A stretch of DNA of 37,405 nt, taken from a virus. Its lineage: Duplodnaviria; Caudoviricetes. Where the stretch lies: the IMG/VR virus record IMGVR_UViG_3300043442_000666, positions 1 to 37,405 of that record; one strand, written 5' to 3'. Below are positions 1 to 37,405 of the stretch, in pieces. Each line of letters begins with the position of its first letter. The stretch's first letter is position 1. The translations under genes and the position numbers were made by a program. The notes under the pieces are model-generated. The model saw nothing but the letters and a program-made list of their open reading frames with translations. It was not told the origin of the DNA and made no database searches.

Positions 1-378
1 CTCAAGAGCATCATTGACAACTTCGATCATGTCATACAAAGGAAAGTCAGGGGATGCAAGTAACACCCTATCCCCCGAAGCTGGTGCAACGGTCAAGGCA
101 GGCGAGAACGTCGCCGTTGTGGTTGAGGCTTCGTAATCCGTGATACGGGAGAACTCGCCTTCGGGTGCGGCATTAGAACCACCTGCATCCTCGATGACGA
201 TAACCGTACCACCGTTGTAGAAGTCGTCCTCGTTACCGTCGCCAAGTTCATCGGCTAGTTTGGTATCAATTACTGTGGTGGTTGTACCGCCTGTGGCAAG
301 CGTGACCTTACCACCCACGCGGCGGTAGAAGCGTTGCAGGACGTGAGTTAGTTGGAGTTGGGTCGCGCTGTATGTCAT
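1..378 (-). CDS. virion structural protein, probable head-tail adaptor (3' part outside window)
   Basis: Manually translated from ATG at 378 (RBS GGAGG): MTYSATQLQLTHVLQRFYRRVGG...TATFSPALTVAPASGDRV..., open to the window edge; lies after the capsid genes. Confidence 0.5.
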   Translation of the reverse strand, partial: MTYSATQLQLTHVLQRFYRRVGGKVTLATGGTTTTVIDTKLADELGDGNEDDFYNGGTVIVIEDAGGSNAAPEGEFSRITDYEASTTTATFSPALTVAPASGDRVLLASPDFPLYDMIEVVNDALE

Positions 379-426
379 TGTCCCTCCGAGAGTTTGACAC
401 TCTCCACTTTTAGCGTTTCTTCAAAA

Positions 427-966
427 TTATTCCTTGCTTAGTTCAGGCTTTCCCTTCACACCACAAATGTAATGCTGTTCGGCTTTGTACTCTTTGCCGT
501 TGTAGTGCAACCAGTATTCGCCTGTCCTTGCCCTTGTAACGGACAAGCCGACACGTTCAAACAAAGAGCGCAGTTTTCGCATCGTGAAGATGTTCAGGTG
601 GACATCCCATCCGTTGACTTGTCCCGCCAGCATGTGTCCATGCAGGGCAGGGGATGGATTCTCACTCAACACTTCACGCGCCGCCCATTCTGCGGAGGGA
701 ACGACGATATGTAATTCCCCGCCTTCCTTCAAACAGGCGATCCAGCTTTTCAAGATGTCCTGCTCCCGCCAATAGCTAAAATGTTCTAAAACGTGGGAGG
801 CGAGTATCCCATCAAAACGCCCGTGTAATTCTTCGGGCATGTTGCCTGCGTCGGCTACGATGTCGGGCTTCATGTTCGGGTCGATGTCCAGCGTTAGGAC
901 TTTGGCATCCTTCCAGATCAGTTGGGCTTGCGGCTTTACGTTCGCGCCAATCTCTAAGACTTCCAT
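427..966 (-). CDS. class I SAM-dependent methyltransferase (Methyltransf_11-like)
   Basis: VLEIGA motif I, LDID, FDGILASHVLEH and LKEGGEL motifs. Confidence 0.85.
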   Translation of the reverse strand: MEVLEIGANVKPQAQLIWKDAKVLTLDIDPNMKPDIVADAGNMPEELHGRFDGILASHVLEHFSYWREQDILKSWIACLKEGGELHIVVPSAEWAAREVLSENPSPALHGHMLAGQVNGWDVHLNIFTMRKLRSLFERVGLSVTRARTGEYWLHYNGKEYKAEQHYICGVKGKPELSKE

Positions 967-967
967 G

Positions 968-1738
968 TTATCGACCTTTCAATTCACGGTAATCTTCGCC
1001 AGTGAAAGCCTTTGCCCGAAGATGACCACATTCCAACGATGTATCAAGCCAAACTTTATGTCCCACGCGGGCGGCGAGTTCAAAGAACCAAATGTCCTCA
1101 GTTCGTCCGAACTCCAACCCAAAGAACGGGTATTTGTAATTTTCAATGGTAGGCTCTACCATGCGGGTGCGAAGTTGTCCTTTGTACACTTTCCCGTCAT
1201 GTTCGTGACTTTCTGAGAAAGTCCCTTCGATGTCGTTCTTGTGGACAGGTAGCAGTCCGCCGCCCATGCGTTGCAGAACCGTAAAATTCTTTTGAATGTC
1301 CTCGTACACGCTGCGGTGAGTCAACAAGCAACCCATCCCCGCAGCGTCCACCGGTAAAATTTCCCCTCGTTCCCAAGTCTGTGTTTTCTCGATGGCTATA
1401 TATGCCTTGTTATATTTCACATATGCAATGGGGTTGTGCGGGGGATTCTTGCCATAATAAAGTCCACTGGCTAATGTTTTCCCCAATGACATCAATCGTG
1501 TGACTGCGCCAATCGGGACAACGGTATCTGCGTCGATCCAGAACAACCACTCTGCGTCCGACTTCAAGAACTTATCGGTGATGTCGTTACGATTGTGGTC
1601 TGTCGCCATTGTTGAGGCGACGGCTACCGTGAGGTCGAATTGTTGTCCGAGAACTGCGGTGTGTGCAGCCAGTGAAGCCCACCACTCCGGCTCTTGCGTC
1701 CCATAACACGGAACACCGAGATATAACTTAGTTCGCAT
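968..1738 (-). CDS. GT-A fold (GT2-like) glycosyltransferase
   Basis: LGVPCY N-terminal strand, NRN, WIDAD (DxD), GMGCLL, EDIWF, CGH motifs. Start placed at ATG 1738 (MRTKL), which has an AGGA RBS. Confidence 0.85.
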   Translation of the reverse strand: MRTKLYLGVPCYGTQEPEWWASLAAHTAVLGQQFDLTVAVASTMATDHNRNDITDKFLKSDAEWLFWIDADTVVPIGAVTRLMSLGKTLASGLYYGKNPPHNPIAYVKYNKAYIAIEKTQTWERGEILPVDAAGMGCLLTHRSVYEDIQKNFTVLQRMGGGLLPVHKNDIEGTFSESHEHDGKVYKGQLRTRMVEPTIENYKYPFFGLEFGRTEDIWFFELAARVGHKVWLDTSLECGHLRAKAFTGEDYRELKGR

Positions 1739-1922
1739 CCTTGCCCGCTTTCTGCGGAGGCGGTACGCGCTTTTCCATAACTTCAAGCATCCCGCCGCTC
1801 TGACGGATGCGTTCTACCAGTGCTTCGTCAAGTTCGGTAATTTCTCCCGCTTTGAAAGCGCGGGCGATAATGTTCCCATCCTTGAACTTTTCCATGAACT
1901 TTACAGTACAGATCAATCCCAT
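1728..1922 (-). CDS. small hypothetical protein following the major capsid gene
   Basis: 64-aa ORF with GAAAGG RBS, overlapping the start of the next gene. Confidence 0.6.
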   Translation of the reverse strand: MGLICTVKFMEKFKDGNIIARAFKAGEITELDEALVERIRQSGGMLEVMEKRVPPPQKAGKDAN

Positions 1923-1934
1923 ATTAACCTTTCA

Positions 1935-1973
1935 GGGGAGAGGCTTGGCGTGAACTACGTTACACCTCTCCCC
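1935..1973 (-). other. stem-loop between the capsid stop codon and the next RBS
   Basis: GGGGAGAGG (1935-1943) pairs with CCTCTCCCC (1965-1973); no U-tract. Confidence 0.5.
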
Positions 1974-1979
1974 GCCTCA

Positions 1980-3110
1980 CTAGGAGGTAATACCTGAGAT
2001 TACGCCGTGGGCTTTGTCGTTTGCGACAGCCAACGAGAACTCACCGATCAATTCACCCTTGCGACCGTCACCAGTACGGGCAAGCTCGTACCACTGGAAC
2101 GGACGCAGGCTATACAAGCCGACTTTGGAACTGTCAAGCAAGTACGCCCGACTGACAGGACACCAGCGCGATTCCACAACGCGGAGATTTCCGTATTGGG
2201 TCTGCAACTGAGTGATGGCACTCATACCAAAGACACTGTTATCCTGAGTCACACGGACAAAGGATGAAGTATCAAGCAGAGCGCGGAGGTCATTCATCAC
2301 AGCCGGATTGACTACGAACAGGTCAGGCATACCGCCGTCCAACATACAGTATTCCATCACATTGTCGATGTCACCCTTGGCGATTGCGCCGCCAGCGTCA
2401 ACGGTGTTGTCGGTGATGTAAGTGGCAAGACCACCCATCGAACGCGGGGTGGTGGCAGTACCCGCAGCGCGGATACCGTGGAATACAGCGCGTTCCAACA
2501 GGCGGGACAGTTCGGGAATACCCTTGTTCGCCTGATAGGAGAACTCGTCGTTGATACCGTACTGGTCGATCACCTGCTGAGTACCAGAGATATTGAGAGC
2601 CTTCTGGAAGATGCTGGTGTAGTTGTACGGTGCGGTGATGTCCACGATAGGACCGTAGTCCGCGTCATCACCTTCGAGACGAGCCATACCAACGATTTCA
2701 ATGGTGGAGGTCGTCGCGTGGGTGGCGTTCGTACCGCCGTAGGAGCGGGAGAACACGGTCACGGTGTTGTTGGTGGTATTGATCGTGTCAACCACCATGT
2801 ATTCGGAGTCGATCTGGATGACGTGACCAGGCTGGAAGATGGACGCATCGGTGACGGTCAAGGTCGTGGTGTTGGTGGTGATGGTGGTGCCTTGATTGGC
2901 GGTGGTGCTGGTGGGAGCGTATTCGTCCTCAAGCCATTCGATCTTGTAGCCATTGCCGCGAATCTTGAATTTCGAGCGTGCAGAGTCAAGTCCCAAGAGA
3001 CTCAAAAGCGGAGTATCTACGGGGTCAATGAGACTGATAACGTCGTTGACGATACGAATATGGGGGGTCGTATCGGAATAGGTTGTTACTTGCTGGTCAT
3101 AAACTGCCAT
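1980..3110 (-). CDS. major capsid protein (DUF5309/SU10-like, HK97 fold) with Thr-rich insertion domain
   Basis: IDPVDTPLLS, IEWLED, NYTSIFQK, ISGT, RSMGG, LRP and GEFSL motifs; follows the scaffold gene. Confidence 0.88.
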   Translation of the reverse strand: MAVYDQQVTTYSDTTPHIRIVNDVISLIDPVDTPLLSLLGLDSARSKFKIRGNGYKIEWLEDEYAPTSTTANQGTTITTNTTTLTVTDASIFQPGHVIQIDSEYMVVDTINTTNNTVTVFSRSYGGTNATHATTSTIEIVGMARLEGDDADYGPIVDITAPYNYTSIFQKALNISGTQQVIDQYGINDEFSYQANKGIPELSRLLERAVFHGIRAAGTATTPRSMGGLATYITDNTVDAGGAIAKGDIDNVMEYCMLDGGMPDLFVVNPAVMNDLRALLDTSSFVRVTQDNSVFGMSAITQLQTQYGNLRVVESRWCPVSRAYLLDSSKVGLYSLRPFQWYELARTGDGRKGELIGEFSLAVANDKAHGVISGITS

Positions 3111-3137
3111 GTTAGCCTCCCTGTGGCTATGTTAGGT

Positions 3138-3815
3138 TTACCAGACTTCCAATCCCTTCTTTCGGAACTTTGCCTTTAGGTCAGAGATTTGAGCCGGGTT
3201 TGGTCTGCCAGCCTTTCGCAATACGTCCAGTTCCTTTTCATAAGCCTTTTGCAAATCCCCATCAGCAGATGGAACTTTATCAGCGGGCTTGGCTGGTGAT
3301 TGTGCTTGGGTTGGCGTTGGTTTTGGTTTCATCAAGTCGGCAACAACCGCCTTGACCTCGACAGGTGAATTGAATTGTTTCCCCTCAAAGGCTAACTTCA
3401 CCTCTGGGTTATTCAAGTCCAATCCGTATTCTGCAATGACTTTGCCCACGTCCACTGTCTCGCTGCCAACGGGAGCCGCAGGTTGTTCCCGAAGTTGACG
3501 GACGGTCTGTCGGAAGTCGTATTCCTCAATCGCTTCCTCCTCAGACAAGCCGCGTTTCTTCAAGGCTTCAATCTCGGCAAGTTGTTTCTTGACTTCTTCA
3601 AGTTCCTTGCGGGTCTTGTTTACGCCCCGGTCTTTGTCCCCTTGCAGGGATTTGGTGCGCGAATCAATCTCCTCAAGTTTCTTGGAAAAAATGGTTAAAA
3701 CATCTTCCAGTTTCTTTGGGTCGAATGAACCACCGCTAACACCACCTTCCGAACCGCCCGCATTTGGCTGTGCAGGTGTCCCGTCGGTCTGGTTGCTGTC
3801 CAACTCGTTTGACAT
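3138..3815 (-). CDS. capsid scaffolding protein
   Basis: Disordered N-terminus, charged coiled coil and Pro-rich linker; immediately upstream of the capsid gene. Confidence 0.7.
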   Translation of the reverse strand: MSNELDSNQTDGTPAQPNAGGSEGGVSGGSFDPKKLEDVLTIFSKKLEEIDSRTKSLQGDKDRGVNKTRKELEEVKKQLAEIEALKKRGLSEEEAIEEYDFRQTVRQLREQPAAPVGSETVDVGKVIAEYGLDLNNPEVKLAFEGKQFNSPVEVKAVVADLMKPKPTPTQAQSPAKPADKVPSADGDLQKAYEKELDVLRKAGRPNPAQISDLKAKFRKKGLEVW

Positions 3816-3855
3816 TGTGTTTTTTCCTTTCTATATCCCCTAGATATATTCCCCG

Positions 3856-6800
3856 TTAGGGCGAGTTTACCACACTTCCTTGACTTTGTGCAAAGGAAGC
3901 CCCGAAATACGCAAGGACTTCATCGTAACTCATGCCTAATTGACGGGCTTGATATTGAAGTTCCTGCCTTGCGTAATAGGATAATTTGTCCCCGTTCTGG
4001 TAATAGTCTGCCATTTGCTCTACCAAAGGCTCTCCCAATGTCTGCGTCCAATACTCCATCGGTAGGACGTTGGGGGTGTTGGCAGCTTCCAGTAAGGCTT
4101 GCTGATAATCGCTTTGGGCGGTTGCGTCCTCTCGCCGTGAGGGTGCTTCGGGAAGATAGGCTTCCACGCTTTTCATGCGCTCGTCGATGGATTTAAGAAG
4201 CTGTTTCTTCTCTGCAAGATAAGCGGAAAAGCCAGGGTGTTGTGCCTCAAATGCTTTCCGTTCTTTAGTGTCAAGCAGATCGGAATATTCCAAGTCGAGA
4301 TTTCGCATGTCAGAGCCGTACTTTTGTTCGAGGTCGCGGTACATGATGTTCGTGAAGTAGCGTTCTGTTGTACTAAATCCGCCATAATACTCGTTCAATG
4401 TCGGCGTTGAAATTATGTAGTAGTCTTGCAAGATAAGCGCGTCACGGACAATGGGGTTATCGTCCAAGAAGTCCTCTTGATCTGAATAACTCAAATCGTA
4501 GTATTTTTCCAGTTTATCTTGAATATCCTCGCCGTAACGCTCATTCATTACATCTTTCATTTCCGCATACATCTTTCGCGCTTCCGCCCAAGATTGGCGG
4601 TTTGCATTGGATGGCATTTGATACATCTGTGCCATATCCTCGATACCTGCAATAAAACGAGCCTTGTCTTGTTCGGTCAGGTTCATTTTTGAGATGTCGC
4701 CTTTGGCGTTATAAAATTCCTCAATCCACTTTTGGTCAATATCTACCAAGCCTGTAATGTCAGTCATTTGTCCGGGTGGAATCCTGCCAAGTACATTGTA
4801 GGCATAGGCGGTTTCCATTTCTGCGCTGTTCTTGCGACCCAACAAAAGTCCATCCACGAACATGCCGTACTCTGGATTTTCCCTGAGTGCGTTCCATGCG
4901 TCCCTGTATTGGTCTGGGGTCATAATGGATTTTGAAGCCAACAGCGTTGAGTAATCTCCCCAAAACTTTTCAATGACCATATCTTCCTGAGTACGTGGTC
5001 TTGCGCCGACACCGATAAAGAAGGAACTGACATCCCCTTGAAAACGCTTCTGGGCTGAGTAGTTTACAGCGGCGTTCCAAATATCTCCATTCTTGGAACG
5101 TGCCGCTTCAATCATCTGTTCTTGGGTAATATCCCCGCGCTGTACCATCATGGCAAGAGCCGCCACGACACGGTTTCTTTCGTAGGGGTCGGCTCCACCC
5201 CAAAGGTCTTGGTTTGCAACTTGAACGAATGGGTCAATTTCTATTGCTTCCCCAAACAGAGTGGAACTTGCTGACTTCACCAACTGCGATTGTGGTAACA
5301 ATCGACCAAGCCAGCGTTCGCCTGCTTCCTGTTGTCCTGTGGTGTAGAGTTTTAATGCTAATGCCCAGTTCACCAAAGGCGAGAAAGAAGGACCCATTCT
5401 CCCCATATCACTAACCATGTTCGTAACCCAATCCACGCGCTTTTTCGGGTCGTTGAAGTCTGAGCCAGTTAATCCATAAACAGGGTTAATCATTGACTCA
5501 AGGTTGATATAGTATGGGTTGGACAAGTCAATCCCAAGTAAGTTGGTGACTACGGCATTTTGTCGGTAATACTCCGGCATATCTGCGTGTTCTTGTTGAA
5601 TATAGTCCTTGTAAGCTAGATAGATATTGGCATACTTTGGATTATCAACAACATTTTCCAGCATCTTTGCATACGAGCGGGTTGTCCAGTAATGGAACGA
5701 GTTTCCAAACAGATATGACAGAGCATGATCCATGTAAGTCTTGTCGTAGTCATGCAAAACAAAGTTTCTGGTTTCCACAGCCACACGCCCCGCCATTTCA
5801 CGAACAGGTTTCATACGTGTTTCAAATGCGTTACGGAAACTTCGCAGGGCATCAGTCATATCAACAGGGGTCGACTTTACCTTCGATCCCCATTCGTTTG
5901 TCACCGTGTCGCCCCACCGCTGTACGTCCGCCAAAAACTCGTCGCGGGTTTCCCACAGGATGCGTGCTTCACTTACAGTATCATCGAACGGCGGAACTCT
6001 GGTACGGCTCCAAATAGCTTTGTAGGCATCTTCAAGAGTCACCTGTTCGTAAGGAATGACCTTGCCAGTGTCCGCTGCTACCGCGTTGACAATGTGTTTT
6101 TTTCCGCCTTTCCATGTCTTGAATATTTCTTGGAAGTCACCAATGACATCCTTGATAAGAATAGGTGAGCCGTCAGAGGCTTTGGGTATTTCTTGAAAAT
6201 CGAACTGACGCAAGAATCTTCGCCACGACACAGCATCTTCAATGTCCTCGGATTCTTGGAACAACTTGGTCAATACGCGATAGGGATTGTCAGACCCTTT
6301 GTCTGCCATGACGATCTCATCAAATGACATCCCCATCTTGGTTGCCATTTCTTCAAGAATTTGCAAAGAGCCTGTGTACTTCTTATTGTTGCCATTTCTG
6401 TACACATCAGCAGATGTTTCAAAGAACGCGGTCCATAATCGTTTTCTAAAAGTTGGACGTTGCAACTTTGCAAGATTTTGACTTTGATAAATCTCACTAA
6501 GTTGGAACTTACGCCCCTTGTAATAGATGGGCTTCGTCCACATTGTTTTAAGCATGGCTGCATCAGCGTCTTTGGACGCATCTATCATCTTTATTATTTC
6601 GTCTCGTAATAGATTGATGGAACGATACTGCTCCACTGTAATAGATGCAGTTTGTTCAATTCGCGCTGTTGCTTCCTCAACGGCTGTATAGAGTTGAGGA
6701 TTTTCCAGCGCAATGCGGCGGGCTTTTGCAAGTGTTTCGGAAACAACCGTTGTCAACTGGTCTTGGGTGTTTTGCCAAGACTGGATCAACTCCGCCATTA

Positions 6801-9459
6801 AATTCTTGTCGCGGACATCCACTTTGCGGGTGTCTGCCAAATCCCCTGCAAACTCGTACAACTCCTCCGGCATTTTAGAAACTGTGGATGGCATCTTTTG
6901 AGCGGCTTCCGTTACCAACGCATCGTACCGAGACACGATGGCATCCAGCCCAGACTTGAACTCATCCACGCTTTCGGCGTTCTTTTGCAGGTCGTAGAAC
7001 TCGTCCAACATGCCGATTGACTTTAGATGGTTTTGCATATCAACGGACGGTTCCACCAACCGCCATGTTTCAACTTCGCCGTTTCCTGCTATCTTACGAA
7101 TAATGTCCAACGCTTCGTCAACATTACCCGCTGAACGTTTCAAGGCTGAGAACATCAGCCCTTTTTGGTTCTGCGGGAACATATTTAGTAAGTTGTCCCA
7201 TTCAGGCATCCCCTTCAAAACGGAGGGCAGTGCTTTTTTTAGTTCGTCATCCACGACTTTCAAAATGATGTTTGCGGCGGTAATTTGCTCTGAACGCTGC
7301 ATTGCAGGCAAAAAGCCAAACTTTGTTTTTGTCTGCAATGAATCCGCAATACCAAGAGATGCTTCGATTGGCGCAAATCCAAGTTTACGGATAAGAGCCT
7401 CATTCATATTGGCAAGAATGTTGTCAGAGTATTTCTTTACAGGGCTTCGCCCTAATGCTTCCAACGATGTAAGCACAGCGGTTTTGAGGTCTGTGGACAT
7501 TGCCAACAATAAGGATTGACCGTAGATGTTCCTCGCCCAAGAGCGTGGAACCCAATTCATAAACAGTTGCACCATTCCGCCTGTTGTCTTTTTGACAACT
7601 GCTTCGGATGGTCGGGTTAATTGATTGATGATACGGACAGGCTTTGGCAGGTCTTTTGCCATTTCTGCCAGCCGCTTGACCTTTGCCGAAGTGTCGCCCG
7701 CTTTTAGTTTGCTCTCCGCTTGCAACATTTCATCCACGGAAGGGATAAGATCACCTATGACGCTTTCAAGTTTATGATAAAGCAGACCGTATGTTTCTTG
7801 ATGGTTCGCGGATTTTTTGACGACATCCAAAAGATTGTCGTTATCCATACGGTGCATGATTTCACCCACCAACATGCCGACATCCGAGAATACAAAGTCA
7901 GACTTGGTAAGTAACTTCTTTGCTGCGTCAATCGTTGCGCTTCCGCCTTTGCGGAGGTTTGCCATGTCCTGCAAGGTTGCCAGTGTTTCATTCAGACCAT
8001 AGCGTGTCATCATGGATTTTAGAAAGTAGTCGGCATCGGCGGAGGCGCGGCGGACTTTACCATCCCTGTCCACACTGGCGAGATTCCACATCCAATCCTT
8101 TTGTTTCCATGAATCAAAGAACTTAGAAACTTTGCCGACGGCTTCATTGACCACCTTTGCCGCCTGTCTTTCGTCGTTCACGTTGCCTGAGTTGCGAAGC
8201 AGGGTGTCCAAATCAGGCATGACATTATTTACAAATCTGTCTGATGCTTTGGCTAGTCTAGCCTTACCAATGTTTGCGCCGATGAACTCACCGAACGTAG
8301 GGATTCGCACAATGGTTTGCCACGGGAGGGATACGGTCTTTCCAAAAACGCGCACAGTATCCGCGCTTAATCGGGCTGCGTCATCAAAGTAATTGATAGG
8401 CTTTACCAAAGACATTCCCAAATAGGTACTTGGTGAGCCTAAGATAGAGCCAAGAAGTTCTGTCCCCATCTTACCCATGTCCTGCGCTAAGAAACCTGGG
8501 TCTTTTCCTTCTGCTAGTGCCTTATCAAACTCGGCGCGTTTGGCTTCATCAAAGGCAAGGGTATAAGCCATTGCGGATGCTTTCTGATAATCCTGTATTC
8601 GTTCTTTTGTTTCCGCCCACGTTATCTTATTCTGCATCATTGCTTTTGTAACAGTGATGGCATCCTTGATGATGGCGTAGGGCGAGGATTGGTTTATCTT
8701 CAAGTACAGGTTGGTTGGCTCGTCTTTCTTGAACTGGTCGGCTACGGAATCCAAGCCCATCGAGGTAGTATGAATTTTCCGCATGGCTTCATCATCCAAG
8801 CTAAGTAATGCCAATCCACCCCATATCAGATTTTGCGTGGTATCCACCCCAAGACGAACGGCGCGGGACATGCCCGTTCCTGCGCTTTGTATAAATGCTT
8901 CGGTTCTTGTGTCGCCTTCGGCTTTGCTGGCTTCTTTGGTGATTTGCTTTTCAGTTGCAAGTCCGGCTGGTAATGCGGCGACATCTTCTGCGGTCAAGCC
9001 TGTGGCTTCTTCCGCCGATGTAAACGCCCCAAACCAGAACGAGCCGCGCTGGCTCCATTTTAGTTTTTCTTCAAGCGTCCTTGCCCATGCACCAATGCGG
9101 TCATCGTACGCGGCGTTTATTTCGCTTTGCGTGTCTTGGTCGAGTTGATTGATCTGCCACTTGAATTTTGTCGGGTCGGTCAGGTCTGCCCATGCCTTGC
9201 GTAGCCAACCTTTGAATCCATCCCCATAATAGGCAAGTCCTCCCGATGTCGTGTCATACGCCATGTAAGGCGGTGGCTTCGGGAGGTTTTCTATCTTTGG
9301 GGATACGGGAAGTTGTAACGGCTTTACGTCAGACTGCGGGGGAGAAATCGGCTGTTGTTTTTGCTGTTCCTCTTTTACCGCGTTGTATGCGTTTACTTCT
9401 GCCCGTTGCCTTGATTGAATGGCTTCGGGAGAATAGTAGCCTTTTGGTTTCTTTGCCAT
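3856..9459 (-). CDS. very large helical protein, probable internal virion/DNA-ejection protein
   Basis: 1867 aa, alpha-helical composition, inside the head operon; no enzyme motif recognised. Confidence 0.55.
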   Translation of the reverse strand: MAKKPKGYYSPEAIQSRQRAEVNAYNAVKEEQQKQQPISPPQSDVKPLQLPVSPKIENLPKPPPYMAYDTTSGGLAYYGDGFKGWLRKAWADLTDPTKFKWQINQLDQDTQSEINAAYDDRIGAWARTLEEKLKWSQRGSFWFGAFTSAEEATGLTAEDVAALPAGLATEKQITKEASKAEGDTRTEAFIQSAGTGMSRAVRLGVDTTQNLIWGGLALLSLDDEAMRKIHTTSMGLDSVADQFKKDEPTNLYLKINQSSPYAIIKDAITVTKAMMQNKITWAETKERIQDYQKASAMAYTLAFDEAKRAEFDKALAEGKDPGFLAQDMGKMGTELLGSILGSPSTYLGMSLVKPINYFDDAARLSADTVRVFGKTVSLPWQTIVRIPTFGEFIGANIGKARLAKASDRFVNNVMPDLDTLLRNSGNVNDERQAAKVVNEAVGKVSKFFDSWKQKDWMWNLASVDRDGKVRRASADADYFLKSMMTRYGLNETLATLQDMANLRKGGSATIDAAKKLLTKSDFVFSDVGMLVGEIMHRMDNDNLLDVVKKSANHQETYGLLYHKLESVIGDLIPSVDEMLQAESKLKAGDTSAKVKRLAEMAKDLPKPVRIINQLTRPSEAVVKKTTGGMVQLFMNWVPRSWARNIYGQSLLLAMSTDLKTAVLTSLEALGRSPVKKYSDNILANMNEALIRKLGFAPIEASLGIADSLQTKTKFGFLPAMQRSEQITAANIILKVVDDELKKALPSVLKGMPEWDNLLNMFPQNQKGLMFSALKRSAGNVDEALDIIRKIAGNGEVETWRLVEPSVDMQNHLKSIGMLDEFYDLQKNAESVDEFKSGLDAIVSRYDALVTEAAQKMPSTVSKMPEELYEFAGDLADTRKVDVRDKNLMAELIQSWQNTQDQLTTVVSETLAKARRIALENPQLYTAVEEATARIEQTASITVEQYRSINLLRDEIIKMIDASKDADAAMLKTMWTKPIYYKGRKFQLSEIYQSQNLAKLQRPTFRKRLWTAFFETSADVYRNGNNKKYTGSLQILEEMATKMGMSFDEIVMADKGSDNPYRVLTKLFQESEDIEDAVSWRRFLRQFDFQEIPKASDGSPILIKDVIGDFQEIFKTWKGGKKHIVNAVAADTGKVIPYEQVTLEDAYKAIWSRTRVPPFDDTVSEARILWETRDEFLADVQRWGDTVTNEWGSKVKSTPVDMTDALRSFRNAFETRMKPVREMAGRVAVETRNFVLHDYDKTYMDHALSYLFGNSFHYWTTRSYAKMLENVVDNPKYANIYLAYKDYIQQEHADMPEYYRQNAVVTNLLGIDLSNPYYINLESMINPVYGLTGSDFNDPKKRVDWVTNMVSDMGRMGPSFSPLVNWALALKLYTTGQQEAGERWLGRLLPQSQLVKSASSTLFGEAIEIDPFVQVANQDLWGGADPYERNRVVAALAMMVQRGDITQEQMIEAARSKNGDIWNAAVNYSAQKRFQGDVSSFFIGVGARPRTQEDMVIEKFWGDYSTLLASKSIMTPDQYRDAWNALRENPEYGMFVDGLLLGRKNSAEMETAYAYNVLGRIPPGQMTDITGLVDIDQKWIEEFYNAKGDISKMNLTEQDKARFIAGIEDMAQMYQMPSNANRQSWAEARKMYAEMKDVMNERYGEDIQDKLEKYYDLSYSDQEDFLDDNPIVRDALILQDYYIISTPTLNEYYGGFSTTERYFTNIMYRDLEQKYGSDMRNLDLEYSDLLDTKERKAFEAQHPGFSAYLAEKKQLLKSIDERMKSVEAYLPEAPSRREDATAQSDYQQALLEAANTPNVLPMEYWTQTLGEPLVEQMADYYQNGDKLSYYARQELQYQARQLGMSYDEVLAYFGASFAQSQGSVVNSP

Positions 9460-9460
9460 G

Positions 9461-10516
9461 TTATCCTGAACCTGTGTTCAAAATGGTTGAGTAGTAATCA
9501 CCTGTTCCCGTATAGGGAGTGGGGGCATAGGATACGATTTCAGTAGGCGAATAAACACTGCCACCCTCAGTATTCTTTTCCATTTGCTTTCTGCGTTGGT
9601 TGGCTTTCATTTGCCAAATCTGTTCGCGTGTCATCACATAAGGCGCAAATGGATCGGGCTTTCCCTGTGCCGCTGCTTGTGCCTGCGCCTGCGCTCGTGC
9701 GGCTGTTGGATTTTTTGCCTGCCAGTTCCAATAGTCCACCCATTGAGAATAATTCTCAGAAGTAATTTCATTGGATGGTGGCTTTTGCGTTGATGTTCCT
9801 TGTTGATTGGGAGCCATATAGGATGTCGCCGGATACGAAGATGCTCCCATTGCTGTAAATCCATTTGTCGGCGGTGTCTGGAATGGGGCTTGATTGAAAT
9901 ACACTCCACCTTGTAAGCCTGTTTGTACAGGGTTAACCGCCGCAGGATTCATACGTGTGGCTGGTGACAGCGTATTCATTCCACCCGCTCCCGTCTGCAC
10001 CCCTGCAAATCCGTTCTGTACAGGGACGAGCATGGGATTGACATTTCCACCCTTGCCCGGTGTGGACATCGTGGCATTACCACGTGATACCGCCACCCCT
10101 GAGTTTCCGCTGTTGTCATAGAACATACTGCCCGGCGTGTTGCGTCCCATCAGGACATCCGCCGCGCTTTGGAATACGTTCATAGTCGGCTGTTGGGTGA
10201 AGTTCATGGTGGTGTTGGCAGGCATGGACACGATCTGTCCATTCCCAAGTTTGACGCGGGTGTTGGTGTTCGCGGTGTAACTCGGTCCCGCTGGCAATGG
10301 CACAACATTATTACCCGCTACGTTCTGCGGGCGTAAGTTGGGATTCATGTAACCGGCGGGATAGGCGGGATTGTTCGCCGCAAATTTTCCAGCCTGTCCG
10401 TCTGCGGCGGTGGATTTGTAGCGCGTGCCGTTAGCCAGTTTGAAGGCTTGGGTTTTGAGGGGGGACGTTGACTTGTTGGCTTGTCTCAAGTCCTCGTCCA
10501 GTAATCGCTTTGCCAT
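9461..10516 (-). CDS. low-complexity N/P/Q/G/T-rich protein, probable internal virion protein
   Basis: 351 aa, GGAGG RBS, composition typical of disordered proteins, adjacent to the 1867-aa ORF. Confidence 0.5.
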   Translation of the reverse strand: MAKRLLDEDLRQANKSTSPLKTQAFKLANGTRYKSTAADGQAGKFAANNPAYPAGYMNPNLRPQNVAGNNVVPLPAGPSYTANTNTRVKLGNGQIVSMPANTTMNFTQQPTMNVFQSAADVLMGRNTPGSMFYDNSGNSGVAVSRGNATMSTPGKGGNVNPMLVPVQNGFAGVQTGAGGMNTLSPATRMNPAAVNPVQTGLQGGVYFNQAPFQTPPTNGFTAMGASSYPATSYMAPNQQGTSTQKPPSNEITSENYSQWVDYWNWQAKNPTAARAQAQAQAAAQGKPDPFAPYVMTREQIWQMKANQRRKQMEKNTEGGSVYSPTEIVSYAPTPYTGTGDYYSTILNTGSG

Positions 10517-10613
10517 TGATACCTCCGAGCATTTGTGTCTCGTGTCTTTCTATCGCCTTGCGTGCCATGACGCGGGCTTTTAATATCGCGTTTTGGAGAT
10601 TGCGCCTGTTCAT
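10431..10613 (-). CDS. possible small basic protein coupled to the portal stop codon
   Basis: ATGA overlap with the portal stop, but it overlaps the next ORF by 86 nt. Confidence 0.3.
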   Translation of the reverse strand: MNRRNLQNAILKARVMARKAIERHETQMLGGINGKAITGRGLETSQQVNVPPQNPSLQTG

Positions 10614-12484
10614 GCCAGTGCCGTCCCTTGTGAGTCCTGTCCTGTGATCTGCTCACGTCCCACGCCCGGTGCGCTCTGTTGGGGGGGCATACCACCATTC
10701 CGCATGTCAAAGCCCTGCGCTCCTGCGAACGCTCCGGCTTGTCGCATGTCCTGAGTCGCCATGTTGGGGTCTTGCGGCATCATCTGTTGCTGTTGTGCCA
10801 TTTGCTGTTGTTGCATCATCATCTGCATTTCCAAAGACTTCTGCTCCTTGTAGAGTTCAAGGTCGATCTGTTTCTTTTGGATTTGCATTTGTATCTCAGC
10901 ATCGAACAAAAGTTCTGAGGCGCGTTGTTCCTGTTCCTGCTCGAAGTTCAAGCCGCCCAATGACTCGTAGGCGGATTGTTTGGATGAGCCAAGTCTCTCC
11001 ACCTTGTTGATTTCGTTGGTGATGCGTCCCTGTTCATCGGTGATGGTGTTGGCTTTCAAGTCAACGGTGATGTAAAGCTCGTCCGGGTCGAAGTAGATGG
11101 CGTTCTCATTTTCCACAGTTTCAGGGGCTTCACCAGGCATAATGGCGATCTGCGCTCCGGCTTGCATGTCGGCGCGGTCACGATTCTTTGTGGAAGAACG
11201 GTACGCCATAAGCGGCTCTTTGGAGTGGTCGATCCAGCGGAATATCTGGTGGAAGCCTTCCGTCAATGCCTGCTCTGCTGTCAGCTTTGCCAAGCCAAGT
11301 TGTGCCATTGCCGCCTGCAACACGGCGTTGATGGAACTGAACGGGGTATTGGCTCCGGCGAAGCGTTCCACCGAACCCAAGACAGATGCAGCGGAGGATT
11401 GATATATCTGCGAATCCAAATCGGATTCTGTTTTCTGTAACTGCGGATCGAGCGGCGGGGGAGGGAGTACGCCCGCTTCCTGTCCTGTTACCAGTTCAAG
11501 ATTTTGGGAGGGATTGTCCGTGTTGATGTCCACATTATCAGCGGCGGACAACTTCTTCACCCAATACGATGGGTGTCCTGCCAACTGCACATGTTTTGAG
11601 AACACGATAGTTTTGATGATGTTGGCGTTCTCCCAAGTATCGTAGGTGGCTTTCAACAAAGGCTCCTCGTTATCCACCACCACCCACGGGATGAATCTCA
11701 ATCCGTGTTTTTCGTCCATGATGACGTAGGGGGTATCCTGTGAGCCGGAGAGAATATCCGTCCCCTCGGAAAACCAGATGACACGTTTTTCCCAATCGGT
11801 GTAATCGTAGAACACAATTTCAGTGGTGCGGTAGTCCGCGCCCTTTGTCTTTTCGTCCGAGTCAAGGACTTCGATGTATTCCTTGATGCCCTTGTTATCC
11901 TCCCCGAACTGGTATATCAAATCCTGCAAAGTTCGAGACTGTGCAAGTACCACGCACTCCAAGCCGTCATTCGACCAGCGGGGATAGACCGTCGAGGGGT
12001 GGTGTACGATAAAGTTAAAGTCGCCCTTCGACTTGATGGACTTGATGCGTTTGCCTGTCTGTCCCTTGCGAGAGTAAGGCAGGTATTCAGTCTGCATGGA
12101 CACGTTGCAGTAGTTGACGGCGGATTCAACCACGCGCCATAGGACGGATTTTTGTCGTCCTTGATTCAACTGCTTGAAGTGCCATTCGATAGCCGTTTCC
12201 ATCTTCTCCACCCGTTCCCATTCCTTTTCATCGGGGAATAGTGGATCAATGTTGACGGAGGGAAGAAGTGCGGAAAAGACGCGGGTGGCTGCCTGCGCCG
12301 CGTTACGAGGGGCAAGAGAGACGAACTTGCGATTGCCGATCCACGGGAGTTTTCGGAGTGCCTCTGGTAGCTCGAACTCCCCCGCGATCATGTCGTCTAT
12401 CTTGCGGTATTCCTCGTTACGCTCTGCCTTCCCTTGAATTTCCTCGTATGCAATGTTCTGATAATATTCGATTTTATTTTCCAT
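10610..12484 (-). CDS. portal protein
   Basis: 624 aa directly after TerL, with the Q/M/P-rich C-terminal tail typical of podoviral portals. Confidence 0.8.
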   Translation of the reverse strand: MENKIEYYQNIAYEEIQGKAERNEEYRKIDDMIAGEFELPEALRKLPWIGNRKFVSLAPRNAAQAATRVFSALLPSVNIDPLFPDEKEWERVEKMETAIEWHFKQLNQGRQKSVLWRVVESAVNYCNVSMQTEYLPYSRKGQTGKRIKSIKSKGDFNFIVHHPSTVYPRWSNDGLECVVLAQSRTLQDLIYQFGEDNKGIKEYIEVLDSDEKTKGADYRTTEIVFYDYTDWEKRVIWFSEGTDILSGSQDTPYVIMDEKHGLRFIPWVVVDNEEPLLKATYDTWENANIIKTIVFSKHVQLAGHPSYWVKKLSAADNVDINTDNPSQNLELVTGQEAGVLPPPPLDPQLQKTESDLDSQIYQSSAASVLGSVERFAGANTPFSSINAVLQAAMAQLGLAKLTAEQALTEGFHQIFRWIDHSKEPLMAYRSSTKNRDRADMQAGAQIAIMPGEAPETVENENAIYFDPDELYITVDLKANTITDEQGRITNEINKVERLGSSKQSAYESLGGLNFEQEQEQRASELLFDAEIQMQIQKKQIDLELYKEQKSLEMQMMMQQQQMAQQQQMMPQDPNMATQDMRQAGAFAGAQGFDMRNGGMPPQQSAPGVGREQITGQDSQGTALA

Positions 12485-12494
12485 GCCCTATCCT

Positions 12495-14138
12495 TTACGC
12501 CCCCACGCTTACCCACGGACTGACTTTCCTTTCCTTGTGGACCGATAAGTTTTCCTGCGGCTGTGCTGGCAACGACAAGCACTCAGGGAAACAAGATACC
12601 ATGTGATATACAGCGTCCGCCACGTCCCATTCCTTGTCATGTTCGTCAATGTTCGGGAATTTATCCAAGAACGAACGAAAGGCATTGAGGAACGGGGTGT
12701 CTGCATCAGATACCAGTAACATGCCATTCTCCAACAGCGGAGAGAGTTCACGGTACAGTCTGTCGGACTTCTTGCCTTTGACTTGGTGGGGGAATACCTT
12801 TGCCCGCGGATTGCGCCTCATCAAGTTATAAAATTCCTCACCCTTGCCGTTCGTCTCAAGAGCCGTGTACCGAAAGGAGATACTGTTCTCCTGATACCGC
12901 AGGACGTATCCTTCTGCGTCGGCTTGGGTGCATTGTGCAACTACCCCATCCACTAGACAAATCGTGTTCTGGGGTGTCTTGGTTCCGAGGGCTATGGCAA
13001 AGTGTGAGCGGTTGCCCAAACTCTGTCTTGTCGGCATTTGGATACTGGCGTAGTCCACACCTGCGGCGCGGAGCCAGCTTGGATTGAGTTGTTCATGGGG
13101 GTAGGAATAATACTTGAACAGCGTCACCCCCGCTTTCTTCAAGTCGCACAGGAACATTCTTGCGAACTCGGACGAGCCAACCAACTGCCGCCACTTCTTG
13201 ATCTCATCGACAGTGAAAACTTCCTCCCACGCCAAGTCCACTTTCTTGCCGTCGTAGGTAAACCTTCCCTTTTCGTTCTCGGTGTAAACGGGAGTTTTTA
13301 CTTGTTTGAATATCCCTGTCCGTTTCATTTCCGAGTAGGTATCTTCTTCATCCCACGGGGTGAACGTAAAGGCTACGAACGGGCGGGGCTTGGCTCTGGA
13401 CATAACGGGCAGGATGTCGGCTTTTACGGTATTCACCACCGACTGTCTCTCCGCCTTTGAAGCGGTATTCTTCTGATTGTGGATGTCGTCCAGAAACAAA
13501 CAAAGCGTCGGATGTTTACCCACCGCACCCGATGTCACTGACACCGCCAAGAAGGACGGGTCGCGCCCGTGGTCGGACATGACTCGCTGTACCCATTCCT
13601 GATAGGGGACTTTGACATCCTTCAGGTGATAGCCTTCCGATCCCCAGCCTCTATCCTTGTCCGGCACGACATTGGGAAAGCATACCTTCCAGCCTGCGTT
13701 ACTCTCCACCGTGTCCGCGATATACTGCGCCATTTTCTTGGCATCTGACTCGGTGGAACAAATAATAAGCGACGACCGTTCGGGGTATTTACCAGAAAGA
13801 TACTCCACCATCGTCGCGGTAACTGTCGATTTTGTAGAACCACGGAAGCCCTCTATCATCACACCCGTTTCGTCAAAGTGCGCCTCCAACAAGGCTTTTA
13901 CCCACACTTCGGCATGGGGCGGCAATTCCCGCTTGTGCTTGCAGAAATAATAATTCCGAAATCCATCCAAGCCCACAGGTAACACTGTCACCAGTTGCCC
14001 GCGTACATGGACATTCATCAATTCTCTTGCTTCTTGGGGTAAAGACTCGATCTGTCGCTGTAACGCCAAGCGTTCCTCAGGAGAGGCAGTTTCAAGCCGT
14101 TTTACAAGTTCCCCCACGATTTTCAGTACATCAGTCAT
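12495..14138 (-). CDS. terL: terminase large subunit
   Basis: Walker A-like GFRGSTKST, Walker B LFLDD, FTPW motif, RNase H-like nuclease motifs GVDYA, LETN and HDKEWDVADA. Confidence 0.9.
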   Translation of the reverse strand: MTDVLKIVGELVKRLETASPEERLALQRQIESLPQEARELMNVHVRGQLVTVLPVGLDGFRNYYFCKHKRELPPHAEVWVKALLEAHFDETGVMIEGFRGSTKSTVTATMVEYLSGKYPERSSLIICSTESDAKKMAQYIADTVESNAGWKVCFPNVVPDKDRGWGSEGYHLKDVKVPYQEWVQRVMSDHGRDPSFLAVSVTSGAVGKHPTLCLFLDDIHNQKNTASKAERQSVVNTVKADILPVMSRAKPRPFVAFTFTPWDEEDTYSEMKRTGIFKQVKTPVYTENEKGRFTYDGKKVDLAWEEVFTVDEIKKWRQLVGSSEFARMFLCDLKKAGVTLFKYYSYPHEQLNPSWLRAAGVDYASIQMPTRQSLGNRSHFAIALGTKTPQNTICLVDGVVAQCTQADAEGYVLRYQENSISFRYTALETNGKGEEFYNLMRRNPRAKVFPHQVKGKKSDRLYRELSPLLENGMLLVSDADTPFLNAFRSFLDKFPNIDEHDKEWDVADAVYHMVSCFPECLSLPAQPQENLSVHKERKVSPWVSVGA

Positions 14139-14175
14139 CTAGTCTCTATATCGCCCCTTACAGCCCGTTCTGGAG

Positions 14176-14325
14176 TCATCCAGAGTACATCAGTTGCACT
14201 ATCTCCCGCTCCGGTATCGCCGCTTTCATCCACAGCCACTTGAAGAAATACGTCACGCCCCCAATCGTCAGCGTCCAGTTGGCGTTTACGTCGATTGCCT
14301 TCGTCGTCGTGATGATGCGATACAT
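14176..14325 (-). CDS. small hypothetical protein (49 aa), probably leaderless
   Basis: ATG at 14325 lies 6 nt after an extended -10 (TGcTACAAT, 14332-14340). Confidence 0.45.
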   Translation of the reverse strand: MYRIITTTKAIDVNANWTLTIGGVTYFFKWLWMKAAIPEREIVQLMYSG

Positions 14326-14447
14326 GCGCCTATTGTAGCACCGCGAATCAAAATAGGGGAGGGGAATTCCTGGAAATGATAAATATTTCTGCGGGGAGGG
14401 TACCCAACCAACGAACATACAAGCAAGCACACCGACACACCCCGTAC

Positions 14448-14996
14448 CTACTGTTTCTCGCCGCCACTGTCCGCCGCCTCGCCCTCGATGCCCGCCTGGC
14501 TCTCGATGCCTGCCGCGTCAACCACATCGCCATGCTTTCGATAATTACTATTATCACCACCATTCCCTGCCAGCATAGCCGCCAGCGCCTGCAGTCCCTG
14601 CGCCGACAACGTCACTGTTACCGCGTCACCCTGGGGCTGTGCCTGCTTTGCCTCGCTCAGCCCCGTCTCCTGGAGTAGGAAACGAGCCGCGTCGATAGCT
14701 TTTGGATCATCCGGGGTGGTAGCTTTGATGTACGCTGCCTCGGCTATGGCTGCTATCCAGGCGTCGTCACCGTATTTTGCGCGGTAGTCGTCACGTTCGA
14801 CGGCTGCGGCGGCGGCTTCGCTGATGATGTTCCGCTTCTTTTCTAGCCTCTTCGCTAGAAAATCGCTGGTGTTTTCTTTGGTAATCTGGGTGTTCTTTGT
14901 GGCTAGTTCAGGCTTCAACGCGACGATTCGCCCCTTGTCTTTATCGAACACAGCCCCATTTTTGTACACGCGGTACCGATCTACATCCTGTCCCAT
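14448..14996 (-). CDS. probable terminase small subunit
   Basis: 182-aa helical protein upstream of terL; AIDAARFLL helix and acidic disordered tail. Confidence 0.6.
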   Translation of the reverse strand: MGQDVDRYRVYKNGAVFDKDKGRIVALKPELATKNTQITKENTSDFLAKRLEKKRNIISEAAAAAVERDDYRAKYGDDAWIAAIAEAAYIKATTPDDPKAIDAARFLLQETGLSEAKQAQPQGDAVTVTLSAQGLQALAAMLAGNGGDNSNYRKHGDVVDAAGIESQAGIEGEAADSGGEKQ

Positions 14997-15002
14997 GCCG
15001 CC

Positions 15003-15038
15003 ATTGTACCATGTTTTGCACAGGTATTTTGCACAGGT
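15003..15038 (-). promoter_or_regulatory. extended -10 promoter for the head operon with upstream tandem repeat
   Basis: TGgTACAAT ends 6 nt before ATG 14996; TTTTGCACAGGT occurs at 15014-15025 and 15027-15038. Confidence 0.5.
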
Positions 15039-15140
15039 TTTGTAGGCGAAATTAGTACTTAATTCCTATTCTACTTTCGACACTTTGTACACTATACTTA
15101 CAACATAGTAATCAAACAAACAATAAAAGGAGAAAATAAC

Positions 15141-15395
15141 ATGAAATTTACAGAGATGGACCTCGGTAAACTAACATCACTTATAAACGAAGTTATGGAT
15201 AAATTTTCAGACAAAATAGTGATCGAACGCCCATTGGCACATTCTGAATTAGCTTTCAAGTGGAATGTATTTCACGTCACAATGCAATATCTACAATACA
15301 GTAATCGGACGGAAGATTACAAATTTATGCGTGATTTATACAATACATACAATGACGACCACATCACCACAGCATTAAACAGAATAATCAAGTAA
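15141..15395 (+). CDS. hypothetical protein
   Basis: AAGGAG RBS; AT-rich; C-terminal NDDHITTAL. Confidence 0.75.
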   Translation: MKFTEMDLGKLTSLINEVMDKFSDKIVIERPLAHSELAFKWNVFHVTMQYLQYSNRTEDYKFMRDLYNTYNDDHITTALNRIIK

Positions 15396-15420
15396 ACATA
15401 TCATATCTTTGGAGGATGAA

Positions 15421-15666
15421 ATGTTCAAAACACAGGAAGAAGTACAAGCACGCAGCAAGCTGATCAAATGTGAGGCATTGGAAACCTCAAAGGGCATCAA
15501 ACTTGGTGACACTGTGACTCACAAAGGGGTTGACGGGGAATTCCCCCCCACATCCGGCATTGTAACAAAAATTGAGTACTGGTTAGATTACGACCTTTCC
15601 TATTATCGCATCAAAATTGACACAGGGAATGGATATATCGAATCAGCAGAGGCACAATACCAATAA
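15421..15666 (+). CDS. hypothetical small beta-barrel (SH3-like) protein
   Basis: GGAGG RBS before ATG 15421; KLGDTV...GIVTKI pattern. Confidence 0.65.
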   Translation: MFKTQEEVQARSKLIKCEALETSKGIKLGDTVTHKGVDGEFPPTSGIVTKIEYWLDYDLSYYRIKIDTGNGYIESAEAQYQ

Positions 15667-15680
15667 GGCAGGTTATACCC

Positions 15681-15869
15681 GTGAGACATAACATGACAAT
15701 CACCCTCGGCTCCCTACGCATCACCCTATTCAAGTTTGAGCGCCTCGCCCGCTTCATCCCTCAAATTGACCAGACACAGCGGACACAGCAGGCACAGCAG
15801 ATCATCACGTCAGACTATTTTCAGACCATAAAACAGCAGGCACAGGCTTATAAAGCCGGAAAGGTATAA
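15681..15869 (+). CDS. hypothetical protein
   Basis: Tightly packed ORF in the plus-strand operon. Confidence 0.55.
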   Translation: MRHNMTITLGSLRITLFKFERLARFIPQIDQTQRTQQAQQIITSDYFQTIKQQAQAYKAGKV

Positions 15870-15870
15870 C

Positions 15871-16125
15871 ATGTCAAAATCAAACGAATTACAAAAGTAT
15901 TTTGAAGCTGGTTGGAACCTGAATTTCAGCGAAAACCCGCCTTATGCTTCATCTCCTATTGGATTAGCTTTTGCTGCTGGAGTTTGGGCTAGAAAACACT
16001 CATTACCATGCGGAGAAATTAAATCCAGCCGTGGTTATAAAATGATCGTAAATCGAGATTATATTTTGGATTTCAAAGACAGCGACTGCAATCCAAATGT
16101 AACAAGAAAACAGACAGTAGTATAA
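15871..16125 (+). CDS. hypothetical protein
   Basis: GAAAGG RBS; tightly packed. Confidence 0.65.
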   Translation: MSKSNELQKYFEAGWNLNFSENPPYASSPIGLAFAAGVWARKHSLPCGEIKSSRGYKMIVNRDYILDFKDSDCNPNVTRKQTVV

Positions 16126-16210
16126 CCCCTTGCGCTCCCCCTCTGCCCATCTGGTAAACAGGTGGGCAGGATGGACGGCACAAACCCAACAACCAAAAGG
16201 AGAAAATATC

Positions 16211-17008
16211 ATGTTGACAGTAGAAGAATACAAAGCCAAACGTTTAGCCAAGATCGAACGCCTCCGAGCAGCCGCAGAACGCGCACGCGCTGAGGGTAAA
16301 ACATCCATACAACAGGGTAACAGCATGTTTAAGGTTATCCCGTTCGGGCAGCCTATTTTGGTAGGACACCACTCAGAACGCCGAGATCGTAACTATCGCG
16401 ACCGCGCATGGAATAAACTCGGCAAAGGTTTTAAACTTATTGAGAAAGCCGAACGTCTAGAATCCCGCGCCGCCACCGTCGAATCCAATGACATGATTTA
16501 CACCGAGGACCCGCAAGCCGTTGAGAAATTAGAGTCAAAGCTTGATTTACTTCTCAAAGAACAAGCCGAAATGAAGCGGATTAATGCCGCACTTCGCAAA
16601 GGTGCAGACTTTGACACGCTCGAAATGTCACCAGAACACCGCGCCGAATTGTTGAGTGTTGACAGACACCAAAACTATTACCAACCCCGCAAGAAAGGCT
16701 TTCCGCCCTACATGCTAACCAGTATCAACGCCAAGATTAAGACCGCCAAACAACGCACCCAGATCGTAGAAGCAAAGCAAGCAACACCAGACAAAGACGA
16801 AGAACATGACGGCATCCGTGTAGAATGGCGGGCAAGTGAAAACAGAATCCGCGTGTTTTACCCCGGACGGGTTGACCTTGTCACTTTCAAGGCTCTAAAA
16901 ACACATGGTTTTCGCGTTTTACGCTCTGAGGGTGAAGGTGCTTTCTCAGCCTATTACAACCAGAACGCCGCGTATTTCGTGAAAACCTACATAAGAAAGC
17001 AGGCATAA
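16211..17008 (+). CDS. DUF3560-domain protein
   Basis: Signature IPFGQPILVGHHSERRDR; C-terminal ENRIRVFYPG...LKTHGFR; AAAGGAG RBS before ATG 16211. Confidence 0.85.
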   Translation: MLTVEEYKAKRLAKIERLRAAAERARAEGKTSIQQGNSMFKVIPFGQPILVGHHSERRDRNYRDRAWNKLGKGFKLIEKAERLESRAATVESNDMIYTEDPQAVEKLESKLDLLLKEQAEMKRINAALRKGADFDTLEMSPEHRAELLSVDRHQNYYQPRKKGFPPYMLTSINAKIKTAKQRTQIVEAKQATPDKDEEHDGIRVEWRASENRIRVFYPGRVDLVTFKALKTHGFRVLRSEGEGAFSAYYNQNAAYFVKTYIRKQA

Positions 17009-17009
17009 A

Positions 17010-17420
17010 ATGATCCCGAAATACATTACCCCGCAAATAGTACACCACCAGCCCGAAAACATTCCAGCGGACCTCCACCCGTGGCAGGACGAAAACAGCG
17101 GTATTTCAGCCCTTACCCAAGCCGCAGCCGATATAGCCAAAGGTAAAAAGGTAAACTTTGCCATTGGACACCGCTTAGAAGACGGTAGAACAGTCGTAGC
17201 AATTGATGAGATTGTGACCTTTGCAATGGGAGAAGGCGACAACCCTAAAGACGGTTATCAACCATTAACCCCGCGATATTGCGGAGAAGACAACGACCCG
17301 AACGGAGCAGGAAGTCACGCGCTTATCCCGTCTTGGTACGACTATTGTACCGACCCCGCGCATATTGCCGTAGCTCTCGCCCGCGCTTTCTCTGGAAAAT
17401 TGTACTTTCGAGTACGCTAA
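17010..17420 (+). CDS. hypothetical protein
   Basis: 136-aa ORF directly after the DUF3560 gene. Confidence 0.65.
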   Translation: MIPKYITPQIVHHQPENIPADLHPWQDENSGISALTQAAADIAKGKKVNFAIGHRLEDGRTVVAIDEIVTFAMGEGDNPKDGYQPLTPRYCGEDNDPNGAGSHALIPSWYDYCTDPAHIAVALARAFSGKLYFRVR

Positions 17421-17470
17421 CCCCTACCGCCCGCCCGTGGGCTGATAATACGCGGGCAGAAAGGTACAAC

Positions 17471-17809
17471 ATGAAACACACACCCGCACCGTGGAGACTT
17501 GACCCATATGGGGACGGAATGGCTCCGCATAGAATATACGCCGATCATGGATTGGTTTCCCATAAAGGGAAAAAATACCCTATGTACTCTATCATCTGTG
17601 ATGCAGATGGTTCTATGCCTGAAGATGTAACAATCGCCAACGCCCGCCTGATCGCCGCCGCGCCGGAACTGCTGGAAGCGTTAGAAACCATTTTACGACT
17701 GGCTGAAGCTGGAGTAATTCATCGCAATGAGACAGGCAAGCCGCAGTGGAGCTTGACCGACGAATTACAGACAATTGCCCGCGCCGCCATACAGAAAGCC
17801 GAGGGATAA
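17471..17809 (+). CDS. conserved phage hypothetical protein (HTPxPW...ANARLIAAAPELLEAL family)
   Basis: Characteristic N- and C-terminal motifs; GAAAGG RBS before ATG 17471. Confidence 0.8.
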   Translation: MKHTPAPWRLDPYGDGMAPHRIYADHGLVSHKGKKYPMYSIICDADGSMPEDVTIANARLIAAAPELLEALETILRLAEAGVIHRNETGKPQWSLTDELQTIARAAIQKAEG

Positions 17810-17813
17810 CGCT

Positions 17814-17993
17814 ATGAAAACAGAGTACATTGTTTTTTATGTGAAGTCTACAAATATGTGGGAATTGCACGAAAAAGACACTGGAAAAGACGCCGATTTA
17901 TTTACAAAAGACGGTGGCAGTAAAATTGCAGAATGTAAACTTCAAACCCCACTTATCGTAGCCTGCCGCCTATTGGAGAAAAACCATGCATAA
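17814..17993 (+). CDS. hypothetical protein
   Basis: GAGG RBS before ATG 17814. Confidence 0.55.
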   Translation: MKTEYIVFYVKSTNMWELHEKDTGKDADLFTKDGGSKIAECKLQTPLIVACRLLEKNHA

Positions 17994-18201
17994 ACAGAAC
18001 CGCCCCAACATGAAACAAGTATATTTATCAAACGAGGCGACCCAGATCGTCGCCCAAATGCCCAAGCGCGAAGCCTCCCGCGCCATCTCCGCCGCCATTG
18101 TCGCCATGTTCTCACCCGACGAACACAAGCGGCGCATGGCAGTACTCACCGCGCTGCTGTATGATGCGGAACTGGATACCGTTATGCCGAAAGACGAGTA
18201 A
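17986..18201 (+). CDS. possible ribbon-helix-helix DNA-binding protein
   Basis: KQVYLS strand followed by two helices; GGAG RBS. Confidence 0.45.
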   Translation: MHKQNRPNMKQVYLSNEATQIVAQMPKREASRAISAAIVAMFSPDEHKRRMAVLTALLYDAELDTVMPKDE

Positions 18202-18204
18202 TGC

Positions 18205-18244
18205 AAAGCCCTACCGCCAGCAGTGCAGTAGGGCTTTTTTATTT
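18205..18244 (+). terminator. intrinsic terminator, possibly bidirectional
   Basis: AAAGCCCTAC...GTAGGGCTTT followed by a T-run. Confidence 0.8.
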
Positions 18245-18386
18245 CCCCTCTATGTCCCCCGTATTCTGTCCCCCTGTTTCCTATGGTGTCCCCCTCTATA
18301 CCTCGCCAGTCGCCGCGTCCGTTTGCAGGCATTACACACGCGCCGCCTGCCTGTGAGCTGGACCGGACAATATTTGCATTTCATTT

Positions 18387-18719
18387 TTACCTATCAAACT
18401 GCCAAATCCCTACATGATTTTGAGCCAAGTGAAAAGATGCTATTTCACGCCTTCGCCATGCTGGGATTTTATTTTTCATATTCTCTGCATGAGTTACCAT
18501 TCTTAGATTTTCTTTCCGATTATCAAATGTGTTATTGTTTATATGGTCAATAACGAAACCTTTGGGAGCGTCTAGTATTGCCCTATGAAACAATATAGTT
18601 GTTTGTAAATAAGCTACTTCACCCCTGTTTTTATGGGCTTGCCAACTGTATTTTTGAAAAAGTGGCAAGTCCTCAGCGTCAATAATAAAATTGTATCCTG
18701 ATACATTTACCGTAATCAT
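18387..18719 (-). CDS. HNH endonuclease (HNH_3 type)
   Basis: FHRAIL...IDHINNNTFDNRKENLR. Confidence 0.88.
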   Translation of the reverse strand: MITVNVSGYNFIIDAEDLPLFQKYSWQAHKNRGEVAYLQTTILFHRAILDAPKGFVIDHINNNTFDNRKENLRMVTHAENMKNKIPAWRRREIASFHLAQNHVGIWQFDR

Positions 18720-18919
18720 AGAACTGTGTAATCCTCGTAATCAAAAATAAAATATAAACCGAATACATTTACACCTATAATTGTTACTGCATAATCTTCT
18801 TTGTCCATAATCCTGATATTCAAAACTGTAAACGGTTTGAAGCCTAAAAACAGTCTAAAACCAACACCAAAAATATCAACTGCAATCATTATGCTTCTGT
18901 AAAATATTTCAAATTCCAT
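18716..18919 (-). CDS. small hydrophobic hypothetical protein
   Basis: AT-rich 67-aa ORF with ATGA overlap into the HNH gene. Confidence 0.5.
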   Translation of the reverse strand: MEFEIFYRSIMIAVDIFGVGFRLFLGFKPFTVLNIRIMDKEDYAVTIIGVNVFGLYFIFDYEDYTVL

Positions 18920-18940
18920 AATAAAATTACTTTAATCCTT

Positions 18941-19651
18941 TCACACCACCACCCCCGCCACTCTCCCCACCGAGGCGACAAACTCATCCCATGAATACCG
19001 CTCGATCCTGTTAGGGAACGGATTGTAGATGTCCACCGTCCCGCCGAAGCGTTCGCGGAAGATGTCCGTTACCACCACCCAATGACGGATGCCGGAGGCT
19101 TGCAGCTTGCCCGTGTACCTATTGATGCTCACTCCGATAATGACTTTGCCGGGTATCTGGTAGAGTTTCCCATTTGTCAGACGACTTAGACGTAGGGGAT
19201 GGGACACCACGTTATAGCCGTCCAGGATTGTTTTCAAATCGTCCGCGCTGGTGAGCCAGTTCCGCCCGTCAATGTAATCGTAGTGTTTGGGATTGGACCG
19301 CTCCCACGTCTGGAACACGTTCAAGGCGGGCTTATTCAACACAAAGGCGATACACAGCATCCCGCAGGCATTGACGATTTTCTCTCCGTTGACGATGATG
19401 TACTGCTCTGCGTCGTTAGGGTTGGGCGTTTGGATGCCGTCCAGATCAACACAGTCCTTTGGTAACATCTCGTGGTACTCGTCCAGATAGTCCGCGTCCA
19501 CCCAGCCGCTTACGCCGTTGTAGGTGACTTCCACCCTACTCCCAACGGCCACGCCAGTATCCACCACAGCGTGCAGAGGCAAGTCAAAATGCTTGACTGT
19601 GCCGTCTGCTGTTTTGTATAGGGGGCGTTGCCAGTTTAGGAAAGATTTCAT
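18941..19651 (-). CDS. probable endolysin: SH3b-like domain plus C39-like papain-fold peptidase
   Basis: VEVTYNGVSGWV (SH3b); catalytic-type NACG, HWVVV and IYNP motifs. Confidence 0.7.
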   Translation of the reverse strand: MKSFLNWQRPLYKTADGTVKHFDLPLHAVVDTGVAVGSRVEVTYNGVSGWVDADYLDEYHEMLPKDCVDLDGIQTPNPNDAEQYIIVNGEKIVNACGMLCIAFVLNKPALNVFQTWERSNPKHYDYIDGRNWLTSADDLKTILDGYNVVSHPLRLSRLTNGKLYQIPGKVIIGVSINRYTGKLQASGIRHWVVVTDIFRERFGGTVDIYNPFPNRIERYSWDEFVASVGRVAGVVV

Positions 19652-20592
19652 ATTAGTTCTAATCTAGTCCTTGTCAGTTCTAAATATTTTGGATTTATGT
19701 CAATTCCTACATACCGCCTTTCGTGCTTTAGGGCTACTTTACCTGTGGTGCCAGCACCATTAAACGGGTCAAGCACTACGTCACCCTCACGACTACCAGC
19801 CAAAATACAAGGCTCTATCAAATCGGGCGGGAATGTTGCGAAGTGTGCGCCTTTGTACGGCTTGGTGGTGACTGTCCAAACGTCACGGCGATTGCGCCCG
19901 TTTTTATTTGGTCGCATATCTCGCTCTCTGTTCAAAGATTTTGGATTTCCTTGCTGTTTGTCTTTCGGTGACTTTACGAGTCTCGTAAAGTCACCACCCC
20001 ATCTATCTATGGGAGATGTGTATGGTTCTAAAACTGCCTCAGCGTCATAAAAATACTTAGGCGACTTAGCCAGCAGGTAAATCATTTCATGTGCTTTTGT
20101 TGGTCTATCCTTCACGCTTTCAGGCATGGGGTTTGGCTTGTGCCACACAATTTCACTTCTGAGATACCAGCCGTCTGCCTGCAAAGCAATGGCGACGCGG
20201 GCGGGAATCATGAGTAAGTCTTTTGGCTTGTATCCGTCTATTCGGGAAAGTTTGCTTTTATGCTCTTCAGTTGTTTGGTAATTTGTTCCCCTATTACTAA
20301 GTTGCTTTTCAGACGGTAATTTAGTTCCAGCTCCTTGATTGCTTCCCGCGTAACTATCACCTAAATTTAGCCATAACGTACCATCGGGCTTTAGAACGCG
20401 CCGAACTTCCCTAAAAACTTCGACAAGGCGGGCAATGTAAGCGTCAGGAGTTTCTTCTTGCCCAATTTGCCCTTTGTGTCCATAATCGCGCAATCCGTAG
20501 TAAGGCGGTGACGTGACGCAAGTTTGAACGGTATCAGCATCCATATCACGTAAAACTTCCAAGCAATCGCCTAAATGCAATGTCACTGTCAT
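19648..20592 (-). CDS. DNA N4-cytosine/N6-adenine methyltransferase (beta class)
   Basis: GDC, TSPPY, HFATFP, VLDPFNGAGTT; start at ATG 20592, coupled to the upstream stop. Confidence 0.93.
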   Translation of the reverse strand: MTVTLHLGDCLEVLRDMDADTVQTCVTSPPYYGLRDYGHKGQIGQEETPDAYIARLVEVFREVRRVLKPDGTLWLNLGDSYAGSNQGAGTKLPSEKQLSNRGTNYQTTEEHKSKLSRIDGYKPKDLLMIPARVAIALQADGWYLRSEIVWHKPNPMPESVKDRPTKAHEMIYLLAKSPKYFYDAEAVLEPYTSPIDRWGGDFTRLVKSPKDKQQGNPKSLNRERDMRPNKNGRNRRDVWTVTTKPYKGAHFATFPPDLIEPCILAGSREGDVVLDPFNGAGTTGKVALKHERRYVGIDINPKYLELTRTRLELI

Positions 20593-20723
20593 CGGGTGTA
20601 GCACCTTCCGCCTTTCATAAATCGCCCGTCGCTTCTACCCATCTCATAGCGTTTCCCCTCCCAGAACAGCAGGAGGGCAATGGGTAACAGGGCGAGGAAC
20701 ACAACAAAGCGTAAGCGTTTCAT
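20589..20723 (-). CDS. small single-pass membrane protein (44 aa)
   Basis: Manual translation MKRLRFVVFLALLPIALLLFWEGKRY...; AAAGGA RBS; ATGA overlap with the methylase gene. Confidence 0.6.
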   Translation of the reverse strand: MKRLRFVVFLALLPIALLLFWEGKRYEMGRSDGRFMKGGRCYTR

Positions 20724-20760
20724 AAGGTATCCTTTACCATTGGGGGAGTCCCCCACTTAT

Positions 20761-21594
20761 TCACTGTGCGCCTTCCCACAAATACGGCTCAAAGCGCAAG
20801 TCCCCGCCTGTTGTCACGGTATTGAATACCATGCCAATGTCATTCCTTTGGAACGGGGACACCTTCTGGGCGTAGCGCGTTTTCATCTGATAGGACGGTA
20901 GTACTTGTATGTGGATGCTGTGACGATAAGAGTCCGCGAATATGTCGTAGGTGCTTTTGTGATAATGGCTCGCGGTGATGAGATGCGGCGGCGCGATTTG
21001 CGGGGTGCTTTTCAGGCAGTCCCAATAAATGTCTCTTGCAAAGTTTCGGACCGCGTTTCCTTCATTTGCACCCTTGCCCGGCTTCGGTCCTTCATGCACC
21101 CACCACAAACGCAAACCATTCACATCTAATTTCAACTCATCGTGGTACTGCGCCCCTATCGCGTCAAAGTGGTCGCGGATGCCGTACTCATCCCATCGGG
21201 TGTGTGATTCCGTGCCTGAGACGTAGTGCAGTTCATCGCCATTCTTTACAGAGAATCCACAGGCATCCAAAAAACTCTCCATGACTTCGATATGAATTTG
21301 TGATTGGTGTTTTTGGTTGGGTGTGATGATCTGGATTGTGCCGTGATGGTTTCCGTCGATTGCATCCCCATTCATTATGACTTTTAGCTTCTTGCCTTTT
21401 GCCTTTTCCTTCGCCAGTTTTGCGCCTTCAATAAAGTGGTTGTACATGGCGACTTGTTGCGGGGTTGGGGCGTAGGATAAGACGTTCTTATCGTCATACT
21501 TGAATTGCATGGAGTAATTCGGGAAAAGGGCGGTCAATCCACCGTTATGAAAATCACCGAAATTAACTATTAGTTCGTCGCGTGGTTTCGTCAT
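20761..21594 (-). CDS. calcineurin-like metallophosphoesterase
   Basis: GDFH, GDAIDG, GTESH, WVH and SHYH metal-binding motifs. Confidence 0.8.
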   Translation of the reverse strand: MTKPRDELIVNFGDFHNGGLTALFPNYSMQFKYDDKNVLSYAPTPQQVAMYNHFIEGAKLAKEKAKGKKLKVIMNGDAIDGNHHGTIQIITPNQKHQSQIHIEVMESFLDACGFSVKNGDELHYVSGTESHTRWDEYGIRDHFDAIGAQYHDELKLDVNGLRLWWVHEGPKPGKGANEGNAVRNFARDIYWDCLKSTPQIAPPHLITASHYHKSTYDIFADSYRHSIHIQVLPSYQMKTRYAQKVSPFQRNDIGMVFNTVTTGGDLRFEPYLWEGAQ

Positions 21595-21893
21595 TTCGCC
21601 GCTTTTCTAGTGCGCTTTGACGGCTGCGTGTTTACCTTTTCTTCGATGTCGTCCAAGCGTCCAGTTATTTCACTCGACATGGCTTTGATTTCAGATGTTA
21701 TCTTTTCGATTGTCCCTGATAGTTCTGATAATTTCACTTGTTGGTTCTCTATCAGACTTAATAGCAACGCCTCCCGACTTGCAGAGGTTTTCATCGTGTA
21801 CAGTACCAGCCAAGCACAAAGAATAATTACAACAAAAGCAAGTCCTAATTCGCCAGCCTGTATCCAATTCGGGTTAATAACTTCTGTTGGCAT
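21591..21893 (-). CDS. single-TM coiled-coil protein, BhlA/UviB-like holin candidate
   Basis: N-terminal TM (LGLAFVVIILCAWLVLY), then RE..L, coiled coil and basic tail. Confidence 0.55.
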   Translation of the reverse strand: MPTEVINPNWIQAGELGLAFVVIILCAWLVLYTMKTSASREALLLSLIENQQVKLSELSGTIEKITSEIKAMSSEITGRLDDIEEKVNTQPSKRTRKAAK

Positions 21894-21907
21894 GTGTCAC
21901 CTTTTAC

Positions 21908-22003
21908 GCCCTCCCGCCTCACGGCTGGGTTCGGCTCTCGCGTCGTTACGCTCTGACCAGTTGGGTGGCTCTGCGCCAGCACGACTTCAGAGAGCGGGAG
22001 GGC
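21908..22003 (-). ncRNA. candidate structured RNA element
   Basis: Perfect 10-bp closing stem GCCCTCCCGC/GCGGGAGGGC with nested internal stems. Confidence 0.4.
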
Positions 22004-22027
22004 TAGGGTATCAAGCGAAATCGCTTG

Positions 22028-22309
22028 TTATCCACCACTCGGCTTGAAACTAAGCACCCAGCGGATCAACTCGTAGGCAACAGCCGAGCCGAGGGACGCA
22101 ATCGCCGCCTGCACAACATCACCCTGAGAGGGATCGAGCAGGGACACGCCAGCCAACAAAAGGGACAGGACAATATTGGCAAATCGCTTATGTTCGCCGC
22201 TGATAACAACGCCGGACTTATTCAGCCCGAACACGATCAACAACACAGCAAAACCCAAGAACAGCCCTTCAACACCGTTAGCCTTTACCAGTTCGAGAAA
22301 TGCTTCCAT
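22028..22309 (-). CDS. holin-like three-TM membrane protein
   Basis: AAGGAG RBS before ATG 22309; three hydrophobic segments; heads the lysis cluster. Confidence 0.65.
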   Translation of the reverse strand: MEAFLELVKANGVEGLFLGFAVLLIVFGLNKSGVVISGEHKRFANIVLSLLLAGVSLLDPSQGDVVQAAIASLGSAVAYELIRWVLSFKPSGG

Positions 22310-22479
22310 TTTTAGTACTCCTTTGCAAAATAGGTTAAACAAAATCCGCCCGCGAAACATCCTTTCGGACATTCCACGGGCGGGGCATTACACGCGGCTC
22401 GTGTCGTACTACCAGATATAGCGGGCGAATCAATTCGGCGGCTGTATTTGGCTTTGTTTTTACTAGTTTACCACAAAAA

Positions 22480-22653
22480 TTACTTGTATAACTCCGATTG
22501 TATCTTACGCAATGCCGCAATTTGTTCTTTGGTAATTCGTTCTAGTTGCGCCCTCAGTTGGGCGACTTCGTTCTCCGCTTTCAGTCGGCGGGCAATCTCG
22601 CGTCGCACTACACGGCGCGAGTAATACGGGTGTGGCTTCTTATTCCCCTTCAT
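22480..22653 (-). CDS. small basic coiled-coil protein
   Basis: ORF within the minus-strand operon. Confidence 0.45.
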   Translation of the reverse strand: MKGNKKPHPYYSRRVVRREIARRLKAENEVAQLRAQLERITKEQIAALRKIQSELYK

Positions 22654-22755
22654 CGTTGCCACCCTTTCGGAAGCGCATCAGCACAGGTAAAAGGATAAGT
22701 CCTGCCAATAATGCCGAGATGCACACGAAGCCGCCTGTTTGTTGGATGATCTGTA

Positions 22756-23013
22756 TCATTGCGCCTCCACATACTCTTTGACGAGTTTTGCTATTTCTTC
22801 TTCCTTCCAGTTATAGGAAATAGCGTGAGATGATTCGGTGTATTTGAGGAAAGATAGCAAATCTGCGGTTTTTGTCTGCTTTATAAAGTTCTTTTCGCAA
22901 CTAAAATGTTTTGCGCAAAACTCACCAACGTTAGAGAAGGCTCCGCTAATCATTTTTTCTTGTGCATGACAATAATCACATTTCAAAAATCCATCTTGGT
23001 AAGATACTTTCAT
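22756..23013 (-). CDS. hypothetical Zn-binding protein
   Basis: CDYC and HxxC motifs; ATGA overlap with the upstream gene. Confidence 0.6.
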   Translation of the reverse strand: MKVSYQDGFLKCDYCHAQEKMISGAFSNVGEFCAKHFSCEKNFIKQTKTADLLSFLKYTESSHAISYNWKEEEIAKLVKEYVEAQ

Positions 23014-23315
23014 CGCGCCTCCAACCAGCGGGCATTGCTCCACCCGCGCTCATGGTGACACCAAATAGAGTCTCCAACTGTCACCAACTCGCGGCACGTC
23101 ACCACGTCGCCAGGGAATAGATCGCCAATGTCCGCGCTTTCCTCGCTGTGTTCGGCGCGGATGTTCAGCCCCTCGTCGGCAATGACCGTCATTACAACGG
23201 TACTGATTTCGTCCTCGATCTGAGTATCCGCGTAAACGGCTTTACTGGCGGAAGCCTGCGGGGTTGCCACGCACGCGAGGGAGGCAATGGCTAGGATTAC
23301 AAACAAATACTTCAT
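23010..23315 (-). CDS. lipoprotein/secreted protein with SH3b domain
   Basis: Signal peptide with ASLAC lipobox-like motif; GLNIR...GW SH3b motif. Confidence 0.75.
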   Translation of the reverse strand: MKYLFVILAIASLACVATPQASASKAVYADTQIEDEISTVVMTVIADEGLNIRAEHSEESADIGDLFPGDVVTCRELVTVGDSIWCHHERGWSNARWLEAR

Positions 23316-23317
23316 AA

Positions 23318-23512
23318 TTATCCTTTCTCTAATTCACAATCTGCACAACCTTTACCATCAACTATTACTCGCGCCCAACAAAAATATTCTGCTTCTTCCG
23401 GGGCGTGTTCTTTGCACCAGTATTTCACCAACATTCCACCGCTATCCAGCCACTTTGATGTGCAAGCACAACCAAGTTTTTCACATCCATCGTGTTCGCA
23501 GTTCATAATCAT
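23318..23512 (-). CDS. small Cys-rich protein
   Basis: Multiple Cys/His pairs; tightly packed. Confidence 0.55.
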   Translation of the reverse strand: MIMNCEHDGCEKLGCACTSKWLDSGGMLVKYWCKEHAPEEAEYFCWARVIVDGKGCADCELEKG

Positions 23513-23739
23513 CCTTTCTTATGTTCTGCCCTGTGATGCCTGTCGCACAGGGTTTCCATGTCGCTTATCAAGTCGGGGACTAACAACGACCACCAGCCGT
23601 ATCCATCGTAGTTCCTGTGATGCAGGTGCAGATTTCGACTAGACCCGCATCTGTTACAGTACTGTTTCTTGCGGAGTGCCTTCGTCCACGACCAGCCGAG
23701 GGACGGCATGTATAAGTATCGGTAAATCCAACGTCTCAT
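23509..23739 (-). CDS. small HNH endonuclease
   Basis: CNRCG...LHLHH...LCDRHH. Confidence 0.8.
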   Translation of the reverse strand: MRRWIYRYLYMPSLGWSWTKALRKKQYCNRCGSSRNLHLHHRNYDGYGWWSLLVPDLISDMETLCDRHHRAEHKKG

Positions 23740-24080
23740 AATTTGCCTGTTTTCAAATTCTTGTGGCTGACACGCCGCTTGTTAGTTCGCGCCCGTTCTG
23801 CCAACCACTCTGTTAGTACTGGTTTCCAACTCTCCCATGCGTCAGGATTGTTGTTAGCAGAGATTGTTTTCACCGTCCGGCTGTTTGCACCGCGTGTTTT
23901 CACCACGATTGAGCGGGGCTTATCGCCGCCGACTGCAAACCAGCGCAACTCTCCAAACTTCTCGACATGCGCCTCGTTTGCAATCTCCGCTAACAGTTTC
24001 CTTTCGATGGTTTTCGCCTTGCTAACCTCGGCAACGGGGGCGACTACGAACGCATATTCCCGTTGCCGCTCTGAGGGTTT
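23736..24080 (-). CDS. open frame without a good start; probable -1 frameshift extension of the 24044..24757 gene
   Basis: Frame is open from the slippery site at 24080 to the stop at 23736, which is coupled to the HNH ATG. Confidence 0.5.
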   Translation of the reverse strand, partial: KPSERQREYAFVVAPVAEVSKAKTIERKLLAEIANEAHVEKFGELRWFAVGGDKPRSIVVKTRGANSRTVKTISANNNPDAWESWKPVLTEWLAERARTNKRRVSHKNLKTGKL

Positions 24081-24757
24081 GTCTTTGGCTTGTTTGCAAT
24101 CGCCTCAAACTCCTCCGCAGCTTTTGATCGTCCCATGTTTGCGCCGTTAGCATCGTACAGGCGACGAAGTTCGTTATTTCGCCCTTCCATGACGATTTTT
24201 TGCCCTTCAATGTTGGCTTTTCGGCGGGCGCGTTCCAGTTCCCGCTCACTCTCGCGGAAGTTGCGCTCCATAACAGCGTCGGGGTCGTTGCGGCGGTACT
24301 GCCAGTCCGCGTACAGGTGTCCACCCGCTAACAGGAAGATGCAAACAACTGCAAACAAGCCTAAATATGTTTCCATGTCTGGGATTGTTTTCAGAATGTA
24401 AGCAAGTTCACTCTGGGAGATTTCCAACGCCGCGCCCGCTAACATTGTTAGCACCGATGCGCCGAGGGTGAGATACACCATCACGTTTGCAATGGATTCC
24501 TGTTTGTTAGTATTCTGTTTGCCGTCAATATCCAGCGGGTCGGCTTCGTACTCGCGCCAACGCCAGTACAAATATCCGCCTTCCATCAAGCAAACACCGA
24601 GCGCGGGAAGCCATAACGCCCATGCGGGTGCAAACGTGCTAACGAGGTAGTACGTTTGGGTCGCGCTAACACCTAAAATAACAACAGTCATCCAATGATC
24701 AAGTAAGTACTTTCCAAAATCGAACGCTTTCCCTTTTACTACTTCCAAAGTATCCAT
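24044..24757 (-). CDS. four-TM membrane protein with C-terminal coiled coil
   Basis: Four hydrophobic segments and a charged helical tail; AAAGGA RBS. Confidence 0.75.
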   Translation of the reverse strand: MDTLEVVKGKAFDFGKYLLDHWMTVVILGVSATQTYYLVSTFAPAWALWLPALGVCLMEGGYLYWRWREYEADPLDIDGKQNTNKQESIANVMVYLTLGASVLTMLAGAALEISQSELAYILKTIPDMETYLGLFAVVCIFLLAGGHLYADWQYRRNDPDAVMERNFRESERELERARRKANIEGQKIVMEGRNNELRRLYDANGANMGRSKAAEEFEAIANKPKTNPQSGNGNMRS

Positions 24758-24769
24758 GTCATTTCCTTT

Positions 24770-25039
24770 CTATCGTCTCAGTCGCCATTCGTATCTGTTG
24801 TGGTCGCCCAACATGGGATAGCCGTACACCACCCACCATCTTTCCAAGCCGGAGTAGTTAGCGGTCCATTCCTCCACCGCCTTGTCACTCAGCAGGTAGG
24901 GGCTGGACAGGTGCATCCAGTCTGTCCCCACCGTGCCGTCAAAACAGGACTCGATAATGACGATCTTGGGGTCGTCAATGGGGCGCACGATTTCGCCCAG
25001 ATAAGACTTGCCTTCCAATAAACTCAAAAATTTACTCAT
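24770..25039 (-). CDS. hypothetical protein
   Basis: AAAGGA RBS; operon context. Confidence 0.65.
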   Translation of the reverse strand: MSKFLSLLEGKSYLGEIVRPIDDPKIVIIESCFDGTVGTDWMHLSSPYLLSDKAVEEWTANYSGLERWWVVYGYPMLGDHNRYEWRLRR

Positions 25040-25052
25040 GTATTCCTTTCTG

Positions 25053-25676
25053 CTAAATGCGTCCGTCTTTACGCCATGCCTCGGCTATGATTTCGCCGTA
25101 ATAGCCAGCTTCTATCAACTGTTCAAGTGTTGCACCGTTCATTTCAAATCGTTTTTCGTACAAGTCTTTCAAGTTATCGCGCATCTCCCAAAGGTCGGGG
25201 ATGGTAAATCTGTGGTAAGTAATCATGCTTGCTTGCTCTAACATGTCAAAGGCACGATTTCCAAACTTTTTCCGATACCAGTTCAAATAAATAAGCGGAT
25301 TGATCTTGTCGTGTATTTTGTTGTGGCTTCCGCATTGCCTGAATGAGTTGGACAAACTATGGCGGAGGTATCCGCTGCCTCCCTGCGGGATGACATGCCC
25401 CCACTGTGAGACTTCGTTACATCGTCCGCCGTCCACGCTGGAAAGAACACAGGTGCAACCGTCGCGCCATGTGGTAATTTGTCGGCACAAGTCAGAGAGT
25501 TGATTGATAAGTTTCTGCCTGTTTGTTTTCTGCTTTCGCGGACGGGTAGCCTTTACCTTCGGCGCGGGCTTGGGCTTCGGGGTAACACGGGCGTAGGTGT
25601 TCATAACTTCGCTGTCTCCGTTTTCATTTCGTATCCTTTTCCAACCAGCCAAATCTTCGGCTTTATTAGTTTCCAC
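25053..25676 (-). CDS. NinG/Rap-like HNH endonuclease
   Basis: RDGCTC...QWGHVI...NSFRQCGSHN, followed by the Y..W...KFG helix seen in the NinG family. Confidence 0.7.
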   Translation of the reverse strand: METNKAEDLAGWKRIRNENGDSEVMNTYARVTPKPKPAPKVKATRPRKQKTNRQKLINQLSDLCRQITTWRDGCTCVLSSVDGGRCNEVSQWGHVIPQGGSGYLRHSLSNSFRQCGSHNKIHDKINPLIYLNWYRKKFGNRAFDMLEQASMITYHRFTIPDLWEMRDNLKDLYEKRFEMNGATLEQLIEAGYYGEIIAEAWRKDGRI

Positions 25677-25864
25677 GCTCTGTTAAATCTCATCGTCCCT
25701 AAACCAGACACGCCTTTCAGTTCTTCGCGGGTGATCGGCTCATGCTGTTTGATAAGGTGCGTCAGCAGCCATGCGTCTTTGTACGTCTGCTGTTCCATTT
25801 TCGCGGCGCGGGTGGCTGCAAGGAGTCGCATTTTGCGGTATATCGTTTCGCGGGAGAGCGTCAT
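25601..25864 (-). CDS. small winged-helix DNA-binding protein
   Basis: EPITREELKGVSGL...FNRAW...GKGY pattern. Confidence 0.55.
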   Translation of the reverse strand: MTLSRETIYRKMRLLAATRAAKMEQQTYKDAWLLTHLIKQHEPITREELKGVSGLGTMRFNRAWKLIKPKIWLVGKGYEMKTETAKL

Positions 25865-26514
25865 TTCAACAACTCCATAAGTTCTGTGATAAGTTCCTTC
25901 GCTCTTGCGCTGGATGGTTCGGGCAGTTTCAGCTTCGGTAGTTGCTTCTCCAAAAACTTACTCAGGAAGTTCACAAAGCTGCTCTTGGTCGAGTTGCGAT
26001 TGGTGTCGAAGTGTTCTTCCATTTCGTCCGCGCTTCTCATCTTCCCGTTGCCATCTACGCACCATTCGAGGGCTTCAAAGGGCGACTTTACCTTTGCGTT
26101 CATGTACAACGAACGGGCGATTCTCAAGTGTTCCATCGTAAACAGTTCGAGAAACTCACCACCACGTTTTGCGGTCTTTATCAAGGGGTCGTAGGTGGCG
26201 CGGAGTTCGCAATATCGGCGCAATGTCTCGCCACTATCAGAGAAATACTTGCGGGTACGATTGGTATTGAGGATGCGGGAACATTCCGCGTAATAGTGCA
26301 TCTTGGTAGGGAATATCTTTGAGTGTTCGTCCCATGCGTCGTTGACCTCTCCGGCAATGTTCCATTTGGTGTCGTCGGCTTCGTCCTGGGTGTTGGCATG
26401 GATTCGGGAAAGTCCCTGCAAGTCTGCAACGAGCAGCGGGTCAAGCGTCTCGGATGTGATCGGAGTCTCGTCCGGGCGTGTCATTGCAAATGCGTCGGTG
26501 TAAGTGAGTGTCAT
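25861..26514 (-). CDS. hypothetical protein
   Basis: 217 aa with AAAGGA RBS and ATGA overlaps. Confidence 0.7.
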   Translation of the reverse strand: MTLTYTDAFAMTRPDETPITSETLDPLLVADLQGLSRIHANTQDEADDTKWNIAGEVNDAWDEHSKIFPTKMHYYAECSRILNTNRTRKYFSDSGETLRRYCELRATYDPLIKTAKRGGEFLELFTMEHLRIARSLYMNAKVKSPFEALEWCVDGNGKMRSADEMEEHFDTNRNSTKSSFVNFLSKFLEKQLPKLKLPEPSSARAKELITELMELLK

Positions 26515-26669
26515 TTCTGTCCTTTTGTCTCTTGGTATTTTCCGAATAGTTTCTTTTCGTAGTGCGCCATCACCAGCATCAGTCGCACGTCGTTGTATTG
26601 GGCTTTGGTAATCTTGCCTGTTTTGAGTGCCTTCTTTGCGTTGCGGGCGATCTCTTGGGCTTCGGTCAT
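26511..26669 (-). CDS. small hypothetical protein (52 aa)
   Basis: Manual translation MTEAQEIARNAKKALK...; ATGA overlaps on both sides. Confidence 0.6.
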   Translation of the reverse strand: MTEAQEIARNAKKALKTGKITKAQYNDVRLMLVMAHYEKKLFGKYQETKGQK

Positions 26670-28345
26670 TTCATCCACTCCGGCTTTTTACTAGCGTCCC
26701 GCAACTCTCTGAACATTGGGTTGGGTGTCATACGCAGGTAGTTAATTGCGCCGTTAGGTAAGTTGTGGTCAAGTTCGCGTCCTTTCGCTACGTGGAGGGT
26801 AAGCACTTTCCAATAATCCTTTGGTTGCACAAATTCCATTTCAATGGGTGTGCGCTTCTCGTTGTATTTGGTAAGCATGTAAATCACGTCTGCGTCATGG
26901 ATTTTCTTTCCACTTCCAGAAAGTGCGGACTTTGTGACATTCTCGTTAGTGGTATCCATTCCGCCTTTGTTCACGCTGGAAATAAGGATTACTGATAAAT
27001 TCAACTCCTGTGTGATTTGCTTGAACTCGCGGCTGATATTCTGTGACTTTTCGATCTCATTCCCGCCGGGGGCATTGATAAGCCAGTCGTAGTCGAATAC
27101 AGCCTGCTTGATACCAAATGCGTCAATCTGTCTGCTCAAAAAGTTTCGTACATTCTTCAAGTCAAGTGGCTTGTCCTCAACGTAAATGGGGCTTGCCTGA
27201 ATAATTGCTTTGGCTTCGTTAAACGATTGCCAATCTTCATGTGTCATGCCTCCCGTCAACATCTTGCGCTTGTTTACTCCAAGCATCTCAAGAAAACGGC
27301 GATATACCTGCTTGCGCTTCATTTCGCCTGACCAGATCAATACTGGTGTTTCGGGAATTTTTTTTGATGGGTTTCCAATCGCTGTAAATAAAGCGTCCTG
27401 ATGCGCCCACCACGATTTACCAACGCCCGGCTCACCACCCACAATAATGAGTTCGCCAAGTTGCTTCCCGCCTGTGATAAGACTGATGTAATCCCATGCG
27501 TAATGGATACCCCAAACGTCACGGGGGTCTTTCTCTCGCGCCTTGATGTCGGCTTCCAGTTCGTCCATTACGTGCATGGATACTGGTACAAGCGTCTCTA
27601 CCTGTGGTTCGTCTTGTGGCTCGTAGCGGGATACAGAGCGAGAGATTTGCCACAACTCACCATCTGCAAGGGGAGGGGAACACTTCTGACGGTTCTGGAC
27701 CTGCAAGGCGGCAAAGATACCGTCCTCTGTAAATCCCTTGCGTCTCATGCTTCCTGCTAATTGTGTGAGGTAGTTATTACGCTCACCCATAATGACTTCT
27801 TCGCTTTCTGCTTTTGCCTGCGGTTGCGGGTTCTTCTCGCGCAACAATTCGATCATCCATTCGGGCATGTCCGCCAAAGGTGTTTCACTCGGTCTGACTT
27901 CCCACTCGTACACATTGCCATTCGGGTGTACAGACGGCGGCGCAACCACATACCCACCATCCCCACGAATGTCCAATCCCTTTCCAAGTTTTCCCGCGCT
28001 GTTGCGAATCTCAACGCCGGGGTGCTTGAAGAAAATGTGTTCTCCGCCTGAGCCTGTCTTACTTACCGGGGTTGTCGGCAGGGGACCGAACTTCTCAAAC
28101 AAAACGGTAAGACTTTCATAGCCACCATGTCCCGCATCCACATCAAGCACGATAATTCCAGAACGCTTGCCACAGGCAATGGCTATGTTGGCATCGGGCA
28201 TTGTGTCCCACCAGCCAACCAGCATGTTTTCTTCTGTGGTTGCAACGTCCGCCCATTTGACAATCGGGGTTTTATCGCGTTCTTTGATCGGGAAGGATTG
28301 CCAACCTTGTTCTGCGTACTTTTTTGCAAATGCGATTGTGTTCAT
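26666..28345 (-). CDS. Prim-Pol (AEP primase-polymerase) + PriCT + DnaB-like (SF4) helicase fusion
   Basis: NIAIACG, VLDVD, TGSGGEH, DIRGDGGYVVAPPS; GERNN (PriCT-1); Walker A GEPGVGKS, SGEM, Walker B VFDY, DAD. Confidence 0.9.
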   Translation of the reverse strand: MNTIAFAKKYAEQGWQSFPIKERDKTPIVKWADVATTEENMLVGWWDTMPDANIAIACGKRSGIIVLDVDAGHGGYESLTVLFEKFGPLPTTPVSKTGSGGEHIFFKHPGVEIRNSAGKLGKGLDIRGDGGYVVAPPSVHPNGNVYEWEVRPSETPLADMPEWMIELLREKNPQPQAKAESEEVIMGERNNYLTQLAGSMRRKGFTEDGIFAALQVQNRQKCSPPLADGELWQISRSVSRYEPQDEPQVETLVPVSMHVMDELEADIKAREKDPRDVWGIHYAWDYISLITGGKQLGELIIVGGEPGVGKSWWAHQDALFTAIGNPSKKIPETPVLIWSGEMKRKQVYRRFLEMLGVNKRKMLTGGMTHEDWQSFNEAKAIIQASPIYVEDKPLDLKNVRNFLSRQIDAFGIKQAVFDYDWLINAPGGNEIEKSQNISREFKQITQELNLSVILISSVNKGGMDTTNENVTKSALSGSGKKIHDADVIYMLTKYNEKRTPIEMEFVQPKDYWKVLTLHVAKGRELDHNLPNGAINYLRMTPNPMFRELRDASKKPEWMK

Positions 28346-29175
28346 AAAAGTCTCACCTTTTCCTCTACAAAAGCCTCTGGTAAATCGTTTATTGCCTTTG
28401 CCGCACTGGTAATATCTGCGGGCTTCTCGATCAGTTTCTTCCAGCCCTTCACATGCTCAAATGCTTCGTCAAGGGCGGGCGTTGTTATTTGTTCGTCATA
28501 CCAGCGGGTAAACTCTTTCAGCCATGCGGAGTTGACTTTCCCTTTCATCACCTGCCCTGTCTTGGAGTTCCACCAGTCGGCGTATTTCAGCAGGTGGGAT
28601 GGAATAAGTTCGCGTCCCTGCCAATATCCCTCTTGTTGGGCTTTTTCTGCCATTCGCTCGAAAGCTAGGAGTCCATCCATCTCTTTATCAGCAGAGGAAA
28701 AAATCTGTTTTTTTCTTTCTATAGTTTCTTTCTCTGTACGATTGTCAACTTTTGACGGTAGACTATCAACTTTTGATAGTCGGGTGTCAAGATTTGACAG
28801 TCGGGTGTCAAACTTTGATTCGTCAGACATATTAAGGCAGTACCACTTTTCAATCCTTGCCGCGTCTGTTTCGTCAACTTCAACGGTTAAAATCCCGCGC
28901 TCTACAGCCTTTTCAGCCCCAGATTTGATAGAGTTGACAGACAATCCAGTCCCTCCATCCATCCGTGAACCGTCACGGCGTTTTCTCCCGTTCTGCAATT
29001 CGTCTAGCGTCATTTTCTTGGGCTTGTCGTACTCGCTAAATCCCCAAGTATGGCGAAGGACATACAGGACAACCTTCAACTCTGCCAAAGAGTCAATCTC
29101 TGGGAGTAGATCAATAAACTCGTGGGGGAGTTTGGAGTAGTTCTGTTCAGGTTGCTTGAAGCCTTGAAATGTCAT
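28342..29175 (-). CDS. phage replication initiator (lambda O-like, N-terminal wHTH)
   Basis: NYSKLPH, AELKVVLYVLRHTWGF and GTGLS motifs; internal iteron repeats. Confidence 0.85.
   Translation of the reverse strand: MTFQGFKQPEQNYSKLPHEFIDLLPEIDSLAELKVVLYVLRHTWGFSEYDKPKKMTLDELQNGRKRRDGSRMDGGTGLSVNSIKSGAEKAVERGILTVEVDETDAARIEKWYCLNMSDESKFDTRLSNLDTRLSKVDSLPSKVDNRTEKETIERKKQIFSSADKEMDGLLAFERMAEKAQQEGYWQGRELIPSHLLKYADWWNSKTGQVMKGKVNSAWLKEFTRWYDEQITTPALDEAFEHVKGWKKLIEKPADITSAAKAINDLPEAFVEEKVRLL
28743..28826. repeat. four 21-bp iterons, probable replication origin
   Basis: TGTCAACTTTTGACGGTAGAC / TATCAACTTTTGATAGTCGGG / TGTCAAGATTTGACAGTCGGG / TGTCAAACTTTGATTCGTCAG, next to an A/T-rich tract. Confidence 0.8.
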
Positions 29176-29567
29176 TTATTCCTCTGGATAAACAAGTCTA
29201 TAAGCTGCTTAGCTGTTGGTATTTTTTGCGGCACAGCCCATCTGCCTTTGTATCTATACTTTTCAACACAAGAGTTTGCAAAATCAATTTCCTTATCAAC
29301 TGGTGTGTCGTGACTTATCACAATTAGCAAGGTCGGCTTTACCTTTTGCATATCGTCACAAAGTCTTTCAAGTGCCAGCTTTTGTCCGTAAGGCATTTCA
29401 GCACCGATCTTTTTTGCTTCTATAAAAACGTAGCACTCGTTTCTAAACTCAATAAGTCCGTCTAAATCTGTTGGTGTGATGTTTCCGTATCTAAGTCCTG
29501 TAAAGTCTCTACCTTGTTTTGCTCTCTGCTTGAAAGTTGTTGCGCCTCTTACAATTTCGCTATCCAT
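29172..29567 (-). CDS. PD-(D/E)xK nuclease-fold protein
   Basis: PTDLDG...FIEAK...GQ motif. Confidence 0.65.
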   Translation of the reverse strand: MDSEIVRGATTFKQRAKQGRDFTGLRYGNITPTDLDGLIEFRNECYVFIEAKKIGAEMPYGQKLALERLCDDMQKVKPTLLIVISHDTPVDKEIDFANSCVEKYRYKGRWAVPQKIPTAKQLIDLFIQRNK

Positions 29568-30478
29568 CCAAATCCCTCATATTGTTTGACAAACGCACTA
29601 ACATTTTTTCCTGAGTAAGTAAGTGCCTGTCCTTGCAACGGTGCGCCGGGATTTCCTTTCGGATCGAGAAACTTTACCCGTCCGGTAGGAAATAAAACCG
29701 CAGACGACACAGAGACAAGGTCCGCAAACCACTGTGTTTCCGTTGCGTTGTTCACTAAAACAATTCCTTCGGTAATGTCGCCACTAGAAACATGCTCGAC
29801 AAACTTAGAAATAAACTGCCTGACTAATTCGGCTGAATAAGGGGGGTTCATCCAAACTTTTCCAGCCCAAAACTTAGAAAGTCCATCATCTTTTGCGGTG
29901 TAAATCTTTGATGCGCCAACTACCTTATTGGCAATTTCAGATGAAGCGGGGTCTAAATCAATCCTTCCCATCACCGCCTTAGCGCAAGCAATGTACTCAA
30001 TCGGTGTGTACCATTCGCTCTCGCCTGTGTTCTGTGCGACGTGTACTTTTGCAGACTTCAAAAGCCCTGATGTAGTAAGTTCAAGTCCGGCATCTTTGAC
30101 TTGCGCTATATGCTGTTCAAATGCTTTTTCTGGAATTTGCGCGGCTTGTTGCCAGCGGTGGGCGGTAGTGGTGGGGATGTCCTGTTCTTCTAACACTTCG
30201 CGGTATTCGGATGGCTGTGTTCCATCTTGGAATTTAGCCTTGTATTGATTTCCTCTATCGTGGTTACTTCGTTCCAACTGCCTAAGCAAATCCCCTGCCT
30301 TACGCTCTGCGCGGATTTTCACTTCGGCGGCGTGATTCTGTGCATCCAATCCCAGCTTCGCAGCGCGGGCATAAGTTCGTGCGGCTTCGGCAATATCCAT
30401 AATCTCCTTGACTTCATCAAGGCTTTTTGCCTCCGCTAACATCTGTGTGGCTTTATCTAATTTTGCAAGAGAGTTCAT
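29549..30478 (-). CDS. phage DNA N6-adenine methyltransferase (phage Dam family) with helical N-terminal domain
   Basis: EWYTP, DLDPAS, DGL, WMNPPY, TETQWF and GRVKF motifs. Confidence 0.9.
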   Translation of the reverse strand: MNSLAKLDKATQMLAEAKSLDEVKEIMDIAEAARTYARAAKLGLDAQNHAAEVKIRAERKAGDLLRQLERSNHDRGNQYKAKFQDGTQPSEYREVLEEQDIPTTTAHRWQQAAQIPEKAFEQHIAQVKDAGLELTTSGLLKSAKVHVAQNTGESEWYTPIEYIACAKAVMGRIDLDPASSEIANKVVGASKIYTAKDDGLSKFWAGKVWMNPPYSAELVRQFISKFVEHVSSGDITEGIVLVNNATETQWFADLVSVSSAVLFPTGRVKFLDPKGNPGAPLQGQALTYSGKNVSAFVKQYEGFGWIAKL

Positions 30479-30669
30479 TCTTTCCCTTTCATTTCCTCAA
30501 TCAATGCCTGGCGTTTCTTTTCCAACTCTTCAATCCGCTTCTTCTGCTGGAAACTCAAGTTTTCCGTCAACTCGACGTGCCTCTCAAGTTCCCGTATTTC
30601 CATGACGATAAGGGCGATTCGATCTAACAAGTCGCTGTCGTGCTGTTGGCTTCGTCCTTTTACCGTCAT
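30475..30669 (-). CDS. small coiled-coil protein
   Basis: AGGA RBS; ATGA overlap with the methylase gene. Confidence 0.6.
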   Translation of the reverse strand: MTVKGRSQQHDSDLLDRIALIVMEIRELERHVELTENLSFQQKKRIEELEKKRQALIEEMKGKE

Positions 30670-30745
30670 ACTGTTTCCTGCAAAGTGCTGACAAATCTGG
30701 TGATGGTGCTACGATAGAGTTATGAAACTCATCCGTCCACCGCCG

Positions 30746-30964
30746 TCAAACTACCTTGTAAAACTTCTCCCCGATTGTCACCGCGCCGTCCTCAAACGTC
30801 GCCGCAAACAAATGGGTAGGCTTGTCTTTCCACTTCTCTGCCATCTCTAAAACGTCGCTCATCTGCCACTCAGGGAAAACATAAGCCTCTGTTACAAGGT
30901 CCTGCCACTCATAACGACGTGACAGGAATTTTTTACCGCATCCAATGATGAAGCCAGTAGTCAT
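30746..30964 (-). CDS. hypothetical protein
   Basis: ATGA-coupled to the upstream gene. Confidence 0.6.
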   Translation of the reverse strand: MTTGFIIGCGKKFLSRRYEWQDLVTEAYVFPEWQMSDVLEMAEKWKDKPTHLFAATFEDGAVTIGEKFYKVV

Positions 30965-31323
30965 GCAACTTTCCTGATACTGACAGAAGGCTCGCCCTGC
31001 TTGCGAAATTCAACAATCGCTGGATTGGCTTTGGCATACCCATCGAGGGCTTTGGTATCCCAGGAGACACGTCCTTTGGTAAATACCGCCTGCAAACTTC
31101 CACCCTTCGCCGTTTCGCCAGCCTCAAGCACGGTAGACTTTACCTGCGCTTCGAGTGCCGAGATTTCTTCGCTGATGGCGTCCTGCTTGGGTGCGTACTC
31201 CGCTTCGATCTCGTCCAAAATATTCTGGACTTCCGCAGGAATCGCCGCCTTTTTATCGAGAGAAAGAAGATCACGCTTGGCGTACAGTTCGGTAAGTTTT
31301 TCGAGTAATTGTGTGGTGTTCAT
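30961..31323 (-). CDS. Gam/Gp157-like coiled-coil protein (possible host-nuclease inhibitor)
   Basis: N-terminal coiled coil plus short beta-rich tail (GRVSWD...PSVSIR); family assignment is tentative. Confidence 0.5.
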   Translation of the reverse strand: MNTTQLLEKLTELYAKRDLLSLDKKAAIPAEVQNILDEIEAEYAPKQDAISEEISALEAQVKSTVLEAGETAKGGSLQAVFTKGRVSWDTKALDGYAKANPAIVEFRKQGEPSVSIRKVA

Positions 31324-31459
31324 GTGTGTCCTTTCGGATTCATCTTCCCGGTAGAGCCTGCTTTTGTTTCAGCAAAAAATTTGTAACCTATAAGCGGGCT
31401 GATACTCCAGACGTAGCTCCACCGGGTCGAAAGATGGTGTAATCGGCGCAGAGCCGTGA

Positions 31460-31531
31460 TTACCGTAAGTTCAACTTCCAATCAACGTACAAGGCGATCA
31501 TTGCGAGGATGAAAATAACGATGTATGTCAT
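31460..31531 (-). CDS. 23-aa hydrophobic peptide
   Basis: MTYIVIFILAMIALYVDWKLNLR with AAAGGA RBS. Confidence 0.5.
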   Translation of the reverse strand: MTYIVIFILAMIALYVDWKLNLR

Positions 31532-31704
31532 GGGGTTTCCTTTCGTTCCTCCCCCGCTTCCACTCTCAGCCAGCAGACTGAGAGGGAAGGGGTCAAAAGG
31601 AGGAAAAAATGTTACGCGCTAACGGATGGGTGGAGCATCCGTAATAGCCAACTGTCGGCGCGAAAGCCATAAGGCAATCCGCGCTCGGATAGGGTTGAAG
31701 TCTG

Positions 31705-31887
31705 TCATTTCAATGCCTCAAACCTGCGGACACGTCCAACAATGACAGAGACTCTAGCCTTTGAAACGCCCCAGCGATTCGCCAGCATTTGTCGAGTCCA
31801 CCCTTTCTCAGCCACAAGGCGGATACCTTCCCGCCTGCGCTTCAGGGTGAGAGGTGAAAGTTTACTGTTGTTGTCGGTTGTTTTCAT
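31705..31887 (-). CDS. Cro-like HTH regulator
   Basis: GWTRQMLANRWGVSKARVSVIV helix-turn-helix; divergent from the repressor. Confidence 0.8.
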   Translation of the reverse strand: MKTTDNNSKLSPLTLKRRREGIRLVAEKGWTRQMLANRWGVSKARVSVIVGRVRRFEALK

Positions 31888-31893
31888 AAGTCA

Positions 31894-31922
31894 ATCTTAC
31901 ACCCGTTGTTTACTCATGTCAA
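31894..31922 (-). promoter_or_regulatory. sigma70-type early promoter for the cro operon
   Basis: TTGACA (31922-31917), 17-bp spacer, TAAGAT (31899-31894). Confidence 0.8.
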
Positions 31923-31958
31923 TAGTATAAAACCACAGAAAACAAAGAGTCTATTAAA

Positions 31959-32339
31959 ATGTCAACGATGACAAAATTTACCGGATGGCTTGATGACGAA
32001 TTGAGAGCTAGGGAGTGGAAGCCCGCTGACTTGGCAAAGAAAGCGGGAATTAGCCGTTCGATATTATCTCTATATGTAAGCGGGGAGCGCGAACCCGGAA
32101 TCGAGGTGTGCGTAAAAATTGCAAGGGCATTTGGTGTCGATCCTGTGGATGTCTTGGTAATTGCGGGGATACTTGAAGAACGGGACAAGGAACGAACACC
32201 ACTAAGAAATTTTGATAAAACAGTAATATCCCTTATCCAAACCTTAGTGTCACCTGAGCAACAGGAGGGTTTTATTGAAATCACACGTGCGTTTACCAAA
32301 GCCTCAAAGTCTAGAGGCAGAATTGAGCAAACTAAATAG
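31959..32339 (+). CDS. CI-like XRE-family repressor
   Basis: ADLAKKAGISRSILSLYVSGEREP...KIARAFGV (HTH_3); true start may be ATG 31968. Confidence 0.9.
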   Translation: MSTMTKFTGWLDDELRAREWKPADLAKKAGISRSILSLYVSGEREPGIEVCVKIARAFGVDPVDVLVIAGILEERDKERTPLRNFDKTVISLIQTLVSPEQQEGFIEITRAFTKASKSRGRIEQTK

Positions 32340-32460
32340 ACTGCAACTACTATTCATGCTTTTTGTAGCGGTGTATTTTTACTTAAGGAAAAAGTATGAT
32401 TCGTTTTTCAGTATGGGCGGCAGTATCAACAATAGATCAAGTAGAGGGGGCGAGCCTTGA
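32323..32460 (+). CDS. possible small membrane peptide
   Basis: TTG start with GAGG upstream; one TM (LLFMLFVAVYFYL); overlaps the integrase start. Confidence 0.3.
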   Translation: MSKLNRLQLLFMLFVAVYFYLRKKYDSFFSMGGSINNRSSRGGEP

Positions 32461-33823
32461 TAATCAAATAGACAAGTGCAAAGAGAGAGGAAATCAAGAG
32501 GGCTGGTACAACACCGGCTTGGTTTACGTTGCCGATGGCTACTCACGCACCGGGTATGTAAACTTATCTGACGCAGAGACAGACATTCCACCCCTCGGTA
32601 AGATGCTGTCTGACATGCGGGCGGGTCTGTTCGACGTGCTTGTTGTCTGGAACTACGATAGGTTGGGCGACTTGATAATCATGGTGGCGACGGAGTTTAG
32701 AAATCGCCGCGTGCAGCTATTCAGCCTCGCCCAACCTACGCCCGTCCAAGCCGACTACAATCCGTACATGGATGACTCGTCATTCATCATGCAAGCTCTC
32801 GCCCCAATATGGCAAAAACAACGGATTGCCGATCTGCGCCGCAAGTGGGAAACGGGTATTCCACGCCGAATAAGAAACGGCTTACACCCTGGCGGTCCCG
32901 TTCCATTCGGATACAGAAAAGTAAAGGATGACGAACCTTTCGAGATTGTCCCTAGCGAGGCGACGGCTATCAAAGAAATGGCGCGGCTGTATCTGGAAGG
33001 TCGGTCTTTGCGTGCCATTTCCCAACATTGCAACGAGTCGAGTGTGAAAACCCCCCACAATAAACAATGGTCAACCGCCATGGTTTCAGGCATCCTGCGG
33101 AATCCTTTTTACTGTGGGGTGGTGCAATGGCGCAAAGAGCGCGTGACGAATGGCAGGCGGTACAGGAACTTTGACGCATCCCGCATCAAGGAACAAGGTA
33201 AGCACCAGCCTATCTTTACCCCTGAATACTTCGAGACGATACAGGCTGAACTTAGGCGACGGGCAGAGCGTAATAAAAAGAACAACATCAAGTACCCATT
33301 TACAGGGCTTTTGTATTGCGGGTACTGTGGGCAAAAACTTTACCGCTCCGGCTTCGATCCGTACTTTTACATCACCGAACCCAAAGAGCCTTGTCAGTCT
33401 CATCAGTACGAGAAGCTGATAAAGACACTGGCGGAAGAAATCCAGAAGCAGAGTTTAGAGCGACGCAATCCCCGCGAGGAAGTCCAAGCGCAAAAGGTGA
33501 ACTTTACCGCCGAGATAAAAGACATCGAAAGCAGGATAGAGCGCGTCCAGAACTCCGCCGAACTTGGGGTATATACTCCCGTCGAAGCCGCCAAGCGCGT
33601 GTCGGCGTTGCGAGCCGAACTGGAAAAGATAGAGATACAAAAACTAGACGCCGAGCGATCAGAACGCGCCAAGAAAGAATTTGACGAATCCTTTGAGGAA
33701 CTGGAATACATGGCGGAATGGATACAATCTGACGATCCGATGGTGGTAAATCAAATCCTGCACTCTGTTATTGAAAGGGTGGAAGTGTATCGAGGGGGCA
33801 GGTGTGAAATCCATTGGAGATAG
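32396..33823 (+). CDS. large serine recombinase (phage integrase)
   Basis: Resolvase domain (AVST, DG.S, DRLG), recombinase domain (PFGY, ILRNPFYCG, HQPI), GLLYCGYCG zinc ribbon and coiled coil. Confidence 0.92.
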   Translation: MIRFSVWAAVSTIDQVEGASLDNQIDKCKERGNQEGWYNTGLVYVADGYSRTGYVNLSDAETDIPPLGKMLSDMRAGLFDVLVVWNYDRLGDLIIMVATEFRNRRVQLFSLAQPTPVQADYNPYMDDSSFIMQALAPIWQKQRIADLRRKWETGIPRRIRNGLHPGGPVPFGYRKVKDDEPFEIVPSEATAIKEMARLYLEGRSLRAISQHCNESSVKTPHNKQWSTAMVSGILRNPFYCGVVQWRKERVTNGRRYRNFDASRIKEQGKHQPIFTPEYFETIQAELRRRAERNKKNNIKYPFTGLLYCGYCGQKLYRSGFDPYFYITEPKEPCQSHQYEKLIKTLAEEIQKQSLERRNPREEVQAQKVNFTAEIKDIESRIERVQNSAELGVYTPVEAAKRVSALRAELEKIEIQKLDAERSERAKKEFDESFEELEYMAEWIQSDDPMVVNQILHSVIERVEVYRGGRCEIHWR

Positions 33824-33829
33824 TTACGG

Positions 33830-33863
33830 AAGTGAAAAGAACTCGGACAGGTTCTTGCCACTT
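33830..33863. other. candidate attP
   Basis: Imperfect inverted repeat AAGTG-AA-AAGAAC-N8-GTTCTT-GC-CACTT right after the integrase stop. Confidence 0.35.
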
Positions 33864-33867
33864 TAGG

Positions 33868-33903
33868 AAATCCCCTAGTCGAGAGGCTGGGGGATTTTAT
33901 TTT
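33868..33903 (+). terminator. intrinsic terminator after the integrase
   Basis: AAATCCCCTAGTC-GAGA-GGCTGGGGGATTT followed by a T-run. Confidence 0.8.
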
Positions 33904-33933
33904 GCCTATTGTGTTTTCTGTTGTAATTTGCTA

Positions 33934-33962
33934 TTGACATGAGTAAACAACTGGTGTATTAT
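33934..33962 (+). promoter_or_regulatory. sigma70-type early promoter for the recombination/cassette operon
   Basis: TTGACA, 17-bp spacer, TATTAT; near-identical to the cro promoter. Confidence 0.85.
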
Positions 33963-33986
33963 TCAGCATATCAACAGGAGCAACTT

Positions 33987-34187
33987 ATGACAACCTCCAT
34001 CCTCGACACCCCCTCCCTTACCGAATCACAGCAAACCGCGCTTGCGCTGGTGGATGCCCGCCCCGGACTGACGGTGGAGGACTACGCCGATGGTGACGCG
34101 GAATTGTGCAAGGCGTTCTACTGGCTCAACTTCAACCGCTATATCACGATTGATCCTGTCACCCAAGCGGTGACGGTGAAAGGATAA
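33987..34187 (+). CDS. small winged-helix-like hypothetical protein
   Basis: AGGAG RBS before ATG 33987. Confidence 0.65.
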   Translation: MTTSILDTPSLTESQQTALALVDARPGLTVEDYADGDAELCKAFYWLNFNRYITIDPVTQAVTVKG

Positions 34188-34190
34188 ACA

Positions 34191-34577
34191 ATGAGACGAT
34201 CAGCAGTAGGTGTAATGAATGGAAACTTTCGCGGCGGTATGTACTATGACTACCGCAAGCAGGTTGAAGCTGGCGAGCGAAAAGAAGCACTGCTTCGCGT
34301 TGAACGAATGTACATGGAAGAATGCTTTGAACTAGAGGGCGATTCTTTTGTGACATGGTACGAAAGCGACGCTGTTCCTCAGTATGGTTCCATTCAATCC
34401 CGCATTGATCTTATCAAGGCGCGAATTGCAGAAATTCAAAGCCAGCCCCATCCCGTAGATGTTGCCCAAGCAGTAGAGCGCGAGATTGACGAGACACTGG
34501 AATGGCAAAACAAAGCGATTGACGAGCATAACGACTGGCTCGATGAAAACAGAACGATACGGGAGGCACTGGCATAA
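34191..34577 (+). CDS. hypothetical protein
   Basis: AAAGGA RBS; 128 aa. Confidence 0.7.
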   Translation: MRRSAVGVMNGNFRGGMYYDYRKQVEAGERKEALLRVERMYMEECFELEGDSFVTWYESDAVPQYGSIQSRIDLIKARIAEIQSQPHPVDVAQAVEREIDETLEWQNKAIDEHNDWLDENRTIREALA

Positions 34578-34644
34578 ACAGGCTTGCCACCCGACACGGA
34601 CCGCGCTAGAGGCGCGGGAAAACTAACGAAAAAGGATAATCAAA

Positions 34645-35160
34645 ATGTTTGACCCGAAAAGCAAAATCTCCAATCTGCGTGGAAAAGAATACCTTGAAGT
34701 CAAATGGCGTTTAGTCTGGTTTCGTGACGACCGAAAAGACGGCACGATCTTGACCGAAGTTATCAGCACTACGCCTCTTATGGTAAAGGCTACCGTCAAG
34801 GATGGTGACAAAGTCTTGGCGACTGGCTACGGCTCTGCACAGGTAAAACAGGGTGCGGTATGGGCTGGACGTGAGATCGAAAAGGCGGAGACTGCCGCCA
34901 TTGGACGCGCTCTTGCACACGCTGGCTACGGTACTCAGTTCACCGATGAGGACGAAGGCGAACACTTAGCCGACACCCCCGTTGAGCCACACAAAGAAAC
35001 GGTGTTTGAAAAGTACACCAAACTTCTCAACGAAGCCAAAGGGCTTGGTATTGATGGACTTGAAGATTATCAAGTCACCGAAAACATGACGGACTCAGAA
35101 ATCATCTCGCTTGGTAAGGAACTCCGCGCCAAAGTCGAAGCAAAGAAGGCAGGTAAATAA
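34645..35160 (+). CDS. Rad52/Sak-like single-strand annealing protein
   Basis: GKEYLEVKWR...ATG...EKAETAAIGRAL..AGYG; adjacent to ssb. Confidence 0.7.
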   Translation: MFDPKSKISNLRGKEYLEVKWRLVWFRDDRKDGTILTEVISTTPLMVKATVKDGDKVLATGYGSAQVKQGAVWAGREIEKAETAAIGRALAHAGYGTQFTDEDEGEHLADTPVEPHKETVFEKYTKLLNEAKGLGIDGLEDYQVTENMTDSEIISLGKELRAKVEAKKAGK

Positions 35161-35549
35161 TGTCTTGGTATTCCTACGATAACACTGTGATTGTTGGCAA
35201 AGTTGGCAAAGACGCAGAAATGAAGTTCGCCGGGAATGGTACAGCCGTCACCAGTTTCAGCCTCGCGGTAGATCGTTCATTCAAGAAGGACGGCGAAACG
35301 GTAAAGCGCACCATCTGGTATCGTGTGCAGGTGTTTGGTAAGCTTGCCGAGATCGTGAAGGACGTGAAAAAGGGTGACACCATCCTTGCAGAAGGAACGC
35401 TCGAAGCCGACTGGACGACTGGCGCACCCCGTATCTGGAATAAACAGGATGGTACTGCCGCCGCCTCATTCGATCTGACTGCGAAGGAAATCAAATTCCT
35501 TTCGCAAAAGTCGAAACAAGAACAAGTCGAGGACGAAAATCCGTTCTAA
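35160..35549 (+). CDS. ssb: single-stranded DNA-binding protein
   Basis: VGKVGKDAEMK, FSLAVDR, WYRVQVFGKLAE, KKGD motifs; acidic DENPF tail. Confidence 0.95.
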   Translation: MSWYSYDNTVIVGKVGKDAEMKFAGNGTAVTSFSLAVDRSFKKDGETVKRTIWYRVQVFGKLAEIVKDVKKGDTILAEGTLEADWTTGAPRIWNKQDGTAAASFDLTAKEIKFLSQKSKQEQVEDENPF

Positions 35550-35593
35550 CTCCCTCGGTGCGTAGGTGTCACAGCCTACGCACCAGCATCCCT

Positions 35594-35857
35594 ATGGCAT
35601 CCAACACCTTCACCCGCACAGACGTAAACGGAAACTCCCGAACGTACTCCCGCAAAGGGACGCAGGGACGTACTAAGTCTAACTTACCCCTGAAAACATC
35701 AAGTGTCCTAATCCACTTGACAGAAAAGGACAAGATCGAATTTTCATCGTTTTGCAAGAGACTAGGTATGTCAGAGTCTAGTGCTGGTGAGTTGGCGTTG
35801 TTTACACTGATGCGCGATATAGAATTATCCGTATCAGATAATTGTTTCAAGCAATAG
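35594..35857 (+). CDS. ribbon-helix-helix (CopG-like) DNA-binding protein
   Basis: VLIHLT strand followed by helix-GMSES-helix; start uncertain. Confidence 0.55.
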   Translation: MASNTFTRTDVNGNSRTYSRKGTQGRTKSNLPLKTSSVLIHLTEKDKIEFSSFCKRLGMSESSAGELALFTLMRDIELSVSDNCFKQ

Positions 35858-35879
35858 TTAGTTGCTTCGTGAGGTAAAA

Positions 35880-36113
35880 ATGTCCAGCACCAGAACAAAG
35901 AAACTTCAACAAGAATGCGTGCGACTCTCGTCATTGCAAATGAAATCAACGGGCGAACGATATTTGGAACTTGACCGCCAGTGGTCTCGCGTTGCAGTGT
36001 TACTCAATAAATCAAGGTTGCGTGATTTCATAAACGCAACTAACAAGGCGTGCAGCCGACAAGAGCCAGCGGGCGCGTCTAAAAGTCAAGTTGCGTGTGG
36101 CTCTTGCGGCTAA
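35880..36113 (+). CDS. cassette 1 hypothetical protein (reads through attC1)
   Basis: GAGGT RBS before ATG 35880; TAA lies within L' of the attC. Confidence 0.7.
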   Translation: MSSTRTKKLQQECVRLSSLQMKSTGERYLELDRQWSRVAVLLNKSRLRDFINATNKACSRQEPAGASKSQVACGSCG

Positions 36114-36128
36114 CGCAATCCGTTGGGC
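36038..36128 (+). repeat. attC site 1 (91 bp)
   Basis: AACTAAC...GTG[C]AGCCG[A]CAAGAGCCA / TGGCTCTTGCGGCTAAC...GTTGGGC. Confidence 0.88.
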
Positions 36129-36150
36129 GGACTAAGCCCAGGAGGAAGTT

Positions 36151-36369
36151 GTGCAAGTAAAAGTTGATATTCAATTACGGTGTAACTCTTGCGACACTGT
36201 TTTGACCACATCAGTAGTAACACTCGCTGATAAAGATGGTTTATATGCCTATGTTGACCCGTGCCAAAAGTGTGCCGCCCAACAACAGCATGCACCTGAC
36301 GTGCTACGCAGTGGGCATTGTGAGCATGTCCCTGATGGGCAGTATTGCCCGTATTGTAAAGAAGCGTAG
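36151..36369 (+). CDS. cassette 2 small zinc-ribbon protein
   Basis: AGGAGG RBS, GTG start, CNSC...PCQKC motifs. Confidence 0.7.
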   Translation: MQVKVDIQLRCNSCDTVLTTSVVTLADKDGLYAYVDPCQKCAAQQQHAPDVLRSGHCEHVPDGQYCPYCKEA

Positions 36370-36401
36370 TTACCGCGCGCAGGTAACGCAATCCGTTGGG
36401 C
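36277..36401 (+). repeat. attC site 2 (125 bp)
   Basis: GCCCAAC...ATG[C]ACCTG[A]CGTGC / GCGCGCAGGTAAC...GTTGGGC. Confidence 0.85.
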
Positions 36402-36434
36402 GGCTTCGCCCTAAACAGAAAGGTTAGGCAAATA

Positions 36435-36659
36435 ATGAATTTGCGTATCAGGTGTGCCTCGCACAATCAGGTTCTAAAAATATTTTCGTCTTATGATAGC
36501 AATGGCGAAACCATCATTGATGTTACGCCGTGTCCAGAGTGCGCCGCCCAACAAAACATGCACTTGACCATTGGGAGTCTGCGCTATTTACAAGAGACTC
36601 TTACGCCTCGGCAGTTATCGGCTCTCAAAGATTTATTTACCCCTCCCAATGGCAAGTAA
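36435..36659 (+). CDS. cassette 3 small zinc-ribbon protein
   Basis: ATG 36435, CASH...PCPEC motifs; TAA lies within L'. Confidence 0.65.
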   Translation: MNLRIRCASHNQVLKIFSSYDSNGETIIDVTPCPECAAQQNMHLTIGSLRYLQETLTPRQLSALKDLFTPPNGK

Positions 36660-36674
36660 TGCCAGCCGTTAGAT
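36546..36674 (+). repeat. attC site 3 (129 bp)
   Basis: GCCCAAC...ATG[C]ACTTG[A]CCATTGGGAG / CTCCCAATGGCAAGTAAT...GTTAGAT. Confidence 0.9.
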
Positions 36675-36691
36675 TGCTTCGTGAGGTGAAA

Positions 36692-36898
36692 ATGATTTGT
36701 GAAAAATGTTGGGCTGATGCTTACCGCCGTAGTTATGGCACAGGTAAATCGCAGTATGAATGTTATTTGGAGTTGTTAGAGGAGCGTAAAGATAATCCCT
36801 GCCCGACCGAAGCGCAATCTAACACAGCGTCCACCCGACTTGAAACGGGCGCGGCAAACGCTGACAGTCAATCTAACCCCGCCGTTTCAAGCGGGTAA
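36692..36898 (+). CDS. cassette 4 small Cys-containing protein
   Basis: GAGGTG RBS before ATG 36692 (MICEKCWADAY...); TAA lies within L'. Confidence 0.7.
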   Translation: MICEKCWADAYRRSYGTGKSQYECYLELLEERKDNPCPTEAQSNTASTRLETGAANADSQSNPAVSSG

Positions 36899-36913
36899 CG
36901 CAAACCGTTAGAC
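36817..36913 (+). repeat. attC site 4 (97 bp)
   Basis: ATCTAAC...GTC[C]ACCCG[A]CTTGAAACGG / CCGTTTCAAGCGGGTAAC...GTTAGAC. Confidence 0.9.
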
Positions 36914-36930
36914 CCCTTCGTGAGAATAGC

Positions 36931-37405
36931 ATGGAACTCGATAAAATAATCACAGGTGATAGCGCAGTAGTCTTGCAATCCTTTCCGCCCGATTGCATAG
37001 ACCTTACCGTCACATCCCCGCCTTACGATAATCTCCGAACCTATAACGGCTTTACTTTCGATTTTGAAACTATCGCCCGTCAGTTATTCAGGGTCACAAA
37101 GGCGGGCGGGGTTGTTGTGTGGGTAGTGGGAGACCAAACGAAAAACGGAAATGAAACGCTTACCAGTTTCAAGCAAGCAATTTATTTTCAGTCCGTTGGC
37201 TTCAATGTTGAAACGATGATTTACGAAAAGGCGCAAGCCTGTTTTGGAAGTAATCAGTTTTATTTGCAAGCCTTTGAATATATGTTTGTGTTCACGAAAG
37301 GAAAACCAAAAACAGCAAACTTCTTACGAGACAGAAAGAATAAGCGTTCAGGTGTTGAATCAATGGGCAAGCAAGGTCTACGCCCTGATGGTACTAAGGC
37401 AGAGC
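36931..37405 (+). CDS. cassette 5: DNA N4/N6 methyltransferase (beta class), truncated by window end
   Basis: Manual translation MELDKIITGDS...IDLTVTSPPYDNLRTY...LFRVTKAGGVVVWVVGD...FEYMFVF. Confidence 0.9.
   Translation, partial: MELDKIITGDSAVVLQSFPPDCIDLTVTSPPYDNLRTYNGFTFDFETIARQLFRVTKAGGVVVWVVGDQTKNGNETLTSFKQAIYFQSVGFNVETMIYEKAQACFGSNQFYLQAFEYMFVFTKGKPKTANFLRDRKNKRSGVESMGKQGLRPDGTKAE

Follow-up and report, generated by a model that had tools for sequence, protein, structure and literature searches.

The whole stretch of DNA analysed here (hereafter, the window) is the entire virus record IMGVR_UViG_3300043442_000666 (37,405 bases, linear, about 84% complete), and it ends in an array of gene cassettes that is probably an integrase-less integron platform in the early operon of a temperate phage, the phage likely infecting Anaerolineales and the array probably being rearranged in trans by the host chromosomal IntI. 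The evidence presented below supports a real integron cassette array that lies within the early operon of the phage and is not flanking DNA of the host. Clustered attC sites, at least two as in a CALIN, were found without a nearby intI, and the intI adjoining the array that marks a complete integron was absent from the record; the element is a CALIN with an attI and not a complete integron.

Phage Record and Early Operon

The record encodes a major capsid protein, a large terminase, a primase-helicase, a repressor and a large serine recombinase and was therefore assigned to a temperate tailed phage. The serine integrase had been named as the only recombinase present, and no tyrosine recombinase was found in the record in any frame; since the record is about 84% complete, an intI may lie elsewhere in the genome. 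The serine recombinase gene is followed on its 3′ side by a terminator-like hairpin (33867–33898), a promoter match, small genes, ssb, an 87-aa gene and the cassette array. The hairpin precedes the best promoter-like match (11/12; 33934..33962, + strand), which likely drives the early operon entering the array, although it should be noted that four promoter-like sites were found versus 3.7 expected by chance. A search for a Pc-type promoter of the array gave a weak 9/12 match at 35801–35828 and the 11/12 match 1.9 kb upstream. An Rfam search of the window returned nothing relevant.

The gene at 34645..35160 (+ strand) encodes a 171-aa protein matching PHROGs of unknown function, which is likely a single-strand annealing protein by its position before ssb. 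Its five viral relatives all occur without a cassette array, and the integron platform therefore does not follow that gene. The adjacent gene (35160..35549, + strand) encodes a single-stranded DNA-binding protein (PF00436, E-value = 1e-20). The small 87-aa gene at 35594..35857 (+ strand), the stop codon of which ends on the G of the crossover point, occupies the slot that holds intI in relatives. Its product is possibly of the ribbon-helix-helix type, a lead given by a feature score of 0.93 to a cluster with 18% RHH_1 members; no relative of the gene was found among viral contigs, and one distant homologue was found otherwise. An intI remnant was considered for this gene and ruled out.

Cassettes and Their Genes

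The array consists of same-direction units, each with one promoterless ORF and an attC site and bounded at G/TT, and ribosome-binding-like sequences precede the cassette gene starts. Cassette 1 (35857..36121, + strand) contains a 77-aa ORF (35880–36113) with its stop at the TAA of L′, cassette 2 (36122..36394, +) a 72-aa ORF (36151–36369), cassette 3 (36395..36667, +) a 74-aa ORF (36435–36659) stopping at L′, and cassette 4 (36668..36906, +) a 68-aa ORF (36692–36898, in the frame from ATG 36692) also stopping at L′. The genes of cassettes 1–4 all run through R″ into their own attC, and none of them was assigned to a Pfam, PHROG or PADLOC family. The ORF of cassette 2, with feature-atlas scores all under 0.9, encodes three CxxC pairs and one CxxV-type pair, the last of them within attC. 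Cassette 5 (36907..37405, +), cut by the contig end, encodes an orphan N6/N4 DNA methyltransferase (PF01555; PADLOC orphan methyltransferase, E-value = 2e-52). Consequently, of the cargo previously described as phage-like, the orphan DNA methylase was retained, whereas the term "zinc finger" for the small proteins was drawn from CxxC motifs only; the anti-defence role proposed for the cargo fits the methyltransferase but does not extend to cassettes 1–4, which have no assignable family.

Cassette 5 and an 866-bp cassette of phage record G029 shared 95.9% identity over 515 nt, and the fifth attC that had been predicted, one starting with ...GTCTAAC, was present at the end of this near-identical cassette, its R″ being the predicted one. 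Over 334 nt cassette 5 is also related (78%) to the cassette that comes first in an IntI-bearing phage, and in isolated phages of the GenBank set the methylase was the only matching part. Cassette 3 had three homologues with the same front and different tails and seven relatives with the same attC-encoded tail and unrelated fronts, the switch lying at R″.

Detection, Anatomy and Folding of the attC Sites

Scanning the full length of the window for attC structure, on both strands, revealed exactly four attC sites, at 36038..36128, 36277..36401, 36546..36674 and 36817..36913 (attC 1–4; − strand, the bottom strand being recombinogenic), which are the four complete sites of the preliminary description. 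Against a covariance model trained on 34 attC sites from bacterial genomes they scored 59.1, 52.3, 93 and 60.8 bits, respectively, compared with 7.7 bits for the best unrelated place; attC 3 was the nearest to the host chromosomal consensus. The 34 sites were retrieved with a pattern derived from the same attC type, so this test is not fully independent, and the matches show kinship, not independence. Neither the structural scan nor the covariance model revealed any further array in the window. Of 500 dinucleotide-shuffled versions of 35857–37405, 467 contained no site, 33 contained one, and none contained two or more, whereas 30 shuffles of the whole window gave no site in 12, one in 14, two in 3 and four in 1. 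Thus, the score alone is not decisive, and the clustering, polarity and register of the sites are.

All four sites have inverted R″/R′ boxes with conserved AAC and GTT, and on the bottom strand their L″/L′ arms pair, leaving extrahelical bases and an unpaired spacer in the centre; the spacers are of 5 and 7 nt, the L′–R′ spacer being 7 nt. The RYYYAAC and GTTRRRY forms of the boxes hold for most of them, with the R″ of site 1 and the R′ of cassette 1 each one base off. The unpaired C and A described for the top strand were borne out in part: a clear C was seen only in site 4, and the first extrahelical position corresponds to a 1 × 2 internal loop. As had been noted, each R″ is complementary to the 5′ end of its own cassette (9, 9, 10 and 10 nt for sites 1–4) and in three of the four sites fits the R′ now downstream less well (3, 10, 3 and 6 nt). 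Fold z-scores were −2.34 for attC 1, −0.76 for attC 2, −1.11 (weak) for attC 3 and −5.16 for attC 4; in attC 2 an alternative fold was preferred, and the recombinogenic fold was reached only as a non-minimum-energy structure. Refolding as an excised circle restored the R-box pairing, with the probability rising from 0.03 to 0.98 in site 1 and from 0.12 to 1.0 in site 3. The sites are predicted to be recombined by IntI as folded bottom strands.

attI-like Site at the Start of the Array

An attI-like docking site, absent from the preliminary description, was found at the array start (35845..35863, + strand), with an L-like box at 35845–35851, a 5-nt spacer and the crossover G/TT at 35857; it is assigned as attI-like by its sequence class. 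The site scored 5.5 on the host attI matrix and 2.5 on the phage-IntI matrix (both matrices are small, with 16 host and 10 phage-IntI attI sites), and its moderate score on the host matrix was exceeded by 4 of the 734 GTT sites on the + strand. Host attI sites are diverse, several scoring below 3 on their own matrix, and phage-IntI attI sites reached only −0.8 to 3.1 on the host matrix.

The motif recurs in other arrays without an integrase. YAA at −9 to −7 and A at −1 before the GTT were found in all ten integrase-less arrays, the window included, and the 12 nt before the first GTT were conserved across 19 such arrays. All nine distinct integrase-less junctions scored higher on the host than on the phage-IntI matrix, as did eight of nine junctions found later, for which the lack of intI refers to 1.3 kb around the junction and, for four of them, to the whole record; one of these later junctions has a 12-mer identical to a host site. 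The motif is kept in phages whose upstream genes are unrelated. Insertion at a bare GWT (attG) without an attI motif was considered for the first cassette and rejected, the upstream motif being conserved in 10/10 arrays.

Related Arrays in Viral Contigs

A search of viral contigs with an 18-nt right-arm pattern gave 80 stretches, from which 11 overlapping loci were removed, leaving 69; 50 of these carry 2–9 attC sites of this type. The spacer was 7 nt long in 178 of the 203 viral sites, a proportion that the search pattern itself favours. At 155 junctions in relatives, R″ fitted its own 5′ end better in 111, equally well in 27 and worse in 17. The 212 cassettes, including the partial fifth cassette of the window, fell into 203 families, which indicates high turnover. 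Nine families were common to different records, mostly at different positions, and the comparison of cassette order proposed in the preliminary description showed that the order differs between phages and between contigs of one sample. Together with branches at G/TT (see below), the shared families at different positions indicate that the cassettes move as units.

IntI proteins above the TIGR02249 cut-off are encoded by 5 of the 50 array-bearing viral records, and several more have diverged or partial copies; decayed or remnant intI genes are also present in some relatives. The relatives' IntI scored 385–405 bits (cut-off 265) and contained invariant R134, K159, H265, R268, H291 and Y300, which we take to be the catalytic residues. 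In such relatives intI lies in the phage operon directly 5′ of the first cassette, with which it shares its orientation. Of the 80 IntI loci in viral contigs, 27 were same-direction with the array downstream, 25 were divergent, and 28 had no site in view; in 17 loci attI was located at the 3′ end of a same-direction intI, 0–25 nt from its stop. Among the records with direct terminal repeats, 6/7 have an array but no IntI above the cut-off, and the complete phage G032 has the same order as the window: annealing-type gene, ssb, small gene, attI, array.

Phylogenetic analysis placed the same-direction IntI in two phage-only groups, one with 21 rows and one with 7, neither of which contains a host row (SH-aLRT 99 and 100, respectively), the groups having been defined after the FastTree result was seen. 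Clade A was located beside host enzymes in the FastTree tree and among other viral-contig IntI in the IQ-TREE tree; the latter took 66 of the 105 rows, leaving out every second host or other-viral row and two long-branch rows. One locus (L310), classed as same-direction yet grouping elsewhere, was dropped from the cassette set.

Array Variants within One Sample

Two runs (X1 and X2) of one freshwater sample contain 98–99% of the words of this region and may be the source of the window. The variation described here was read from assembled contigs, not reads, among the contig matches listed. In X2 the backbone contig (35.7×) ends five bases inside the first cassette, a 52-nt link from attI to cassette 1 has a depth of 23.7×, and the contig of cassettes 1–2 (40.3×) starts exactly at G 35857, which suggests that roughly one third of the molecules have a different first cassette. 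After attC 2, one X2 path (29.4×) contains cassette 3 and then foreign sequence from 36670, while in the other (11.7×) 248 other letters replace cassette 3 from 36397, followed by cassette 4 and an exit at 36909. The sum of the two depths is close to 40.3, and the positions 36397, 36670 and 36909 are each the last T of a GTT. The 11.7× path has three substitutions in attC 2 and two further on and may therefore represent a sister lineage and not a fresh event.

In both runs a loose end at 35854 joins the start of cassette 1 to a different upstream sequence scoring 13.0 on the host attI matrix. The order of cassettes 4 and 5 in the window was found in X1 without differences. Neither of the junctions 35857 and 36668 is bridged by one contig extending 31 letters to each side. 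With respect to a chimera near 35857 or host DNA flanking a prophage end, both raised earlier as ways in which the array could be spurious, depth was continuous from the phage backbone (16.1× versus 14.9×).

Two side observations concern these data. A loose end at 36377 resembles the host attC consensus by eye, and the ends at 36377 and 36410 were excluded from the evidence. Runs X3–X5 contain relatives of the backbone and little of the array, and missing cover in them is not counted as evidence.

Phage and Host Cassette Pools

The pool comparison covered 205 phage cassettes from 74 loci and 145 host cassettes from 48 loci. The median cassette size was 395 bp in phages versus 819 bp in hosts. 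The longest ORF passed R″ in 149/204 phage versus 5/145 host cassettes and stopped at the TAA of L′ in 94/204 versus 3/145, the host genes stopping at or before R″ in 140/145. However, the host attC already leaves one frame open in 129/145 cassettes, so read-through need not be selected. Phage ORF bodies matched host cassettes in 12 of 202 cases, all via two host ORFs, one of them a confirmed methyltransferase. Among the 110 of 200 phage ORFs sampled, 20 had a Pfam match and 12 were DNA-modification enzymes, versus 22 and 1, respectively, among the 60 of 145 host ORFs sampled. Thus, the phage cassettes form a separate pool of small, methylase-rich cassettes with genes reading into attC.

Likely Host

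A two-arm attC pattern was searched in GTDB genomes (15 of 64 parts scanned). Among the matches listed, 65 of the 72 genome loci belonged to Chloroflexota, mostly Anaerolineales, and three carried other names (contigs of at most 3.2 kb). IntI above the TIGR02249 cut-off was found in 83 of 251 Anaerolineales genomes. Since the attC type is typical of Anaerolineales integrons, the host of the phage is likely an Anaerolineales bacterium (Chloroflexota), an assignment based on the site types. In the 401 genomes of the class, no spacer-like match to the phage genes was found, and the serine integrase gave only 32–33% matches, in two genomes; comparison of the window DNA with host genomes gave methylase and attC pieces only and no close match. 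Separately, one Chloroflexota contig contained a phage- or ICE-like element with a broken same-direction intI and two attC sites.

Comparison with Known Systems

Integrase-less attC arrays with methyltransferase cargo in phages are already known: Qi, Rajabal, Ghaly, Tetu and Gillings (2023) reported 17 CALINs among 10,705 phage genomes, some with orphan DNA methyltransferases, found that IntI1 recombined 5/6 phage attC sites tested, and described one Shewanella prophage having an integrase-less array with its own attI (PMC9892861). The array studied here resembles those CALINs in its clustered attC sites without an integrase and its methyltransferase cargo. Their cases were scattered, mostly with 2–4 sites, and were read as captured host pieces or illegitimate insertions, whereas here the platform is lineage-wide and located in phage operons, with a conserved host-like attI, phage-only IntI clades, a cassette pool of its own and order variants within one sample; no Chloroflexota host is named in their tables. 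The public phage record Virus Rctr41k (KX853513) has six attC sites of the same type, small cassettes and methyltransferases. It differs in having a same-direction intI, annotated as xerD, and no integron feature is annotated in the stretch examined; as a "partial genome", it would fall outside the 2023 screen.

The sedentary chromosomal integrons of Anaerolineales in GTDB share the attC arms, the 7-nt L′–R′ spacer and the attI motif. Their intI faces away from the array (divergent in 12 loci and same-direction in 1, with no attC in view in the other 30), and their attC sites are mostly 129–131 nt long versus about 90–130 nt in phages. Integrons in Chloroflexi are mentioned in Cury et al. 2016 (PMC4889954). 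The inverted-integrase integrons of Treponema and others, described there, have a same-direction intI like the IntI-bearing relatives; unlike them, these relatives are phage-borne with attI at the 3′ end of intI, and the window phage has no intI in its record. Same-direction integrases in bacteria are thus known (PMC4889954 and PMC13323075), and CALINs are held to be mobilised in trans (PMC11389934). The literature search, which lay outside subscription papers, bioRxiv supplements and the Dryad file and figures of PMC9892861, found nothing on Chloroflexota-phage integrons or on a phage attI copying that of the host, and within the same scope no phage lineage with a maintained platform, two enzyme–site pairings, its own coding-attC pool and same-sample haplotypes.

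Proposed Mechanism and Alternative Explanations

IntI acts on folded attC bottom strands, recombining one with another or with attI (PMC9892861). In the mechanism proposed here, the host IntI would bind the folded attC bottom strand, single-stranded during phage replication; recombination between two attC sites would excise cassettes as circles, and these would insert at attI or at another attC. The promoterless cassettes would be expressed from the upstream early promoter, and where a gene continues through attC and stops in L′, the mRNA would stay translated almost to the next ribosome-binding site. The payoff would be that early accessory genes are exchanged quickly, the most visible of them being DNA-modification enzymes directed against host restriction. 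In PMC11511950, extending translation over the 3′ UTR doubled downstream expression in one test, but deletion of attC mostly had little effect, and attC sites are described as minor determinants of downstream expression; the read-through argument is weakened accordingly. The earlier proposal that the array is operated by a host IntI is favoured by the host-like attI, with the phage IntI of relatives as an alternative source of the enzyme. Integrase-less phages with a host-like attI support the use of host IntI, and the simplest reading would be that such phages retain an attI of host type and rely on the enzyme of the host.

In favour of the alternative source, IntI above the cut-off occurs in 5 of the 50 array records, and 27 of the 80 viral-contig IntI loci have a same-direction downstream array. 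A phage-encoded IntI (of clade A or B, from a co-resident prophage or a co-infecting phage), or one encoded in the unassembled part of this incomplete record, might work the array in trans, and the kinship of cassette 5 with a cassette of an IntI-bearing phage indicates that the pool is shared. We regard this as unlikely, however, since the attI of the window belongs to the class of integrase-less phages and hosts and not to the class found beside phage intI, and the slot before attI, filled by intI in relatives, holds another gene here. It is also rather improbable that the array is a relic that IntI assembled at an earlier time, its present changes arising solely from exchange between related phages and from homologous recombination or slippage involving the short, conserved arms of different attC sites. 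The few substitutions in the alternative path, the weak folding of attC 2 and attC 3, the ssb and probable annealing genes adjoining the array and the decayed or remnant intI of relatives are consistent with such a relic; against it, the breakpoints lie at GTT, where the shared sequence ends, and occur also at attI, with no attC arm to pair, the attI motif persists where the upstream genes are unrelated, and 203 families among 212 cassettes point to high turnover.

Very improbable is an origin of the array from cassettes inserted at a chance attG (GWT) site, or from a piece of a host chromosomal integron that became attached to the phage sequence through misassembly or at the end of a prophage. 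Many GWT sites receive cassettes through IntI (bioRxiv 2022.09.11.507474), the attC sites are of host type, and the array lies at the contig end. Nevertheless, the 12 nt before the first GTT are conserved in 19 integrase-less arrays, the cassettes are half the host size and read into attC, depth is continuous from the backbone (16.1× versus 14.9×), and the complete genome G032 has an identical layout. Returning to the preferred reading, an integrase-less platform probably worked by the host IntI, a broader proposal may be attached to it only tentatively, and we consider it doubtful at present: Anaerolineales phages would run a parallel integron economy, in which their own cassettes would be made from phage genes with attC modules fused at R″ as the protein C-terminus, traded via docking sites copying the host attI to hijack host IntI or behind a phage-domesticated IntI, and reshuffled now within single populations.

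Biological Significance

Integrons are familiar as bacterial systems, and two preprints report that integron cassettes encode anti-phage defences. In the lineage described here, phages appear to use the integron machinery for themselves, with or without their own integrase, and to stock it with DNA-modification genes. The rare phage CALINs reported in 2023 would thereby be extended to a maintained platform, with a host IntI paired with a host-like attI and a phage IntI paired with its own attI. The separate pool, together with the reassorted gene fronts and attC-encoded tails, bears on the question of cassette origin, and, if true, a parallel phage integron economy would be a natural system for how cassettes are made.

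Cassette Cargo and Other Features of the Window

Three genes for methyltransferases other than the orphan DNA methyltransferase of cassette 5 were found outside the array and without attC sites, namely, two encoding additional DNA methyltransferases (19648–20604 and 29549–30478) and one encoding an SAM-dependent methyltransferase (427–966). The cassettes of viral loci L041, L065, and L080 encoded a Mom-family protein, an RNA ligase, an RlaP nucleotidyltransferase, and a SpoU methylase, and these proteins may counteract host nucleases. A GC-rich inverted repeat without a T-tract (35552–35585) was located between ssb and the small gene preceding the attI-like site. The late region of the window, otherwise on the minus strand, was interrupted by a plus-strand island (16130–17809) comprising a DUF3560 protein gene and two further ORFs and adjoined by an AT-rich stretch (15001–16000).

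Integrons in Related Phages and Chloroflexota

A complete integron, not annotated as such, was found in Virus Rctr41k (KX853513.1, 4680–10101); its intI gene was labelled xerD in the record, the gap between the intI stop codon and the first cassette was 2 nt, and six attC sites were present. In the related complete 38-kb phage G032 (L381:15297–15393 and L382:6632–11759), IntI was absent; about 13 attC sites formed a single array, and one solitary attC in reverse orientation lay away from it. The attC lengths in viral loci clustered near 90–97, 105–111, and 123–131 nt, whereas those of hosts were mostly 129–131 nt.

The region L134:2603–14537 of a Chloroflexota contig, containing genes for a DnaC-like loader, a methyltransferase, and FtsK together with small cassettes and a co-oriented broken intI, is an integrated element of the phage-type layout. 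Approximately 25 viral contigs (among L285–L343) had IntI genes belonging to other clades, with the attC sites in divergent orientation; these contigs may represent additional phage integron lineages or host flanks. The arrays of loci L091, L092, L093, and L094 were headed by long-branch, truncated, or remnant intI, which suggests that the phage integrase decayed repeatedly.
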